This document shows positions 1 to 64,000 of a stretch of 64,000 bases of DNA, in pieces. The DNA lies in the NCBI GenBank assembly GCA_030525745.1, contig JAUNED010000002.1, forward strand, positions 46,222 to 110,221. The letters run 5' to 3'. Positions within the stretch are counted from its first letter, which is position 1. Each line of letters starts with the position of its first letter. The position numbers were made by a program, and so were the translations under genes. The notes beneath the pieces are model-generated. The model had not been told where the DNA came from. It saw nothing but the letters and a program-made list of their open reading frames with translations, and searched no databases. Origin of the DNA: Lonepinella koalarum (GTDB lineage: Bacteria > Pseudomonadota > Gammaproteobacteria > Enterobacterales > Pasteurellaceae).

Positions 1-1263
1 ACGGAACGCCTTGCCTTTTTATTGGCAATTTCCCTGTATAACAATGAGCGCCTTGATGGTGAAATGCTTGAGACTGATCTAGTGGATATTTATCGCCATA
101 TTTCAGTTGCATTTGAGCAATCTAATGAGACTGTGGCTATTAGGGCTAATAATGCGATTAATGAATTGGTCAAACAGCGTTTTTTAAATCGTTTCAGTAG
201 TGAATTTACTGAAGGATTGGCAATTTATCGTTTAACGCCGTTAGGCGTTGGTGTCTCGGATTATTATATTCGTCAGCGTGAGTTTTCTGCGTTACGTTTA
301 TCTGTTCAACTAGCCATTGTGGCTGATGAAATTCAACGCGCATCGGCATCGGCAGAAGAAGGGTTGGAGAAGCAAGAAGACGAATATTATTGGCGGCGTA
401 ATGTCTTTGCGCCGTTGAAATATTCGGTAGCAGAAATTTTTGACAGTATAGATTTTTCACAGCGAGTTATGGATGAAAATCAGCAAAGTATTAAAGAGGA
501 AATTGCTGCGTTATTAACTCAAGATTGGCAGGCTGCAATTGCCAGTTGTGAACGATTATTAGATGAAACTTCAGGTAATTTACGAGAATTGCAGGATACT
601 TTAAATGCTGCGGGTGATAAATTACAGGCACAATTGCTGCGTATTCAAGATTGTGTGATGGAACGAGATGACTTGTATTTTATCGAGCAATTGATCGTGG
701 ATTTGCAAGCTAAACTTGACCGTATTATGAATTGGGGACAGCAGGCTATTGATTTGTGGATTGGTTATGATCGCCATGTGCATAAATTTATCCGTACCGC
801 TATTGATATGGATAAAAATCGTGTGTTTTCTCAACGGTTACGGCAATCTATTCATCATTATTTTGATGCGCCTTGGTATTTATGGACAGCACAGGCAGAA
901 CGTTTGATAGATTTACGAGATGAGGAAATGACGTTACATGGCGATGAGGCGTTGGGAGAGTTACCTGAAGAATTGCAATACGAACAACTTTCTGATTTAC
1001 ATGATCAAATTGTAGATACTATGCAAGGTTTGTTAATTCAATATCGAGAGAAACATAAACCGATTGATTTAAGTTTGGTGTTGAAAGAACAGTTGGAAAA
1101 TTATCCGCTTTCACGTCATTTTGATGTGGCTCGAATAATTGTAGATCAAGCTGTGAAATTAGGTATGGCGAGCGCTGATTTGTCAGGACAATATTCGCCA
1201 TGGCAGGAAATTAATAACAAAGGGGCAGAAGTACAAGCCCATATTATTGACGAATATAAATAA
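1..1263 (+). CDS. mukF: Chromosome partition protein MukF (kleisin), 5'-partial at window edge
   Basis: The ORF translation aligns end-to-end with E. coli MukF (…RLDGEM…VDAFRH…LRLSMQLSIVA…[20 protein letters not shown]…). The ORF runs into the window start. mukE follows 13 nt downstream. Confidence 0.9.
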
Positions 1264-1276
1264 TTAAGGCAAAAAG

Positions 1277-1990
1277 ATGACAGAAAATATGCAAGATCTT
1301 ATTTCAACTAAATTAGCGGCCGCCATTGCCAATCCGTTGTTTCCTGAAGTAGATAGTTTATTGCGTTCAGGCCGCCATATTGGTCAGGAACATTTGGATA
1401 ATTTTGCTTTTTTAGCTGATTTTCAAGCAGAATTAGACGGTTTTTATCGTCGTTATAATGTAGAGTTGATTAGAGCCCCTGAAGGTTTTTTTTATTTGCG
1501 CCCGAAAGCAACAACATTAATTTCTCGTTCTGTGCTCAGTGAATTAGAAATGCTGGTGGGCAAAGTTTTGTGTTATTTATATTTAAGCCCGGAACGTTTG
1601 GCACAGCAAGGCATTTTTTCTATTCAAGAAGTCTATGATGAATTATTGAATTTAGCTGATGAAAGCAAATTATTGAAAGCAGTAAATTTACGTGCTGGCG
1701 GATCGGATTTGGATAAACAAAAATTAGCTGAAAAAGTACGTGCTGCTATAGGGCGTTTACGTCGTTTAGGTATGTTACATACTGTCGGTGAGCAACATAG
1801 CGGTAAATTTACTATCTCCGAATCAGTCTTCCGGTTTGGTGCTGAAGTCCGTACAGGTGATGATCCACGAGAGGCGCAATTACGCTTAATTCGTGACGGA
1901 GAAGCGGCAACACCGCAATCTTTACAGGCTGCCACAGAGGAAAGTGCGGTAGAAAATGAAGAAGATTTTGATGATGAAGGAGCGGAATAA
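1277..1990 (+). CDS. mukE: Chromosome partition protein MukE
   Basis: 237 aa with an acidic C-terminus and MukE-like sequence. Sits between mukF and mukB. Its stop overlaps the mukB start (TAATG). Confidence 0.9.
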
Positions 1991-4900
1991 TGGCTGAATT
2001 TGAATTAGAGCAAGATAATGTGGAAGATTTAAATACTGTAGCGGGCATGGACGAAAGTGAAGAGAATAATGAAAATCTGTCAGCACTTTCACCTTTTGTA
2101 AAAACTGAAGTAGAACGTGGTAAATTTCGCTCATTGACACTGATTAACTGGAATGGTTTTTTTGCCCGTACCTTCGACTTAGATGAATTGGTTACTACCC
2201 TTTCAGGGGGCAATGGTGCAGGTAAATCCACAACTATGGCAGGATTTGTTACCGCATTAATTCCGGATTTAACTTTATTACATTTTCGTAATACGACTGA
2301 AGCCGGTTCAACAGGTGGTTCTCGTGATAAAGGCTTACACGGCAAATTACGCCCGGGAGTATGCTATGCTGTTTTAGATGTTGTGAATTCTCGTCATCAA
2401 CGTGTTATCGTCGGTGTCCGTCTTCAACAAGTAGCCGGTCGTGATAAAAAAGTGGATATTAAAACTTTTTCTATTCAAGGCTTGGAATTATCCGTTACAC
2501 CAACCGCTTTATTGACCGAAAGTATATCAGAACGCCAAGCACGGGTTTTAGGTTTAACCGAATTAAAAGATAGAGTAGATACCTTAAATGCTCAATTTAA
2601 ACAATATCATTCTGTCGCCGATTATCATGGCATGATGTTTGATCTTGGAATCATTCCACGCCGTTTACGTTCTTCTTCCGACCGTAGTAAGTTTTATAAA
2701 TTAATTGAAGCCTCGTTATACGGAGGGATTTCCAGTGCGATTACTAAATCCCTGCGTGATTATTTGTTGCCGGAAAATTTAGGCGTACGTAAAGCTTTCC
2801 AAGATATGGAAAGTGCATTACGTGAAAACCGAATGACCCTTGAAGCGATTAAAATGACCCAAGCAGATCGGGATTTATTCAAGCATTTAATTACTGAATC
2901 CACTAATTATGTGGCTTCAGACTATATGCGTAATGCTAATGATCGCCAAAATAATATTGAAACTGCGTTAAATTTCCGTAAAGAATGGTATTTAGCTAAA
3001 TCAGAGCAGTATTTATCCCAACATCGTTTGATCGATTTAAGTCGTGAAGCGGCAGAATTGGCGGAAAATGAAAAATCACTGGAAGTGGATCACCAAAGTG
3101 CCTTAGATCATTTAAATTTAGTCTTGAATGCCTTACGTCATCAAGAGCGTATTGAACGTTACCAAGAAGATGTGAATGAGCTTACTGAAAAATTGGAAGA
3201 ACAAAAAATCGTGGTTGAAACTGCGAATGAGCTATTGGAGGAAAGCCAAGCTCAATTTGAACAATATGATCAGGAAGTGGATGAGATTCGTAGCCAATTG
3301 GCAGATTATCAACAAGCCTTAGATGCTCAACAAACTCGCGCATTACAATACCAACAAGCAATTCAGGCTTTAGAAAAAGCAAAGAACTTATGTGGTTTAG
3401 CAGATTTATCGGTTAAAAATGCGGAAGCCTATCACGAAGAATTTGAATCCGAAGCACAGGCTTTAACGGATAATGTGTTGGATTTAGAACAAAAAATGTC
3501 TATCTCTGAAGCTGCAAAGACACAGTTTGATAAGGCTTATCAGTTAGTTTGTAAAATTGCGGGTGAAGTCCCACGTTCTACAGCTTGGGAAAGTGCCAAA
3601 GCCTTATTACGTGAATATCCGACTCAAAAAGTTCAAGCACAGCAAACACCACAATTACGAGCTAAATTACATGAACTTGAACAACGTTATGCACAGCAGC
3701 AAAGTGCGGTTAAAATTCTGAAAGATTTTAATCAACGTGCTGATTTGGATTTGGAAAGTACCGATGAAATCGAGCAGCATTATACAGAACAAGAAGCTTT
3801 AATCGAAGATTATAGTGCGGAGATGTCCGAGCAAGTGGAAAACCGTTCAGAGCTACGCCAAAAACGAGAACAATTGACCGCACTTTTAGCGGAAAAATCA
3901 CGTCTTGCACCAAGTTGGTTAGCTGCTCAATCTGCTTTAGAACGTTTGATGGAACAAAGTGGCGAGCAATTTAATGATAGTCAAGATGTCATGAATTGTA
4001 TGCAATCTTTGCTGGAAAAAGAGCGTGAATTGACTATGGCTCGTGATCAGTTAGAACAAAAACGCCAGCAACTAGACATGCAAATTTCCCGTTTAAGTCA
4101 GCCCGATGGTTCTGAGGATGCTAGATTAAATGTACTTGCCGAACGTTTTGGGGGAGTATTATTATCTGAACTTTATGATGATGTACCTATTGAAGATGCA
4201 CCGTATTTCTCCGCACTTTACGGCCCGGCACGCCACGCTATTGTGGTGCGGGATTTAGATGTGGTGAAAGAGCAGTTGGTCCAGTTGGAAGATTGTCCTG
4301 ACGATTTATATTTAATTGAAGGTGATCCAAGCGAATTTGATGACAGCGTGCTTTCCGCTCAAGAATTAGAAAAAGGCGTTGTAGTACAGGTTTCAGATCG
4401 TGAGCTACGTTATTCTAAATTCCCTGAAATTCCCTTATTCGGCCGTGCGGCAAGAGAAAAACATTTAGCTGAATTGGAAGAACAGCGCGATGAAGTTGCG
4501 GAACACTATGCTCAACGTGCCTTTGATGTACAAAAATGCCAACGTTTGCACCAGCAATTTAGTCAATTTGTCGGCTTACATTTAGCCTTGGCTTTCCAGC
4601 CGGATCCCGAACAACAAATTCGTGAAATTAATCAACAACGTAATGAAATTGAGCGCGAATTGACCGCACTTTCTACGGGCGAACAGCAACTTCGTTTGAA
4701 ATTAGATAATGCCAAAGAGCAAATGCAGTTGTTGAATAAATTAATTCCACAATTGCATTTGTTGGCGGATGAGAGTTTGCTTGACCGTATTGAAGAATGT
4801 CGGGAACAATTGGATTTAGCAGAACAAGATGAAATTTTTATTCGTCAGCATGGTGTGAGCCTGTCACAATTAGAGCCTATAGCTAATACATTGCAAAGCG

Positions 4901-6516
4901 ATCCGGAGAATTATGAACGCTTAAAAAATACATTGTATCAGGCTATTGAACGTCAAAAACAAGCTCAACAGAAAGCTTTTGCATTAGCTGATGTCATTCA
5001 GCGACAAGCTCATTTTAGTTATGAAGAAACTGTAACGAAGGAAAGTAATGATTTAAATGAAAAATTGCGTTCTCGCTTAGAGCAAACCCAAGCAAAACGA
5101 GAGCAACAACGGGAACAATTACGCCAAAAACAACAACAATTTGCTCAATATAATCAGCTGTATATTCAATTACAAAGTGCTTTTGATAGTAAAAATCAAA
5201 TGTTGTCAGAGCTGATTACAGAAGTGAATGAATTGGGTGTGCGTGCCGATGCAGGTTCGGAAGAACGTGCAAGAGCCAGAAAAGATGAATTATATCAACA
5301 ACTTTCAACCAGCCGCCAACGCCGTTCTTATGTGGAAAAACAATTGACGTTGATCGAAAGTGAAGCAGAAAACCTTAACCGTCGTATTCGTAAAGCAGAA
5401 CGTGATTATAAACAACAACGTGAAATTGTCGTAGCAGCAAAAATCAGTTGGTGTGTGGTGTTGCGTTTATCTCGCCATTCCGATGTAGAAAAACGTTTAA
5501 ATCGCCGTGAATTGGCTTATTTATCTGCCGATGAATTGCGCTCTATGTCGGATAAAGCCTTAGGTGCATTGCGTACAGCAGTAGCGGATAATGAATATTT
5601 GCGTGATAGCCTGCGTCTTTCCGAAGACAGTCGCAAGCCGGAAAATAAAGTAAAATTCTTTATTGCCGTGTATCAACATTTGCGTGAACGTATTCGCCAA
5701 GATATTGTGAAAACAGATGATCCTATTGATGCAATCGAGCAAATGGAAATTGAGCTTTCCCGTTTAACCGATGAATTGACCGGTCGTGAACATAAATTGG
5801 CGATCAGTTCGGAAAGTGTGGCGAATATTATGCGGAAAACCATTCAACGGGAACAAAATCGTATTCGTATGCTTAACCAAGGCCTACAAAATATTGCTTT
5901 TGGTCAAGTTAAATCCGTTCGTTTAGTAGTGAATATTCGTGATACGCACGCAATGCTGTTAGATGCATTATCTGGTAATCAAACCGAATACCAAGATCTC
6001 TTTACTGATAACAAAATGACTTTCTCGGAAGCGATTGCTAAATTGTATCAACGCTTAAATCCGCATATTGATATGGGCCATCGTACCGCTCAAACCATTG
6101 GTGAAGAGTTGTTGGATTACCGCAATTATTTGGATCTTGAAGTAGAAGTTTATCGTGGAGCAGATGGTTGGTTGCGTGCTGAAAGTGGTGCGCTTTCTAC
6201 CGGTGAAGCCATTGGTACGGGTATGTCGATTTTATTAATGGTTGTGCAAAGCTGGGAAGAAGAAAGCCGTCGTATTCGAGGTAAAGATATTGTGCCTTGT
6301 CGCTTATTGTTCCTTGATGAAGCAGCGCGTTTGGACGGCAAATCCATTTCCACCTTATTTGAGTTGTGCGAGCGTTTAGATATGCAATTATTAATTGCTG
6401 CACCTGAAAATATCAGTCCGGAAAAAGGCACAACTTACAAACTGGTACGTAAAATTTCAGGCAATCAAGAACAAGTTCATGTTGTCGGATTACGTGGGTT
6501 TGGTGCAACAGAGTAG
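1990..6516 (+). CDS. mukB: Chromosome partition protein MukB (SMC-like)
   Basis: 1508 aa. N-terminal Walker [10 protein letters not shown], long coiled coils, C-terminal LLFLDEA motif. Canonical mukFEB order. Confidence 0.95.
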
Positions 6517-6527
6517 TTAACTAAAAG

Positions 6528-6570
6528 AAAAAGTGCGGTTAAAAAAATGTATTTTTTGACCGCACTTTTA
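6528..6570 (+). terminator. Rho-independent terminator formed by an inverted USS pair (AAAGTGCGGT…ACCGCACTTT) plus T-run
   Basis: Perfect inverted repeat of the uptake signal sequence directly after the mukB stop, followed by TTTTAT. Confidence 0.6.
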
Positions 6571-6610
6571 TGGTTTCATGATATGAAAATGCTTATTTAG
6601 GAGGACATTA

Positions 6611-7465
6611 ATGCATTATTTAATATTAGCTATTTTATGTAGCGTTTCCGTTTCTGTCTTATTTAAATTAACTAAAAAATATCAAATTATCACCGCACAA
6701 ATGATCGCTTTTGGGTATGTTGTCGCATTATCATTGAGCTATTTTTTGCTATCGCCGAATTTTAACGGTTTAACTTTTACAGAATTTTTTGCACAAAGTG
6801 ATGCAAAATCCATTTTTATCAGCTTGGGGATTTTATTACCTGTAGGGTTTCTTGTGATGTCTAAAGCAGTGGAATATGGTGGTATTGTGCGAACAGATGC
6901 AGCACAACGTTTAGCCTTATTCTTACAAATTATTGCTGCTGTAGTCATTTTTGGGGAAACTTTGAGTGATATGCGAATTGCCGGTGTAGTTGTGGCATTT
7001 TTAGCCTTATTTTTCTTATTAAGTAAACCGGCCGGAGCGCTTGAAAATGCTTCTAAAGTTGCTTTAGCTCTTGCCGGTGTGTGGTTAATTTGGGGAACAA
7101 CAGGGATTTTATTTAAGAAAATTGCCTTAATGGGGGGCGTATTCCCAACCACATTATTTATCACCTTTGTATTAGCGGCCATAATTATGTTCATCTATCT
7201 GCTTTTAAAACGTACACAATGGACGATATCCAGCCTTATTGCGGGTATTATTTTAGGCTGTTTAAATTTTGGTAATATTCTTTTTTACATCTATGCTCAT
7301 CAATCCTTCAAAGAAAACCCAACAATTGTATTTGCTACTATGGATCTTGGGGTTATCTGTCTTGGTACATTAGTCGGAGCCGCAATATTTAAAGAAAAAA
7401 TCAGCAAATTTAATGGACTCGGGATTTTATTGGGTCTTATCGCTATTTTATTGTTGCGGGTTTAA
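6611..7465 (+). CDS. Polytopic inner-membrane protein, DMT/EamA-like (about 10 TM segments)
   Basis: 284 aa, very hydrophobic with a two-repeat architecture. RBS GGAGG precedes the ATG. No specific family match is recalled. Confidence 0.5.
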   Translation: MHYLILAILCSVSVSVLFKLTKKYQIITAQMIAFGYVVALSLSYFLLSPNFNGLTFTEFFAQSDAKSIFISLGILLPVGFLVMSKAVEYGGIVRTDAAQRLALFLQIIAAVVIFGETLSDMRIAGVVVAFLALFFLLSKPAGALENASKVALALAGVWLIWGTTGILFKKIALMGGVFPTTLFITFVLAAIIMFIYLLLKRTQWTISSLIAGIILGCLNFGNILFYIYAHQSFKENPTIVFATMDLGVICLGTLVGAAIFKEKISKFNGLGILLGLIAILLLRV

Positions 7466-7565
7466 AATAACCACACTTTGAATAAATTGAATAAAAAGTG
7501 CAGTCAATAAATTATCATTTTTAAATGATCGATAAAGAATTTCGCACAATTTTAAGGTGTTGTGT

Positions 7566-8987
7566 ATGCAAAATGATTTCAGTTTTTTTATTTATGACTA
7601 TGAAAGTTTTGGCGTAAATCCGTCCATGGACAGACCGGCTCAATTTGCCGGTATCCGTACAGATAAAGATTTTAATATTATTGGTGAACCTGTGATGTTT
7701 TATTGTAAGCAAACCAATGATTATTTACCTTCGCCGGAAGCCGTATTAGTGACTGGAATTACGCCACAAGAAAGTAATCAAAAAGGGTTATCAGAACCCG
7801 AATTTGCATCAGCCATATTAGCCGAATTTAGCCAGCCTAATACTTGTGTTATGGGCTATAACAATATTCGTTACGATGATGAAATGACCCGTTATACATT
7901 CTTCCGTAATTTTATTGATCCTTATGAATATAGTTGGAAAAATGGTAATTCCCGTTGGGATTTGTTAGATGTGGTTAGAGCTTGTTACGCATTGCGCCCG
8001 GAAGGCATTGAATGGGCTTATGATGATGAGGGAATGCCGAGTTTTCGTCTGGAAAAACTCACTCAAGCTAATGGTATTGCACATGAAAATGCGCATGATG
8101 CGATGTCCGATGTTTATGCAACTATTGCAATGGCAAAATTAATTAAGGAAAAACAACCTAAATTATTCCAATTTTTCTTTGAACATCGTGGGAAGAGGGA
8201 AGTGGAGAAGTTAATTGATACCGCAGAAATGATGCCATTGGTGCATGTTTCCGGCATGCTTGGTAATTATCGTGGAAATTGTACGTGGATTGCTCCTATC
8301 GCTTGGCATCCAACTAATAAAAATGCGGTAATTGTTTGTGATTTATCGCAAAATATTGGAGATTTATTGAATAAAAGTGCGGTGGAATTAAAAGAAAATT
8401 TATATACCAAAAAATCAGAACTTGAAGAACAAGGTATTTTACCTGTCCCCTTAAAATTAGTGCATATTAATAAATGCCCAATTCTAGCACCTGCAAAAAC
8501 CTTATTACCTGAAAATGCACAACGTTTGGGCATTGATAGAACATTTTGCTTAGAAAATCTCAAGAAACTGAAAAATTCCTTTGAGGTGCGGTCAAAAGTG
8601 GAGGAGATTTTTAAAGATGAACGTCAATTTGAAAAAAGCGATAATGTTGAAGCGAGCTTATACGAAGGCTTCTTTAGTTCAAATGATAAAAACAATATGG
8701 CTATATTACGTCAGCTACCGCCTGAAAAACTTAGCGAACATAATTTGAGTTTTGAAGATCCACGCATAACAGAATTATTATTTCATTATCGTGCAAGACA
8801 TTTCTACAAAACTCTAAGCCGAGCAGAACAACTAAAATGGGAAAAATATCGTCGCTGTAGATTAGAAAAAAGTGCGCTAGCTTTTAGCGAAAGTTTGCAA
8901 AAATTGGCTGAAGAATACTCTGGAAATCAAAAAGCATTACATTTACTGCAACAAGTTTATGAATATGCTTCTAAATTATTAGATTAA
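7566..8987 (+). CDS. sbcB: Exodeoxyribonuclease I
   Basis: The N-terminus FFIYDYESFGVNPSMDRPAQFAGIRTD and the rest align with E. coli SbcB. Start is placed at the internal ATG (MQNDF…), which matches the E. coli N-terminus. Confidence 0.9.
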   Translation: MQNDFSFFIYDYESFGVNPSMDRPAQFAGIRTDKDFNIIGEPVMFYCKQTNDYLPSPEAVLVTGITPQESNQKGLSEPEFASAILAEFSQPNTCVMGYNNIRYDDEMTRYTFFRNFIDPYEYSWKNGNSRWDLLDVVRACYALRPEGIEWAYDDEGMPSFRLEKLTQANGIAHENAHDAMSDVYATIAMAKLIKEKQPKLFQFFFEHRGKREVEKLIDTAEMMPLVHVSGMLGNYRGNCTWIAPIAWHPTNKNAVIVCDLSQNIGDLLNKSAVELKENLYTKKSELEEQGILPVPLKLVHINKCPILAPAKTLLPENAQRLGIDRTFCLENLKKLKNSFEVRSKVEEIFKDERQFEKSDNVEASLYEGFFSSNDKNNMAILRQLPPEKLSEHNLSFEDPRITELLFHYRARHFYKTLSRAEQLKWEKYRRCRLEKSALAFSESLQKLAEEYSGNQKALHLLQQVYEYASKLLD

Positions 8988-9021
8988 AATTATAGTGATC
9001 TTGTCACAACAATATAAAAAA

Positions 9022-9055
9022 GAAAAGCTAAATTAAATTTGCTTTTCTTTTTTTA
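9022..9055 (+). terminator. Rho-independent terminator after sbcB
   Basis: GAAAAGC-(12 nt loop)-GCTTTTC followed by TTTTTTTATT. Confidence 0.6.
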
Positions 9056-9620
9056 TTCTCCAAAGAAAATCCCCATTAAATCACACAGATTTTACATAGC
9101 GTTGTCAATGTGAAATTGTTATATCAGTTTTACTTTTTAGAATATCCATCTTTACAAAAGCCCTAAATATCAAAAATAAAGTTAATAAAATGAAATGGAA
9201 TTAAGTGATAAGCTTGCATAAACACAGTTGCTGTCTTGCTTTAAAAGTATTTGTTACTTGTGTATAAGTCTGTGATTTTATTATTACGTAGTTTTTACTT
9301 ACCATATAACTTATTTCGCATAATGTATATTATGTTAAATATAACCATAGATTAAGTCACACTTAAACACGCAATTTTCTGGGAAAGACGAATAATATTG
9401 CATGCACAGAATTTGCACGAAATTAAAAATTGAAAAATGAATGAAAAAACGAGAGAATTTTTAAAATCCTACTTTTAGCTAATTAATTGATTTTATTATT
9501 TATTGTGATGAGGTCACTTTTTTAGAGTAAATTACGCTATTATCTATGATAAAAACTGGCAATTTAGAGAGAAAACAGGCACAATATATGTGAATATTAG
9601 ATAATAGGTTTAGAATTAAA

Positions 9621-10232
9621 ATGGATTTATTAGTGAGTTTTTTTACTGATTATGGGTATTGGGCTGTTTTATTTGTCTTAATTATTTGTGGTTTTGGTGT
9701 GCCGATTCCTGAAGATATTACTTTGGTTTCTGGTGGTATTATTGCTGGCCTCTACCCTGATAATGTTAATGTACATATTATGTTATTTGTCAGTATGTTC
9801 GGTGTATTATTTGGTGATAGTGTGATGTATTGGCTTGGTCGAATTTACGGTGCAAAAATTTTAAAATTTAAACCAATTCGTAAAATTGTTAATTTAAAAC
9901 GGCTGAGAATGGTACGCCAAAAATTTGATCAATACGGTAATCGTGTTTTATTTATTGCCCGCTTTTTACCTGGGTTAAGAGCTCCAATTTATATGATTTC
10001 AGGCATAACACGTCGCGTCAGTTATACTCGCTTTGTTCTTATTGATTTTTTTGCAGCAATTATTTCAGTGCCAATTTGGGTCTATTTGGGGTTCCATGGA
10101 GCTAATAATCGTGAATGGTTAATAGAACAAATTAAAACAGGACAGACTGGATTATATATTGTCCTTGTATTATTAGCTGGTTTTATCATTTTTAAAGTTT
10201 ATAAAGCAAAAAAGAAAAATAACTTATTCTAA
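9621..10232 (+). CDS. DedA/SNARE-associated family inner-membrane protein
   Basis: 203 aa with DedA-type signature (…GVPIPEDITLVSGGI…FLPGLRAPI…). Confidence 0.8.
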   Translation: MDLLVSFFTDYGYWAVLFVLIICGFGVPIPEDITLVSGGIIAGLYPDNVNVHIMLFVSMFGVLFGDSVMYWLGRIYGAKILKFKPIRKIVNLKRLRMVRQKFDQYGNRVLFIARFLPGLRAPIYMISGITRRVSYTRFVLIDFFAAIISVPIWVYLGFHGANNREWLIEQIKTGQTGLYIVLVLLAGFIIFKVYKAKKKNNLF

Positions 10233-10260
10233 AAAAGTGCGGGTTCTACCGCACTTTTTT
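10233..10260. terminator. Bidirectional USS-pair terminator between dedA-family gene and ycgN
   Basis: AAAAGTGCGG-gttct-ACCGCACTTTTTT sits between convergent genes. Confidence 0.55.
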
Positions 10261-10696
10261 AATGCTCATCAATGACAAATTTAAACCAATCAATCACATC
10301 TTTTTCATGAATACCATTTTGAATTAAAATATTTGCATTTTTGACAGAATTTAGGTTATTTGATATTAAAGGATGCCAATCAAATAAAGGTTTTCCTTCA
10401 TATAATAAACGATATGCACAAGTTGAAGGCAACCAGCCGAAATCCGGTAGATTTGTCTTGGTGAGTTTGGTGCACTCTTTCTCTAAATTAAAACGTTCAC
10501 AATAATTACCGCACTTTCCTGTTTCTAAATCCAGTAAATTACAGGCAATTCGCGTATAATAAAGTTTCTGTCGCTTTCCTCTACCCTCGATAAATTTCCG
10601 ATAACAACATTTGCCACAACCATCACACAATGCTTCCCATTCGGCATCATTCATTTCTAGTAGGGATTTTTGTTCCCAAAATCGTTCTTGTATCAT
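10259..10696 (-). CDS. ycgN: UPF0260 cysteine-cluster protein YcgN
   Basis: 145 aa. Motif ALCDGCGKCC…C…C matches E. coli YcgN. Confidence 0.8.
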   Translation of the reverse strand: MIQERFWEQKSLLEMNDAEWEALCDGCGKCCYRKFIEGRGKRQKLYYTRIACNLLDLETGKCGNYCERFNLEKECTKLTKTNLPDFGWLPSTCAYRLLYEGKPLFDWHPLISNNLNSVKNANILIQNGIHEKDVIDWFKFVIDEH

Positions 10697-10745
10697 TTGT
10701 GTTAAACAAAAATGCGATCAAATTGACCGCACTTTTTAGTATTCT

Positions 10746-10889
10746 CTAACGATTAATGGAGATTTCTCGGCTGTGTTTATCTATTTTTAAGCCTGAATGA
10801 GAGCCTTCAGCACCATTAAAATAAATATCTTTTCCAGCACAAGCAGTTAAAAATATCGTCGTAAATAAGATTAAAATTGTTTTTTTCAT
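10746..10889 (-). CDS. Small predicted lipoprotein (47 aa; MKKTILILFTTIFLTAC|AGKD…), translationally coupled to glnS
   Basis: Hand-translated; it is below the ORF-track size cutoff. Signal peptide plus lipobox LTAC. Its ATG directly abuts the glnS stop (TAAATG). An AAGGA SD lies 6 nt upstream inside the glnS 3' end. Confidence 0.45.
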   Translation of the reverse strand: MKKTILILFTTIFLTACAGKDIYFNGAEGSHSGLKIDKHSREISINR

Positions 10890-12557
10890 TTAAAATCCTT
10901 CTTTTAAGCTGACAGTTAAGTTGAATACCAAATGATCTGCCCGACTGTCTTTGTTATCTGCACAATAATAGCCTTCTCTTTCAAATTGATAAGCCTTTTC
11001 AGGTTCCGCATTCGCTAAGCTGACTTCCACTACCCCATGTTTAATCACTAAAGAATTAGGGTTAATTGCTGCAATAATATCTTCTTCCGCTCCCGGATTT
11101 TGCATATTAAACAAACGGGAATATTGACGGAATTCTGCCGGTAAGTTTTCCGTAGCAGAAACCCATTGGATGACACCTTTCACTTTACGTCCGTCCGCAG
11201 GATTTTTACCCAAAGTTTCCGGATCATAAGTACAATAAACGGTGCGAATATTTCCCTGTTCATCTTTTTCAACCCGTTCGGCTTTAATCACATAAGCATT
11301 ACGCAAACGGACTTCTTTACCCAAAACCAAACGTTTATAATGTTTGTTGGCTTCTTCTTGGAAATCTGCTTGATCAATATAGATTTCTTTGGTAAACGGC
11401 ATTTGACGTTCGCCTAATTCCGGACGATTCGGGTGATTAGGTGCGGTCAGAATTTCACGGGTTTCTAAATTTTCAATCACAATTTTTAGCGGATTAATTA
11501 CGGCCATTGCACGAGGGGCATTGGTATTTAAATCATCACGAATACAGCTTTCTAAAGCACTGAATTCCACTAAATTATCTTGTTTGGTTACACCAATACG
11601 GCGACAAAATTCGCGCAATGCTGCCGGTGTGTAACCACGGCGACGTAGGCCTGAAATAGTTGGCATGCGAGGATCATTCCAACCATCAACTACACCTTCA
11701 GTAACTAATTTCAATAGTTTACGTTTAGACGTTAACGTACCTTCTAAATTTAAACGGGAAAATTCATATTGATGTGGTAACGGACGCTCGATAGAAATAT
11801 TATCCAGAACCCAATCATATAAACGTCGATTATCTTGGAATTCCAATGTACAAATTGAATGAGTAATACGTTCAATGGCATCGGAAATACAATGGGTAAA
11901 ATCATACATCGGGTAAATACACCATTTGTCACCGGTTTGGTGATGGCTGGCGAATTTAACACGATAAAGTACCGGATCTCTCATGACAATAAACGGCGAG
12001 GCCATATCTATTTTGGCGCGTAGACAGGCTTTTCCTTCGGCAAATTCACCGTTTTTCATTTTTTCAAATAATGCTAAATTTTCTTCCACAGAACGATCAC
12101 GATAAGGACTGTTTTTACCGGGTTCAGTTAATGTACCACGGTATTCACGCATTTCGTCCGGCGATAATTCATCAACATAAGCCAAGCCTTTTTCAATTAA
12201 TTCAATGGCATAGCCATAAAGCTGGTCAAAATAATCGGAAGCATAGCGAGGCTCTCCTTCCCATTTGAATCCTAACCATTCGACATCTTGCTTGATAGAA
12301 TCCACATATTCTACATCTTCTTTAACCGGATTGGTGTCGTCAAAACGCAAATTACATTTGCCTTGATAATCTTGAGCAATACCAAAATTTAAACAAATTG
12401 ATTTTGCATGTCCAATATGCAAATAGCCGTTTGGCTCCGGTGGGAAACGAGTGTAAACCTTTTGATGTTTTCCATTGGCTAAATCCTCGTCAATGATTTG
12501 ACGGATAAAGTTTGTCGGGCGATTTTCTTCTGATAATTCAATGTGTTCTGTTGTCAT
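10890..12557 (-). CDS. glnS: Glutaminyl-tRNA synthetase
   Basis: 555 aa. HIGH motif ([14 protein letters not shown]). Near full-length identity pattern with E. coli GlnS. Confidence 0.95.
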
Positions 12558-12706
12558 AAAGGTGTTAATTAGTTGAAAAAAATTACGCTTATTCTACCCT
12601 TTTTGTGACCAGATTAAAAGTAGGCAGAAAGCGTATACAAAACTGTGTTAGAATTGACCGCACTTTTCATCTAAATTTATATTAATTCAATTTGATTATC
12701 CAAAAA

Positions 12707-13885
12707 ATGAAAAAGAAACCAATCATTATTCTTCTGGCTCTCTTAATTGCCGGTTCATCTACGTATTTTTTTATGCCAAATACAACACAATCCCCTACTT
12801 TTTTAACTGAAGAAGTAAAAAGAACTAATATTTTTAAAACCGTTGTGGCCTCAGGCACAATTGAGAGTGCTAATAAAGTCAATGTAGGTTCTCAAGTTTC
12901 CGGCAAAATTATTCGTCTTTATGTGAAATTAGGTCAGGAAGTTAAACAAGGTGATCTCATTGCTCAAATTGATTCAACGACTCAAATGAATATGTTAAAT
13001 ACAAAAAAAGCGGCATTGGCAAGTTATAAAGCTCAACTTCAAGCTAAAAATACGATTTTTCAGACTGCACTTTCTCAATATGAACGCCAATCTAAACTTT
13101 ACGCACAAAAATCAACCTCCCTTGATAGTATTAATTCTGCAAAGAACAGTTTGGAAATGGCAAAAGCGGAGGTTAAAGTCTTAGAGGAAAATGTGAAACA
13201 AGCGGAAATTGAGGTCAATACTGCGGAAACGAATTTAAACTATACGAAAATTACCTCACCAATTGATGGTACGATTATTTCAACGCCTATTTCGGAAGGA
13301 CAAACGGTTAATGCCAATCAAACAACCCCAACGATTGTCACCGTCGCTAATCTAGACAAAATGCGGATTAAGCCACAAATTGCTGAAGGCGATATTATTC
13401 AGGTCAAAGCCGGTCAGGAAGTCAGGTTTAAAACTTTATCGGATAATAATCAATTTTATCAAGGCATTATTGAAAGTGTTGATCCGGCGACAACCACGAT
13501 AACGGATGCAAGTTCAACAACATCAAGTTTATCAGCAAGTTCTTCATCTGCCAGTGCGGTTTATTATTATGCCAATATGTTAATTGATAATCCCAATCGA
13601 GCGTTACGAATAGGCATGACAACGGAAAATACCATTAAAATTGCTGAAGCAAAAAATGTGCTATCCGTGCCGAATATGGCATTACAACGTCGTGATGAAC
13701 AATATGTGGTGCAAGTATTAAAGGAAAAGGATGAGGTAGAACAACGTATTGTAAATATTGGCATACACAATGATGCCAGAACAGAAATTACATCGGGATT
13801 ACAAGAAGGTGAAATAGTGATCTTGTCACAGGTTTCATCAGGCGAAAAAGTCGGTACACCAATGCGTACTCCAAGATTATTTTAA
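12707..13885 (+). CDS. macA: Periplasmic adaptor (membrane fusion protein) of MacA/HlyD family
   Basis: About 390 aa. N-terminal TM anchor, coiled-coil hairpin, beta-barrel region. Immediately upstream of a MacB-type ABC gene. Start is placed at the first ATG (MKKKPIII…); the track's upstream TTG extension is rejected. Confidence 0.8.
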   Translation: MKKKPIIILLALLIAGSSTYFFMPNTTQSPTFLTEEVKRTNIFKTVVASGTIESANKVNVGSQVSGKIIRLYVKLGQEVKQGDLIAQIDSTTQMNMLNTKKAALASYKAQLQAKNTIFQTALSQYERQSKLYAQKSTSLDSINSAKNSLEMAKAEVKVLEENVKQAEIEVNTAETNLNYTKITSPIDGTIISTPISEGQTVNANQTTPTIVTVANLDKMRIKPQIAEGDIIQVKAGQEVRFKTLSDNNQFYQGIIESVDPATTTITDASSTTSSLSASSSSASAVYYYANMLIDNPNRALRIGMTTENTIKIAEAKNVLSVPNMALQRRDEQYVVQVLKEKDEVEQRIVNIGIHNDARTEITSGLQEGEIVILSQVSSGEKVGTPMRTPRLF

Positions 13886-13900
13886 ACCTGTGGTAGATTT

Positions 13901-15832
13901 ATGAACATTATTGAAATCAATAAACTAAACCACTATTTCGGTGAGGAAGAAAATCGAGTTCATATCCTAAAAGATATTTCGTTGCATATAGAAAAAGGCG
14001 ACTTTGTTGCGATTATTGGACAATCAGGTTCAGGTAAATCCACCTTAATGAATATCATTGGCTGTTTAGATACACCAAGTAGCGGATCCTATAAAATTCA
14101 TGGGAGAGAAACAGCAAAACTAAATTCAGATGAACTTTCTGATTTACGCAGTCAAAAATTTGGCTTTATTTTTCAACGTTACAATTTGCTCTCTACTCTC
14201 TCTGCTAAAGAAAATGTCGCTTTACCGGCGATTTATGCAGGTCAATCACAAAATGAACGCTTGGCTCGCGCTACTCAATTATTAAAAAAATTAGGGTTAA
14301 ATGATAAACAGGAAAACAAACCTAACCAGCTTTCCGGAGGGCAACAGCAACGAGTGAGTATTGCGAGAGCCCTAATGAATGGCGGTGAAATTATTTTAGC
14401 CGACGAACCAACCGGTGCATTAGATTCACATAGCGGTGCAAATGTCCTGTCTATTCTACATGAATTACACCGTGAAGGGCATACCATTATTATGGTAACA
14501 CACGATAAAGAGATTGCAGATCAAGCGAATCGCATTATTGAAATTAAAGACGGTGAGATTATTGCTGATACACAAAAATATACAGTAAAAAGTGCGGTAG
14601 AAAATACCCCTGTTTTAAAAAAAGCTGTGGGTTTTAGCAAAGATCAACTGATTGAAGCTTTCCGTATGTCCGTCAGTGCCATTATTGCCCATAAAATGCG
14701 TTCCTTATTAACTATGTTAGGTATTATTATTGGGATTACCTCTGTGGTGTCCGTTGTTGCATTAGGTAATGGTTCTCAGCAGAAAATTCTTTCTAATATT
14801 AATGGGTTAGGTACAAATACCATGACTATTTTTAACGGCACGGGATTTGGTGATCGTTGGGCTGCGCATATGCAAAATTTAACTGTTGCCGATGCTACTG
14901 CTTTAGAACAACAAAGCTATATTCAATATGTTACGCCTAATAATTCAACCAGTGGTTTAATAGTATATGGAAATCAATCCTTTGCATCTTCTAATATGCG
15001 TGGTGTCGGTGAACAATTTTTTTCGGTAGAAGGGCAAAAATTAACTCAAGGGCGGTTAATTTCCGAACAAGACATTGTAGACAGTGGTTCCGTGGCTATT
15101 TTAGATGAAAAATCAAAAAGGGCGATTTTTCCCAATGAAAATCCTATCGGAAAAATTGTGCATTTTGCTCAAAGACCATTACGAGTGATTGGTATCGTTT
15201 CAGATCGTCAAATGTCCTCACCTAACAGCACGTTGAATATATATATTCCCTATACTACGCTAATGCATAAAATTACAGGGGGAAATAAAATTAATTCAAT
15301 TACAGTCAAAATTGCTGATAATGTAAATACAATAGTCGCTGAAAAAGGCATTACCGAACTTTTAACTGCTCGTCACGGTAAAAAAGATTTCTTTATTATG
15401 AACACGGATACTATTAAGCAAACCGTAGAAAGTACAACAGGCACAATGAAATTGCTTATTTCTTCCATCGCATTTATTTCCTTGATTGTAGGCGGAATCG
15501 GGGTGATGAATATTATGTTGGTTTCTGTGACTGAGCGGACAAAAGAAATTGGTGTGCGTATGGCTATTGGAGCAAGAAAACGGCATATTTTGCTTCAATT
15601 TTTAATTGAAGCTGTATTAATTTGTGTAATTGGTGGTGTGTCCGGTATTTTGCTTTCATTAATTATAGGTAGCCTTTTTAATTTGTTTATTCAAGATTTC
15701 CCTATGGCTTTTTCAACTTTTTCAGTGGTGGCCGCTATTTTGTTTTCCAGCCTGATTGGTATTATGTTTGGTTATATGCCGGCAAAAAAAGCTGCTCAGT
15801 TAGATCCAATTATAGCATTGGCTCGGGAATAA
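13901..15832 (+). CDS. macB: MacB-type ABC transporter (ATPase fused to FtsX-like permease)
   Basis: 643 aa. Walker A GQSGSGKST, signature LSGGQQQRVSIARAL, Walker B ILADEPTGALD, C-terminal 4-TM FtsX domain. Confidence 0.9.
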   Translation: MNIIEINKLNHYFGEEENRVHILKDISLHIEKGDFVAIIGQSGSGKSTLMNIIGCLDTPSSGSYKIHGRETAKLNSDELSDLRSQKFGFIFQRYNLLSTLSAKENVALPAIYAGQSQNERLARATQLLKKLGLNDKQENKPNQLSGGQQQRVSIARALMNGGEIILADEPTGALDSHSGANVLSILHELHREGHTIIMVTHDKEIADQANRIIEIKDGEIIADTQKYTVKSAVENTPVLKKAVGFSKDQLIEAFRMSVSAIIAHKMRSLLTMLGIIIGITSVVSVVALGNGSQQKILSNINGLGTNTMTIFNGTGFGDRWAAHMQNLTVADATALEQQSYIQYVTPNNSTSGLIVYGNQSFASSNMRGVGEQFFSVEGQKLTQGRLISEQDIVDSGSVAILDEKSKRAIFPNENPIGKIVHFAQRPLRVIGIVSDRQMSSPNSTLNIYIPYTTLMHKITGGNKINSITVKIADNVNTIVAEKGITELLTARHGKKDFFIMNTDTIKQTVESTTGTMKLLISSIAFISLIVGGIGVMNIMLVSVTERTKEIGVRMAIGARKRHILLQFLIEAVLICVIGGVSGILLSLIIGSLFNLFIQDFPMAFSTFSVVAAILFSSLIGIMFGYMPAKKAAQLDPIIALARE

Positions 15833-15981
15833 TTTTGTTTCTGTGGTAGAAAAAAACAAAATTTCTGTTAAAATAATTAAAAATGAACGAACGTTCATTT
15901 AGTGAAAAATAGAATAAAAAAGAAGTGCGGTCAAAATTATCGAATTTCTGACCGCACTTTCTTAGTAAATAAGGATAATTT

Positions 15982-17361
15982 ATGCTAAAACTCAATAAAA
16001 TTGCTTTAGGTCTACTGATTTCCAGCGCATTAGCCGGTTGTGCAAACATTAGTGACAGTTATAAGACTAGTCAAGAAGATTACAACCAATATGCAGAATT
16101 GACCCGGCAATATCAAGTGAAAGAAGATTGGTGGTCGCTATATGGCGATATGCAATTAAATAAAGTGGTTGAACAAGCTTTAGCTAATAATAAAGACTTG
16201 GCAAAAGCCGCAATTGCAGTAAACCAAGCCTTATACAATGCAAACTTATTGGGTGCAGATTTAGTACCAAATTTCAGTGGCACACAATCGGGATCCAACT
16301 CAACTGCTTCTCGCCCGATTGATACCTCAGCCAATTCAACTATTCGTCATACAGGCTCCTTGCAAGTCAGCTATACACTGGACTTATGGCGCCGTTTGGC
16401 CAATATGGCTTCGGCTGCGGAATGGACTCACGCAGCTACCGAACAAGATTTAGAAGCTACTCGTTTATCTTTAATAAACTCTGTCGTACTCAGTTATTAT
16501 CAAATGGCATATTTAAATGATGCTATTATTGCAACCAATGACAGTATCAAATATTACACTCAAATCAATCAGATTATGCAAAATCGTATGGCACAAGGTG
16601 TTGCTGATAGAGCAAGTGCAGATCAAGCACAACAAGCTGTTTTAGCTGCTCGTAATAATTTAATCAATTATGAAACACAACGGAAAACTGCCGAAAAAAC
16701 TTTGCGTAACTTATTGAATTTAAAACCAAATGAATCATTAAATATTCAATTTCCTCATATTTTGGATGTAAAAGAAACTAAAGTAAATTTAAATGTGCCT
16801 GTTTCTACTATTGCCAATCGTCCTGATGTAAAAGCAAATTTATTCCGTTTAAGCAGCGCATTTAATAATACAAAAGCTATGCAAAAATCTTGGTTCCCAA
16901 CGATCAGTTTAGGTGGCTCGATTTCTTCTTCAGGTAATAAAGTCAATAATGCCTTTGAAAATCCGATGGCGGCTGGTACTTTAGGCATCAGCTTGCCTTT
17001 CTTGGATTGGAATCATGTGAGATGGAATGTAAAAATTTCTGAAGCGGCTTATGAAACAGCCCGTTTGAACTATGAAAAAGGTATCACAACCGCATTAAAT
17101 GATATTGATACCAATTATTTTACATATACCCAAGCACGCCAAAGTTTTGCGAATTTGAAACAAAAATACGAATATGATCAACGTATTACCCAATATTATC
17201 GTAATCGTTATAATGCAGGTGTTTCCGAGTTAAGAGAATGGCTGGTTGCCGCCAATACGGAAAAAGCCTCACAATTGGCGATTTTGAATGCCAAATATCA
17301 ATTAATCCAAAATGAAAATGCCATTTATAGCTCAATGGGTGGCTATTACTCCACAAAGTAA
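15982..17361 (+). CDS. TolC/NodT-family outer-membrane efflux lipoprotein (TdeA-like)
   Basis: 459 aa with lipoprotein signal (…LISSALAGC). Two repeats of OMF coiled-coil/barrel type. Follows macAB, as tdeA does in Aggregatibacter. Confidence 0.8.
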   Translation: MLKLNKIALGLLISSALAGCANISDSYKTSQEDYNQYAELTRQYQVKEDWWSLYGDMQLNKVVEQALANNKDLAKAAIAVNQALYNANLLGADLVPNFSGTQSGSNSTASRPIDTSANSTIRHTGSLQVSYTLDLWRRLANMASAAEWTHAATEQDLEATRLSLINSVVLSYYQMAYLNDAIIATNDSIKYYTQINQIMQNRMAQGVADRASADQAQQAVLAARNNLINYETQRKTAEKTLRNLLNLKPNESLNIQFPHILDVKETKVNLNVPVSTIANRPDVKANLFRLSSAFNNTKAMQKSWFPTISLGGSISSSGNKVNNAFENPMAAGTLGISLPFLDWNHVRWNVKISEAAYETARLNYEKGITTALNDIDTNYFTYTQARQSFANLKQKYEYDQRITQYYRNRYNAGVSELREWLVAANTEKASQLAILNAKYQLIQNENAIYSSMGGYYSTK

Positions 17362-17376
17362 AATAAACATCATAGA

Positions 17377-17400
17377 AAGGCTGTTTTACAGCCTTTTTTA
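17377..17400 (+). terminator. Rho-independent terminator after the OMF gene
   Basis: AAAGGCTGT-ttta-CAGCCTTT plus TTTTA. Confidence 0.6.
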
Positions 17401-17423
17401 AAGCGCATTTTTAGGTTATATCA

Positions 17424-18269
17424 ATGTTAAATAAATTTGATTATTGGCTCATTCATCATACAATAAATCCAGAATTGAAAGGCATAAAACGCTTTTTAAT
17501 CGAATTTTTATTTTTTGGACTGAAAGAAGCAAGAGCTTGTTTATTTGCCGGATTATTTTTTATTGCAATGTTTATGGTTCCTAAAGCCGGTATATTAGGA
17601 TTACCCCGTTACGATGTCTTATTAATATTTGCTCTTGCGGTACAAGTTGCCATGTTTTATTTCAAGTTAGAAACTTGGGATGAAATAAAATCTATCACTT
17701 TATTTCATATCGTAGGTTTTGCCTTAGAACTCTTTAAAACCTCAGCCTCTATTCAATCTTGGGCTTATCCTGATTTTGCCTATACCAAAATCGGCGGCGT
17801 TCCTTTATTCACTGGTTTTATGTATGCAGCGGTAGGCAGTTATATTATTCAGGCATGGCGATTATTCGATCTAAAAATTCATAGCCATCCCCCCTATTGG
17901 CTGGCAACATTAAGTGCGGTATTAATTTACTTAAATTTCTTTACTCATCACTATATTGGCGATTATCGTTGGTATTTTACAGCCTTTGTTTTAGGGTTAT
18001 ATGCTCGTACAATAGTAAGTTTCAAACCTTATGATGTTCATCGCCAAATGCCATTATTGCTTTCCTTTGTTTTAATCGGTTTCTTTATTTGGCTGGCTGA
18101 AAATATTGGCACAATTGCCGGTATTTGGCGTTATCCAAATCAGATTGGTGCTTGGTCTATGGTACATTTAGGTAAATGGAATTCTTGGGCATTATTAGTC
18201 ATTATGACATTCACTATTATTGCCAATTTAAAGCATATAAAACATAGTATTCAAGTGTCTAAAGACTAA
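17424..18269 (+). CDS. Integral membrane protein of unknown function (possibly DUF817-like)
   Basis: 281 aa with about 8 TM segments and no catalytic motifs. The family assignment is from memory only. Confidence 0.55.
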   Translation: MLNKFDYWLIHHTINPELKGIKRFLIEFLFFGLKEARACLFAGLFFIAMFMVPKAGILGLPRYDVLLIFALAVQVAMFYFKLETWDEIKSITLFHIVGFALELFKTSASIQSWAYPDFAYTKIGGVPLFTGFMYAAVGSYIIQAWRLFDLKIHSHPPYWLATLSAVLIYLNFFTHHYIGDYRWYFTAFVLGLYARTIVSFKPYDVHRQMPLLLSFVLIGFFIWLAENIGTIAGIWRYPNQIGAWSMVHLGKWNSWALLVIMTFTIIANLKHIKHSIQVSKD

Positions 18270-18299
18270 AAAAGACAAGGTAAAAACCTTGTCTTTTTG
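18267..18299. terminator. Bidirectional terminator between membrane-protein gene and cspD
   Basis: AAAAA-AGACAAGG-taaaaa-CCTTGTCT-TTTT. A-run and T-run flank a 9-bp stem between convergent genes. Confidence 0.6.
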
Positions 18300-18360
18300 C
18301 ATTATTGGACTTTTAAATTTTTAAATTAAGAGGGAATTTCACAACTCGCTAATAGGGGGA

Positions 18361-18570
18361 TTATTCAACAAGAGGAATAATTTTGGTCGCATGAGAGCCT
18401 TTTTCGCCATGTAAAACATCAAAATTGACTTTTTGCCCGGCTTTTAATGAACGATATCCATCCATTTCAATTACAGAATAATGAGCAAAAATATCTACAT
18501 CACTCCCTTCTGCATTGATGAAGCCGAATCCTTTTGCATTATTAAACCATTTTACAACACCAACTTCCAT
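18361..18570 (-). CDS. cspD: Cold-shock domain protein CspD-like
   Basis: 69 aa. Motif VKWFNNAKGFGFI…DIFAHYS. Confidence 0.85.
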   Translation of the reverse strand: MEVGVVKWFNNAKGFGFINAEGSDVDIFAHYSVIEMDGYRSLKAGQKVNFDVLHGEKGSHATKIIPLVE

Positions 18571-18710
18571 ACTATACCTCTATGGTTAAATAGATTTACA
18601 ACAAAATAAGGCAATTGCCCTATCACTGTCGGCATATTGGTATAAAACCTGAGATTATGCAACTACCAATATTTAAAAATGCTACATAGATCACAAAATT
18701 TTTTTACTTT

Positions 18711-18851
18711 TTATTCGGTAGATTGTAATTGAGGTATTTTTTCTATTGTTTTTTCGTAGTGGCAGGAACGATAGGTGAATGCACTGAGTAAAACAATCAG
18801 CATAATTAAAATCTGTAGCAATCGCTTTTTAGTCAGTTTTTCTGCGGCCAT
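18711..18851 (-). CDS. Small single-pass membrane protein (46 aa; MAAEKLTKKRLLQILIMLIVLLSAFTYRSCHYEK…)
   Basis: Hand-translated. Strong SD (TAGGAGTAAAAAATG). One hydrophobic helix. Divergent from fnr. Confidence 0.4.
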   Translation of the reverse strand: MAAEKLTKKRLLQILIMLIVLLSAFTYRSCHYEKTIEKIPQLQSTE

Positions 18852-18909
18852 TTTTTACTCCTAAACACATTTATTACTTCTTAAACAGCCTGTTTAATGG
18901 TATTATTTA

Positions 18910-18923
18910 TTGAGTTAGATCAA
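18910..18923. promoter_or_regulatory. FNR box (TTGAG-TTAG-ATCAA) in the fnr / small-ORF divergent promoter region
   Basis: Matches the FNR consensus TTGAT-N4-ATCAA with 1 mismatch. Centred about 32 bp upstream of the fnr ATG. Confidence 0.5.
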
Positions 18924-18948
18924 TATTATCACATTTTATTAGAACAAA

Positions 18949-19725
18949 ATGAAAGTTTTAAATCTCGAACCCAATAAAATTGGTCGTAAAATTCAATCCG
19001 GTGGTTGTGCTATTCATTGTCAAGATTGCAGTATCAGCCAACTTTGTATTCCTTTTACGCTCAATGAACATGAACTTGACCAGCTTGATAACATTATCGA
19101 ACGGAAAAAACCGATTCAAAAATCACAAGTCTTATTCAAAGCCGGTGATAAACTAAATTCGATTTATGCTATTCGTTCCGGCACCATTAAATCTTATACG
19201 ATCAGTGAAACAGGTGAAGAACAAATTACTTCTTTTCACTTACCGGGTGATTTAGTGGGCTTTGATGCCATTATGAATATGGAACATCCAAGTTTTGCAG
19301 AAGCATTAGAAACCGCTATGGTATGTGAAATTCCTTTCGATATTTTAGATGATCTTTCAGGTAAAATGCCAAAACTTCGCCAGCAAATTATGCGTTTGAT
19401 GAGTAATGAGATTAAAAGTGATCAGGAAATGATTTTATTACTTTCTAAAATGAACGCAGAAGAACGTTTAGCCGCTTTTATTCATAATTTATCTAAACGC
19501 TACTCGGCTCGAGGCTTTTCTGCTCGAGAATTTCGTTTAACAATGACCCGAGGTGATATTGGTAATTATTTAGGCTTAACCGTTGAAACGATCAGTCGTT
19601 TACTTGGCCGTTTTCAAAAAAGTGGAATGATTTCTGTGCAGGGGAAATATATCACGATTAATGATATGAATGCGCTATCTGAAATGGCACATTCTACCAA
19701 ACCAAAAACCAAAAGCTCGGTCTAA
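18949..19725 (+). CDS. fnr: Fumarate/nitrate reduction transcriptional regulator FNR
   Basis: 258 aa. N-terminal Cys cluster [14 protein letters not shown]. Near-identical blocks to E. coli FNR throughout, including the E-SR HTH. Confidence 0.95.
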
Positions 19726-19749
19726 ACTCACCATACTTTTCATTTTTTA

Positions 19750-19791
19750 CTGTGAAGTAATTTAAAAAAACGTGCGTTACTTCACAGTTTT
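19750..19791 (+). terminator. Terminator after fnr
   Basis: 11-bp stem CTGTGAAGTAA/TTACTTCACAG followed by TTTTC. Confidence 0.55.
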
Positions 19792-19867
19792 CACTTTTCT
19801 ATCTTGTCATTTTTTATGATCTACTCTATGCTACGCCCAAATAATTAACTTATGGGAATGCAACCTA

Positions 19868-20788
19868 ATGAAATTTAATCATATTCTTGTTATTTTAAAT
19901 CCGGAAAATGATAAACAATATGCTTTAGCTCGAGCAGTTCGTTTGGTGGATGAACAAAAAAGTGAAACGTCCGTAAAAATTACTTTATTTTTAACAGCTT
20001 ATGAACTTTCCTATGAAATGTCAGCGCTTCTCTCTTCTGATGAGCGACAAGAAATGTTGAATACGGTAATTGCACAACGGAAAAAAGAAATTGAACCTTA
20101 TATAGAAAAATATGCCCATCCACTGATCGAATTTGATGCAAAAGTAGTATGGAACAGTAATGAAGCAGAGGCTATTGCTGCCGAATTTGAACAATATCAA
20201 TATGATCTGGTAGTGAAATACACAAAAGAGGAAGAAAGTCTTGCTTCGCTAATCTTTACACCCATGGATTGGCAATTATTGCGTAAATGCCCTGTGCCTA
20301 TGTTGATGGTGCGTGATGGTGATTGGAAACATCAACGCCGTATTTTAGTGGCAGTGAATGTATCCGGCGATGAAGATTATCATGCGGAATTTAACAAATC
20401 GCTGACATCTATCGGTATTGACTTAGCCACTAATTTAGAACGTGGTAATATTCATTTAGTGGCAGCTTATCCGCCAACACCTGTCAATATGGCAATTGAC
20501 TTACCTGAATTTCATAACACAGAATACACTAACGGTATTCGTGGCCAGCATTTAATTAATATGAAAGCATTGCGACAACAATTCGGTATTAATGAGGATC
20601 ATACCCATGTCCGTGAAGGTTTCCCTGAGGAAGTGATTCCACAAGTAGCAAAAGAGCTTGAAGCTGAATTAGTTGTGCTTGGCACCGTGGGGAGAACCGG
20701 TTTATCTGCTGCTCTACTAGGTAATACCGCAGAGCATGTTATTAGTCGATTAAAATGCAATTTATTAGCTATTAAACCAACAAAATAG
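19868..20788 (+). CDS. uspE: Universal stress protein E (tandem Usp domains)
   Basis: 306 aa. Two UspA-type domains. C-terminal G…VLGTVGRTG…LLGNTAE motif. Confidence 0.8.
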   Translation: MKFNHILVILNPENDKQYALARAVRLVDEQKSETSVKITLFLTAYELSYEMSALLSSDERQEMLNTVIAQRKKEIEPYIEKYAHPLIEFDAKVVWNSNEAEAIAAEFEQYQYDLVVKYTKEEESLASLIFTPMDWQLLRKCPVPMLMVRDGDWKHQRRILVAVNVSGDEDYHAEFNKSLTSIGIDLATNLERGNIHLVAAYPPTPVNMAIDLPEFHNTEYTNGIRGQHLINMKALRQQFGINEDHTHVREGFPEEVIPQVAKELEAELVVLGTVGRTGLSAALLGNTAEHVISRLKCNLLAIKPTK

Positions 20789-20809
20789 TCTAAAAGAAAT
20801 CAATAACTC

Positions 20810-20840
20810 AAAAGTGCGGTAAAAATCACCGCACTTTTTA
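20810..20840 (+). terminator. USS-pair terminator after uspE
   Basis: AAAAGTGCGGT-aaaaatc-ACCGCACTTTTT. Confidence 0.6.
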
Positions 20841-20858
20841 ATGAAAAAGGAATAAAGA

Positions 20859-21179
20859 ATGATTGAAAATACAAGGCTCTCCCCAGATGAAGCCATTGAT
20901 ATGGCGTATGATATTTTTCTTGAAATGGCCGGAGAAAATCTCGATCCCGCTGATATCACGTTATTTAATTTGCAATTTGAAGATCGTGGTGGTGTAGAGT
21001 TTGTGGAAACCGCTGACAACTGGGAAGAAGAAATCGGTGTTCTCATTGATCCTGATGCTTATGCGGAAGTTTGGATTGGCTTAATTAATGAACAAGATGA
21101 AATGGATGATGTGTTTGCTAAATTCCTAATATCTCATCAAGCGGAAGAACGGCAATTTCATGTGATTTGGAAAAAATAA
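20859..21179 (+). CDS. yciU: UPF0263 protein YciU
   Basis: 106 aa. Aligns with E. coli YciU (…YDIFLE…ENLDPAD…LFNLQFE.RGG…). Confidence 0.8.
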
Positions 21180-21206
21180 GGAATAAAAAAGGCAAATTAA
21201 CCTTTT

Positions 21207-21932
21207 TTATTCGTGAATTGTTTTCATATACATCAATCGATCAATATTGTTGAGATACTTTCCTAAATCCCGTTCTTCCGGTTTATGTAAATAAGGAATT
21301 TCACCAAGCAAAGGTGCGTTAATTTTTTGCTGTAGCACCTCGATAATTTCAGCATAGTGGCTAAGACAAGGATTAATACGATTTGCCACCCATCCTAATA
21401 AAGGTACGCCTTTGGCGAGGATAGATTCAGTGGTCATTAAAGCATGGTCAATACAGCCTTCTTTAATCCCTACAACAAGAACCACAGGCATTTTTTTTTC
21501 TTTAATCCAATCAGCAAAACTATATGAACGGTTAATTGGTGTAAGCCAGCCAAAAGAACCTTCGACCAAAACAGATTGATAGCGACTATTTAATGCCTCT
21601 AAATCTCGATTGATTTTATCAATGTTAATTAGTCGGCTATCTTCTGTTAGCATTGGCATTTTATGGCTGAAAGTGTAACTATTAATTTCCTCATAAGTGA
21701 CATTTTCTTGGGTTGAATTGAGTAACGTCATTACATCTGCATTATCTTGTGATGAATAATCGCCTTCCTGTCTTGAAATATGATCAGAATAAACTGGTTC
21801 GTTACAACCGCAGGCAATAGGTTTAAAACCCACTATTTGCACTCCCGACTTCTGTAAAGCTTGAATAATTGCCCGACTACTTACTGTTTTACCCACGCCT
21901 GTATCTGTGCCGGTAACAAAAAAGCAACTCAT
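21207..21932 (-). CDS. bioD: Dethiobiotin synthetase (BioD family ATP-dependent)
   Basis: P-loop FVTGTDTGVGKT. Also …VEGSFGW…LVVG.K.GCI.HA…GWVAN… as in BioD. Start is placed at the ATG preceded by AGAGGG (MSCFF…), not the track's upstream ATG. Confidence 0.8.
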   Translation of the reverse strand: MSCFFVTGTDTGVGKTVSSRAIIQALQKSGVQIVGFKPIACGCNEPVYSDHISRQEGDYSSQDNADVMTLLNSTQENVTYEEINSYTFSHKMPMLTEDSRLINIDKINRDLEALNSRYQSVLVEGSFGWLTPINRSYSFADWIKEKKMPVVLVVGIKEGCIDHALMTTESILAKGVPLLGWVANRINPCLSHYAEIIEVLQQKINAPLLGEIPYLHKPEERDLGKYLNNIDRLMYMKTIHE

Positions 21933-22027
21933 CTTAATACCCTCTTTAATATATTCCAACGCATTCTACTTAGCTATTTAGAGGGAAAATTTGAGCTGGC
22001 TCAATTTTTGTGAAATTTTGTCGCTTT

Positions 22028-24046
22028 TTATGTGAAATTTTTGATCGATAACAAATTTTTTAAGCCACTATAACGTTTTGTTGGTGTTTTTACTGCAGAA
22101 ATCCATACCAATTTATGACCAAAAATAGTTAATTTCACTTTAGCCCGAGTTACAGCGGTATAAATTAATTCTTTACTTAATATGGCACTTTTTTCCGAAG
22201 GTAGTACAAAAAACGTATGAGAGAATTCTGACCCCTGTGATTTATGTACCGTCATTGCAAAGGCCGTTTCAGATTTCGGCAGACGACTAGGCAAAACAGC
22301 TCGAAATTCACCCGTACTTTGTACTTTTCCTTGCACGATTTTACCGGCTTTTAATTCAAACCAAACTCGTCCTTCACCTTTTTCATCAACCAAATATAAC
22401 CCGATATCGCCATTGTATAAATTAACGTGACTATCATTTTCCGTAATCATGATCGGCTTACCGTTATACCATTCACGCGCCTGTCTAAAAGAAATAAGCC
22501 CTTTATTTTTTAATGTATTGGCAATTTCTTTATTCAAATTATCTACGCCCAACAAGCCAACTCTAAGTGCGGTTAAAAATCGTTGCTTTTTGAATGCTTC
22601 GAAAATTAGAGTTAATTTGTCCTTATTCAGGGGGGAATCTGATGTAGCCAATATCAAATAATCTTGATATTGCTCTATGGCACATCGCATCACCTGTTTG
22701 AGTGTTATTTGAGGATCGGTATTTTCGTAAACCGTTAAATCTGTAAAGCTCTCTGATTTTAGCCTTTGCCAACTTTCCTCTCCCTGTGCATTATTAATGT
22801 CTTCTGCTAATATACCAATCCCCGAATTGCCGTCAAAACGGCGACTTTCCCGTAAATAACAAATATAATCCCGAACGGGATCGCCTTGAGTATGACTTGG
22901 CAATTGTTGTCCTGTTGTTTGAGCTAAATAACGGGTTAATTCCTCACTATAATTTTGCTCAGAAAACTGCCCCAACTCCCCCAAAATTGCACCGGCTTCT
23001 ACAGAGGAAAGCTGATCTTTATCACCAATTAAAATCAATTTTGTCTTCTTTTTTAAGGCTTGTACTAATTTTGCCATCATAGATAAATCCACCATGGATG
23101 CCTCATCAATCACCAGCAAATCAATAGGTAACGGATTTTGTGGATTAAATTGAGTCTCCTCACTGAATTGCCGAACGCCAAGTAATCTATGCAGAGTTTG
23201 GCTTTCGGTATTAATACTATGGCGTAATTGAGCAAATTTTTGTTGATCGGTCAGCGATTTTTCTGCAATCTGGCTTTCGAGTTGATTAAAGGTATTCTCA
23301 ATACTTTCTGTTAAACGGGCTGCTGCTTTACCTGTAGGAGCTGCCAATTTAATCTGCAAAAAAGGCGCTTTATTTTGCATTTGCATTTCCTGTAATGCGA
23401 TCAACAAGCGTGCAACAGTATAGGTTTTTCCCGTACCCGGCCCACCTGAAATTAAACAAAATTGTTGGCGTAACGCTGTTGCTACCGCTATTTTTTGCCA
23501 GTTAATTTTATTTTCAACATTCGGCTCAAAATATTGATTTAATAAATCAGCCATTTTATATGCCCAAATGTCTGTTTTTTCTACCGCACTTTTTTCGCTT
23601 TGACAAATAGACTGCTGAATAAAATTAGCAACACGAAATTCATCTTGCCACACACGATATAAGTAAAGTGAATTATATTGAAAAACAAAAGGCTTATTTT
23701 CTTTGGTGGGTTCAAATGTAAATGCAATGTGATAACGTAACGCTTCTTGCCATTGTGAAGCCGGTAAAAAATCAATTTTTTTGTGAATTTCTGCCAATAG
23801 CATTTGCCCTTCTTGACCTTTAAAAGACAAATTAAATAGACATTTTTCCAAAAAACGATTTAAGAAAATACAACTATGCCCTTGTTGATGAGCGTGATTG
23901 CAAAGGGCGACCAACAAAACAGCAAGGTTTTCTACAGGCTTGCTATAATTCAGCCCTTGTTGTTTATCTGAAATGAACTTTGCAAAATAATAAGTGGTTT
24001 GGCTGATAACCTTTTTCTGTTTTAATGCGTAAAGAAGATTAAGCAT
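22028..24046 (-). CDS. recD: Exodeoxyribonuclease V alpha subunit RecD
   Basis: 672 aa. Walker A LISGGPGTGKT, helicase motifs. Overlaps the recB stop as in recBD operons. Confidence 0.9.
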   Translation of the reverse strand: MLNLLYALKQKKVISQTTYYFAKFISDKQQGLNYSKPVENLAVLLVALCNHAHQQGHSCIFLNRFLEKCLFNLSFKGQEGQMLLAEIHKKIDFLPASQWQEALRYHIAFTFEPTKENKPFVFQYNSLYLYRVWQDEFRVANFIQQSICQSEKSAVEKTDIWAYKMADLLNQYFEPNVENKINWQKIAVATALRQQFCLISGGPGTGKTYTVARLLIALQEMQMQNKAPFLQIKLAAPTGKAAARLTESIENTFNQLESQIAEKSLTDQQKFAQLRHSINTESQTLHRLLGVRQFSEETQFNPQNPLPIDLLVIDEASMVDLSMMAKLVQALKKKTKLILIGDKDQLSSVEAGAILGELGQFSEQNYSEELTRYLAQTTGQQLPSHTQGDPVRDYICYLRESRRFDGNSGIGILAEDINNAQGEESWQRLKSESFTDLTVYENTDPQITLKQVMRCAIEQYQDYLILATSDSPLNKDKLTLIFEAFKKQRFLTALRVGLLGVDNLNKEIANTLKNKGLISFRQAREWYNGKPIMITENDSHVNLYNGDIGLYLVDEKGEGRVWFELKAGKIVQGKVQSTGEFRAVLPSRLPKSETAFAMTVHKSQGSEFSHTFFVLPSEKSAILSKELIYTAVTRAKVKLTIFGHKLVWISAVKTPTKRYSGLKNLLSIKNFT

Positions 24047-27000
24047 AAAATAATTCTCCCAAAGCCTGAATTAAACCACTGTCAGGTTGATGAAAATAGA
24101 CCCCTTGACCTATCGTTTTACCGTTCATTCCTCGCAAAAAACAATAAAAAACACCACCAAAATGCTGAGTATAATTATACTCTTTATGACGTAATTGCAA
24201 ATAACGATCCAGTGCCACTGTGTAAAGTAAATATTGCAAATCGTAATATTGTGATTTCATTACTTGTGGGAGTTTATCGGCTGCATAATCGTCTATATTG
24301 TTACCGAGTAAGTTAGATTTATAATCAGCTAAATAATACTTTCCTTGATGATAAAATACTAAATCAATAAATCCTTGAAGCATTCCTTGCAGTTGCTCGA
24401 AAGAAAAAGAGGATTCTTTAAAATAAGCATCTTTCTGCAAGATATCATTGAATTTTTTCACCGAAAAATCAGGTTTCACTTTGAGATAAAATTGCAATTC
24501 TTTCAAAAGCTGATGATTGTAAATTTGTTTTAATGTTATGCCTTCTGAATTTAATTTTGTCGTTAAAATATTTTCAATCCATTGATTTAAAGGTATTTTC
24601 CATTGTTCGTCAAGTTGTAGTCGGCGGATTATTTTTTCAATTAACTCCCCTTTTATTGGTTGATTAAAAGGTTGTTTTTCAAAGAATTTATGCAAGATTA
24701 CACCCACATTCATGCCATGTGGAAAATCTACCGGTGAAAAATGTTCAGGATAATCTTGCCAACTCATGGTATTTTGCTCAATGTTTACCTCTGAATGATT
24801 TTCATCATTACCACCAAGCAAAACCGCATTTTTTTCAACCGCACTTTTCCCTAATTCAGTATGGCGTAAATGTGAATTAAGCAAGCCTGTAAAACTGGCG
24901 ATATGCCAATTTTTTTCAATATTGCCATTAAATCGATGAGCAAAATAGGTGACATTATCATAATGAGTAATATATTTATCCTTTGAAATAGGCACAGATT
25001 GAATAATTTCTATGTTATGTTCACCGACTTTTTGCTGTAATTTTTGCAATAATTCAACAGAACAATAAGGTTTTTTAAGCGCAATATCTGTACCGATTTC
25101 ACCTTCAGTCATCGCATATAACAAACTATTCCAACTCTCCATCTCTCTGCCGGAAGCTTTAAATTCTGTCGGTAAAATTAAAGAAATATGATATTTTGCC
25201 CTTGTCAGTGCAACATAGAGCAAACGCATTTCTTCAGCAAATTGTTCTTTTTGAACTAAATCAACCTGCTGCGATTGTATATCCCATTGAATTTGTTTAT
25301 TTTCAGCATGGTAATAAGTGGTAATTTGGTTGTTCCCTATTTTTTTCGTACTTTTACTGATAAAAGGTAGCCAGACCACATCATATTCCAACCCTTTAGA
25401 TTTATGAATGGTAACAATTTTGACTAAATCTTGTTCGCTTTCCAAGCGAATATGTTGTTCTTCAGCGTTGAAATCCTGTTTTTGTAATTGTTTTTCCAGC
25501 CATACAATTAAGGCTGCTTCCGTTTCTTGGTTGACGGAAGCTTGTTGCAATAATTCGGCTAAATGAAGAAAATCTGTCAGAAGTCGTTCTCCATTAGCAA
25601 AGTGCATCAAACGTTCTGCCATTGAATGAGAATATCCCTCGTTTTTTCGGTGTAATAGCTGATGCAACATAGGCAATACTCCTTTGAATTTCCAGGCTTT
25701 ATGACAATCTTCAAAAACCTCAAGCCAAGATTCTAGTTGTTTTTCTCCTTGTTTAATTTGAATCAATTGTGTGGCATTTAAACCCAATGCCAATGATGAT
25801 AAGGCAGCAAGTACGTTTTTTTCTGATTGCGGTTGCAAACAGGCTTTCAAAATCTCGATAAGGCTAGGCGCAATAGCACTTTCAAAAACCGAACTTTGAT
25901 CAGATAAATAGACCGAAGCAATATTGCGTTTTTGTAAGGCTTGTTTAATCTCATCAGCCTCATAACGATTTCGCACCAATACAGCAATATTTTTTGCTAA
26001 CAAAGGCTGAAAATCCTTATCTACAAATCCGGCTTTTTCGCTCAAAAGTCGGTAGATAGAATCGGCACAAATTTCCGCTATTAAGTTTTTATCCTCACAA
26101 ATATAGGCTTTCAATGGCGCTTGTAAAGTCCCATTAAGCTGAAATTCTGCCATATTAGGCCGCCCTGCACCTACCGGTAAAAAGCTAATTTCATCATATA
26201 AAAACGGAGGATTTGGCGTAAAACCAAACATCTGATTAACCATCTTAATTAACCGACCTTCAGAACGAAAATTCTTATCCAAAGTGAATCGCACTTTTGC
26301 CTCTGAAGCCGCTTGTAAATAAGTATTGATATCTGCACCACGGAATTTATAAATCGCCTGTTTCGGATCGCCAATCATAATAAAACCGGTATCCGATGTT
26401 TGAGCATAAAGTTTGCTAAAAATACGGTATTGCATGACATCGGTATCCTGAAATTCATCAATCATAGCAAAAGGATATTGATGACGAATTAAGGCTGCTA
26501 AGTCCTCGCCTTGTGCAGATTTCAAAGCATCATCGGCTAAACGCAATAAGTCATAGAAACTTTTTTCTGTATGAGTTGTTTTATAATCAATGAGTTTTTG
26601 TCTAACCCATTGTATATAATGATGTAAAATAATTTTCTCAGCTAAAAGAAAATCCGTATTGCCTATTTCATCAACATATTCAAAACAAGGATGAACTAAA
26701 GGCATTTTACCTTCAGGGGTATATTGTTCGATTAAATTCCGTTGTGAAAAATATTGGGTTAAGCATTTGGGTAAAGTTAAATCAAGGGAATTTCCCGCCC
26801 AATGATCAATTTGATCCAACCAATTAGGTACAGTATTTGATTTAAAACTAGTACCTTTTACCCGTTTTTCTTTACTTGGTTTATTTATCTCATTTAATAA
26901 AATCTGCCGAATTTCTACCGCACTTTGTTGCCATTTTTCCTTTAACGCTATGAATTTCATTAAATCGCTATGTAAAAAAGCCTGTAGAAAATCAGGCAAG

Positions 27001-27677
27001 GATTGATGAAACAATTTGTTATCTAAAGCAACATTTAAAGGCTCTCCTGCAACGTATTTTTTAATCTTTTTCAATACTTCATCGGGCGATTTAAATTTTT
27101 CCTTTAAGAATTGTGTCATTAACAATGGTTGTGGGTAAAAAAATTCTCTCCAGAATTCTCGACAGAACTGTTGTAACAATTCGGTTTCATCTTTGACTAA
27201 GTCTAAATTAAAGGAAATGCCGGAATGAAAAGCATATTTCATTAAAACCCGTCGGCAAAAGCCATGTATAGTATAAATTGCCGCTAAATCCATATTTTGC
27301 TCGGCAATGTGCAAACGATGAATAGCTTCATTAATATCAGAAATACTTTCCACCAATTCTGCCAAAATGATATTGTCCGAATTCTCAAAAATAGATTTAT
27401 CTTGTTTCTCTCTATACACCAACAATTGCTTTTTAGCTAAATGGATCCGGCTGCGAATTCTCTCTTTTAGTTCTTGGGTGGCAGCTTCGGTAAAGGTCAC
27501 CACTAAAATTTGCTCAACAGATAAGGGTTGAGAAAAGTGATTTTCTCCTGCTTGCAATAATAGGCGCAAATACAACGAGGCTATGGTATAAGTTTTACCT
27601 GTGCCGGCAGAGGCTTCAATCAATACGACTGAATTTAATGGGGTTGTAACGGGGTTAAGTGCGGTAGGTTTTTGCAT
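24039..27677 (-). CDS. recB: Exodeoxyribonuclease V beta subunit RecB
   Basis: 1212 aa. UvrD-like helicase motifs (EASAGTGKT) plus a C-terminal PD-(D/E)XK nuclease domain. Confidence 0.95.
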   Translation of the reverse strand: MQKPTALNPVTTPLNSVVLIEASAGTGKTYTIASLYLRLLLQAGENHFSQPLSVEQILVVTFTEAATQELKERIRSRIHLAKKQLLVYREKQDKSIFENSDNIILAELVESISDINEAIHRLHIAEQNMDLAAIYTIHGFCRRVLMKYAFHSGISFNLDLVKDETELLQQFCREFWREFFYPQPLLMTQFLKEKFKSPDEVLKKIKKYVAGEPLNVALDNKLFHQSLPDFLQAFLHSDLMKFIALKEKWQQSAVEIRQILLNEINKPSKEKRVKGTSFKSNTVPNWLDQIDHWAGNSLDLTLPKCLTQYFSQRNLIEQYTPEGKMPLVHPCFEYVDEIGNTDFLLAEKIILHHYIQWVRQKLIDYKTTHTEKSFYDLLRLADDALKSAQGEDLAALIRHQYPFAMIDEFQDTDVMQYRIFSKLYAQTSDTGFIMIGDPKQAIYKFRGADINTYLQAASEAKVRFTLDKNFRSEGRLIKMVNQMFGFTPNPPFLYDEISFLPVGAGRPNMAEFQLNGTLQAPLKAYICEDKNLIAEICADSIYRLLSEKAGFVDKDFQPLLAKNIAVLVRNRYEADEIKQALQKRNIASVYLSDQSSVFESAIAPSLIEILKACLQPQSEKNVLAALSSLALGLNATQLIQIKQGEKQLESWLEVFEDCHKAWKFKGVLPMLHQLLHRKNEGYSHSMAERLMHFANGERLLTDFLHLAELLQQASVNQETEAALIVWLEKQLQKQDFNAEEQHIRLESEQDLVKIVTIHKSKGLEYDVVWLPFISKSTKKIGNNQITTYYHAENKQIQWDIQSQQVDLVQKEQFAEEMRLLYVALTRAKYHISLILPTEFKASGREMESWNSLLYAMTEGEIGTDIALKKPYCSVELLQKLQQKVGEHNIEIIQSVPISKDKYITHYDNVTYFAHRFNGNIEKNWHIASFTGLLNSHLRHTELGKSAVEKNAVLLGGNDENHSEVNIEQNTMSWQDYPEHFSPVDFPHGMNVGVILHKFFEKQPFNQPIKGELIEKIIRRLQLDEQWKIPLNQWIENILTTKLNSEGITLKQIYNHQLLKELQFYLKVKPDFSVKKFNDILQKDAYFKESSFSFEQLQGMLQGFIDLVFYHQGKYYLADYKSNLLGNNIDDYAADKLPQVMKSQYYDLQYLLYTVALDRYLQLRHKEYNYTQHFGGVFYCFLRGMNGKTIGQGVYFHQPDSGLIQALGELFYA

Positions 27678-27751
27678 AATTTTGAAAAAGAAAAAGGCTA
27701 ACGACCGATGTCGTTAGCCTATCACAGAACGTAGAAAAATTTAATGGTGAA

Positions 27752-29047
27752 TTAGCCAACCCACACAAATTTAATTAAGAATAAAATAGAAACGACCCAA
27801 ACAGAAGCATTCACTTCTTTAATGCGACCTGTGCAGGCTTTCATTACACAGTAACTGATGAAACCAAATGCAATACCTTCCGTAATAGAATAGGTGAAAG
27901 GCATCATTGCAGTGGTGATAAATGCCGGTGTTGCTTCGGTTAAATCATCCCATTTTACTTCAATCAAGCTTGATGCCATTAAAATACCGACGAAAACTAA
28001 TGCACCGGCTGTAGCATAAGGCGGTACTAAGCCTGCTAATGGCGAGAAGAAAATGGTCAGTAAGAATAATAGGCCTACAACTACCGCTGTTAAACCTGTA
28101 CGCCCCCCCACAGAAACACCTGAGCCACTCTCAATATAGGTACTGATGGCCGATGTCCCCATAAATGTACCGGCCATTGCTGCTGTACTGTCCACTAATA
28201 ATGCTTGTTTCATTTTTGGGAAACGCCCTTGCTCATCGGCAAAACCGGCTTTTGTGGTCACTGCAATTAACGTACCTGAAGAGTCAAATAAATTCACTAA
28301 TAAGAAAGAAAAAATAATACCGGCCAATCCAATATCAAAAGCACCGGCAATATCCACTTGTCCAACGACTGCATCAAGGCTTGGTGGCATGGAAACAACG
28401 CCACTGAATTTAACAGCTGGATCAAAGATTAATGCTAAAGCAGTAATCACAGCAATAGAAACTAATACACCGGAGTGAATTCCACGAGCCGCTAATGCCA
28501 CAATAATGAAGAAGCCTAAAATCCCCATTAAAATTTTAGGATCATGCAAATCACCTAATGCTACAAGAGTTGCCGGATTTGCCACAACCAAGCCCATATT
28601 TTTAAAGCCAATCAAGGCAATAAATAGGCCGATCCCTGCGCCAATTCCTACACGCAAGCCTAATGGAATTGCAGACATAAACCAATAACGGACTTGTAAA
28701 ACCGTTAAAAGGAATAAACCAACGGAGCCTAAGAAAATTGCCCCCATACCCACTTGCCAAGAATAGCCCAATTTTTGTACAACAACAAAAGCAAAAAATG
28801 CATTTAAGCCCATTGCCGGTGCAAGAGCAATCGGTAAATTACTAAATAAGCCCATGGCAATAGTACCAAATGCCGCAATTAAACAGGTGGTGACAAAAAC
28901 CACTTGGGTATCCATTCCAGCTACGCCTAAAATTGACGGATTGACAAACACGATATACACCATCGTGAAAAAGGTTGTGATCCCGGCGATCACTTCCGTT
29001 TTGGCATTACTGCCTTTTTGTTTCAGTTGAAAAAGTTTTTCTAACAT
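27752..29047 (-). CDS. Purine (adenine/guanine/hypoxanthine) permease, NCS2/AzgA family
   Basis: 431 aa, about 12 TM segments. N-terminal …KTEVIAGITTFFTMVYIVFVNP… signature is typical of AzgA/PurP-type permeases. Confidence 0.8.
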   Translation of the reverse strand: MLEKLFQLKQKGSNAKTEVIAGITTFFTMVYIVFVNPSILGVAGMDTQVVFVTTCLIAAFGTIAMGLFSNLPIALAPAMGLNAFFAFVVVQKLGYSWQVGMGAIFLGSVGLFLLTVLQVRYWFMSAIPLGLRVGIGAGIGLFIALIGFKNMGLVVANPATLVALGDLHDPKILMGILGFFIIVALAARGIHSGVLVSIAVITALALIFDPAVKFSGVVSMPPSLDAVVGQVDIAGAFDIGLAGIIFSFLLVNLFDSSGTLIAVTTKAGFADEQGRFPKMKQALLVDSTAAMAGTFMGTSAISTYIESGSGVSVGGRTGLTAVVVGLLFLLTIFFSPLAGLVPPYATAGALVFVGILMASSLIEVKWDDLTEATPAFITTAMMPFTYSITEGIAFGFISYCVMKACTGRIKEVNASVWVVSILFLIKFVWVG

Positions 29048-29084
29048 AGTTTTTCCTTATAAAGGGTTATTTTTAATAAAAAAT

Positions 29085-30053
29085 TTAATGATTTTTTTGA
29101 CAAATTTTTTCCAGCAATTTGACCGTTAATATCGCCAACGTAAAACGTTGTTCGTCTGCTACCGTCCAAAATTCAACGCCATTTTCCACAGCAGTTAAAT
29201 TACTCAAATGCAATTTAGCTTCCTGCTCAGCATTTTCAGTTTCCACATTTGCATTGGAAACCGGAGTGATCAGATTATCTTCCAAACAAATCAAAGAATG
29301 ATTTTTCCATTGTTCCAATAATAAATCTGGGTCTATTTCATAGTCAGAAAGTGCGGTCAGTTTTTGTGCCGTTCCGTAAAATACAGGCACTTGAACGGAA
29401 TGAAATACCACATTCAAGGTCGGAAAAAGTTTTTGCAATTGTGCCGCTAAATTCACCGCACTTTTTGGAAACACATCAAACGCAAAACGTTGTTCGTTCT
29501 CTTCCAACGGAATACCGTTCAACAAACGAGCCGTTTGTCCCGCTAATTTGCTTACCGTTTCAGCGTTCGAATAAGATGCTGGCAACAACGAAGTTACCAA
29601 CACTTGTGATAAAGGATATTGAGCCAACAAAGGCACCAATGCCAACGCCGCTTGGCTTACCTGTGGATCAGGTAATGCTAAAATATTCGCCTGCGGTAAA
29701 TCCATTAAAAGATCATCATTGATTGTCGGAAGAATCAATGGCACGGCTGCAACAGACGCACATACTCCTTTCATATCAATGACAACACAACCGGCTTCCG
29801 CAGCATTGGCAATATGCTCGGCAAAAGCAACTTCGCCGGCAAACAACACATAATCATAATCAGACCATTGCACCTCCGCCACAGGCAGCTGCTCTACTGT
29901 TCTATTGTTAAATCTTATGCCTTGTTCTTCATTAAAAGGATAAATTTCCACAATGCGTAATGTTGCCGTTTTCAATGCTGAGTTTTCCAAGCATTCCGCC
30001 AGTTTTTCACACAGCTCGAATTCCGCTGCAATCGCAATATTCAATCTATTCAT
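29085..30053 (-). CDS. usg: USG-1 protein homologue (aspartate-semialdehyde dehydrogenase-like)
   Basis: 322 aa. Aligns with E. coli Usg (…VTSLL.AS……LAGQ.A.LLNGIP…V.AP.FYG.AQ…). Confidence 0.75.
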   Translation of the reverse strand: MNRLNIAIAAEFELCEKLAECLENSALKTATLRIVEIYPFNEEQGIRFNNRTVEQLPVAEVQWSDYDYVLFAGEVAFAEHIANAAEAGCVVIDMKGVCASVAAVPLILPTINDDLLMDLPQANILALPDPQVSQAALALVPLLAQYPLSQVLVTSLLPASYSNAETVSKLAGQTARLLNGIPLEENEQRFAFDVFPKSAVNLAAQLQKLFPTLNVVFHSVQVPVFYGTAQKLTALSDYEIDPDLLLEQWKNHSLICLEDNLITPVSNANVETENAEQEAKLHLSNLTAVENGVEFWTVADEQRFTLAILTVKLLEKICQKNH

Positions 30054-30114
30054 TTTTTCATCTCATCATTATAAAATAACGTGCTATTCTACATTTTTTA
30101 GGTGAAAAAAGACA

Positions 30115-30588
30115 ATGACACCCGCAATAGATTTACTCAAAAAGCATAAAATTCCTTTTATTTTGCACAGCTACGATCATGATCCGAATAATACTCACTT
30201 TGGCGATGAAGCAGCAGAAAAATTAGGTATTCCGCCGGAACAATCTTTTAAGACTCTTTTAGTGGCTGAAAACGGAGATCAAAAGAAGTTGGCTTGTTTT
30301 GTATTGCCAACGGCTAATATGTTAAATCTCAAAAAAGCTGCCAAAGCCATTAATGCGAAAAAAGTGGAAATGGCAGACAAAGAAGCAGCCCAAAAAAGCA
30401 GTGGCTATTTAGTGGGTGGCATTAGTCCTTTAGGGCAAAAGAAACTGCTAAAAACCTGTATTCATCAAAGTGCGGTCGATTTTGAACGAATTTTTGTTTC
30501 CGGTGGAAAACGGGGATTAAGTGTAGAACTCAACCCTCAAGATTTGGCGACATTACTCAATGCAGAATTTTTGGATATTGTGGATTGA
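30115..30588 (+). CDS. ybaK: Cys-tRNA(Pro)/Cys-tRNA(Cys) deacylase YbaK
   Basis: 157 aa. YbaK/ProX deacylase domain pattern (…KTLLV…GY.VGGISP.G…). Confidence 0.85.
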
Positions 30589-30601
30589 GATAATAGAAAT
30601 T

Positions 30602-30631
30602 AAAAAGCACGCTCAAAGCGTGCTTTATTTT
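30602..30631. terminator. Bidirectional terminator between ybaK and the orphan gene
   Basis: AAAAGCACGCT-caa-AGCGTGCTTT followed by ATTTTCT. Confidence 0.5.
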
Positions 30632-30635
30632 CTGT

Positions 30636-31493
30636 TTAGAGTTTTATCTCATTTTTTACTATTTTTTCTGACAGTAAATTTAAGAAGTTGATGAAATTTT
30701 CTCTCAACGGCTCTAGCTGGCTTGGTAAAAAATGAATTGTTTCTCCAAGCCGTATTTTACTATTCTCTTCGTGAGTTTTTGCCTTCAAATTAGCAATTTC
30801 TCCCCAACTCGAATAAACAGCCTCATCACCTAGATCTCTGGTTGCCAAACCATTTTCATCAATAATGATACCAAATGGCTTACTTAATGAAAAAATCATT
30901 TCATCAAGTGCGAATAATTTCACATTTGAAAATTTAAATACTTTGTTTGCTTTTTTGAGAATTTTCGTATCCGTATCAGGTTTTAACAGTACGCCATCGA
31001 GGGAAAAATTCACTAAAAGTTCATCTAAGTTCAGACTGCCACTTTCTGGGGTTTCAATAATATATGCAGAAATAATTTGTAAAACATCTTCCAAAATATT
31101 CTTTATTGCTAATTTCACCTCATCAGGTATGATGAATTTGCATTTTTGCTCAAATATTTCATAGGCTTTATGCTCTTCTCCACTACCTATTTTTATTAAA
31201 TCTGCAGTGCCGGTAGCACTAAACATGGAAGCTTTGGTTTGAATAAAAATATATCGACTGGTAATCAGAAAACCTAAACTATAACTTGTCGGCAATGGGG
31301 TTTGGACACCGACAAATGCCAAAACGTCACCTGAAATATTTTGTGCCGTATCTGTTAGAATTTGTTTTTCGGCTTTTTCCAATACCTCTTTTGCATCTTC
31401 CCAAGCAGGATGAGCATTTGAACTATTGATAAAAAGTACTTTTTGAGAAATTTCATCTAGATTGTGTAGATATTTTTCAAGTTGTAAAAGCAT
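30636..31493 (-). CDS. Hypothetical protein, no recognisable domain (285 aa)
   Basis: Clean ORF with AAGGA SD 5 nt before the ATG. Markedly AT-rich. Co-oriented with purF-ubiX, 30 nt downstream of ubiX. Confidence 0.6.
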   Translation of the reverse strand: MLLQLEKYLHNLDEISQKVLFINSSNAHPAWEDAKEVLEKAEKQILTDTAQNISGDVLAFVGVQTPLPTSYSLGFLITSRYIFIQTKASMFSATGTADLIKIGSGEEHKAYEIFEQKCKFIIPDEVKLAIKNILEDVLQIISAYIIETPESGSLNLDELLVNFSLDGVLLKPDTDTKILKKANKVFKFSNVKLFALDEMIFSLSKPFGIIIDENGLATRDLGDEAVYSSWGEIANLKAKTHEENSKIRLGETIHFLPSQLEPLRENFINFLNLLSEKIVKNEIKL

Positions 31494-31522
31494 AAATTTT
31501 CCTTAAGTTTTACTTTTAATTA

Positions 31523-32098
31523 TTAACTCCCCCAGCGCTGAAACAAATCTTGCGATAATTCAATACCGAGCTGGTCGCATAGGCGATTAACGGATTGATT
31601 GATAATATCATCAAGGGTTTGTGGTTTGTGATAAAACGCCGGCATGAGTGGGATAATTTGCGCCCCGATTTCTGCTGCTTGGGTCATCAAACGTAGATGT
31701 CCTAAATGCAAGGGGGTTTCCCGCACACACAATAATAAGGGTTTTCGCTCTTTCAGACACACATCAGCCGATCTAGTAATGAGATCATCGGTATAACTAT
31801 GAGCTATGCCTGATAAGGTTTTAATTGAGCAAGGTACAATCACCATTCCCATTGTGCGAAACGAACCGGAAGAAATGGCAGCACCAATATCCCTCACATC
31901 ATAAAACACATCACAAAGTGACCGCACTTTTTGCATACTATAAGCCGTTTCAGCGGCAATAGTTTGCTTGGCAGCTTGACTGACAACCAAATGCGTTTCA
32001 ATATAAGGAAGATTTTTCAGGATTTCCAGTAGGCGAATAGCATAAATGGCACCCGAGGCACCACTTATACCAATAATCAAGCGTTGTTTATCGTTCAT
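31523..32098 (-). CDS. ubiX: Flavin prenyltransferase UbiX
   Basis: 191 aa. [18 protein letters not shown] flavoprotein motif. Follows purF as in E. coli. Confidence 0.9.
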
Positions 32099-33599
32099 TG
32101 TGAATTTCTAAATTAGCGGAATCTTTTTCACGTTTTTTCTTGGCACTGTCATTACGGCTTTCCGCAATACGATCTAGATATTCTGGCGTTACATCGCCGG
32201 TAACATATTCCCCAGTAAATACGGAAGCATCAAACTCCAAAATATGAGGGTTTTCTTGTTGAACGGATTCTTCTAATGCGCTTAAATCTTGGAAAATCAG
32301 GCGGTCTACACCGATCAATTTTGCCACTTCTTCCACATCTCGCCCATAGGCAATTAACTCGTGTTTCGTCGGCATATCAATACCATACACATTTGGATAG
32401 CGAATTTCAGGCGCAGCAGATGCAAAATAAATTTTCTTCGCACCGGCAGCTCGAGCCATATCCACAATTTGCTCGGAAGTCGTGCCTCGTACAATGGAAT
32501 CATCTACTAAAAGTACATTTTTACCTTTAAATTCAGAAGAAATCGTATTTAATTTACGGCGTACCGCACTCACTCGTTGGGTCTGCCCCGGCATAATGAA
32601 GGTGCGTCCCACATAACGGTTTTTCACAAAGCCTTGTCGATAGGGTTTTCCTAAAACATGAGCAATGCGTAATGCAATGTCATTAGAGGTTTCCGGCACA
32701 GGAATGACGACATCAATATCATCAATATTCCATTCTCGGGCAATTTTTTGTCCCAAACGCTCCCCCATATGCACACGAGCCGCATATACAGATACACCGT
32801 CAATTGTGGAATCCGGACGGGCAAAATACACATATTCAAAAATACAAGGGCTTAATTTAGGATTTTCTGCACATTGTTCAGAATAAAATTTACCGTCAAA
32901 AGTCACATAAATTGCCTCACCCGGTGCAACGTCTCGCACAAATTCAAAGCCGACAACGTCTAATGCAATACTTTCGGAGGCAAACATATATTCTGTCTTT
33001 CCGTTTTCTTCCCGTTTTCCCAAAACTAATGGACGAATGCCGTTAGGATCACGAAAAGCCACCATACCATGTCCTATAATCATTGCCACACAAGCATAGG
33101 CTCCACGGACATCTTTATTGGTTTTTTTTACCGCATAAAAAATATCTTCAGAAGACAAATGATCAGACTGTAAATTATCTACATAATAAGCCAAAATATT
33201 CAATAATACTTCTGAATCAGAGGTAGTATTCACATGGCGGCGAGCTAATCTGAACAATTTCTCTTTTAATTCATCTACATTGGTCAAATTGCCGTTATGC
33301 ACCAAGGATATGCCATAAGGGGAATTCACATAAAAAGGTTGTGCTTCTGAAACACTAGAACAACCAGCGGTCGGGTAACGAACGTGTCCAATACCGGCAT
33401 TCCCTTCTAAACGCAACATATGGACTTGTTGGAATACATCGCTGACTAACCCGTTTGCTTTGCGCAAGCGGAAACGGTTTTCGCTATCAACGGTCACAAT
33501 ACCGGCAGCATCTTGTCCACGATGTTGTAGTAAGGTTAAAGCATCATAAATTGATTGATTAACCGGACTCTGACTGACAATACCTACAATACCACACAT
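32088..33599 (-). CDS. purF: Amidophosphoribosyltransferase
   Basis: 503 aa. N-terminal MCGIVGI (Ntn Cys1) and PRTase domain. Confidence 0.95.
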
Positions 33600-33611
33600 T
33601 ATGTAATCCCC

Positions 33612-34100
33612 TTATTTGGTCGGTAAATTTAAAAAACTGGAATTGGATTGAAGTTGTTGGAAAAACCATTCCACAATAAAACCAAAGTGCGGTATTAATT
33701 TAGACGATTTCCATGCTTCGCTCTGACTGAAATTAGTAAAGGTATCCACAAAAAACAGTAAAGCGGCAATAATCAGCACACCACGCAACAAACCGAAACA
33801 AGCACCTAATACACGATCAGTGCCAGTTAAACCTGTTTTATCCACCAATTGAGATAAAACATAATTGACAATACCGCCAACAATTAATGTCGCAATGAAT
33901 AAAATCCCAATAGCCGTACCGTTTCGTACATATTCAGATTCAATCTGTGTTAAATATACTGCTAAATAAGGATAAAATTGGCTGGCAACAATAAAAGCCA
34001 CCACCCAACTAGCCAAAGACATAACCTCACGTACAAAGCCACGCAAAAGACTTACAATCACGGAAAAGGCAATTATTGCAATAATAATATAATCAATCAT
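33612..34100 (-). CDS. cvpA: Colicin V production membrane protein CvpA
   Basis: 162 aa, 4 TM segments. MIDYIIIAIIAFSVIVSLLRG. cvpA-purF-ubiX order as in E. coli. Confidence 0.85.
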   Translation of the reverse strand: MIDYIIIAIIAFSVIVSLLRGFVREVMSLASWVVAFIVASQFYPYLAVYLTQIESEYVRNGTAIGILFIATLIVGGIVNYVLSQLVDKTGLTGTDRVLGACFGLLRGVLIIAALLFFVDTFTNFSQSEAWKSSKLIPHFGFIVEWFFQQLQSNSSFLNLPTK

Positions 34101-34181
34101 GGAATACTCTCATTTCTCAAAATGCTAAAACATGCAAGCGCACTTCATTCATTGCGGTATTCTACCCAAATTATCGACAAA

Positions 34182-34197
34182 AAGAAAACGTTTGCGT
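34182..34197. promoter_or_regulatory. PurR operator (AAGAAAACGTTTGCGT = reverse complement of ACGCAAACGTTTTCTT) upstream of cvpA-purF-ubiX
   Basis: 16-bp palindromic PurR-box consensus match about 85 bp upstream of the cvpA ATG. Confidence 0.55.
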
Positions 34198-34229
34198 CAG
34201 TTTATATGAAAATAAATATAACTTATTAT

Positions 34230-34685
34230 TCATAGCTCTTCCCAGAAATCGGGCGACAAAAATTGTTCGGCTTTTTTTAATAATAGTGCCAAATCAAAAT
34301 ACGTTGGTTTTTCCACTTTCGATATTATTATATTGTGCTTTTCAAGTTGTTCGGCAATTTGATGAAATTTAACCGCACTTTGTGTAGGTAGTACTTGTGT
34401 AGAACGCTTACCCAACCAATATAATCCTTGCAAGGGAATGGCTAATGCAAAAACAGCCGTTAAAACAGCCGCCGCAAATGCAATTTCATTTCCTTTAGAA
34501 GAAAATTGTTGCCAAACAATCGCAAAGACCGCAACAAAAGGCATGTATTTTTGAGCAAATTTGGTACTTTTAATTATCCTGTTTTCAGGAAAAATTGCGC
34601 CTAGTTTGGGATGTAATACCCAAGTATCGGCATAGTCTTGTCCTTTTTTGAATAAATGTATCATAACTAAAAAAGAATAAGCCAT
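34230..34685 (-). CDS. Small inner-membrane protein, possibly UPF0208/YfbV-like
   Basis: 151 aa with two hydrophobic helices in the middle. Family assignment is tentative. Confidence 0.5.
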   Translation of the reverse strand: MAYSFLVMIHLFKKGQDYADTWVLHPKLGAIFPENRIIKSTKFAQKYMPFVAVFAIVWQQFSSKGNEIAFAAAVLTAVFALAIPLQGLYWLGKRSTQVLPTQSAVKFHQIAEQLEKHNIIISKVEKPTYFDLALLLKKAEQFLSPDFWEEL

Positions 34686-34715
34686 TCACTGAATGGCTTG
34701 TTATTTAAAATAATC

Positions 34716-37316
34716 TTATTTTGACTGCCATTTTCCATCAACAAAATGTACAATCCATTTGGTTTGTTTACCGTTTTTTTCAGATGTCACATATTGACGT
34801 TTTTCCTTACGGCTGAAGCGAATGATAGCTTCATTACCTTCCGGATCTGTTTTTGGTGCGTCAGCCAAATATTGTAATTTTTCCGGTAAGCGATCACGAT
34901 ATAAAGCCAATTCAGCTACTTTGGGTGCGCGAGTTTCACGAGATTTCGGAAAATTATGAGCGGACATAAAAACACCACTTGCTCCGTCACGCAATACAAA
35001 ATAAGCATCGGATTTTTCACATTTTAATTCAGGGAAATGGGTCGGCTCTTCCTTTGGTGGAGCAACTTCGCCACTTTTCAAAATTTTACGCGTATTATCA
35101 CAAGAAGTACAACCCATATATTTACCGAAACGCCCTAGTTTTAAATGCATATCCGCACCACATTTATCACATTCCACAATCGGGCCTTCATAGCCTTTTA
35201 TTTTAAAGCTTCCCTGTTCAATTAAATAACCCTCACAATTTGGATTATTGCCACAAATATGTAATTTACGTTGAGGATCGATAACATAGCTATCCATTGC
35301 CGACTCACATTTCGGGCAACGTTTACGAGCCATTAAGGCTTTAGTTTCTGTTTCACTGTCCAATACATTTAGTAATTCCGCTTCAGGAATTAAATTTGTA
35401 GTGGTTTTACACCGCTCTTTTGGTGATAAGGCATAGCCCGAACAGCCTAAAAATACACCGGTGCTAGCCGTACGAATAGCCATTTTTCTCGCACAAGTCG
35501 GGCAATCAATATCTGTTAAAACAAGACTGTTTGGCTTCATCCCGCCTGCAATCTCATCTAATTCAGCTGTTGTTAATTGTTGAGAAAAGTCTTTAAAGAA
35601 TTGATTTAATTCTGTTTTCCAATTTTTATTTCCTTCCGCAATTTGATCTAACATTGTTTCCATATCAGCCGTAAAATCATAGCTCATCAAATTGGCAAAA
35701 GATTGATTTAATCGATCTGTGACGATTTCCCCCATTTTTTCCGCATAAAAACGACGGTTTTCTGTACGAACATAACCCCGTTCTTGTATAGTAGAAATAA
35801 TCGCCGCATAGGTTGAAGGCCGCCCTATTCCTCGCTTTTCCAATTCTTTTACTAAAGCCGCTTCGGTAAATCTAGCCGGCGGTTTGGTAAAATGTTGGCT
35901 TGGTAATACAGTACTCAATTTTAATGGTTGATTTACTTCCACTGCGGGTAATTCTTGATCTTCAGCCGATTTGCTGAATTGTGGCAATACCGCGGTCCAA
36001 CCGTCAAAACGTAAAATGCGCCCTTTCGCTTTTAGGATATAATCCCCCGCTCTAACCGTTAAAGTTGTACTATCATATTGCGCTGCAGGCATTTGACAAG
36101 CGACAAATTGTCGCCAAATCAAGTCATATAAACGTTCTGCATCTTTTTCCATTCCAGATAATGACTGTGCAGAAATATTCACATCAGAAGGACGAATTGC
36201 TTCATGCGCTTCTTGGGCATTTTCTTTACTCGAATAAAAATTCGGCTTAGGCGGCAAATAATGTTCACCATAATTTTTTTCAATATAGCCACGCACCATA
36301 TTTAAAGCATCTTGGCTTAAATTGGTGGAATCTGTACGCATATAAGTAATATAGCCGGCTTCGTATAAGCGCTGAGCCAACATCATTGTTTTTTTCACGC
36401 TGAAATTCAAACGAGTACTTGCCGCTTGCTGTAATGTAGAAGTAATAAACGGCGGTTTAGCTCTTGATGTCGTCGGTTTGGTTTCTAAATCAGAGACGAT
36501 TAAATCCGAAACCTTTAAAAAATCCACCGCACTTTGAGCTTCCTGTTCATTTTTAGGCTCAAATTTTTCCCCTTTAAATTCCATTACATCAAGCTGAACT
36601 TTTTGTTGATTTACGGTGAATGTATCAACTGCAACTTCCCAATATTCTTCAGGCTGAAATGCTTTAATTTCACGCTCACGCTCCACCAATAATTTCACCG
36701 CAACAGATTGCACCCGCCCGGCAGATAAGCCTCTTGCTACCTTTTTCCATAATAAAGGAGAGACCATAAAGCCCACTATGCGATCTAAAAAACGACGGGT
36801 TTGCTGTGCATTCACCCGATTTAAATTTAATTGTTCCGGTTTTTCAAAAGCCTGTTTGATAGCATTTTTGGTAATCTCATTAAATACTACTCGGCTAAAA
36901 CGACTGTCATCACCACCAATCACTTCACGCAGATGCCATGCAATTGCTTCCCCTTCTCTATCCAAATCGGTAGCCAAATAAATATGGTCGGCTTTTTTAG
37001 CTAAGGATTTTAATTCAGATACGACTTTTTCTTTACCCGGTAAAATCTGGTAGTTTGCCTTCCAGTCATGATAAGGATCAACTCCCATACGTTTCACCAA
37101 TGCGGTTTGCTCTTTTTCAGCTTTCAATTCCGCTTTTTGTTCCGCCGTTAATCCTTTGGTGGAGGTACTTTTTGCTTTTTCTGCTATTCCTGTACCTGAC
37201 ACAGGTAAATCACGTATATGTCCCACACTGGATTTGACAATGAAATCACTTCCCAAATATTTATTAATAGTTTTTGCTTTAGCCGGAGACTCCACGATCA
37301 CAAGAGATTTGCTCAT
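34716..37316 (-). CDS. topA: DNA topoisomerase I
   Basis: 866 aa. Toprim N-terminus [14 protein letters not shown]-terminal Zn-ribbon repeats. Confidence 0.95.
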
Positions 37317-37411
37317 TTTTATACCTAAACTGTCTTATTCTGTGTAAAATGCTTTTTATATTGCCGAACAAATAGGTTTTCGGCAACTGTTTTTTCAAAA
37401 AGAGGCAACAA

Positions 37412-38320
37412 ATGGATAAACTCAATGCAATTTCAGTATTTTGTAAAGTTGTTGAAACTCAAAGTTTTACGCAGGCTGCTGCCCAGCAAAATATGTCAGT
37501 AGCCATGGCCAGTAAATTGGTTTCTCAATTGGAAGAAACACTGAAAGTCCGATTATTACAACGCACGACCCGAAAAATTGTACCGACCGAAGCCGGTATT
37601 CTTTATTATCAACGTTGCCAGCCGATTTTACTTGAATTAAATGATGCTGAAGCCAGTATAAGTAGCCTTTCCACTGCTTTACAGGGTAATTTGGTTGTTT
37701 CTGTACCGATGGATTTTGGTTATCGCTTTATTGCCCCCTCTTTGCCTCGCTTCGTACAAGCTCATCCTAATTTGCATATTGATATTGAATATAGCGACCG
37801 CAAAGTAGATTTAGTTGCTGAAGGCTATGATATCGCCTTACGAATAGGTTATTTACAAGATAGCACATTAGTAGCGAAAAAAATTGCCGGCTCAACAATG
37901 CATTTTGCCGCTTCTCCTGATTATTTAAAAAAACACGGGATTCCACAAATACCGGAAGAACTGGAACATCACGATTGCTTGTTATATAAGGCACTGGGAA
38001 ACCAAGTTTATTGGACATTCAATAATCAACATCATATTGAAAAAGTGAAAATGAATTCCAAACTGATTTGCAATAACGGGCTCACCTTAACTCAATTAGC
38101 TAAATCAGGGCTAGGTATTATTAATTCACCTTATTTTTTAATTGATAAAGAATTACAATCGGGAGAGTTGGTAGAAATTTTGGCAGATTATCGCCAGCAA
38201 GAATTGGATTTACATTTAATCTACCCTAACCGTCGCCACTTGCCGGCAAAAGTAAGGGCATTCATAGATTTTATTGAGAGTTTACATTTAGCCACCTATC
38301 AAATCCCTAAAATCCTATAA
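37412..38320 (+). CDS. LysR-family transcriptional regulator
   Basis: 302 aa. N-terminal wHTH (…AISVFCKVVETQSFTQAA……SVAMASKLVSQLE) plus LysR substrate domain. Divergent from topA. Confidence 0.85.
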   Translation: MDKLNAISVFCKVVETQSFTQAAAQQNMSVAMASKLVSQLEETLKVRLLQRTTRKIVPTEAGILYYQRCQPILLELNDAEASISSLSTALQGNLVVSVPMDFGYRFIAPSLPRFVQAHPNLHIDIEYSDRKVDLVAEGYDIALRIGYLQDSTLVAKKIAGSTMHFAASPDYLKKHGIPQIPEELEHHDCLLYKALGNQVYWTFNNQHHIEKVKMNSKLICNNGLTLTQLAKSGLGIINSPYFLIDKELQSGELVEILADYRQQELDLHLIYPNRRHLPAKVRAFIDFIESLHLATYQIPKIL

Positions 38321-38360
38321 AAATTGACCGCACTGAAAACAAAAAGTGCGGTCAATTTAC
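38321..38360. terminator. Bidirectional USS-pair terminator between LysR gene and prmB
   Basis: AAATTGACCGCACT-gaaaacaaaa-AGTGCGGTCAATTT sits between convergent genes. Confidence 0.55.
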
Positions 38361-38367
38361 TCAGATT

Positions 38368-39309
38368 TTATTGAAACAAATGTCGCCATTGCATTAATTC
38401 GCCTTTAGTTAAAGCAAATACACCGTCTCCACCCTGTTTAAATTCAATCCATTTAAAGGGTACTTGTGGATATTGCTCTATTAAATGCACCATTGAATTA
38501 CCTACTTCACAAATCAATAAACCATGCTCTGTGAGAAAATCAGCTGATTGTGCCAAAATTCGCCGAACCAAACCTAATCCATCAATACCAGCTGCCAATG
38601 CCATCATCGGCTCATGATGAAATTCTGCAGGCATATCCTCAATGTCTTCTTGATCCACATAAGGTGGGTTAGTAACAATCAAATCATATTTATCTTGTGG
38701 CAGAGTATTAAATAAATCCGATTGAATCGGAATCACTCGATGAGATAATTGGTGACGTTCAATATTAATTTCCGCCACTTCTAAGGCTTCTAATGATAAA
38801 TCCACCGCATCTACTTCTGTCTGTGGAAAACGGTCGGCACAAGCAATCGCAATACAACCACTACCGGTACAAAGATCTAAAATACGTTTTGGCTCAGTTT
38901 TAATAACATCAGCAAAACCATTTTGAATTAATTCACCAATCGGCGAACGAGGAATTAATACCCGTTCATCTACATAAAACGGCAATCCGCAAAACCACGA
39001 GGTATTGACCAAATAAGCCACCGGTATTCGCTGTTCGATACGCTGTATCACCAATCGAATAATCTGTTGTTTTTCTGCAAAGGTTAAACGGCTACTATAT
39101 AATTCTGTAGGCACATCAAGGGGTAAATTCAAACTGGAAAGAACCAGCAATATTGCCTCATCCCACGCATTATCCAATCCTTGCCCGAAAAAAATATCTG
39201 CACCATTAAATTCGCTATATGCCCAACGCAAATAGTCTTTAATACTGTGTAAATCTTGTTCAATACTTGGTTCGGTTAAACTTACATCCTGTTCTTGAAA
39301 AAAAGTCAT
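38368..39309 (-). CDS. prmB: Ribosomal protein L3 glutamine N5-methyltransferase PrmB
   Basis: HemK-family MTase with NPPY motif (VTNPPYV) and SAM motif [11 protein letters not shown]. Start is placed at the ATG with TAAGGA SD (MTFF…); the track ATG 15 nt upstream lacks an SD. Confidence 0.85.
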
Positions 39310-39380
39310 TTTTTCCTTACTCATATTTGCTAAAATTGTGCTTAGTATATAGAAATTCGCTTAAACAAGGAATGAAATTA

Positions 39381-39887
39381 ATGTTAAATGATGAAGATTT
39401 GGCGTTATTTAGGGCTGAAACTAAAGGGACGAAAAAAATCAAACAGGATATTTTTGTACCAAAAGAAAAACCAAATTTAAAAAAGAAAGCAGAAAGGAGG
39501 AATGAACAGGAAAAACGGGATACCTTGTTTTATTTTTCCGATGAATACGAGCCCTTATTAAACGAAGAAAGTGCGGTCAAATATTTAAGAGAGGGGGAAG
39601 ACAGTTATTTGCTAAAACAGCTTCGCCGTGGAGATTTTTCACCGGAAATTTTCTTAGATTTACACGGTTTAACTAGAGAACAAGCTAAATTGGAACTTGC
39701 TGCACTGATTCAATCCTGCGAAAGTGATCATATTTTTTGTGCGAGTATTATGACGGGTTATGGTACTTTTACACTAAAAAAACAAATTCCACGCTGGTTG
39801 GTACAACACCCGAAAGTCAGAGCATTACACCAAGCACCTCGAGAATGGGGTGGTGATGCTGCTATTTTGGTATTAATTGATGTGTAA
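39381..39887 (+). CDS. smrB: Smr-domain protein SmrB
   Basis: C-terminal Smr domain (LDLHGLT…A…L……C…G.G). Adjacent to prmB as in E. coli. The track's upstream extension overlaps prmB and is rejected. Confidence 0.75.
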   Translation: MLNDEDLALFRAETKGTKKIKQDIFVPKEKPNLKKKAERRNEQEKRDTLFYFSDEYEPLLNEESAVKYLREGEDSYLLKQLRRGDFSPEIFLDLHGLTREQAKLELAALIQSCESDHIFCASIMTGYGTFTLKKQIPRWLVQHPKVRALHQAPREWGGDAAILVLIDV

Positions 39888-39898
39888 AAAATAGACAT

Positions 39899-39929
39899 AA
39901 AAAAAGCACCTTGAGGTGCTATCTTTTTC
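39899..39929. terminator. Bidirectional terminator between smrB and the tRNA operon 3' end
   Basis: AAAAAGCACC-ttga-GGTGCT-ATCTTTTT. Confidence 0.5.
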
Positions 39930-39934
39930 TAAGA

Positions 39935-40021
39935 TGGTGCCCGAGGCCAGACTTGAACTGGCACGCCCCGAAAGGCGAGGGATTTTAAATCCCTTGCGTC
40001 TACCGATTCCGCCACTCGGGC
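39935..40021 (-). tRNA. tRNA-Leu (anticodon UAA)
   Basis: 87 nt. GCCCGAG acceptor stem, long variable arm, anticodon loop TTTAAAA, 3' CCA encoded. Near-identical to E. coli leuZ. Confidence 0.9.
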
Positions 40022-40044
40022 ACAACGCAATTTTTATTTGAGAT

Positions 40045-40120
<76 letters not shown>

Positions 40121-40263
40121 TTTGTTTCGGCGATTGCCTTTAACGAGGTTGCATTTTACGGATTTATAGTTTTCTGTCAAATGCTAATTTCATCTTTTTA
40201 TTTTAAGTGATGAAAAAAAAGGCAATTTCATAAAATAGCCTTAATTTTCACCGCACTTTTCTA

Positions 40264-40812
40264 TCATTCGTCTAATAACGACGTTTTAGCTGCTTTCAAA
40301 TATTGTACCATTGACCATAAAGTCAAAATCGCCGCAATATACAACAAGATAATAGCCGCAATTTCCATAAGCTGATTATAACGCCACAATAAACCGCCTA
40401 AAGCAAACATTTGAGCCGTAGTTTTAATTTTACCTACCCAAGATACCGCAACTTTGGTACGGCTACCGACTTCAGCCATCCATTCTCTCAGGGCTGATAC
40501 GATTATTTCACGAGAAATAATGACGATAGTGGGCAAGGTAATCCACCAAGTATGGTAATACTCCGCCACTAAAACCAACGCAGCGGCAACAATTACTTTA
40601 TCTGCAACCGGATCTAAAAATGCACCAAAACGGGTTGTTTGTTTCCAACGGCGTGCTAGGTAACCATCAAACCAATCTGTAATTGATGCAATAAAGAAAA
40701 TTGCTGTGGTGACTAAATTTGTCCATTCAAAAGGTAAATAAAAGGAAAGAATAAAAAAAGGGATTAATACGACTCTAAATAGAGTCAAAAATGTGGGCAA
40801 ATTAAGTTTCAT
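40264..40812 (-). CDS. pgsA: CDP-diacylglycerol--glycerol-3-phosphate 3-phosphatidyltransferase
   Basis: 182 aa. CDP-alcohol phosphatidyltransferase motif D.FDG…AR……G…D..ADK. uvrC-pgsA-tRNA order as in E. coli. Confidence 0.9.
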
Positions 40813-40900
40813 TTGGATTTAAAGCTAAAAAGAAAAGTGAAAGTTATTCTAAAGGATTTCAGCTGTATTGAAAATAGCCAATCTAATTTAACCGTTCTTT

Positions 40901-42745
40901 TTATTCATTTTTTAATGTATCAAAGATAACTTCGGCTAATTGTTTAGATATACCCGGCACAGAAGCAATTTCATCCAATGTGGCATTCTTTACCCCTTGC
41001 ATTCCACCAAGATATTTTAATAAGGCTTGGCGACGTTTAGCTCCTATACCTTCGATTGTTTCCAAACCGCTTTGAGTAAAGGCTTTTTGTCGTTTTTTTC
41101 GATGTCCGCTAATAGCATGATTGTGGCTTTCATCACGAATATGCTGGATTAAATGTAATCCTAAATTATCAGTTTCAAGATTAATTTCTTGCCCACTTTT
41201 ACTTAAAATTAAGGTTTCTTGGCCTGCACGACGATCTACCCCTTTTGCTACGCCAATTAAGTGCGGTCGGTTTTTGTCCCATTTTACATTCAACTTGGCA
41301 AAGACATCTAATGCTCGATTCAATTGTCCTTTTCCCCCATCAATTAAAATGACATCAGGAATTTTATCTGCCTCTAAATCACGATCATAACGTTTTCTTA
41401 ATACCTGTTCCATAGCTGCATAATCATCGCCCCCTGTAATACCTTCAATATTGAAACGACGATAGTCAGATTTTAAAGGGCCGTTTTGATCAAATACTAC
41501 ACAAGAAGCCACTGTTTGATTTCCCATAGTATGACTAATATCAAAACATTCCATCCGTTCAATTTTTTCAATGCCCAATAAATTTTCTAACGCCAGATAG
41601 CGTTCGCTGATAAGTGAATTTTCTTTCAATTTTAAGTTCAATGTCGCTTTAGCATTCATTTGTGCCAATTGTAAATATTTGCTTTTAGTGCCTTTTACAT
41701 TATCTTGAATACTCACTTTTCTCCCTGCCTGTGCAGAAATCAATATTTCCAGACTGCTCTTTTCCGGCAATTTGTGATCTACGATAATACTGTTTGGTAC
41801 AGTTCTTCCTTGATGCGCTTGCAAATAAAATTGCCCCACAAACGTCTCTGTTAATTCGGTTAAATCGGTATTTATAGGTACTTTAGGGAAATAGCTACGG
41901 TTACCCAATATTTTTCCTTGACGAATAAATAATACTTGCACACAAGCAATCCCTGATTGATAGGCGAAGGACATAATATCCAAATCCGCCATTCCTTCAT
42001 TGGAAACAAATTGTTTTTCCATTACCGAACGTACCGCTTGAATTTGATCACGAAAACGGGCTGCAGTTTCAAAATCCAATTGATGACTGGCATGTTCCAT
42101 TTTACCAATCAAATGGGCTAAAACCTGATTGTCTTTACCCTGTAAAAATAAACGGGCAAAATCAACCTGCGACTGATATTCCTCATCGCTCACAAAACCC
42201 GAAACACAAGGGGCGGAACAACGACCGATTTGATATTGTAAACAGGGACGGGAACGGTTGTTGTATACAGAGTTTTCACATTGACGAATCGGAAATAATT
42301 TTTGCAATAGAGACAAGGTTTCTCGCACTGCGCCTGCATGAGGATAAGGGCCGAAATATTCGCCTTGAATTTTTTTTGCGCCACGATGAGCCGTAATTCT
42401 TGGGTGCCGCTCTTTAGTTAATAAAATATAGGGATAGGATTTATCATCTCGCAATAGTACGTTATAACGAGGCTGATAGGTTTTAATGTAATTATGTTCA
42501 AGCAATAATGCTTCGGTTTCAGAAGTGGTAATCGTAGTTTCAATACGAAAAATGGAAGCGACTAAGGCTTCGGTTTTCTTACTGTTAAGATTATTTCTGA
42601 AATAACTGGATAGGCGTTTTTTTAGGTCTTTGGCTTTCCCTACATAAATTACCGTATCGGTTTTATCGAACATGCGATAAACACCGGGTTCACTACTAAC
42701 GGTTTTAAGAAAAGATTTAGCATCAAACATGGCTGGGAAATCCAT
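40901..42745 (-). CDS. uvrC: Excinuclease ABC subunit C
   Basis: 614 aa. GIY-YIG N-terminus (GVYRMFD…[18 protein letters not shown]). C-terminal HhH. Confidence 0.95.
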
Positions 42746-42762
42746 TGACTATAAAAATAAGA

Positions 42763-43542
42763 TCAACACGACGCTAAAATTGACCGCACTTTTTCCAAAT
42801 CTTCCGGCGTATCCACACCTACCGGTGGGGCTTCTTTAGCTAATTCAACGTGAATTTTTTCACCATACCAAAGCACGCGTAATTGTTCCAAACGCTCAAT
42901 TTCTTCCAACAGGGTTGGTTGCCATTGCACATATTGTTTAATAAAGCCTGCACGATAAGCATAAATACCGATATGACGCAAATAATGCTCACCTAAATTC
43001 AAGGTATTTGAGCTCATTGGTTGAGAAGATAATTGAGCAAATTCATCTCGATTCCAAGGAATCACCGCTCGTGAAAAATACAGCACATAACCGTTTTTAT
43101 CTGTTAAAACTTTTACCGCATTCGGATTAAATAATTCTTCAGCCTCTTCAATTTTTACCGCTAAACTTGCCATATTGACATTAAATTTCGATAAATTATC
43201 GGCAACTTGTGACACGATCACCGGTGGAATTAAAGGCTCATCACCTTGAATATTGACTATAATTTCGTTATTTGGAATGTGTAATTTTTCGACAACTTCA
43301 GCTAATCTTTCCGTTCCTGAATTATGTGTAGCCGCTGTCATACAGACTTCGCCACCAAATTGGCGTACGACTTGTTCCACTTGTTCATTATCAGTTGCAA
43401 CAATCACTCGTTTTGCACCGGATAATCGGGCTTTTTCCCAAACATGTTGGATCATGGGTTTACCTGCAATGTCTGCCAAAGGTTTCCCCGGTAAACGGGT
43501 AGAGGCAAAACGGGCAGGAATAATTACACTAAATTCAGTCAT
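42763..43542 (-). CDS. kdsB: 3-deoxy-manno-octulosonate cytidylyltransferase
   Basis: 259 aa. [16 protein letters not shown] motif. Confidence 0.9.
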
Positions 43543-43723
43543 TTTTATCTTCCTCTACGCTATTTAGATGGATAGCTTGCTCTGCCAATAATACAGGAAT
43601 ACCATTATTGATAGGGTACGCCAACTGATCGAAACGGCAAACCAGCTGTTCTTTTTCATTGTCATAATTCAGTCTCCCTTGACAAATTGGGCAAGCGATA
43701 ACCTCAAGTAATTTTATATTCAT
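43535..43723 (-). CDS. ycaR: Trm112-like zinc-finger protein YcaR (UPF0434)
   Basis: 62 aa. [14 protein letters not shown]…; conserved position between lpxK and kdsB. Confidence 0.8.
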
Positions 43724-43724
43724 G

Positions 43725-44696
43725 TTATTTCTCGGTTAATTGTTGGATTCTATCTAATAATGCTACTGCGTTGTGACCTTCAATATGGGCTTCTACAGGC
43801 ACATACCAAAAATTATCCTGTGCAAAAGCGACACATTTCACTGCATCTTTTTCGGTCATAAAGTGCGGTTGATTTTGATCAAATTTTGTCATTAATTCTT
43901 TCGTAAAAGCTTGATGATCCTGTAAAGCATAGGTATCCAATAACTCAATCCCTAAACCCTGTAACATATTAAAGAACCGTTGTGGGTTGCCAATACCCGC
44001 AAGTGCTGAACCCTGTTTAAATTCTGATAAGGGCCGTCTTTCTTGTGTCACTAAATTAATTGCATAACTAGGAATTAAATTCATGATTGCGTGACAATAA
44101 GTATTTTCTCCACCATTCGCAATAATAAAATCAACCGTTGTCAAACGCTTTTCACTTTCACGCAAAGGGCCGGCCGGCAATACCAATCCGTTCCCCAAAC
44201 CACGCTCGGCATCCATCACCACAATTTCAATATCCCGCGATAATTTATAATGCTGCAAGCCGTCATCACTAATGATCACATCGCAATTAATATGGGATAA
44301 CAAATGCTCGATAGCTTGTTGTCGATTGGCTGAAATACATACCGGAACTTGAGTTCTTTTAGCAATTAATACAGGTTCATCGCCACCTTTAATCGGATCG
44401 GTTTTATCCGTAACAAGCAGTGGATATGTCTCTGATTTACTCCCATAACCGCGAGAAATAACACCGCACTTTATTCCCCTTTCAGCCAATTTTTCTACCA
44501 ACCAAATCACTACGGGGGTTTTACCATTTCCTCCGACAGACAAATTCCCCACAATAACTACCGGTTTAGGTGGACGATAAGACTTCAGTATGCCGTATTT
44601 AAATAATCCTCGACGAATAGCCGTAATTAAGGCAAATAACCATGAAAGCGGTAATAATAAATAGGCTTGAATAGAATGACGATACCAAAAATCCAT
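43725..44696 (-). CDS. lpxK: Tetraacyldisaccharide 4'-kinase
   Basis: P-loop [12 protein letters not shown]. Start is placed at MDFWYR… just downstream of the msbA stop; the track's upstream extension overlaps msbA. Confidence 0.85.
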
Positions 44697-44700
44697 AATA

Positions 44701-46500
44701 TTAATGATTAAATTGTAAACTGTGTAACTGCTTGTAAGCACCACTTTTCGCCAATAATTCGGTATGGCTTCCACGCTCTTTGATTTCACCTTGTTCCATC
44801 ACAATAATTTCATCTGCATTTTCAATGGTGGATAAACGATGAGCAATCACCAAAACAGTACGATCTTTTTGTATTTCATCTAATGCTTTTTGAATGGCTC
44901 GTTCCGATTCCGTATCCAATGCGGAAGTAGCTTCATCTAAAATCATCACCGGAGAATCTCTCAATAAGGCACGAGCAATAGCTAAACGCTGACGCTGTCC
45001 CCCTGACAAACCGGCACCGTTTTCACCAACCATTGTATCTAAGCCGTTTTCCATTTTTTCTGCAAATTCCATTACATGAGCGGCTTTGGCCGCCGCTTCA
45101 ATTTGTTCTCGGCTGTATTTGTCGGCTGCTGCATAAGCAATATTATTGGCAAGGGTGTCATTAAATAAATGAACCTGTTGAGAGACTATCGCACACTGTT
45201 CCCGTAAATTGGCTAATTTATAGTCCTGAATATTGATACCATCAAGCAAAATTTGACCTTGTTTCACATCATAAAAACGAGTCATTAAATTAGCAATTGT
45301 TGATTTTCCTGAACCTGAACGCCCTACCAATGCAACGGTTTTGCCTTTGGGGATCGTAAATGAAATATTTTTTAACGCCGGTTTATCTGTATCTTGGTAT
45401 GTAAACGCCACATTTTCAAACCGCACTTCACCATTAGCTCGCTCGGTTTCATAATACCCATCATCTTTTTCCGGCGTTAAATCCAAGAAATCAAATAAGG
45501 TTTGACAAGCGGCCATACCTCGCTGAAATTGAGCATTCACACCCGTGAGGGATTTTAGTGGACGTAACATGGCCATCATAGAAGAAAAAACCACAGTAAA
45601 AGATCCTGCTGTTAAATTTTCATTCATAACTTCAGGAAATGTGGCTGCATAAAGTACAGCAGATAACGCAAGGGAGGCAATCAGTTGCACCACGCCGTCC
45701 GAAATACCGTCTGCGGAGATAATTTTCATTGCGCTACGACGCATATCGTTACTGACTTTGGCAAAACGGGCTTCCTCTACAGCTTGACCACCAAAAGAGA
45801 TGACCTCTTTATGACCTTTCAACATTTGTTCGGTGGTAATCGTCAATGCGCCCATACTGTCTTGAATCCGGCGGCTTAAATGACGGAAAATTTTTGATAC
45901 TACACCAATCAAACCACCAATAATTGGGGCGAGCACAAACAACACCACAGACAATTGCCAACTGGTATAAATCATGACTACAAACAAGGAAATTAAATAG
46001 GTACCTTCGCGAACAATAGTTACCAATGCGCCTGAAGATGAACTGGCTATCATTTCGCTGTCATAAGTCACACGAGAAAGTAAACGTCCGGTAGGATTTT
46101 TGTCGTAATAGCTGACCGGCATATACATAAGATGGCGGAATACATTACGTCGCATTTCCATTACTACTTTTCCGGAAACCCAAGATAAGCAATAGGCAGA
46201 AATATAGTTTGTAATCCCACGAAATAACACAAAAAAGACGACTAATACCGCCATTAATTTCAAGAAACTGTGATCCGCATTACCAAACCCTTCATCCAAC
46301 AAAGGTTTTAATAAATAAATTAAGCCGGAATCAATCAACGCGTTTAATATCATAGCAATTGCTGCCACAATCAACCCTATTTTAAACGGGGAAATTGTCG
46401 GCCATAGGCGTTTGAAAGTTTTTAATACGGAAACGTCTTGTTGCATAATTTCTCTTCTTTGAGCTAAAAAATTGGCTCGCATTGTACTCTGATTTTCCAT
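44701..46500 (-). CDS. msbA: Lipid A export ATP-binding/permease protein MsbA
   Basis: 6-TM ABC exporter domain plus NBD ([27 protein letters not shown]). The true start may be an internal ATG about 18 codons in. Confidence 0.9.
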
Positions 46501-46501
46501 A

Positions 46502-48811
46502 TTAGGGAATAATCAATTGGCGATACCAAGGACTCCATTGATGACGTGCTGTTTCTATTCGTCTGTTTTCTGCCGTAACAATTACCGAAATCTGCCCTGA
46601 AACCGCTGTGTTATAGACCGCACTTTTTACTGCTTCAAGGCGTTCAACAACATTTTTATGAGGAAAATGCCAAGGATTCCAACGACCACTGGAAATTAAC
46701 GCAATATTAGGTTGAATTTTCGTTAATAATGCTGCGCCTGTAGAAGTTTTACTCCCGTGATGTCCCACTTGTAATACATGAATTTTATTCAAATCCGGTA
46801 AAATTTGCTGTTCAGAGGCGAGATCAGCATCACCGGTTAAAAGCAAATAAGACTTACCGTCATTCACCACAATCACACAAGAATCCGGATTTTTCGCTTC
46901 ATTTACGCTGTTTAGTGGCGATAACGCTAGAAAATCTAATCCTTGCCAATGAAAATTCAAGCCTTTATTACAAAAAGTGCGGTCAGTTTTATTATAGTTT
47001 TTATAAGACGGACTGATAAATTCAACCTGAGGGAAAGCTGATAATACTGCATTTGCACCTCCCGCATGATCATTATCATCATGACTTAAGATTAGTTTAT
47101 CCAATATGATCCCTTCACGTCGTAAATAAGGCAAAATCTCTAACTCAGCCATTGAGCCATTTTGCCAAGCCGCACCGGTATCGTATAAAACGCCTCTACC
47201 ATTTTTCACAATTAATGTGGCCAGTCCTTGTCCTATATCCAAGGTTTCAATACGCCATTCATCATTTTTACCTAGTCTGAAAGAAACCTTGCCTAATCCG
47301 TAAAACAGTACCCCAAAGACTAAAATCCAAATACCAAGAGGTATTTTGTTCTTTATTCGTCTCCTCCATAACATGTACAGTAAAATCAAAGCAAAAACTA
47401 CGCTCAATATTCCTTGGGTTTTATAGGATATATCCAACCAACCACTCTCAAATATACTGAGAATGGATAAAATCCCTTGAGCCAATTTATCGGCTATTTC
47501 CCAGCTATAAAAACAACCTTGAGTTAAAACCGCAAATAACACGAGTGGAACTAGCAGAAAACTAAATAAGGGAACCGCAATAAGATTAGTGATAATGCTG
47601 TAGAGAGAAAAACCGTTAAACACCGTTAATTGCAGGGGCATAAAAAGCCAAAACAGCCCAATTTGTAAATGAATCAAGCCAATCCCCCATTTTAACGTTT
47701 TAGGCAGTTCTTTTTTAGTCCAAGTAAAATACGATAACGGAACCAATTGATACCATAAAATCAAACTACCTACCGCACCAACAGATAACATAAAACTATC
47801 GGACAAAACCATTAAAGGATCACTCAACAGTAATATACTGATCACAATAAAAAATAATCGCCAGGGCGTAAAGTAATAACGACAATAATGCAACCCAATC
47901 ACAATCAATAATGCCACTACCGCTCTAAATGTAGGAATTGCAAAGCCGGCAAGTTGAGCATAAAACAAGGCAAATAAACCACTGCCAATCAAAGGAAACA
48001 ATGGCGAAATTTGACTAACAGGGATAAAAAATTGCACACCTCTGGCCAACCCAAAACCAATTAATGCGGCTAATCCGATATGAAGTCCTGAAATAGCAAT
48101 TAAATGTGCCGTATTGGTTTTCTGATAAATTTTCCAATCAAGAGGAGACAACCAAGCTCTCTCGCCAAAAGATAATGCCAGTAATAAACCTTGTTGGCTT
48201 AATTCATTGGTTTGTTTTTTTGCCTGATCAAATAAACGGTCTCGCCAAGATAAATCTTGGCCGATTTTGACCGCACTTTTAATCGTTGCATAGCCACTAA
48301 TTCCTTTGGAAAAATACCATTGTTGTCGATCAAAACCGCCTTTATTTAGTCTGGACGAAATAGCTCTCAATTGTAATTCCCCCTGCCAAATATCGCCCTG
48401 TTTTATTTCCTCTTTCAATGAAAATCTGGCATAAATACGTTGATTTTTTAATGTGATTAAATCGATACGAATAACAGCGGCTTGATAATCTTGCTGATGA
48501 TGAATTTCCTCAATTTTAAAACGCATGTTCATTTTTTTCGGCAATGCAGCTACAGCTTTTGCTTCAGATAATGCATTCAATGCGGTATCGTGCATATAAC
48601 CGCATATTGCTAATAATGTAACAAGGGCAAAAAAATACTTTGTTAAACCGGTTTTATTACAGCAAAATGCACTATACCCCAATAATCCGCAACACAGCAT
48701 TATAGGCAATACTTTCTGCCAAGATAACAATAAAAATTCAGGCGCAATATAAATAGAAATTGCCCCTAAAATCACGCTGACAAACAAGCTTTCCAGCTGA
48801 AAAATTTGCAT
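46502..48811 (-). CDS. rec2: DNA internalisation competence protein ComEC/Rec2
   Basis: 769 aa. N-terminal DUF4131-like TM region, central competence domain, C-terminal metallo-beta-lactamase (HDDNDHAGG). Confidence 0.85.
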
Positions 48812-48887
48812 TTATTGACACCATAAAACGCTAAAAATACATTATCTTTAATTGTTTTTTTAACTTTTCCCAAATCCCTCTGCAAAT

Positions 48888-48909
48888 TTTTACGATCCGG
48901 ATCACAAAA
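48888..48909. promoter_or_regulatory. CRP-type 22-bp site TTTTACGATCCGGATCACAAAA (CRP-S-like left half) in the rec2/dksA divergent region
   Basis: Palindromic about the TCCGGA spacer. The right half is a canonical TCACA. The left half is TACGA, with C at position 6 as in Sxy-dependent CRP-S sites. It lies about 87 bp upstream of the rec2 ATG. Confidence 0.4.
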
Positions 48910-49039
48910 ATAAAAATTTTCCTCTTGAAATGCGAAAGTTTTTATAAATTAAGTTGCTTATTTATTCAAGTTCTGTTATTTATAGCGCCTTTAAAAATAC
49001 CTTTGATTCTCCAGTAAGAAAAAATCCCCCAATTTAGGA

Positions 49040-49486
49040 GTGCAAATGACAGCAAAATCCTCTTTAAGCCTATTATCTTTGGCCGGCGTAGAGCCTTATC
49101 AAGAAAAAGCAGGTGAAGAATATATGAATGAACATCAACTTCTTCATTTCAAAAAAATTTTACAGGCATGGCAAGAGCAAATTCGTGAGGAGGCTAACCG
49201 CACAGTTGCACATATGCAAGATGAGGCATCTAACTTCCCTGATCCTGCTGACCGCGCAACCCAAGAGGAAGAATTCAGTTTAGAGTTACGCAACCGTGAT
49301 CGTGAACGTAAATTAATGAAAAAAATTGAAAGTACCCTGAAAAAGCTGGAAACAGAAGATTTTGGTTATTGTGATTCTTGTGGCGTAGAAATCGGTATTC
49401 GCCGTTTAGAAGCACGTCCGACAGCTGATTTATGCATTGATTGCAAAACATTGGCAGAAGTACGTGAAAAACAAATGGGCATATAA
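49040..49486 (+). CDS. dksA: RNA polymerase-binding transcription factor DksA
   Basis: 148 aa. C4 zinc finger [25 protein letters not shown]. Aligns with E. coli DksA. Confidence 0.9.
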
Positions 49487-49515
49487 TTTCTCTAATAACA
49501 TAAAATTAAATAAGA

Positions 49516-49546
49516 AAAAGTGCGGTGATTTTTACCGCACTTTTGT
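49516..49546 (+). terminator. USS-pair terminator after dksA
   Basis: AAAAGTGCGGT-gattttt-ACCGCACTTTTG. Confidence 0.6.
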
Positions 49547-49573
49547 CGTCTATAATGAATGTAGGAGTAAGCT

Positions 49574-50989
49574 ATTTTAACTTACATAAAAAGAATTTTT
49601 GATAAAAAATCCTCTTCCGGCGTTAAAAAAGAAATATCTCAAGAAAGCCAAAGAAACGAACTCAATTTATCAAAAATCAATAAAACAAAATATGTCATTA
49701 ACGCTTCCCAATTAGGTATTAATGCCCGTCAAATGAGTCGTAATGCGCTGACTATTGTAGAAAAATTACAGCGTAACGGTTTTGAAGCTTATATTGTCGG
49801 TGGTTGTTTGCGTGATTTGCTTCTAGGAAAGCAACCAAAGGATTTTGACGTAGCAACCAATGCCCGTCCGGAGCAAATTCAAGCCATTTTTCAACGTCAA
49901 TGTCGCTTGGTGGGGCGACGTTTTCGCTTGGCACACATTCTGTTTGGGCGTGATGTGATTGAAGTCGCTACTTTTCGAGCCAATCATAATGAAAAACACA
50001 GTGAACATCAATCTCGACAAAATGAAGATGGTATGTTACTGCGAGATAATGTGTATGGTTCTTTGGAACAAGATGCAGAACGTCGCGATTTCACTGTAAA
50101 CGCCCTCTATTACAATCCGAAAAATAATACCCTACTGGATTATTATAATGGATTAAATGATCTAAAAGCAGGTAAATTACGCTTGATCGGTGAACCTACT
50201 ACCCGTTATCAGGAAGATCCTGTACGAATGTTACGCGCCATTCGTTTTATGGCTAAATTAGATATGTTCTTGGATAAAGACACGGAAAAACCAATTAAAA
50301 CCTTAGCGCATTTATTGAAAAATATTCCGCCTGCTCGCTTATTCGATGAAAGTTTGAAATTATTGCAATCAGGAAATGGGGTTAAAACCTACCATTTATT
50401 GCGTCAATACGGTTTATTTCAACTGCTTTTCCCGACGTTAATGCCTTTTTTTACAGAAAAAGAAGACAGTCTCGCAGAACGTATGATTGTCAAAGCCCTT
50501 TCTTCTACCGATGAGCGAATTGCTGATAATTTACGGATTAATCCTGCTTTTTTATTTGCTGCATTTTATTGGTATCCTCTACGGGAAAAAGTGGAAATAC
50601 TAAAAAACGAAGGTGGTCTAAATAACCACGATGCTTATGCTTTAGCCGGAAACGAGCTATTGGATCAGATTTGTGCCACTATTGCAGCACCACGCCGACA
50701 TACCGCAGTTATCCGTGATATTTGGTTTTTACAACTGCAATTGATGAAACGACATGGCAAAGCACCACAACGCACAATGGAACAAACTAAATTCCGTGCG
50801 GGTTATGATTTGTTGGCTATGCGTGCGGAACTTGAAGGCTCGGAAACTATTGAATTAGCTACTTGGTGGCATGAATATCAATTGAGTAATCAAGAACAGC
50901 GCGATATTTTGGTACAAGAACAAAATCAAAAGTCGCCAAAACCGAAAAAACGCTATCGCAGACGTAGTCCTAAAAAGGCGGTAAAATAA
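49574..50989 (+). CDS. pcnB: Poly(A) polymerase I, probably initiated at a non-canonical AUU codon
   Basis: The ATG ORF (49733..50989) aligns with E. coli PcnB from residue about 54 onward. The in-frame upstream 53 codons continue the alignment (…VINASQLGINARQMSRNAL… vs …VIPREQHAISRKDISENAL…). That upstream frame has no ATG/GTG. An AGGAG SD sits 6 nt before ATT at 49574 (AUU UUA ACU…), mirroring the known E. coli pcnB AUU start. Confidence 0.8.
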   Translation: MLTYIKRIFDKKSSSGVKKEISQESQRNELNLSKINKTKYVINASQLGINARQMSRNALTIVEKLQRNGFEAYIVGGCLRDLLLGKQPKDFDVATNARPEQIQAIFQRQCRLVGRRFRLAHILFGRDVIEVATFRANHNEKHSEHQSRQNEDGMLLRDNVYGSLEQDAERRDFTVNALYYNPKNNTLLDYYNGLNDLKAGKLRLIGEPTTRYQEDPVRMLRAIRFMAKLDMFLDKDTEKPIKTLAHLLKNIPPARLFDESLKLLQSGNGVKTYHLLRQYGLFQLLFPTLMPFFTEKEDSLAERMIVKALSSTDERIADNLRINPAFLFAAFYWYPLREKVEILKNEGGLNNHDAYALAGNELLDQICATIAAPRRHTAVIRDIWFLQLQLMKRHGKAPQRTMEQTKFRAGYDLLAMRAELEGSETIELATWWHEYQLSNQEQRDILVQEQNQKSPKPKKRYRRRSPKKAVK

Positions 50990-51465
50990 TGATTACTGCT
51001 TATATCGCTCTCGGTAGCAATTTAAACTCACCGGTAGAACAATTGCAATCTGCATTAAAATCTATCCATGATTTACCTCATACTCAACTTACACATTGCA
51101 GTGCTTTTTATCAAAGTAAACCGTTAGGACCACAAGATCAGCCGGATTATGTGAATGCAGTTGCCTGTATAGAAACAACATTATCTCCCCTTGAATTACT
51201 CGATGAATTACAACGTATTGAAAATGAGCAAGGACGCATACGCCTACGCCGCTGGGGAGAACGCACACTTGATTTGGATATATTGCTCTATGGTGATTTA
51301 CAGATAGAATCTGAACGCTTAACACTTCCTCATTATGATATGAAAAACCGGGAATTTGTCATCATTCCTTTATTGGAAATTGCACCACAATTAATTTTAC
51401 CTTGCGGTGATCGGGTAACAGATTTAGCCACACAATTTTCTACACATCAAATGCAAAAACGATAA
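50989..51465 (+). CDS. folK: 2-amino-4-hydroxy-6-hydroxymethyldihydropteridine pyrophosphokinase
   Basis: 158 aa. MITAYIALGSNL… HPPK signature. TAATG overlap with pcnB as in E. coli. Confidence 0.9.
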   Translation: MITAYIALGSNLNSPVEQLQSALKSIHDLPHTQLTHCSAFYQSKPLGPQDQPDYVNAVACIETTLSPLELLDELQRIENEQGRIRLRRWGERTLDLDILLYGDLQIESERLTLPHYDMKNREFVIIPLLEIAPQLILPCGDRVTDLATQFSTHQMQKR

Positions 51466-51505
51466 AAAAAGCCCGAATAATAAAGGGAATTCGGGCCATT
51501 TTTAA
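51464..51505. terminator. Bidirectional terminator between folK and fabA
   Basis: AAAAAAA-GCCCGAAT-(loop)-ATTCGGGC-CATTTTT. Confidence 0.5.
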
Positions 51506-51527
51506 ATGAGTTGTAAGTTATTGTTCG

Positions 51528-52061
51528 TTAAAAGGTTGAAGTATCTTGGAATAAACCCACTTTTAAATCTGTAGCGGTATAAATGACACGCCCATCAACT
51601 TCTACTTCGCCATCGGCAAGCCCCATCACTAATTTACGGTTAATCACCCGTTTTAAGTGAATACGGTAAACGACTTTTTTAGCCGTCGGTAAAATTTGAC
51701 CGGTAAATTTGACTTCACCTACACCTAATGCTCGACCTTTTCCTTCACCACCGATCCAACCTAAGTAGAATCCGACCAATTGCCACATAGCATCAAGACC
51801 TAAACAACCCGGCATGACAGGATCATTGATAAAGTGACAACCGAAAAAGAATAAATCCGGACGAATATCTAATTCCGCTTCCACATAACCTTTACCGAAT
51901 AAACCACCGGTTTCATTCATCTCAATGATACGATCCATCATCAACATTGTCGGTGCAGGTAATTGAGGGCCTTTCTCCCCAAAGAGTTCGCCACGACCAG
52001 AAGCTAATAAATCCTCATAATCATAGGCATTTTTACGATTCGGAATACAAGTGTTTTGCAT
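51528..52061 (-). CDS. fabA: 3-hydroxydecanoyl-ACP dehydratase/isomerase
   Basis: 177 aa. Nearly collinear with E. coli FabA (…[25 protein letters not shown]……[22 protein letters not shown]…). Confidence 0.95.
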
Positions 52062-52186
52062 TTTTTGTTCTCTGTGTTAAATATCATTTTCTCAAATAGC
52101 CGAATAGCTAAGAGATATAAGCATTTTCACAGAGTTTCACATGGAAGTAAATAGCGAACACTTGTTAGCTAAACTTATCGGATCAG

Positions 52187-53953
52187 TTATTTTTTAGTAA
52201 ACCATTTCAACCAAATCGGTACAGAGGAACGCTCAGCTTCCGAATATTGTTCTATGCGTTTAGAAATCACTTGATTTAATGGTAACTCATTGTTTTTATA
52301 AGATTTACCTTCCTGTTCCAATAAATCACGTTCAAATAAAATCTCACAAGTTTGATGAATATCTTCGACTGCCCAAATAAAAAATTGCTGATTTTCTACC
52401 GCACTTTTAACTTCATCTGTTAGAGATAATTGATGAATAACCGTTGTAGGAATAATCACACCTTGTTTACCCGTCAAACCACGGGATTTACAAATGTCAA
52501 AAAAACCTTCAATTTTGCTGTTTACTCCTCCTACAGAATGAACTAAACCAAATTGATCGATTGTACCCGTAATCGCAATAGATTGCGGTAAGGGTAAATC
52601 AGATAATGCACTGAGCAAGACACAACAGGCGGCCAAAGAAGCACTATCCCCATCAATTTCGCCATAAGACTGTTCAAACACAAGACTTGCAGAAAAAGGT
52701 AATTGAGAGGGAAAATCAAATAAATGAGATAGACAGGCTTGAGCTATCATCATTCCTTTTCCGTGCAAATTACCGGCCAAATCACTTTTTCTTTCAATAT
52801 CTATAACTTCTCCATCACCAAATTGTACAATACAACTCAAACGGGAAGGTTCACCAAAACATACCGGCGTCCCCGGATATTCAATCACAGATAAGCCGTT
52901 AATCTGCCCTACGACTTCACCATCAGTATCAATGTAAATTTGCTCATTTAAAATGTCGCTGTAAGTACGTTCCTGCAAAAAGCCTTGTTGATACTGTTTT
53001 TGCTGAAAAGCTTGCTCAAAATCTACCGCACTTAAGATAGAATTTGGCTGATTAAAGCCTGCCGAACTAATCCAATCCGTTAAAACCCTTGGTGAAATTG
53101 AGACTAAACCACGCTCTTCACTTTCACGAACGAATAATTGATAGAGTTTTTCAATCGCATTTTCGCTTAATGTCAGCTTTTGTTGTTCGCCTAAACATCG
53201 AACATAATTCGCCCAACCTTGCTGATTTTGTTCATTTTCCAAACTGAAATAGCTTTCAATTTCGGCATAATCTGCCCATTGATAAAGCCCTGTTTCCAAC
53301 TCAGAAAAAGTGGCTAACTCTTCTCGATTTCCCAATAAAATGACTTTTAAATTCAATGGAAAAGAGGGAATATCGCAAGGTAACGCCTTAAACGGATGAG
53401 CAGAATACCAATCAAAGTGTTTTGTCATTAAAATGTGTTTTAAACGTTCCCACAAATCAAATTGGCGTAACAATCCTGCAAGGGAGAGAATTAATATACC
53501 GCCATTCACTTGATGCACAAGACCTGAATTTAATTGAATATCTTTTGAACTCGGGTGAATACGGATTGAGCCCAATAATTGATTTTGGTCGAAATATAAT
53601 GCGGTAGCCACCTTTTTTTGAGAGGCAAAATTATCTGCATGAGAGGTCGCAGGTTGAGCCGAAATTTTCGGAAAAGAAAAACTGTCTGCCTGTTCAATCA
53701 AATAATGCACACCAAAAATATCACTCTTTAGTGCTTGATTTAATTCTACAAAATTTTCTACTGCATTAGCATATTCCGCCAAATCATCCACTTTCAACAT
53801 CAATAAAGTGCGGTGTGAATTTTGCAAGAATTGACGAATTGCACTACTCGCCCTTGGTTGTAAATCAAAGAAATTTACAGGTTGAGTAGCCTGAGTAAAT
53901 TCTAGTCTTGGTTGTAATAATTCAGCAGATAAAAGTAATTCAGTTGATCTCAC
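52187..53953 (-). CDS. Lon-like ATP-dependent protease (YcbZ family)
   Basis: 588 aa. C-terminal Lon protease S16 fold. Conserved position next to fabA/matP as E. coli ycbZ. Confidence 0.7.
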   Translation of the reverse strand: MRSTELLLSAELLQPRLEFTQATQPVNFFDLQPRASSAIRQFLQNSHRTLLMLKVDDLAEYANAVENFVELNQALKSDIFGVHYLIEQADSFSFPKISAQPATSHADNFASQKKVATALYFDQNQLLGSIRIHPSSKDIQLNSGLVHQVNGGILILSLAGLLRQFDLWERLKHILMTKHFDWYSAHPFKALPCDIPSFPLNLKVILLGNREELATFSELETGLYQWADYAEIESYFSLENEQNQQGWANYVRCLGEQQKLTLSENAIEKLYQLFVRESEERGLVSISPRVLTDWISSAGFNQPNSILSAVDFEQAFQQKQYQQGFLQERTYSDILNEQIYIDTDGEVVGQINGLSVIEYPGTPVCFGEPSRLSCIVQFGDGEVIDIERKSDLAGNLHGKGMMIAQACLSHLFDFPSQLPFSASLVFEQSYGEIDGDSASLAACCVLLSALSDLPLPQSIAITGTIDQFGLVHSVGGVNSKIEGFFDICKSRGLTGKQGVIIPTTVIHQLSLTDEVKSAVENQQFFIWAVEDIHQTCEILFERDLLEQEGKSYKNNELPLNQVISKRIEQYSEAERSSVPIWLKWFTKK

Positions 53954-54054
53954 GGCTTCATTAAGTCCTTAATTTGAAATTTAATCTATTATCGCACAAA
54001 ATCCATAAAATTCAGTAGAAAAACACAATTAAAAAGCGTATATTTAGGTTATTA

Positions 54055-54067
54055 GTGACAACGTAAC
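54055..54067. promoter_or_regulatory. matS-like site GTGACAACGTAAC (consensus GTGACRNYGTCAC, 1 mismatch) immediately upstream of matP
   Basis: The 13-mer is 15 bp upstream of the matP ATG. Confidence 0.35.
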
Positions 54068-54081
54068 CAAAATAATAAGAA

Positions 54082-54528
54082 ATGAAATACCAAAAATTAG
54101 AAAATCAGGAAAGCCATTGGAAATGGCTTTATCTCACAAAAAAATATCGTGAAGGCGAGCCGATTACCCGCTATGAAGAACGCAGTTTAGCTGAAGATAA
54201 AAGCAAACAATTAATTTTGGCCAAAAATAATCCCACAGAAATAGAACAATGGATTAAAGAACATATGGGCGAATTTTTGGTGGTTAAATTAGATCAAGCA
54301 ATCAGAGCAAGGCGTAAACGTTTTTTCAATGCAGAAAAACAACATACCCGTAAAAAATCCATTAATTTGGATTATGCCGTATGGCAACGGCTTTCACGCT
54401 ACTCACGAAAAATGAATATGACCTTATCGGAAACTATTACTTATATGATTGATGAACGTGAAAGTAAGGTTCTATTTGAAAATCAAATGTCAGCGATGAA
54501 AGCAGGTTTAAAAGATTTATTAAAGTAA
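54082..54528 (+). CDS. matP: Macrodomain Ter protein MatP
   Basis: 148 aa. MKYQKLENQESHWKWLYLTKKYREGE… aligns with E. coli MatP (YcbG). Confidence 0.85.
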   Translation: MKYQKLENQESHWKWLYLTKKYREGEPITRYEERSLAEDKSKQLILAKNNPTEIEQWIKEHMGEFLVVKLDQAIRARRKRFFNAEKQHTRKKSINLDYAVWQRLSRYSRKMNMTLSETITYMIDERESKVLFENQMSAMKAGLKDLLK

Positions 54529-54567
54529 AAACGGCAATTTAAATTCAAATTGCCGTGAATATTCCAG

Positions 54568-55371
54568 TTAAGTGTTAATCATTATTCGAGAAATCCGGCC
54601 TGATTCTATCTCCTCTTCCCGAATAGTCATTACTTCACAGCCGTTATCTGTGACTACAATTTGATGCTCAAACTGTGCGGAATGACTACGATCTTTGGTT
54701 TTCACGGTCCAACCGTCTCCCATCAAACGCACTTCTTTCTTACCGGCATTAATCATAGGCTCAATGGTAAATACCATGCCTTTTTGTAAAATCACACCAC
54801 CGTCATCACCATAGTAATGTAACACTTGAGGCTCACTGTGAAATTGATCACCAATACCATGACCACAGTATTCACGTACCACACTAAAACCTTGTGCCTC
54901 CGTATATTGCTGTACGGCACGACCAATTTCACGCAGACGAATCCCCGGTTTAACTACTCTCAAACCAACATATAACGCCTCTTGAGCTGCTTCCACTAAC
55001 TTTTGGCTACGAATATTGGTTTCACCTACAATAAACATTTTGGAATTATCACCAAAATAACCGTCTTTAATTACCGTCACATCAATATTTAAAATATCGC
55101 CGTTTTTCAACACTTTTTCATCGCTCGGAATACCGTGACAAACCACTTCATTCAGTGAAATACATGTGGCTTTCGGATAACCGTGATAATTCAAGCAAGC
55201 AGGAATCACTTTTTGTTCATTTACCATATAATCGTGGCAAATACGATCCAATTCCCCCGTTGTCACTCCGGCTTTTATATAAGGTTCAATCATGACTAAC
55301 ACATCTGCGGCCAATTTACAGGATTCACGCAATTTAATGAGTTCTTCTTCTGTTCTTAATGGAATTGCCAT
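54568..55371 (-). CDS. map: Methionine aminopeptidase (type I)
   Basis: MAIPLRTEEELIKLRESC…; metal ligands D, D, H, E, E in conserved positions. Start is at MAIPL…; the track's 5-codon extension is rejected. Confidence 0.95.
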   Translation of the reverse strand: MAIPLRTEEELIKLRESCKLAADVLVMIEPYIKAGVTTGELDRICHDYMVNEQKVIPACLNYHGYPKATCISLNEVVCHGIPSDEKVLKNGDILNIDVTVIKDGYFGDNSKMFIVGETNIRSQKLVEAAQEALYVGLRVVKPGIRLREIGRAVQQYTEAQGFSVVREYCGHGIGDQFHSEPQVLHYYGDDGGVILQKGMVFTIEPMINAGKKEVRLMGDGWTVKTKDRSHSAQFEHQIVVTDNGCEVMTIREEEIESGRISRIMINT

Positions 55372-55498
55372 TTTGTTACTCCTCAAAATTTGTCCGTCTA
55401 TGATAACACCAATCCGCCTTTATGTGAAAATATCCTTGAATGAAATAGTCGGTTATTGGATAATAACCCCAATTTTTTATTCTTAATTAGGAAAGTAT

Positions 55499-55840
55499 AT
55501 GTCAGATATTTCAATTCCGTTGAATTTTACAGATGCAGCGGCAAATAAAGTGAAATCCTTAATTAGTGATGAGGAAAATCCTAATTTAAAATTACGGGTT
55601 TATATCACCGGTGGCGGCTGTAGCGGTTTCCAATACGGATTTACCTTTGATGAAAAAATCAATGACGGCGATCTGACTATTGAAAAATTGGGAGTACATT
55701 TAGTTATCGATCCCATGAGCCTACAATATCTTATCGGAGGCACAGTGGATTATACAGAAGGCTTAGACGGCTCTCGCTTCGTTGTACAAAACCCCAATGC
55801 TTCCAGTACCTGTGGATGTGGCTCATCATTTAGCATTTAG
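55499..55840 (+). CDS. erpA: Iron-sulfur cluster insertion protein ErpA (A-type carrier)
   Basis: 113 aa. IscA/HesB family with the three conserved Cys (…GGGCSGF… and C-terminal CGCGSSF). Confidence 0.85.
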
Positions 55841-56035
55841 TCTTGATAAAAAGTGCGGTCATAAAACAAAATGAATTTCGTCCGCACTTTTTACATTCAA
55901 TCGTCAATATCGTCTTTTATCTCTTCTTCTCTGCAAATCTACATATCTTACCCGATAAAAATTATGGTTTCATTTATCTAATGAAATATAATAAAATTCA
56001 TGAAAATCAACCAATCCAATATTGAGGAATAAATA

Positions 56036-57705
56036 ATGAGCCAACAGCCAACAGCCAACAGCGTGATCTCAACGCTGCCACAAGTCAAGCCTTTTTAAAC
56101 GATCTCGACCAAACCCTTTGGACAGCCGCCGACAAGCTGCGTAAAAACCTAGACGCCGCCAATTACAAACACATCGTTCTTGGCTTTATCTTCTTAAAAT
56201 ACATCTCCGACAGCTTTACCGATTTCCAAGCCAAGCTAAAAACCCAACTCACCACGCCCGAAAGCGAACTCTATCTTGACCCTGCACTATTTGACGCACA
56301 AGAATTTAGCCAAATTCTTGCCGAAGAGTTGGAACAGCGGGATTACTATGCAGCCGAAAACATCTTCTGGGTGCCGGAGCAAGCCCGCTGGGACAACATC
56401 AAATCATTAAGCAAACTCAATCTTGGCGATGAATTGCCTTGGGGAGACAAATTTAAAGGTGTCAGCCGCTTGATTGATGATGCCTTTGAAGCCATCGAGC
56501 GAGAAAACCCCAAACTCAAAGGCGTACTCCAACGCATTGCCGGCTTTGGCGTGCCTGATGAAATGCTCACAGGCTTGATTGACCTGTTCTCACGCACCAA
56601 TTTCACCCAGCCGATGCACAATGGCGAACCCGTCCATCTGCAAGCCAAAGACATTTTGGGACACGTCTATGAATACTTTCTTGGACAATTTGCCCTTGCC
56701 GAAGGCAAAAAAGGCGGTCAATACTTCACGCCCAAATCCATCGTTACCTTAATTGTTGAAATGCTCGAACCCTATTCAGGGCGGATTTACGATCCGGCAA
56801 TGGGCAGCGGTGGATTTTTTGTGCAAGCCGACCGCTTTATTCAGGCTCACGCTGGCAACCGCAACGCCATTTCCGTTTATGGGCAAGAATCCAACCCCAC
56901 CACCCGCAAACTGGCGGTGATGAATATGGCAATTCGTGGCATTCCCTTTGACTTTGGCGACAAACCCGAAGATACCCTGCTCAACCCCCTGCACATCGAC
57001 AGAAAAATGGATGTTGTGATGGCAAATCCGCCCTTTAACCAAAAAGAGTGGTGGAGTGAAAGCCTAGCAAACGACCCACGCTGGGCATACGGCACACCGC
57101 CGCAAGGCAACGCCAACTTTGCGTGGCTGCAACATATGATTTACCACCTCTCCCCCAAAGGCAAAATGGCACTCCTGCTCGCTAACGGCTCAATGAGCAG
57201 CCAAACCTCAGGCGAAGGCGACATTCGCAAAAACATCGTGCAAGCCGACCTTGTCGAAGCGATGATTGCCCTGCCCAATCAGCTATTCACCAACACCCAA
57301 ATCCCTGCCTGCATTTGGATTATCAATAAAGCCAAAGCCAGAAAAGGTGAAGTGCTGTTTATCAACGCCACCCAAATCGGCTATATGAAAGACCGCGTCT
57401 TGCGTGATTTCACCGTTGATGACATCGCCAAAATCAGCGACACCTACCACAACTGGCAAAAACAGAACGGCTACGAAAATATCCCTGCGTTTTGTTATTG
57501 TGCCACGCTGGACGAAATCGCCAAAAACGATTTTGTGCTGACCGCAGGGCGGTATGTCGGTGCGATACAAGAAGAAGATGACGGCGTGCCGTTTGCAGAA
57601 AAAATGCAGGAATTGACTGCTTTATTAAATGAACAATTTAAACAGGGGCAGGAATTGGAACAGCAAATCGTAGAGAATTTAAAGGGATTGGGATATGGCA
57701 TTTAA
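56036..57705 (+). CDS. hsdM: Type I R-M methyltransferase subunit HsdM, interrupted. The ATG frame stops after 20 codons; the conserved HsdM N-terminus continues in the +2 frame (possible phase-variable OFF state or frameshift pseudogene)
   Basis: The ATG at 56036 has a GAGGA SD 8 nt upstream. In its frame MSQQPTANSVISTLPQVKPF is followed by TAA at 56096. The frame that carries LNDLDQTLWTAADKLRKNLDAANYKHIVLGFIFLKYISD…NPPF… (N6-adenine MTase motifs) is open from 56026 to 57705 but has no ATG before 56329. The (CCAACAG)3 tract lies between them. Confidence 0.8.
56039..56061 (+). repeat. Heptanucleotide simple-sequence repeat (AGCCAAC/CCAACAG) x3.3 at codons 2-9 of hsdM
   Basis: Read directly: ag CCAACAG CCAACAG CCAACAG cg. 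Four or one copies would fuse the ATG to the HsdM frame. Confidence 0.75.
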
Positions 57706-58999
57706 TCAGTATGTATTTTCAGATATTGTTGAATTAATATCCGAAAAAGTAAAAATTAAAGACTTAAAAAAAGAAAACTATATTTCGACAGATAATATGC
57801 TGCCTAATTTTGGCGGAATAACACCTGCTGAAAATCTTCCAAATTCAAATTCTTGCAATAGGTTTGCCAAAAAAGACATTTTGTTTTCCAATATAAGAAC
57901 CTACTTTAAAAAAGTTTGGCTTGCTGAATTTTCAGGTGGTTGTTCTCCTGATGTTTTGGTAATGCGTAGTAAAAATACAGATATTTTATTAAATGAGTAT
58001 TTATTTTTACTTATCCGTTCTGATGATTTTATTAACTTTACAGTTATATCAGCAAATGGGGCAAAAATGCCTCGCGGCGATAAAAATGCAATGAAAAATT
58101 TTCTTTTCAATATCCCAAGTATTGAATATCAAAAAAAATGTATTGCCAATTATTTTGCCTTTGACCAAAAAATCCAACTCAACACCCAAACCAACCAAAC
58201 CCTAGAAGCCATTGCACAGGCGATATTCAAAAGCTGGTTTGTGGATTTTGACCCTGTGCGTGCCAAAGCAGCCGCCCTAAGCGAAGGCAAAAGCGAACAC
58301 GAAGCCAACCTTGCGGCAATGTCGGTGATTTGTGGCAAAGACACCAGCGAGTTAAACGACACCGAATACAAAGCGCTTTGGCAAATCGCCGAAGCCTTCC
58401 CAAGTGAGCTTGTGGAAAATGAACAATTTGGCGAAGTGCCGAAGGGGTGGGAAGTGAAGCCGCTAGATAATATTGCCAATTACCAAAATGGTTTGGCTTT
58501 ACAAAAATTCCGACCTGAAAATAATGAGACTTTTTTGCCTGTCGTTAAAATTGCACAATTACGGCAAGGTTATGCAGATGGAGAAGAAAAAGCAAGTGCT
58601 GATATAAAACCTGAATGTATTATTGATAATGGAGATATTATTTTCTCTTGGTCTGGTACCTTAATGGTTGATATATGGTGTGGCGGTAAGGCTGCCTTAA
58701 ATCAGCATTTATTTAAAGTTACATCAAATCATTATCCAAAATGGTTTTATTATCTTTGGACAAAGTACCATTTAGCTGAATTTCAACGAATTGCAGCAGA
58801 TAAAGCAGTAACAATGGGACATATTAAGCGTGAGCATTTATCACAAGCATTGTGTGCTGTGCCTGATGATAATTTTTTAAACTTGTACAACTCTATCAGC
58901 AATGTATTAGATTTAATTATCGCAAATAGAATTGAAAATTTTGATTTAGCTAAAACAAGAGATTTTTTATTACCTAAATTGTTGAGTGGGGAGGTTTAA
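57695..58999 (+). CDS. hsdS: Type I R-M specificity subunit HsdS (two target-recognition domains)
   Basis: 434 aa. Overlaps the hsdM stop by 11 nt. AT-rich TRD1 (about 57700-58150), GC-rich conserved central region (about 58150-58480), AT-rich TRD2. C-terminal conserved LPKLLSGE. Confidence 0.85.
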   Translation: MAFNQYVFSDIVELISEKVKIKDLKKENYISTDNMLPNFGGITPAENLPNSNSCNRFAKKDILFSNIRTYFKKVWLAEFSGGCSPDVLVMRSKNTDILLNEYLFLLIRSDDFINFTVISANGAKMPRGDKNAMKNFLFNIPSIEYQKKCIANYFAFDQKIQLNTQTNQTLEAIAQAIFKSWFVDFDPVRAKAAALSEGKSEHEANLAAMSVICGKDTSELNDTEYKALWQIAEAFPSELVENEQFGEVPKGWEVKPLDNIANYQNGLALQKFRPENNETFLPVVKIAQLRQGYADGEEKASADIKPECIIDNGDIIFSWSGTLMVDIWCGGKAALNQHLFKVTSNHYPKWFYYLWTKYHLAEFQRIAADKAVTMGHIKREHLSQALCAVPDDNFLNLYNSISNVLDLIIANRIENFDLAKTRDFLLPKLLSGEV

Positions 59000-59001
59000 T
59001 T

Positions 59002-59904
59002 ATGAACCAAAAAGAAATCATTAAACAAGAGCAACAAGCATTACTGGAAAATGCTTGCTCGTCTTTACAGCTTGGAATTGATGACTATCTTCTTTCAGAA
59101 GAAAATAAAAATAGAAGATTATCATCTGTTCGTAATTTTATCAGTGGATTATTACTTCTCTATAAATACAAGTTATTTATTGAAAGCAAAGGAGATGACC
59201 CATATGAGTTTATCCGAGCAAGAAGAAATAATAGTACCTCTAGACCAGTACATACTGTTAATGTAAAAGATATCAAGAGCAAACTAAGTTTTCTCAATAT
59301 AACAATCAATGAAAATTTGCTAGATAGTGTAATTTCTGCAAGAAATAACTTAGAACACTTTTTCTTACCAGAAGAAACCAACCCAATAGAGATTATCCAT
59401 CAATCTTATATTTTACTATCTGAATTTTTTATTCAATATTTATCTGAACTAGGGACACTTGAAGAGTTTATATCATCTACATACTATAAAACTCTATTAG
59501 ATATAGATGAAGCATATAAAGAAATAGAAAAGCAGTGCCAAAATAGTTTAAATAAAATTGATGATTATCCTACTTATGATGTTGAAGATGTATTATTAGA
59601 AAATGCAAGATGCCCTTTTTGTAAATCATCGTTAATAAAATATGAAGATGGAAATTACCCAAATTTAAAATTTAGTTGTTATGGGTGTAATAAAGGTAAG
59701 TATCTTGACATTTATGAGTTATTAGGAATTACACATCGTGTTATTCGTCAAGGAGGAGATATTCGTTCAATTTGCTATGATGAAGATTGTGGTGATGTTA
59801 ATGTCATAGATGGGGTTTGTTTTACTTGTGGATACAAACATGACCCAAATAGAGATTATGAAAGTGAAGCTCGTTTAAAGTATTTAGCAAATAAAGATGA
59901 TTAA
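59002..59904 (+). CDS. Uncharacterised 300-aa protein embedded in the R-M operon. Candidate HEPN-like domain (R114-x4-H119: SARNNLEHF) plus a C-terminal double zinc ribbon (CPFC…CYGC, CYDEDC…CFTC)
   Basis: The ATG is 2 nt after the hsdS stop (TAATTATG), so it looks co-transcribed and coupled. Very AT-rich. No Walker motifs. Four CxxC pairs in the last 90 aa. An R-x4-H motif closes an N-terminal helical region. Confidence 0.65.
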   Translation: MNQKEIIKQEQQALLENACSSLQLGIDDYLLSEENKNRRLSSVRNFISGLLLLYKYKLFIESKGDDPYEFIRARRNNSTSRPVHTVNVKDIKSKLSFLNITINENLLDSVISARNNLEHFFLPEETNPIEIIHQSYILLSEFFIQYLSELGTLEEFISSTYYKTLLDIDEAYKEIEKQCQNSLNKIDDYPTYDVEDVLLENARCPFCKSSLIKYEDGNYPNLKFSCYGCNKGKYLDIYELLGITHRVIRQGGDIRSICYDEDCGDVNVIDGVCFTCGYKHDPNRDYESEARLKYLANKDD

Positions 59905-59980
59905 ATCCTTAGGATAATAAATTTCCCATACAATCAATAATCGGTTAAAAAATTAAGAATTTTTCAATTTATAAAATGGG

Positions 59981-60294
59981 TGTACGCAGTACGCCCCTAC
60001 AATCGGAGTTCTAATTTATACATGAGCGAAAATAATGTTCCTTCAGGATTTTAATTTACATTTAAACCAAAATAATGCTCGAATGTAGGGGCGTATGTCA
60101 TACGCCCACAATAACATAAATCCCAACGGATAAACGTGAATAATGTTCCGTTTAAGCGTACGCTGTACGCCCAAACAATCGGGTTTTTAAATTTATATTT
60201 GAGCAAGAATAATGCTCATATGTAGGGGCGTATTGCATACGCCCACAATAACATAAATCCCAGAGGGTAAACCTAAATAAAACATCATGTTCCC
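59981..60294. repeat. Tandem duplication of a roughly 140-bp composite element. Two sub-units (GTACGCnGTACGCCC…AATCGG…GAGC.A.AATAATG.TC and AATAATGCTC..ATGTAGGGGCGTAT..CATACGCCCACAATAACATAAATCCCA..GG.TAAAC)
   Basis: Unit 1 is 59981-60149 and unit 2 is 60156-60294, about 80-90% identical by eye. Each has a perfect palindrome GGGCGTAT-nnn-ATACGCCC (60092-60108 and 60228-60245) and a GTACGC dyad. Unit 2 runs into the brnA 3' end. Confidence 0.6.
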
Positions 60295-60602
60295 GTACGC
60301 TCAGCCTGTTTTAGAAAATCGCTGAGGACTTGATTGATTTTGCTTTGCCAGCCTTTGCCGTAGGCTCTAAAACCTTCTACCACGTTTTTATCCAAACGGA
60401 GGGAGACGGCTTCTTTTTGTGAACCTGTCGGTCTGCCTCGTTTTTTGATGGCGGTAGCAAATTCTGCTGGGCTAACAGGGCGTTCATCTTCATCGATGCC
60501 GTCCCAGACAAAATCTTGATCGTCCGGAATGGCTTTAACGGCGGCGAGCAGCTGTTTTTTGGTTAAGGTTTTATTCGTCAAGGTTTTGTTGTAGGTATTC
60601 AT
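60285..60602 (-). CDS. brnA: BrnA-type antitoxin (BrnT/BrnA type II TA system)
   Basis: 105 aa. Conserved BrnA C-terminal block (…VSLRLDKNVVEGFRAYGKGWQSKINQVL…). Overlaps the upstream brnT by about 30 nt. Confidence 0.75.
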   Translation of the reverse strand: MNTYNKTLTNKTLTKKQLLAAVKAIPDDQDFVWDGIDEDERPVSPAEFATAIKKRGRPTGSQKEAVSLRLDKNVVEGFRAYGKGWQSKINQVLSDFLKQAERTGT

Positions 60603-60864
60603 AATATGCCTCTCTTTCGGCTTTGGACGCTGGGCGAAAACTGATTAATCGAATGCAATTTTCTCGTTCGGTATGGGCTAGGGATAACACCAATAATCGC
60701 CCGAAAGAATAGGCGAATGATTGGGTTCGGACTTCATTATTGCGGATCGTTTCAACATCAAATCGGTAGGGCGAAGATAACACTTCGTCCGCATCGGCAA
60801 AATCTAAACCGTGTTTGGCGAGATTGATTTGACGTTTGTTTTCGTCCCAAATGTAAATTTTCAT
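60571..60864 (-). CDS. brnT: BrnT-type ribonuclease toxin (DUF497)
   Basis: MKIYIWDENKRQINLAKHGLDFADADEVL……RLISFR.A…ER.YYE is the BrnT signature. Start is at the first ATG; the upstream TTG-initiated extension is rejected. Confidence 0.75.
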   Translation of the reverse strand: MKIYIWDENKRQINLAKHGLDFADADEVLSSPYRFDVETIRNNEVRTQSFAYSFGRLLVLSLAHTERENCIRLISFRPASKAEREAYYEYLQQNLDE

Positions 60865-60989
60865 AATTATTGTATATACATAAAATAAATGCAACGACTA
60901 TATTCAACAACCTAACAGAAACAAAATACAAAATCCGATTGGATTGCTATTTTTTCGATCCAGATCCCAAAAATAAAAAAGGACACACT

Positions 60990-63900
60990 ATGCTGATCAA
61001 CGAAAACACCATTGAACAATCCGCCATTGCGACTTTGCAAAGCTTGGGCTGGCAATACACCTACGGCAAAACGATTTTGGCAGGTTTAGAACACGAATGG
61101 CGGGAGCGAACCGCTGAGGTGATTTTAAAGCCGCTACTTGCTGAAGCGATTGCAAAATTCAACCCGAATTTGCCCGCTTGTGAGGTGGAAAATGTGGTGG
61201 CACAGGTGTGCCGTGCCGACAGTGGAGATTTGGTGGAGCGTAACCGTCAGGCTTATGATTGGCTAAGAAATGGGGTCAAAATCACTTATCAGCAAGACGG
61301 CGAGCAGGTGTCTGATGTGGTGCAGCTGATTGATTTTCAGCGTCCAGAAAACAACGATTTTCGCATTGTCAATCAGCTGGATATTGGCGGTAAAAAAGGC
61401 AAACGCATTCCTGATTTGATTGGCTTTGTTAATGGCTTGCCACTGGTGGTATTTGAGCTGAAAAATCCGCTCAAAGAAAATGCCGACATTGGCAAGGCGT
61501 TTGCCCAACTGCAAACCTATAAAGATGAAATTTCTGATTTGTTTGTGTTTAATCAGGCACTCGTGATTTCAGACGGCATTGTCGCCCGTATCGGTTCGCT
61601 GACCGCCGATTTCGACCGTTTTACCCCTTGGCGTGTGGTTGATGAAAAAAATCAGAGCAAACGCATTGTGTTTGAAGATGAACTCACCGCCCTACTGCAA
61701 GGCGTAATGACACCGCAAAATCTGCTGGATTATGTGCAGAATTTTGTGGTGTTTGAACGAGATGGCAAAAACCGCTTGATTAAAAAAATCGGGGCGTATC
61801 ATCAGTTTTATGGCGTGAATGAAGCGGTGGATTGCACCTTGCTTGCCGCCACAGGCAACCGCAAAATCGGTGTGTTTTGGCATACGCAAGGTTCGGGCAA
61901 ATCCCTTTCGATGCTGTTTTATGCCGGCAAAGTATTAAGTCAAGGCTACCTGAAAAACCCGACATTAGTACTCGTTACCGACCGCAACGATTTGGACGGT
62001 CAGCTTTACGCCACTTTTTGCGGTGGTGAGGCACTGCTCAAACAAACGCCAATCCAAGCCGATGGGCGAGACGAACTCCGCTCTGCCCTTGCCAGTCGTT
62101 CAGCAGGCGGTGTGATTTTTACCACCATTCAAAAATTCGGCTTAATGGAGGGCGAGCTTGCCCACCCTGTATTAAACGAGCGGGAAAACATCATTGTGAT
62201 TACCGATGAGGCACACCGCTCGCAATATGGTTTTAGCCAAAAAATCAACCACAAAGGCGAGTATCGTGAGGGGTACGCCAAGCACTTACGCAGTGCATTG
62301 CCGAATGCGTCCTTTATTGGTTTTACCGGCACGCCGATTGCCCTTGATGACAAAGATACCCAAGAAGTCTTCGGTAAATATGTCTCGATTTATGACTTTG
62401 AAGATGCGGTGGAAGATGGGGCAACCGTGCCGATTATTTATGAGCCACGCCAAATCAGCTTAGGCGAAAGTGGCGAGTTTTCCAAAGTGATGGAAGAGGC
62501 ACAACAACTGATTGATGACGATGAAAACAGCTATAACTTCCGCCTGCGTGAAAAACTGCACAGCGTGGATAGCCGTTTGCAGAAAATGGCGGAAGATATT
62601 ATTGCCCATTACGATGAGCGTACCAAACAGCAAGACGGCAAGGCGATGGTTGTGGTGATGAGCCGTGCCATTTGCGTCAAACTCTACGACAAAATCACCG
62701 CACTTCGCCCCGAATGGCACTCAAACGATGTGCTTCAAGGCAGCATTAAAATTGTGATGACAAGCAATGCCAGCGACCCTGCCGAGTGGCAAATACATAA
62801 TCAGGACAAAAAAACCTTAGAAAAACGCTTTAAAGACCCAGACGATCCACTCAAAATCGTGATTGTGCGGGATATGTGGCTGACAGGGTTTGATGCCCCT
62901 TGTTGTAACACAATGTATATTGATAAACCAATGAGCGGACACAACCTGATGCAGGCAATCGCTCGGGTCAATCGGGTATTTCGCAATAAAAGCCGTGAAA
63001 ATGGCGGCTTGATTGTGGATTATGTCGGCTTGACCGATGAGCTGGAAAAAGCGATGAAGCAATACACCAACGCAGGCGGCAAAGAAAAGCCGGTGCGAGA
63101 CATTTCAGCGGTGCTGGAAAAAATGGTGGAACACATCACGGTCATTCGTGGGCAATTTGCCACGCCGATTGACGGACAAGCGGTTGATATTGCCAAAATT
63201 TTGCAAATCAGCGAACCTGCCAAACTGCTCAATGCGATTTTGACATCAGCCAACCATATTCTTGCCCTAGACCGCATTCAGCCAACCGATAACACTGCCA
63301 AAGACAAAACCCCACGCAAAAGCGCTTTTTTACAGTCGGTACGCTTGGCGAAAAAAGGTTATGCTTTGTGTGGGGCAATGAAAGCAGTTGAGCCCTATAA
63401 ACAGGAATTGGCGTTTTATGATGCGGTGCGTGCCACCATCATCAAAAACAGCGCCTCCCCCCGCAATCCTTCGGGTGAAGACCGCTTGTTGCAACTTACC
63501 GCCTTGATGAACCGTGCAGTACAGTCGGACGGCGTGGTGGATTTATTTGATTTGCTGAAAAAAGACCGCCCAAACATCAACCTGCTTTCCGATGAGTTTT
63601 TGGAAACAGTGAAAAACAGCCCAACCAAAGATTTGTGGCTGTCGGCAATGGAGCGTTATCTTGCTGCCAAACTGCGTGAACAAAGCGGTGCCAATCTTGC
63701 CACCAAAAAAGCATTTGAACAAAAACTCAAAGAGGCGATGAACCAATACCACAACCACAATTTAAGCGTATTGGAAATTTTAGAAGAGCTGATCGCCCTT
63801 GCCAAAGAGTTTGAAGCCCGCCAAAAACGAGGGGAAGCGTTGGGACTAAGCCCTGCGGAAATGGCGTTTTATGATGCTTTAGCACGCAACGAAAGTGCGG

Positions 63901-64000
63901 TGCGGGAAATGGGCGATGAAGTGTTGATGAACCTTGCCAAAGACATCACCGACAAATTACGCAAATCCGTCACCGTAGATTGGCAATATAAAGACTCGGT
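60990..64000 (+). CDS. hsdR: Type I R-M restriction subunit HsdR, 3'-partial (runs off the window; hand-translated, so absent from the ORF track)
   Basis: The ATG at 60990 has an AGGA SD 6 nt upstream. The open frame runs to the window end (1003 codons). It carries an N-terminal PD-(D/E)XK region (…VVFELKNP…), SF2 helicase motifs (WHTQGSGKSLSM, VITDEAHRSQ, GFTGTP) and GC-rich codon usage like hsdM. Confidence 0.9.
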   Translation, partial: MLINENTIEQSAIATLQSLGWQYTYGKTILAGLEHEWRERTAEVILKPLLAEAIAKFNPNLPACEVENVVAQVCRADSGDLVERNRQAYDWLRNGVKITYQQDGEQVSDVVQLIDFQRPENNDFRIVNQLDIGGKKGKRIPDLIGFVNGLPLVVFELKNPLKENADIGKAFAQLQTYKDEISDLFVFNQALVISDGIVARIGSLTADFDRFTPWRVVDEKNQSKRIVFEDELTALLQGVMTPQNLLDYVQNFVVFERDGKNRLIKKIGAYHQFYGVNEAVDCTLLAATGNRKIGVFWHTQGSGKSLSMLFYAGKVLSQGYLKNPTLVLVTDRNDLDGQLYATFCGGEALLKQTPIQADGRDELRSALASRSAGGVIFTTIQKFGLMEGELAHPVLNERENIIVITDEAHRSQYGFSQKINHKGEYREGYAKHLRSALPNASFIGFTGTPIALDDKDTQEVFGKYVSIYDFEDAVEDGATVPIIYEPRQISLGESGEFSKVMEEAQQLIDDDENSYNFRLREKLHSVDSRLQKMAEDIIAHYDERTKQQDGKAMVVVMSRAICVKLYDKITALRPEWHSNDVLQGSIKIVMTSNASDPAEWQIHNQDKKTLEKRFKDPDDPLKIVIVRDMWLTGFDAPCCNTMYIDKPMSGHNLMQAIARVNRVFRNKSRENGGLIVDYVGLTDELEKAMKQYTNAGGKEKPVRDISAVLEKMVEHITVIRGQFATPIDGQAVDIAKILQISEPAKLLNAILTSANHILALDRIQPTDNTAKDKTPRKSAFLQSVRLAKKGYALCGAMKAVEPYKQELAFYDAVRATIIKNSASPRNPSGEDRLLQLTALMNRAVQSDGVVDLFDLLKKDRPNINLLSDEFLETVKNSPTKDLWLSAMERYLAAKLREQSGANLATKKAFEQKLKEAMNQYHNHNLSVLEILEELIALAKEFEARQKRGEALGLSPAEMAFYDALARNESAVREMGDEVLMNLAKDITDKLRKSVTVDWQYKDS

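Follow-up and report, generated by a model that had tools for sequence, protein, structure and literature searches.

The hsdM gene considered here lies in a metagenome-assembled genome (MAG) of Lonepinella koalarum and starts with a well-placed ATG, which is followed from the second codon by a heptanucleotide repeat. The frame that opens at this ATG closes long before the conserved part of the protein is reached, and the question is whether such a gene is dead or represents the OFF state of a switch, in which changes in the repeat number connect the start codon to the coding region and disconnect it again. A phase-variable switch had been predicted from the letters of the DNA. The analysis of the whole stretch, 64 kb in length and called the window below, of tract lengths in related strains and of homologous genes indicates that the repeat is likely to be a slipped-strand simple sequence repeat (SSR) switch at codon 2 of a Type I hsdM located on an acquired island.

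Tract and reading frames

The start codon and its Shine-Dalgarno sequence (Table 1) were read directly, and TRF places a perfect period-7 tract right behind them, at 56039–56062, with the unit AGCCAAC in 3.4 copies (24 nt, 100% match). The same tract may be read as CCAACAG, three times at 56041–56061, which was the register of the original prediction, or be written as ATGA(GCCAACA)nGCG. No other perfect repeat in the 64 kb has a unit of 4–9 nt in three or more copies, and none of this kind arose when the window was simulated 300 times with a first-order Markov model, so the tract exceeds chance expectation. As a perfect intra-ORF repeat with a unit length not divisible by three, it falls among those accepted by SSR surveys, at their minimum of three copies.

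The ATG frame reads MSQQPTANSVISTLPQVKPF and then meets the TAA that had been predicted to end it after 20 codons. The coding region of HsdM occupies a different frame, open from the TGA at 56023–56025 to the TAA at 57703–57705 and overlapping the ATG frame by 60 nt, in which the HsdM N-terminal domain PF12161 (2.3e-21) is followed by the N6-adenine methyltransferase domain PF02384 (4.5e-114), each scoring above its gathering cutoff. A scan of this frame at 56026–56329 found no ATG, GTG or TTG ahead of the first possible start, the TTG at 56329, which has no properly spaced Shine-Dalgarno sequence ahead of it, and the first ATG is at 56563. The start-free interval measures 293 nt. Because the frame has no earlier start, the N-terminal 98 conserved residues of HsdM could not be made at three copies.

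The consequences of adding or removing units were followed in an in silico rebuild of the gene with n = 0–12 units. A protein of 551–572 amino acids is obtained only at n = 1, 4, 7 and 10, and every other copy number gives a product of 7–41 amino acids, which bears out the prediction that one copy or four copies would restore full-length HsdM.

The region upstream of the gene contains a possible −10 hexamer, and this TATAAT is kept in the homologous intergenic region of a related strain (contig L094), where AAGGA aligns with the GAGGA of the window. A consensus scan upstream of hsdM called no full promoter and found no convincing promoter or terminator.

The restriction-modification locus

Past the tract, hsdM runs for 1.64 kb without a stop, and its product is 96% identical to the intact HsdM of Mannheimia haemolytica. 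Both domains of a Type I HsdM are found, and its partners hsdS and hsdR are present and apparently intact. The order of the locus is hsdM, hsdS, a gene of the PDC-S64 family, a pair of 137-nt repeats, brnA/brnT and hsdR (Table 1). The proteins of the window are on record under a Lonepinella koalarum MAG (MDO4429905–911).

Table 1. Features of the hsdM locus, in window coordinates
Feature	Position	Strand	Evidence or remark
Possible −10 hexamer TATAAT of the hsdMS promoter	55987–55992	+	Seen in the sequence; tentative
Shine-Dalgarno sequence GAGGA	56024–56028	+	7 nt ahead of the hsdM ATG; read directly
hsdM start codon, ATG	56036–56038	+	Read directly
20-codon out-of-frame ORF of the three-copy (predicted OFF) state	56036–56098	+	TAA at 56096–56098
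hsdM body (HsdM_N and N6_Mtase)	56063–57705	+	Frame unreachable from the ATG at three copies
hsdS, 434 aa	57695–58999	+	Pfam Methylase_S, 3.2e-20; 11-nt overlap with the end of hsdM
PDC-S64 gene, 300 aa	59002–59904	+	PADLOC candidate defence family, 6.6e-89; 2 nt past hsdS
brnA	60288–60602	-	Pfam BrnA_antitoxin, 6.1e-16
brnT	60574–60885	-	Pfam BrnT_toxin, 1.5e-19
hsdR	60990–64000, past the window end	+	PADLOC REase_I, E = 0; TIGR00348, 2.1e-201

An exact look-up of the HsdS of the window returned no record. The alignment of hsdS to that of M. haemolytica is limited to the first ~730 nt, the second half being unrelated. The comparison suggests that one target-recognition domain has been swapped, which would give a hybrid recognition sequence sharing one half-site.

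The 300-amino-acid gene downstream of hsdS has a GC content of ~29–30%, and the C-terminal part of its product is rich in cysteines (CPFC...CYGC...C..C). It is a candidate defence gene inside the Type I locus. The original prediction spoke of an embedded nuclease, a description that is not supported: the gene matches PDC-S64 only, no Pfam or NCBIfam family is matched at significance, and the single DpnI match is sub-threshold (E = 0.074).

Between this gene and brnA, at 59975–60301, are two units of ~137 nt (78% match), each with a GC-rich palindrome of the form GTAGGGGCGTATG.CATACGCCCAC, and a related palindrome is located near 59980. The units resemble small intergenic repeat elements, and a contig of the Logan collection, L082, terminates within them. 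The brnTA pair (60288–60885, minus strand) splits hsdS from hsdR. The ATG of hsdR aligns with the start of the M. haemolytica HsdR, and the gene has its own upstream region beyond brnTA; its frame stays open up to the edge of the window, over more than 1000 codons, and the 3' end falls outside.

Several features set the locus apart from the chromosome around it. The GC content of hsdM and hsdR is 48–50% and that of the flanking chromosome ~36%. The window contains 48 uptake signal sequences of the Hin type, none of which falls in the 6.8-kb stretch between 55851 and 62697, and two of the Apl type are found inside hsdR. In related strains (L084, L085, L086 and L091) erpA is followed directly by sdaC-sdaA and the island is absent; among MatP-cluster relatives, the P0123 contigs show the same empty erpA-sdaC site, and the synteny around P0124 and P0122 is different. 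DNA identity to the hsdMSR operon of M. haemolytica is 95–96%, both for hsdM with the initial ~730 nt of hsdS (95.8% over 56044–58423) and for hsdR (95% over 60996–64000). In a scan of GTDB the best match came from M. haemolytica, and the genome that represents the Lonepinella species yielded no copy of this hsdM. The GC content, the gap in uptake sequences, the empty sites and the identity to Mannheimia together indicate that the R-M locus at 55841–64000 is a horizontally acquired island, and they suggest that it passed recently between the lineages of Mannheimia and Lonepinella.

Tract length in near-identical and related strains

The Logan contig L001 (run SRR24915833) matches positions 49516–56062 of the window with no mismatch (6547 bases, 100% identity) and continues the tract to ATGA(GCCAACA)4G, so that it carries at least four copies versus three in the window. 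A second contig of this run, L082, agrees with 58759–60107 at every base. Over the 7.9 kb compared in total, the tract length is the sole difference between the two assemblies.

The pure tract at the end of L001 measures exactly 30 nt. Logan assemblies are de Bruijn graphs with k = 31 that contain each 31-mer only once (PMC12424806), and a break at 30 nt, that is at k-1, would be expected from a branch node if reads with at least five copies exist. The end could instead reflect low coverage, in which case at least four copies is the certain figure. The three-copy MAG and the Logan version with at least four copies could also go back to separate runs or to strains living side by side, and not to switching inside one clone.

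The related strain represented by contig L094 (run SRR21590383) shares a homologous intergenic region between erpA and hsdM and carries, at the same chromosomal site, at least 6.7 copies, of which one is impure. Its sequence is ATGACTAAC(AGCCAAC)3 AACCAAC (AGCCAAC)2 AGCCA, and the contig ends in the tract. Thus, tract length differs between closely related strains (L001 and L094), in the case of L001 with unchanged flanks, as read from assembled contigs and not from read counts. The protein databases returned no ON-state protein of the exact window allele. A search with a seven-repeat N-terminal query gave mostly short fragments and no ON allele from Lonepinella, together with a Cardiobacterium-like protein, P0164, which is in frame and carries the AGCCAAC repeat.

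Homologous hsdM genes

A census with one genome per species comprised 53 closer homologues (65–95% identity) from Pasteurellaceae, Moraxella, Cardiobacterium, Eikenella and Neisseria, and 26 distant ones from Acinetobacter and others. Perfect tracts of 4-, 5- or 7-nt units in 3–26 copies, located 2–19 nt after an ATG, are found in 37 of the 53 closer homologues and in none of the 26 distant ones, which supports the earlier statement that short repeats are a habit of these R-M genes. The ATG at this distance upstream of the tract is present in 32 homologues, and 13 distinct repeat units occur.

The comparison of repeat counts that had been proposed places nine of the 37 tract-bearing genes in frame and 23 out of frame, with five at contig ends, and the in-frame share fits the one-third expected from a random copy number (binomial p = 0.58). 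An allele of the H. parainfluenzae type is found with 3, 5, 9 and 17 copies between identical flanks. At five homologous loci the contigs begin or end in their own tract. The type strain of M. haemolytica, DSM 10531 (L002), lacks a tract altogether.

The unit AGCCAAC itself recurs at the equivalent 5' position of two less similar hsdM genes, those of Muribacter muris and of a Cardiobacterium MAG (73% and 65% identity, correspondingly), with different flanks and in different hosts. The tract of Muribacter contains 7.7 perfect copies, one impure copy and three more, counted from a contig edge, and is therefore longer (at least 11 copies) than that of Lonepinella, as is the tract of Cardiobacterium (7.1 copies), which is in the OFF frame. 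To our knowledge, AGCCAAC tracts in the hsdM of these two organisms have not been the subject of a publication. A metagenome scan for (AGCCAAC)3AGC gave at least 120 loci, and none of those listed (L095–L214) encodes an HsdM relative as judged by tblastn. Perfect (AGCCAAC)n tracts are common among the unrelated environmental metagenome contigs listed, some of which have several long runs.

It is possible, as a tentative reading, that codon 2 of hsdM is a hot spot where tracts are repeatedly born or exchanged. Three observations lead to it: the 13 units found at one site across host-adapted Pasteurellaceae, Moraxella and Cardiobacterium, the different units, ACAGC in Mannheimia and AGCCAAC in Lonepinella, that end at the same junction in genes with 95–96% DNA identity, and the presence of AGCCAAC in hsdM genes only 65–73% identical. 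If this were true, selection would act on switchability itself, through turnover of units or through the swap of a 5' cassette together with the promoter, and the three-copy allele of Lonepinella would be a young or a contracting tract.

Comparison with known phase-variable systems

The hsdM of M. haemolytica is the same gene by its sequence identity, and it has been published as phase-variable with the tract ACAGC[10–40] (Atack et al. 2020, FASEB J, PMC7383803). In both organisms the tract follows the start codon directly and the junction, ...ACAGC/GTGATCTCAACGCTG, is identical. The unit is of 7 nt in Lonepinella (AGCCAAC), unlike the 5 nt in Mannheimia (ACAGC), and the three copies found here compare with ~27 in M. 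haemolytica L215. The region upstream, with the promoter and the Shine-Dalgarno sequence, and the second half of hsdS are unrelated between the two. The PDC-S64 gene, the 137-nt repeats and brnTA, which separate hsdS from hsdR in the window, have no counterpart in the contiguous operon of Mannheimia. The host of the window carries Hin-type uptake sequences, not the Apl type of the Mannheimia comparison. As a near-identical orthologue of a gene already published as phase-variable, the Lonepinella hsdM joins a known kind. AGCCAAC is not among the repeat units named in the text of the papers cited here.

A second relative, HI1287 of H. influenzae, is a homologous HsdM (~70% identity to the closest Haemophilus alleles) with a repeat in the 5' coding region that is likewise not a multiple of three. 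Its tract, (GACGA/CGAGA)n, is short (1–10 copies); H. influenzae hsdM is given as phase-variable with CGAGA[3–10] in a survey with a threshold of three copies (Atack et al. 2020, PMC7383803). In strain Rd the gene is truncated by its own repeat (Power et al. 2009, PMC2651432). The change from (GACGA)4 to three copies is reported to be as fast as that of tetranucleotide tracts of far greater length (Zaleski 2005, via PMC2651432), and switching was measured experimentally through sensitivity to phage HP1c1 (Zaleski et al. 2005; PMC2651432). The repeat of HI1287 is a pentanucleotide, unlike that of Lonepinella, and its switching is experimental, whereas for Lonepinella slippage, its rate and its phenotypic consequences are inferred.

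The Type III mod phasevarions of Haemophilus, Neisseria, Moraxella and Actinobacillus, with tetra- and pentanucleotide repeats in mod (PMC7383803, PMC1976455), are similar in that a repeat in the coding region of a methyltransferase gene causes random ON/OFF switching of genome-wide methylation. They differ in the enzyme class, which is Mod/Res, and several of them have an inactive restriction gene and a demonstrated regulatory role. The Lonepinella locus is filed as a candidate phase-variable R-M system, not as a phasevarion.

Proposed mechanism and its alternatives

In the mechanism that we consider likely, replication slippage would add or remove 7-nt units in ATGA(GCCAACA)nGCG. At n = 1, 4, 7 and so on, the ATG would read into full-length HsdM, the ON state, while the assembled genotype with n = 3 would be OFF through the stop after 20 codons. 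The gain of one unit would restore MSQQPTANSQQRDLNAATSQAFLNDLDQTLW... and turn the whole R-M system ON. A cell lacking HsdM would be able to form neither the M2S1 methylase nor the R2M2S1 restriction complex. HsdR works only in complex with M2S1, and as methylation and restriction would be lost together, the OFF state would not be self-toxic. The 11-nt overlap of hsdS with hsdM indicates that the translation of hsdS may fall as well in the OFF state.

The original prediction went further and let the whole island switch together with its embedded gene. The joint loss of methylation and restriction is indeed expected, but hsdR has its own upstream region, and the co-switching of the PDC-S64 gene would depend on transcriptional polarity of the OFF state, which is possible; the statement on the whole island therefore overreaches. 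Slippage rates generally fall with tract length, and as three copies (24 nt) are the lowest length accepted in surveys, switching in Lonepinella may be slow. The activity of HI1287 with four repeats indicates that short tracts of this hsdM family can be active.

The prediction of a candidate switch is strengthened by the observed length difference in L001 (at least four copies), the at least 6.7 copies of L094 and the tract of the M. haemolytica orthologue, published as phase-variable, and the anatomy of the tract, the arithmetic of its frames and the family-wide pattern point the same way. The same data bear on the alternatives. A contracted remnant locked OFF, in an R-M system that is being lost, would be in line with the three copies, which are the minimum of the family, and with the absence of the island from related strains, where erpA is followed by sdaC-sdaA and which marks it as dispensable. 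Such a pseudogene is nevertheless unlikely, since the rest of hsdM is open, hsdS is intact and hsdR is open to the end of the window, while a near-identical sequence has at least four copies and the H. influenzae homologue switches with only four repeats. A different doubt concerns the assembly: the true copy number might be stable, for instance four and ON, and the tract mis-resolved by the assembler of the MAG. The window does come from a metagenome-assembled genome, an independent assembly of the identical strain has at least four copies, and the five homologous loci with contigs that break in the tract show that assemblers struggle there. We consider such an artefact very improbable, because a tract of 24 nt is far below the read length and the k-mers of final contigs, so that its collapse would not be expected, and because even with a miscount the scatter of ON and OFF frames across the family argues for a variable tract.

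HsdM could in principle also be produced from the three-copy allele by translational bypass, with the ribosome either changing frame in a programmed manner on the repeat or starting anew past the 20-codon ORF. The 60-nt overlap of the two frames is the sole ground for considering such a bypass, and no evidence in its favour was found. Re-initiation would have to pass over the start-free region at 56026–56329 and use the TTG at 56329 with its lack of a spaced Shine-Dalgarno sequence, no known slippery motif was seen in the tract, and the two thirds of the homologues that are out of frame fall in either of the two wrong frames, which fits mutation and not recoding. This explanation is barely credible. 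The slipped-strand switch thus remains the preferred interpretation of the hsdM tract.

Implications

The “frameshifted” hsdM of Lonepinella is probably not a dead gene and serves as a warning to annotators; the consensus sequences of MAGs hide the heterogeneity of tract length. The census, with tracts in 37 of 53 closer homologues, 13 units and about one third of the genes in frame, is a resource on the origin of such switches. With a switchable Type I system, a clonal population would comprise both restricting, methylating cells and cells with neither activity, and switching would alter phage resistance, DNA uptake and, possibly through methylation, gene expression. If real, the switch would extend a mechanism of Pasteurellaceae pathogens of humans and livestock to a gut and oral symbiont of marsupials.

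Follow-up and report, generated by a model that had tools for sequence, protein, structure and literature searches.

The prr locus has the gene order hsdM-hsdS-prrC-hsdR, with prrC lying inside hsdMSR. PrrC is described as being embedded almost exclusively in restriction-modification (R-M) systems. Other HEPN genes that are linked to R-M, including the EC042_2821/DUF3644 clade, have a conserved Rx4-6H motif and some are fused to zinc ribbons (Anantharaman et al. 2013, PMC3710099). These proteins were predicted to be an RNA-targeting second layer beside R-M, an analogy with PrrC was proposed, and the R-M-linked HEPN domains in that survey were not fused to methylases (PMC3710099). HEC-08 from E. 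coli ECOR52 (WP_001313577.1) has a DUF3644 HEPN domain and C-terminal zinc fingers and is a validated single-gene defense system. HEC-08 alone protects E. coli MG1655 deltaRM, and the H128A substitution abolishes defense. PDC-S64 is a computational candidate for phage defense (Payne et al. 2024, bioRxiv 10.1101/2024.01.29.577857). The PDC families were nominated by "guilt-by-embedding" in type I R-M, BREX, and DISARM loci. The text of the source paper and the supplementary files that we examined contain no phenotype, domain description, or mechanism for PDC-S64. The name 'PDC-S64' was absent from the supplementary tables examined, and a full-text literature search gave no match to it.

We found that a type I R-M operon of Lonepinella koalarum carries a PDC-S64 gene between hsdS and hsdR. 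The operon is in a stretch of 64,000 nucleotides from a L. koalarum MAG (referred to here as the window). The operon and the DNA inserted in it contain the following features, given in positions of the window:

56036..56059, + strand: hsdM start and three AGCCAAC heptamers, with ATG 56036 in a different frame from the hsdM body
56038..57705, + strand: hsdM, methyltransferase subunit (Pfam N6_Mtase 2.8e-114, HsdM_N; GC 48.9%)
57695..58999, + strand: hsdS, specificity subunit (Methylase_S 3.2e-20; GC 35.1%), with an 11-nt overlap with the hsdM 3' end
58988..58994, + strand: Shine-Dalgarno sequence GGGGAGG of the HEPN gene (direct read), within the hsdS 3' end and 7 nt before ATG 59002
59002..59904, + strand: HEPN and double zinc-ribbon gene, an open reading frame of 300 aa and a member of PDC-S64
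59977..60245, no strand assigned: palindromic and direct repeats, GGGCGTA-N4-5-TACGCCC three times within a 137-nt duplicated unit
60285..60602, - strand: brnA, antitoxin (Pfam BrnA_antitoxin 6.1e-16)
60571..60894, - strand: brnT, ribonuclease toxin (Pfam BrnT_toxin 1.4e-19)
60990..64000, + strand: hsdR, restriction subunit with a HindI-like C-terminus (HSDR_N, SWI2_SNF2, T1R_D3-like, T1RH-like_C; GC 47.7%), running off the window

The initial annotation, made from the sequence, had reported a 300-aa open reading frame between hsdS and hsdR in the position that prrC has in the prr locus, and the hsdM-hsdS-gene-hsdR layout agrees with this in both respects. It had also called the gene translationally coupled to hsdS. 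We confirmed that the two genes are adjacent: the ATG at 59002 is 2 nt past the hsdS stop (TAA at 58997-58999). With this spacing of stop codon, Shine-Dalgarno sequence, and start codon, coupling in translation is plausible. Scans for promoters and terminators gave counts at or under the shuffle expectation. The GC content of the gene is 28.9% (GC3 16.6%) versus 48-49% for hsdM and hsdR, the signature of a cassette. One identical copy of the protein and one that is ~80% (79%) identical were found in other samples. We considered a phage origin of the gene and ruled it out, as there were 0 matches in 50,697 phage records.

The 5' end of hsdM is repetitive. The frame of ATG 56036 stops at about 56096, whereas the open frame of the hsdM body is that of 56038, and the body has no in-frame start before TTG 56329. 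Four copies of AGCCAAC would restore the frame. The tract reads as that of a phase-OFF or decayed phase-variable gene. Because hsdM is apparently out of frame, the operon may be silent in the window genome. Three related operons (L001, L002, and L003) have pentamer repeats at the equivalent position of hsdM.

The toxin-antitoxin pair and palindromic repeat that had been noted downstream are both present. We read the repeats together with brnA and brnT as DNA that was inserted secondarily, downstream of the HEPN gene and upstream of hsdR. The palindromes are at 59978-59996, 60089-60107, and 60226-60244 (0.01 expected by chance), and the repeats matched no Rfam family and were absent from 86 related loci. 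BrnT/BrnA and the palindromes were also considered as parts of the system. We rejected this because the orthologous operons lack them, brnA and brnT are on the opposite strand, and there was no Rfam match.

The 300-aa protein was modeled with AlphaFold2 at a pLDDT of 94.5. The model, together with the conservation described below, delimits four features:

59002..59439, + strand: HEPN domain, residues about 1-146 (helices 3-31, 38-61, 88-97, 104-120, and 129-146)
59341..59358, + strand: predicted catalytic Rx4H motif R114-N115-N116-L117-E118-H119 (from conservation and from register with R123...H128 of HEC-08)
59611..59688, + strand: zinc ribbon 1, C204-x2-C207...C226-x2-C229 (invariant cysteines; strands 212-216 and 223-226 in the model)
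59773..59829, + strand: zinc ribbon 2, C258-x4-C263...C273-x2-C276 (cysteines at least 90% conserved)

The N-terminal domain has the alpha-helical bundle fold of HEPN domains and an Rx4-6H motif whose arginine is followed by a polar residue (R114-N115-x-x-E118-H119). A113 directly precedes the motif (ARNNLEH). The motif closes helix 104-120 in an all-helical domain, as had been proposed from the sequence. We compared the protein to 136 homologs that are 22-43% identical to it, except for one ~80% relative. R114 and H119, the two residues whose conservation had been suggested as a check, are both invariant in this set, as are R44, K55, T85, E118, C204, C207, C226, and C229. N115, C258, C263, C273, and C276 are at least 90% conserved. 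Judged from the alignment, the conservation of the motif is greater than expected by chance.

The C-terminal part of the protein has conserved Cys4 knuckles on beta hairpins, as in zinc ribbons. The initial annotation had described two CxxC...CxxC ribbons. This holds for ribbon 1, but ribbon 2 of the window protein opens with Cx4C, where most relatives have CPxC. The third ribbon that is present in most family members is replaced in the window protein by a helix (residues 286-299). Pfam DZR was matched by 36 of the 136 members, and other zinc-ribbon Pfam families also match members. The family profile was weakly similar to the zinc ribbon of eL37 (best E 6.5e-4), and sequence searches of the PDB gave nothing beyond zinc-ribbon-level matches to eL37 and eS31. 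The absence of an ABC-ATPase head was borne out: the protein has no P-loop (GxxxxGK[ST]) and no ATPase match in Pfam, NCBIfam, or PADLOC. On its own, the protein gave noise in searches of Pfam, NCBIfam, and PHROGs (DpnI 0.074, Lar 0.25, CD1108 0.044). Foldseek against the PDB gave nothing at E <= 0.001, and its top ranks were 3mfn and entries for HEPN toxins, interspersed with unrelated helical proteins.

The protein matches the PADLOC PDC-S64 model PDLC05058 over its full length (E 6.6e-89, 296.6 bits, residues 9-300 against positions 5-305 of 305 in the profile), and distant homologs also match this model. Comparison of the PDC-S64 family to the HEC-08 family with hhalign gave a probability of 96.6% (E 5e-10, 277 columns, 16% identity). 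The RN..H motif and the zinc-ribbon cysteines of HEC-08 are in register with those of the window family over the full length, and HEC-08 matches a second PDC-S64 model (PDLC05059) at 3.3e-8. The window protein itself had no match to HEC-08/DUF3644 in PADLOC (E <= 10) or to DUF3644 in Pfam (E <= 1), and 4 of the 136 family members reached DUF3644, weakly (E 0.003). From the profile comparison, we take the window protein to be a remote full-length homolog of HEC-08/DUF3644. The initial annotation recognized no characterized family with this architecture, and that claim did not hold, given the full-length match to PDC-S64 and the remote full-length homology to HEC-08/DUF3644. Nor is the architecture novel, as families that combine an R-M-linked HEPN domain with zinc ribbons, and the analogy with PrrC, were already in print in 2013 (PMC3710099).

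The explanation that we favor, and consider fairly probable, is that the gene encodes an autonomous single-protein HEPN RNase, an anti-phage effector like HEC-08, and is expressed together with a type I R-M system that is subject to phase variation. Judging from the motif and the effect of H128A in HEC-08, the HEPN domain would be a metal-independent endoribonuclease. It probably acts as a dimer in which two Rx4H motifs are brought together, like other HEPN RNases. The zinc-ribbon module would keep the enzyme inactive, or would target it, pending the sensing of a phage-derived cue. The activated enzyme would then cut cellular or phage RNA and the infection would be halted in the style of abortive infection or growth arrest. 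In the lineage that includes Pasteurellaceae and Moraxella, a HindI-like type I operon would long have held the gene between its hsdS and hsdR, as a cassette that is rich in AT and evolves fast. Given such a long-carried cassette and simple-sequence repeats at the 5' end of hsdM, embedding would mainly provide co-inheritance and co-regulation of DNA-targeting and RNA-targeting layers. From the embedding it probably does not follow that the RNase depends on the R-M complex for its control.

There are points against this explanation. The RNase activity, its trigger, and its target are predictions for a family with the status of a candidate, and the resemblance to HEC-08 is a remote one. Among HEPN domains, there are some that bind without catalysis. 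In addition, hsdM is apparently out of frame in the window genome.

A different explanation, which we regard as rather unlikely, is that the protein is a guard that functions like PrrC in spite of having no ABC ATPase head. This was the hypothesis of the initial annotation, whose label of a retention or anti-anti-restriction module is likewise hypothetical. The protein would be bound and kept latent by HsdM2S1(R), and a phage anti-restriction protein that disables the complex would free the RNase to provide a second line of defense. The analogy with PrrC already proposed for R-M-linked HEPN genes (PMC3710099) is in keeping with this explanation, as is the gene's place in the prrC slot with its start adjoining the hsdS stop.

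Genomic neighborhoods across the family argue against a guard. An exhaustive HMMER search gave 868 homolog clusters of the same length and architecture (a word-indexed search gave 3 relatives), and we searched for related loci using a 26-sequence alignment as the seed. Most PDC-S64 homologs are solo genes. The gene was embedded in a type I operon at 5 of the 79 homolog loci sampled, and any type I gene was within 10 kb at 11 of the 79, whereas PrrC is almost always embedded. HsdS was the upstream neighbor in 4 of 78 cases and HsdR the downstream neighbor in 2 of 76. Some of the other neighbors are integrases, transposases, and toxin-antitoxin or Abi genes, and family members are present on 12 conjugative or mobilizable plasmids. 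Type I genes were the sole neighbors that recurred across phyla, albeit at a minority of loci, and this recurrence is a point for a guard. Two genes on either side were compared at the 79 loci and there was no conserved partner or antitoxin gene. The recurrence between hsdS and hsdR that the initial annotation had suggested looking for fails for the family as a whole (5/79 embedded), but it holds for the sub-clade of the window protein, described below.

In this sub-clade, the gene follows hsdS in all six of the readable cases (6/6). The hsdM-hsdS-gene-hsdR layout is present in the window and in six related loci (L001, L002, L003, L037, L057, and L084). In L002, hsdR begins 1 nt past the stop codon of the HEPN gene. 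The AT-rich mosaic is repeated in L001-L003, L037, and L057. The proteins of the sub-clade are short and do not have the third zinc ribbon. The helix that replaces this ribbon could conceivably be a docking element for a guard. The window protein is 38-41% identical to its counterparts in L001-L003, compared to 71-73% for HsdM and 60-66% for HsdR; by this comparison the HEPN gene appears to be fast-evolving relative to its host operon.

We also found in-frame fusions of HsdM, HEPN, and zinc ribbon in three mutually divergent cluster representatives with a conserved junction. The fusions belong to another clade of the family. Two of the three are in type I loci with separate hsdM and hsdS genes, and one of these two also has hsdR. 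These HsdM-HEPN fusions go slightly beyond the literature that we surveyed, since the 2013 survey had noted the absence of such fusions. The strict embedding in orthologous operons, all of which have slippage repeats in hsdM, also goes slightly beyond that literature. The 6/6 embedding and the HsdM fusions, which fit with a guard, could mean more than co-regulation.

Based on these findings, a PrrC-like guard is possible for the window sub-clade. However, several considerations limit how far the embedding can be taken. Slippage-prone hsdM repeats are present in all four orthologous operons, and this argues against a toxin that is released simply by loss of HsdM. Such a toxin would kill each phase-OFF cell, unless it were switched off along with the operon. 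HsdM and HsdR of these operons are orthologs with 60-73% identity, so the embedding in the sub-clade can be explained by one insertion in an ancestor and co-inheritance with the operon from then on. In addition, the homologous HEC-08 functions in a host from which R-M was deleted.

A more specific version applies to the sub-clade from Pasteurellaceae, Moraxella, and their relatives, and we put it forward tentatively, as doubtful. The HindI-like, phase-variable type I complex would include the protein as an accessory subunit that docks physically on HsdM or HsdS, and the protein would function as an ATPase-less, PrrC-like latent RNase that is fired by an anti-restriction attack. The HsdM-HEPN fusions of the other clade would count as 'Rosetta-stone' evidence for contact with HsdM/HsdS in this version.

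It seems improbable that the gene is an addiction or stabilization module or a non-defense accessory, that is, a toxin-like protein or an RNA- or DNA-binding regulator that stabilizes the operon or tunes hsdR or the phase-variable regulon. Zinc ribbons are common nucleic-acid-binding modules, the gene is within a phase-variable operon, and some HEPN domains, for example that of MtlR, are non-catalytic regulators. However, the catalytic-type R-N-x-x-E-H motif is kept across the 136 distant homologs (R, E, and H invariant), most homologs lack an R-M system that they could regulate, there is no conserved partner that resembles an antitoxin, and an anti-phage phenotype has been measured for the homologous HEC-08. 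The zinc ribbon of the restriction-alleviation protein Lar gave a weak match that fell short of the threshold (E 0.25), but this match is at the level of noise and is confined to one CxxC knuckle.

It is very improbable that the gene is a decaying or silent passenger, a remnant in a switched-off operon without current function in the window genome: with only three heptamer copies the ATG of hsdM is not in frame, a cassette of toxin-antitoxin genes and repeats is inserted between the gene and hsdR, and the hsdM and hsdR calls are split in two related operons (L083 and L084), but the 300-aa reading frame is intact with all of the invariant family residues, its Shine-Dalgarno sequence is strong, identical and 79% identical copies are present in other samples, and phase-OFF states are reversible by design.

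If the gene is an autonomous effector that is co-expressed with R-M, as we favor, then it is a further case of an RNA-targeting HEPN effector inside a DNA-targeting R-M operon. PDC-S64 would gain a domain description, candidate catalytic and zinc-binding residues, and a link by homology to the validated HEC-08. Since the sub-clade is strictly embedded in operons with hsdM slippage repeats, the two layers of defense may switch together. If instead the protein is an accessory subunit of the type I complex, the PrrC strategy would have been invented a second time, independently, and there would be an exception to the rule, as published, that HEPN domains linked to R-M are found without methylase fusion. 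The embedding of the sub-clade and the HsdM fusions make control of the RNase by R-M directly testable in a small, ATPase-free system.

The locus can be compared to several known systems. The HEPN-MNT toxins (SO_3166, 5yep; 8xdj; 7ae2) have no zinc-ribbon module, unlike the window protein. No MNT antitoxin gene is near the window gene, whose neighbors are hsdS and then brnA/brnT, and no partner is conserved in the 79 loci. The EC042_2821 prototype has wHTH and REase domains, both of which are missing from the window protein. The likeness to PrrC and RloC is in a HEPN RNase gene between hsdS and hsdR that is proposed to be a back-up to restriction. In PrrC, the HEPN domain is C-terminal and an ABC ATPase is at the N-terminus, whereas in the window protein the HEPN domain is N-terminal, the zinc ribbons are C-terminal, and there is no ATPase. 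The PADLOC PrrC and RloC models did not match the window protein. PrrC is embedded nearly always, in contrast to the mostly solo PDC-S64 family. PDC-S64 itself is the same in kind as the window protein, and the type I R-M context of the window is one of the contexts from which PDC families were nominated. HEC-08 has four ribbons versus two in the window protein, comes from Hma systems of Enterobacteriaceae and not from an hsdS-hsdR slot, and its phenotype has been measured (H128A), whereas PDC-S64 is a computational candidate. HEC-08 and the window protein are alike in having an N-terminal HEPN domain with R-N-x3-H that is followed by several CxxC...CxxC ribbons, in structures that both resemble SO_3166, and in being embedded in another defense system.

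We think it fairly likely that the gene between hsdS and hsdR encodes an autonomous HEPN RNase effector resembling HEC-08, a tested HEPN plus zinc-ribbon defense protein, and that it has been co-inherited, and probably is co-regulated, with a phase-variable type I R-M operon. The initial annotation had proposed a PrrC-like guard, in which the R-M complex controls the HEPN RNase; we consider this unlikely. The hsdM-hsdS-gene-hsdR setting that it described was confirmed by the ORF and by neighbors identified with Pfam.

Features of the R-M operon (positions in the window)
56036-56100, start region of hsdM, with its ATG and AGCCAAC repeats
56038-57705, open frame of the hsdM body
57695-58999, hsdS, with its TAA stop at 58997-58999
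58988-58994, Shine-Dalgarno sequence GGGGAGG of the HEPN gene
59002..59904, + strand, HEPN gene, 300 aa, ATG at 59002
59905-60284, repeats
60285-60602, - strand, brnA
60571-60894, - strand, brnT
60990 to past the window end, hsdR

The R-M operon looks like part of the core genome, and not like an obvious mobile island, at least on its left side. The homolog search found an identical copy of the protein recorded in a Lonepinella koalarum MAG. Judged by their translations only, genes in the left flank (51528-55840) look like ordinary housekeeping ones: FabA-like, Lon-like protease, MatP-like, methionine aminopeptidase and IscA/ErpA-like.

BrnT/BrnA and the palindromic repeats make up an insertion of ~1.08 kb (59905-60989) that separates the HEPN gene from hsdR. 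Three GGGCGTA-N4-5-TACGCCC palindromes lie in it, within a duplicated 137-nt unit, together with brnT/brnA. In the orthologous operon of Moraxella pluranimalium (L002), hsdR starts 1 nt past the stop of the HEPN gene. The palindromes were absent from all 86 related loci, and the repeat did not recur elsewhere in the window. We rejected the idea that BrnT/BrnA and the palindromes belong to the HEPN system, since they are missing from orthologous operons and the repeat matches no Rfam family. That is, the toxin-antitoxin pair and palindromic repeat noted downstream are present, but as a separate insertion and not as system components.

The protein is not of unrecognized architecture, as had been thought. 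Scanned alone against Pfam, NCBIfam and PHROGs, it gave noise-level matches only. In PADLOC-DB, it matched the candidate phage-defense family PDC-S64 from end to end (E 6.6e-89). It is thus a full-length member of that family; it is also a remote HEC-08 homolog, and HEPN plus zinc-ribbon proteins had a precedent in 2013. With homologs clustered at 50% identity, an exhaustive HMMER search found 868 clusters with E <= 1e-3, of which 263 reached E <= 1e-30; almost all are full-length matches of 300-330 aa. We aligned 136 homologs, all except one merely 22-43% identical to the window protein. R44, G49, L52, K55, L58, T85, R114, E118, H119, C204, C207, C226 and C229 were invariant, and N17, A18, D28, R38, N45, N115, C258, C263, C273 and C276 were at least 90% conserved.

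An AlphaFold2 model with this alignment as input was confident (pLDDT 94.5, pTM 0.87). It has helices at 3-31, 38-61, 88-97, 104-120 and 129-146, with the R..H motif at the end of helix 104-120, then further helices to residue 201 and short strands of zinc-ribbon type. AbiV and HepS were among the lower-ranked structural matches. Foldseek gave a weaker result, in which the top ranks were mostly 3mfn and HEPN toxin entries with non-significant E-values. Pfam zinc-ribbon families, mainly DZR, matched 36 of the 136 members. Together, the Rx4H motif (A113-R-N-N-L-E-H119), the conserved cysteines, the model and these matches indicate that the domains had been read correctly. The helical HEPN domain with its invariant R114 and H119 stands as described. 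The two CxxC...CxxC ribbons need one correction: the cysteine pairs are there (204/207, 226/229, 258/263 and 273/276), but the third knuckle is Cx4C. In most of the family, a third CxxC...CxxC ribbon lies at the C terminus; the window protein and its nearest relatives have a helix in its place.

We examined genomic context in 80 loci, found by scanning a single genome for each species; they come from Gammaproteobacteria, Cyanobacteria, Verrucomicrobiota, Bacteroidota, Desulfobacterota and others. Type I neighbors were scored in 79 loci, for which we called the ORFs ourselves and used iterated profiles of HsdM, HsdS and HsdR. The gene was embedded directly between hsdS and hsdR in five of the 79: Haemophilus parainfluenzae (L001), L002, Actinobacillus minor (L003) and two Verrucomicrobia (L037, L057). 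At least one type I gene lay <=10 kb away in 11/79. Pfam and PADLOC scans agreed, with HsdS immediately upstream in 4/78 and HsdR immediately downstream in 2/76. Other immediate neighbors were mixed (housekeeping genes, integrases, transposases, PemK, Xre-ParS, AbiH and AbiLi/AriA-like). Clustering of neighbors within two genes on each side of the homologs revealed no conserved partner, and the only neighbor clusters crossing phyla were HsdR and HsdM. Family members are on 12 plasmids, every one annotated as hypothetical; none was found in phage records. Thus, PDC-S64 is mostly an autonomous, mobile single gene. Its members are linked to type I systems, with direct embedding between hsdS and hsdR in five of the 79 loci. 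By our judgement, and not from a computed background rate, the linkage is well above chance, in a minority of loci only. This family-wide context disfavors a guard controlled by the R-M complex.

The window's own sub-clade is more favorable to a guard. In a neighbor-joining tree, eight short two-ribbon forms (the window protein, P0002, those of L001-L003, P0012, P0026 and P0066) are set apart as a deep sub-clade, and hsdS precedes the gene wherever a member's context could be read (the window, L001-L003, P0012 in L084 and P0026 in L085). Between the window and L001-L003, the flanking HsdM (71-73% identical) and HsdR (60-66%) are orthologous, whereas the embedded HEPN protein (38-41%) and HsdS (33-35%) are divergent. 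This pattern points to one old insertion that would since have been inherited with the operon while evolving fast. The HEPN gene is strikingly AT-rich (28.9% GC, GC3 16.6%); it and hsdS (35.1%) differ sharply in composition from hsdM (48.9%) and hsdR (47.7%), the window as a whole having 37.9%, and the other embedded loci have the same mosaic. The hsdS-HEPN segment behaves like a separate, fast-evolving cassette. In the P0012 operon, one assembly has hsdM and hsdR broken into split gene calls, and another has no calls for them (L083 4001-5703, 7891-11434; L084 2213-3734, 5947-9182). This suggests that the R-M genes around an intact HEPN gene are frameshifted, phase-OFF or decaying.

The hsdM ATG (56036) is followed by three copies of AGCCAAC and does not share the reading frame of the hsdM body; with a fourth copy, the two would be in frame again. 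The window hsdM therefore reads as phase-OFF from its sequence. The orthologous operons have (CGACA)n, (CAGCA)n and (CACAG)n at the equivalent position in H. parainfluenzae (L001 ~6940-7030), M. pluranimalium (L002 ~7020-7050) and A. minor (L003 ~7030-7065), respectively. Tracts at this common position identify all four as phase-variable type I systems. If losing HsdM were enough to free a toxin, each cell that switched OFF would die, so persistence of the tracts speaks against a naive guard. An exception would arise if the OFF state also silenced downstream genes through polarity.

In another clade, some members (P0056, P0091 and P0094, the last of them partial) are in-frame HsdM-HEPN-ribbon fusions that share a conserved junction and whose methyltransferase part is a complete type I HsdM. 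The P0056 and P0091 fusions are in type I loci (L081 8001-10208; L082 4896-7091), adjoining separate hsdM and hsdS. L081 also has hsdR; the L082 contig stops just past hsdS. These fusions go beyond the 2013 HEPN survey (Anantharaman et al. 2013, PMC3710099) and contradict it, since it stated that HEPN domains linked to R-M systems do not occur as methylase fusions.

The PDC-S64 listing, defense by HEC-08 and the concept of R-M-linked HEPN plus zinc-ribbon proteins were already known. The 2013 survey described HEPN family EC042_2821, overlapping DUF3644, with zinc-ribbon fusions and in R-M operons, and proposed at least 16 R-M-linked HEPN clades as RNA-targeting second lines of defense, by analogy with PrrC (PMC3710099). 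More recently, genes lying inside BREX, DISARM and type I R-M systems yielded 145 'PDC' candidates, which were added to PADLOC (Payne et al. 2024, bioRxiv 10.1101/2024.01.29.577857); PDC-S64 is evidently one of these. In the same study, HEC-08 cloned alone protected E. coli MG1655 deltaRM, and H128A, in its Rx4-6H motif, abolished defense. This autonomy also disfavors a guard.

We compared PDC-S64 with the HEC-08 sequence (supplementary Table S2 of Payne et al. 2024). HEC-08 matched the second PDC-S64 model at 3.3e-8, and the PDC-S64 family profile matched HEC-08 at 89.5% with the RN..H motif in register. With a HEC-08 family alignment of 39 sequences, the two family profiles aligned over 277 columns (96.6% probability, E 5e-10), covering the HEPN domain and pairing the ribbon cysteines. 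The window protein is not itself a member of HEC-08 or DUF3644 by PADLOC and Pfam models. Many HEC-08-family proteins (P0154-P0270) are named 'hsdR' by NCBI and UniRef; they are ~366-aa HEPN plus zinc-ribbon proteins lacking helicase or restriction domains, and the name looks like a propagated misannotation. Based on the match and the profile alignment, we infer that the window protein is a remote, full-length homolog of a validated defense protein. Kinship in sequence is remote, and common to both is a HEPN domain with an RN..H motif followed by zinc ribbons.

Follow-up and report, generated by a model that had tools for sequence, protein, structure and literature searches.

A repeat cluster in a Pasteurellaceae type I restriction-modification operon is probably an orphan array of GTAG REPs

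Overview of the repeat cluster

There are four GTAG REPs between ORF300 and brnA in the 64-kb stretch of DNA analysed here (hereafter the window). Together they very probably constitute an orphan BIME-like cluster of two heterodimeric doublets, from which the REP-associated tyrosine transposase (RAYT) has been lost. The anatomy of these repeats, their positional orthology with repeats in related bacteria, the presence or absence of RAYT at the orthologous sites and the covariation of REPs with RAYT can all be observed directly in the compared loci.

In other RAYT/REP pairs, the RAYT binds a folded single-stranded DNA hairpin, makes use of its GTAG head, and cuts and rejoins the strand close by (PMC3479197, PMC8266576, PMC2817692). 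By analogy, the REPs described here would be single-stranded hairpin substrates of a RAYT (TnpA-REP) of the HuH-Y1 family. The starting state would have been a longer array containing RAYT, and recombination between directly repeated REP units would have removed this gene. What remains would be a non-autonomous orphan array that is starting to decay.

Architecture of the repeats and their host operon

The 64-kb window has a G+C content of 38% and includes 48 Hin-type uptake signal sequences, and its DNA is that of the Pasteurellaceae. One protein that it encodes is recorded for a MAG of Lonepinella koalarum. The order of features is hsdM, hsdS, ORF300, the repeat, the oppositely oriented brnA and brnT, and hsdR (Table 1). 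Thus, the repeat sits between the convergent genes ORF300, which ends at 59904, and brnA, at the meeting point of the hsdM-hsdS-ORF300 genes and brnTA that had already been recognized in a previous sequence-only reading of this DNA. The hsdM gene is out of frame behind an (AGCCAAC)3 tract located at 56039-56062. ORF300 matches PADLOC family PDC-S64, a candidate defence family, over its full length (E = 6.6e-89). A Pfam search with ORF300 gave no match, and only three homologues were found. The brnTA genes encode a toxin-antitoxin pair that is a neighbour of the REP element and not a part of it. An exact protein look-up with BrnA returned no record.

Table 1. Repeat elements, spacers and flanking genes in the window
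Feature	Position	Strand	Description
hsdM	from 56037 (hsdM and hsdS span 56037-58999)	+	type I R-M operon hosting the REP/RAYT module
hsdS	57695-58999	+	type I R-M operon
ORF300 (300 aa)	59002-59904	+	variable defence-gene slot adjoining the REP cluster
REP B1 (type B)	59978-60000	-	GTAG-GGGCGTAC-TGC-GTACACCC, one stem mismatch
Long B1-A1 spacer, 84 nt	60001-60084		GTAG tails facing ('TT'); 40-nt internal duplication (60009-60040, 60049-60080)
REP A1 (type A)	60085-60107	+	GTAG-GGGCGTAT-GTC-ATACGCCC; perfect 8-bp stem, 3-nt loop
A1-B2 spacer, 46 nt	60108-60153		REP bodies facing ('HH'); homologous to B. trehalosi array-internal spacers
REP B2 (type B, decayed)	60154-60176	-	GTTT-GGGCGTAC-AGC-GTACGCTT
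Short B2-A2 spacer, 45 nt	60177-60221		'TT'; contains small hairpin GAGCA-AGAATAA-TGCTC
REP A2 (type A)	60222-60244	+	GTAG-GGGCGTAT-TGC-ATACGCCC, perfect
HH-spacer-like sequence and truncated type-B REP	60245-60300		GTACGC at 60295-60300; overlaps brnA stop and last codons
brnA	60285-60602 (stop codon 60285-60287)	-	Pfam BrnA_antitoxin, 6e-16
brnT	60571-60864	-	Pfam BrnT_toxin, 1e-19
hsdR	60990-64000, runs past window end	+	DNA 95% identical to M. ovis hsdR

The sequence-only reading described two adjacent copies of an element of roughly 140 bp, and this description holds. Tandem Repeats Finder reports a period of 137 nt in 1.9 copies at 60049-60301 (78% matches, score 329), and a repeat search finds a 95-nt core whose two copies, at 60049-60143 and 60186-60280, are 84% identical. 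Each copy also contains the perfect palindromic hairpin that had been attributed to it. This hairpin, GGGCGTAT-NNN-ATACGCCC, is located at 60089-60107 and 60226-60244 and has no other copy in the 64 kb. Only 0.02 matches are expected by chance, and at least two copies appeared in none of 100 shuffles. In addition, GTACGCNGTACGCCC is found at 59982-59996 and 60158-60172 (0.03 expected by chance). The GTACGC dyad reported for each copy is itself a second type of hairpin from the same family that is read on the opposite strand, and there are therefore four REPs instead of two. The complete feature extends from 59978 to 60300, which is slightly wider than first delimited.

The REP consensus is GTAG followed by GGGCGTAY-NNN-RTACGCCC. 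Each REP is 23 nucleotides long, with an 8-bp stem and a 3-nt loop, and so falls within the 20-40 nt expected of such short palindromes. The GTAG head is present on A1, A2 and B1. In B2 the head has degenerated to GTTT and the stem has lost its pairing at two positions near its base. What distinguishes type A from type B is the innermost pair of the stem, where a compensatory change gives T-A in the former and C-G in the latter. Each doublet is a heterodimer of one type A REP (stem GGGCGTAT) and one inverted type B REP (stem GGGCGTAC), and the two partners form inverted repeats of 25-29 nt that are 79-88% complementary.

Inverted repeats of this kind, along with a unit size of about 110-150 nt, would also suit a MITE, unrelated to RAYT, that arose by deletion from an ordinary insertion sequence of the DDE type bounded by terminal inverted repeats. 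However, a target-site duplication is not evident, no dispersal was found, and the ends of the element are GTAG-headed hairpins. We consider a DDE-type MITE very unlikely because the only enzyme found between such ends is a Y1/HuH transposase, which is described below.

The four REPs alternate in orientation (B1-, A1+, B2-, A2+) and are about 68 nt apart. Spacer types also alternate, wherein GTAG-facing spacers are 45 nt long, or 84 nt when they carry the 40-nt duplication, and body-facing spacers are 46-50 nt long. The distance from B1 to B2 is 176 nt, compared to 137 nt from A1 to A2, because the first unit carries this duplication. The B- A+ B- A+ order and the alternation of TT with HH spacers are the arrangement of a BIME, and Mannheimia and Bibersteinia conserve both spacer types. 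All four REPs are extragenic, and only the truncated fifth unit overlaps a gene. There are no REPs elsewhere in the window, where the cluster is the single site.

Regular spacing of hairpin repeats, here about 68 nt, is a feature that could be shared with a degenerate CRISPR-like or integron attC-like array. CRISPRs, however, consist of direct repeats in one orientation with unique spacers, whereas the orientation of these repeats alternates and the 'spacers' are of two alternating types that are roughly 80-90% conserved across genera. There are also no GTTRRRY or RYYYAAC core sites, as would be expected for attC, in the sequence. Such an identity is exceedingly improbable, in agreement with the previous judgement that the array is not a CRISPR.

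The array runs about 15 nucleotides into brnA, as indicated by a third GTACGC that is located within the last brnA codons, and this extension had likewise been noticed before. Moreover, the last codons of brnA look like spacer together with a truncated B REP. One possibility is that the entire repeat owes its presence to brnTA, either as a by-product, namely the scar left by arrival of these genes that the earlier reading had proposed, or as a control region made up of operator repeats for BrnA. We regard both versions as highly doubtful given that identical doublets are found in Mannheimia haemolytica and Bibersteinia trehalosi loci that lack brnTA, and that the array is located at the 3' end of the brnTA operon and not at its promoter. 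Because loci without brnTA carry the repeats, the repeats predate brnTA. The scar proposal therefore fails as an account of their origin, although the site where brnTA inserted is indeed the border of the array, beside a truncated REP.

The orthologous locus in Mannheimia ovis

The key comparison is with the locus (L060) of CP046531.1, which is from Mannheimia ovis (PMC9137074) and encodes a BrnT protein identical to that of the window. The order in M. ovis is brnA, an A/B doublet, an ORF of 168 amino acids, a second A/B doublet with a long duplicated spacer, hsdS and hsdM. The ORF is the RAYT gene, and thus REP doublets are present on both sides of it. Identity between the two loci is 95% across hsdR-brnTA.

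Alignment by blastn places the difference precisely. Positions 60156-64000 of the window match L060 10708-6859 at 95%, and positions 59977-60121 match L060 11383-11239, directly past the RAYT stop codon, at 86%. Between these segments M. ovis has a 530-nt RAYT cassette, and the window has 34 nucleotides (60122-60155). There is no other difference at the junction. On one side, B1, which is distal within the long-spacer doublet, aligns with the REP downstream of RAYT (L060 11360-11382). On the other side, the counterpart of the decayed B2 is an intact REP directly upstream of RAYT (L060 10688-10710). Homology among loci reaches about 30 nucleotides past the outer edge of the distal REP. A tblastn search of the 64-kb window found no RAYT.

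The RAYT-less junction is not peculiar to the window. An unbroken 238-nt blastn alignment between the window array and that of B. trehalosi spans this junction, and the 34-nt segment corresponds to part of the body-to-body spacer between reiterated doublets of the B. trehalosi array. A similar RAYT-less junction is found in a metagenomic Logan contig (L064).

The doublets are also specific to their positions. Relatives carry a short-spacer doublet upstream of RAYT, on the hsdR side, and a long-spacer doublet downstream, and the window retains both in the same order. The long TT spacer, including its duplication, is located 3' of RAYT in M. ovis, M. haemolytica and B. trehalosi, and the short TT spacer is conserved in these three species and in Logan contig L064. 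The RAYT gene of the same three species is intact. It lies between hsdR, with brnTA in addition in M. ovis, and the defence-gene position downstream of hsdS.

A RAYT lineage embedded in hsd operons

There is one RAYT lineage that occupies one slot in seven sampled Pasteurellaceae species from six genera. RAYT and REPs occur together, as in a REPtron, at the orthologous site in M. ovis, M. haemolytica, B. trehalosi, Actinobacillus suis, Glaesserella parasuis, Necropsobacter rosorum and a Pasteurella species. The latter six share the gene order hsdM-hsdS-X-REPs-RAYT-REPs-hsdR, wherein RAYT is on the opposite strand and X is a defence gene. The defence slot holds PDC-S64 in the window and PD-T7-5, SIR2/ThsA-like, Abi_C/AbiJ or HEPN-AbiU2 genes elsewhere; it is empty in M. 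ovis. The chromosomal surroundings of these hsd/RAYT loci differ from species to species. RAYT proteins are 57-61% identical where HsdR proteins are 60-65% and HsdM proteins 69-73% identical, and they are 85-96% identical where HsdR is 96-98% identical. Judged by these protein comparisons, RAYT co-diverges with HsdR and HsdM.

Each RAYT has GTAG REPs on both sides in the form of (-)(+) heterodimers. The stems vary by RAYT lineage and pairing is kept, as expected if REP and RAYT co-evolve. The stem is GGGCGTAY in Mannheimia, Bibersteinia and the window; GGACGCAC or GGACGCCA in A. suis and N. rosorum; GGACGCCA or GGACACGA, with 4-nt loops, in G. parasuis; and GGACACAC in the Pasteurella species. 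There are 19 distinct REPs from the seven species, and GTAG is invariant in all of them. Among these REPs, 96.5% of cells are paired and compensatory (double) changes are seen in three of the six scored pairs, values that were reached in none of 500 shuffles. The number of REPs is variable. There are four after RAYT in one G. parasuis genome and seven in another, and B. trehalosi has three doublets before RAYT.

In the sequence scanned, the REPs are not high-copy dispersed repeats, since there is one site in the 64-kb window and one REP clearly outside the hsd locus (L083 758-780) in about 130 kb of sequence flanking the related loci. REPs instead fill intergenic gaps of the hsd locus, including the hsdR-RAYT and hsdS-hsdM gaps in relatives. 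The element is therefore found beyond the window, and relatives carry conserved hairpins. Of the identities that the sequence-only reading had listed, it is the REP-like mobile repeat that is borne out, by the GTAG head and hairpin, the alternating orientation, the doublets flanking RAYT in relatives and the covariation of stems with RAYT.

The occurrence of RAYT in seven species of six genera and its co-divergence with HsdR and HsdM indicate that RAYT presence is the ancestral state of this locus family. This ancestry, the retention of position-specific short- and long-spacer doublets, and the ongoing decay of B2 and B1 fit a loss. We infer that RAYT was lost from the window and not gained in M. 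ovis. Perhaps, alternatively, RAYT was never present here, and a single doublet was tandemly duplicated by slippage or unequal crossing-over. The M. ovis arrangement would then be derived through insertion of RAYT into an inter-doublet spacer. The 137-nt unit is indeed a clean tandem repeat, and B. trehalosi and Logan contig L064 likewise have spacers within their arrays that lack RAYT. However, this scenario must contend with the broad distribution and co-divergence of RAYT in the slot, with the doublets of the window that are specific to their positions (the short spacer is the one towards hsdR and the long duplicated one is distal), and with the decay of B2 and B1, which is expected after loss. 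We thus consider it improbable and favour the loss of RAYT.

The RAYT protein and its wider family

The 168-amino acid ORF of M. ovis matches the Pfam family Y1_Tnp (E = 1.2e-6, 29 bits against a cut-off of 23). Its best NCBIfam match is REP_Tyr_transpos, the REP-associated tyrosine transposase (E = 1.4e-14), with a score of 54 bits that is below the equivalog cut-off of 80. A Bibersteinia relative that is 95% identical to the M. ovis protein is named RayT by NCBI. The HuH histidines H76/H78, residues W125/Q126 and the catalytic Y146 are invariant in an alignment of 13 sequences that includes E. coli RayT. Thus, the protein of the relatives has the HuH, Tyr and RAYT-specific motifs of a RAYT, and the ORF is, from its predicted protein, a Y1/HuH transposase of this type. 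The motifs NHLH, WQ and YIENN fit subclass 2.4/2.6 of PMC6006769 and not subclass 2.2, to which E. coli RayT belongs. As a tblastn probe, E. coli RayT gave no match in the window or in the loci searched with it because it is too distant. An exact look-up with the Rodentibacter RAYT P0012 returned no record, and a search of viral contigs for RAYT relatives found none.

There are more distant RAYT relatives (29-43% identity) in metagenomic sequences, and GTAG-hairpin REPs are located beside the gene, and often inside it, in 72 of the 80 examined. These REPs share a GTAG[AG]G[AG]CG outer stem and few inner positions vary. REPs of this type near a RAYT gene are the signature given for TnpA-REP subclass 2.4 (PMC6006769), and the Pasteurellaceae RAYT carries the NHLH, WQ and YIENN motifs of that subclass. 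Three of the 80 relatives also have hsdR- or hsdM-like neighbours.

An exact 23-mer, GTAGGGGCGTAYNNNRTACGCCC, is present in 47 viral contigs of any G+C content with unrelated flanks. Its recurrence in unrelated genomes is explained by the very large size of the RAYT subclass, the conserved outer stem and the few variable inner positions. A contig scan with GTAGGGGCGTATNNNATACGCCCACAAT, which includes an ACAAT suffix, found only six MAG contigs, from Bacteroidota and Lachnospiraceae and with unrelated flanks, but this suffix is specific to the window (Mannheimia has ...CCCATAACAAT) and the scan is uninformative on Pasteurellaceae copy number.

Possible functions of the array

Any present-day role of the array is probably passive. 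It would place stable hairpins at the 3' ends of the convergent ORF300 and brnTA transcripts, and it would form a recombination-prone junction beside the swappable defence-gene slot.

A related proposal is that the repeats act primarily at the RNA level, as a bidirectional transcription stop or as a protector of the 3' ends of hsdMS-ORF300 and brnTA transcripts against exonucleases, and that their REP ancestry is incidental. This proposal is compatible with the main REP explanation, as the two are not mutually exclusive. REPs are enriched between convergent genes in other genomes (PMC3733652), and the array occupies such a site. Both strands also fold far better than shuffled sequence (z = -5.9 and -6.0), and the alternating orientation puts a stable hairpin in either transcript. 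However, doublets in relatives are also located upstream of genes, in the hsdR-RAYT and hsdS-hsdM gaps, and terminator-like sites were called at none of the four hairpins. No REP combines a G+C-rich hairpin with a run of T residues, as an intrinsic terminator would; the hairpins are followed by ACAAT... on the + strand and by TACA... on the - strand. Rfam scans at gathering and permissive thresholds gave nothing credible, and the best hit was a plant miRNA model with 30 bits against a gathering score of 140. We therefore view a primary role in RNA as conceivable but not the likelier reading. As for the earlier suggestions, an array of intrinsic bidirectional terminators is unsupported by these data, and a small RNA finds neither a credible Rfam match nor a promoter/terminator pair in its favour.

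More speculatively, the RAYT/REP module might be a working part of a family of Pasteurellaceae type I R-M/defence operons, inherited together with them, and not a chance genomic parasite. This idea arises from the recurrence of the same slot by the swappable defence position, the co-divergence of RAYT with HsdR and HsdM, and the restriction of REPs to operon gaps. Perhaps RAYT and its hairpins would then mediate single-strand cut-and-paste of defence cassettes, or control operon expression, and the window would represent the state after loss of the enzyme. We consider this rather unlikely.

Most work on REP/RAYT systems treats them as repeat populations spread over whole genomes, and there is no agreement yet on what they do. 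The RAYT lineage described here has almost no dispersed REPs and is confined to a type I restriction/defence operon that is itself exchanged horizontally. The RAYT-plus and RAYT-minus natural alleles, with flanking genes that are 95% identical, constitute a compact system for the function of a domesticated RAYT. The locus could also be used to test whether REP hairpins aid the shuffling of defence genes at a hotspot embedded in an R-M operon.

Comparison with known systems

The E. coli REPtron, composed of REPs, BIMEs and RayT (YafM), resembles the locus in several respects. These include the GTAG head and hairpin, the presence of two REP types (Y and Z there, A and B here) that alternate with type-specific spacers, and a rayT gene flanked by BIME-like doublets, as is the case here in relatives. 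The enzyme is likewise a Y1/HuH protein of about 165 amino acids with conserved HuH, WQ and Tyr motifs. However, E. coli REP hairpins are long and bulged, whereas those described here are short and perfect (8 bp with a 3-nt loop), and identity between the Pasteurellaceae RAYT and that of E. coli is just 27%. Furthermore, E. coli has hundreds of dispersed REP copies, compared to very few here, almost all of which are in one operon.

REPIN-RAYT systems of the Pseudomonas fluorescens type similarly have an inverted REP doublet plus spacer as the repeated unit and a single-copy, vertically inherited RAYT, and their doublets decay where RAYT is absent. They differ in that the heterodimers described here are reiterated locally in one operon and no dispersed REPIN population was seen.

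RAYT/REP pairs have been described in Haemophilus influenzae Rd and H. parasuis (Nunvar et al. 2010, PMC2817692), which belong to the same family and have the same design of a RAYT flanked by REPs. The REP is different, however (GTAGGGTGGGC...GCCCACC), and is absent from the window. The table of that study is without the hsd-embedded RAYT lineage and the GGGCGTAY and GGACGC REPs. A non-exhaustive literature search found no description of this lineage or its REPs. Specialists might be surprised to find a RAYT/REP module conserved beside the variable defence slot of a type I R-M operon.

The array also resembles in design members of the GTAG REP superfamily such as the SMAG repeats of Stenotrophomonas (Di Nocera et al. 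2013, PMC3733652). That survey is without any Pasteurellaceae, and the family described here is not abundant. Points of likeness are the GTAG tail, a stem length within 6-9 bp and loops that measure 2-3 nt. The likeness also includes HH and TT heterodimers that are 20-100 bp apart, with conserved spacers that may contain small stem-loops, and clusters of tandemly reiterated dimers and flanking DNA that occupy the space between convergent ORFs. RAYT/REP systems, like BIMEs, are well established, and the array is a new member of this superfamily. A repeat that had been unexplained can now be annotated as a probable orphan GTAG-REP/BIME-like array that marks a lost RAYT.

RAYT genes within type I R-M operons

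In seven sampled Pasteurellaceae species representing six genera, the RAYT gene is found at one shared position within a type I R-M operon (L060, the orthologous hsd locus of Mannheimia ovis CP046531.1, and the related loci L065-L083). This operon-embedded RAYT co-diverges with HsdR and HsdM, and nearly all of its REPs are located in the intergenic gaps of the operon. No report of such an association was found in the searchable literature. Among 80 metagenomic loci carrying RAYT relatives with 29-43% identity to the Pasteurellaceae enzyme, there are three in which hsdR- or hsdM-like genes directly adjoin the relative (L106, L126 and L133), a hint that the association may reach beyond Pasteurellaceae.

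No Pfam family matches ORF300; in PADLOC, it aligns over its full length with the candidate defence family PDC-S64 (E 6.6e-89). There are only three homologues in a collection of 5.8 billion proteins. Other species have PD-T7-5, a SIR2/ThsA-like gene, AbiJ/Abi_C or HEPN-AbiU2 in this position, and M. haemolytica strains with identical RAYT carry three different genes there.

Features of the window and of related loci
Feature	Location	Strand	Description
Partial match to Aggregatibacter sRNA JA03	window 9246-9340	+	model positions 86-180 of 274
hsdM 5' tract	window 56037-56100		start is ATG-(AGCCAAC)x3.4
ORF300	window 59002-59904	+	300 aa, 29% G+C, Cys-rich C-terminus
GTAG-headed imperfect hairpin GTAGGGCGAAGATAACACTTCGTCC	window 60766-60790; L060 10075-10099	+ (window)	inside brnT coding sequence
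Long (CACAG)n tracts	L060 about 14440-14640; L065, L066, L072, L073		5' ends of orthologous hsdM

Apparent phase variation and mobility of the R-M island

With its 3.4 repeat units, the hsdM gene of the window reaches a stop after 20 codons, and the remaining reading frame of HsdM lies in a different frame from the ATG. The Mannheimia and Bibersteinia orthologues carry their tracts at this same position, although the repeat unit is CACAG rather than AGCCAAC. The window's hsdM thus has the appearance of a type I methylase gene that is subject to phase variation and is in the OFF state.

Despite the Lonepinella label of the window, its hsdM, hsdR and brnTA share 93-95% DNA identity with those of Mannheimia and Bibersteinia (window 56044-57692 and 60156-64000 versus L060, L065 and L072). 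The chromosomal flanks differ, with map/erpA in the window and glnE/UPF0231 in Mannheimia. The entire island appears to transfer between genera, plausibly by natural transformation.

The hairpin within brnT probably resembles a REP by chance. Elsewhere in the window, the JA03 match scores 45.9 bits, which is barely over the Rfam gathering score.

REP sequences in viral, MAG and metagenome contigs

Dozens of unrelated viral and MAG contigs, ranging from 29% to 69% G+C, contain exact copies of the window's 23-nt REP (L001-L053), often as inverted pairs and in the company of other GTAGGG-hairpin variants. In many metagenome relatives of RAYT, the gene itself contains a double-headed palindromic REP, which lies roughly 250-290 nt after the start of the coding region (L085, L087, L090 and L098-L160); one example, GTAGAGACGCAAAATTTTGCGTCTC, can be read as a REP from both strands. 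This feature agrees with a published oddity of TnpA-REP subclass 2.4 (PMC6006769).
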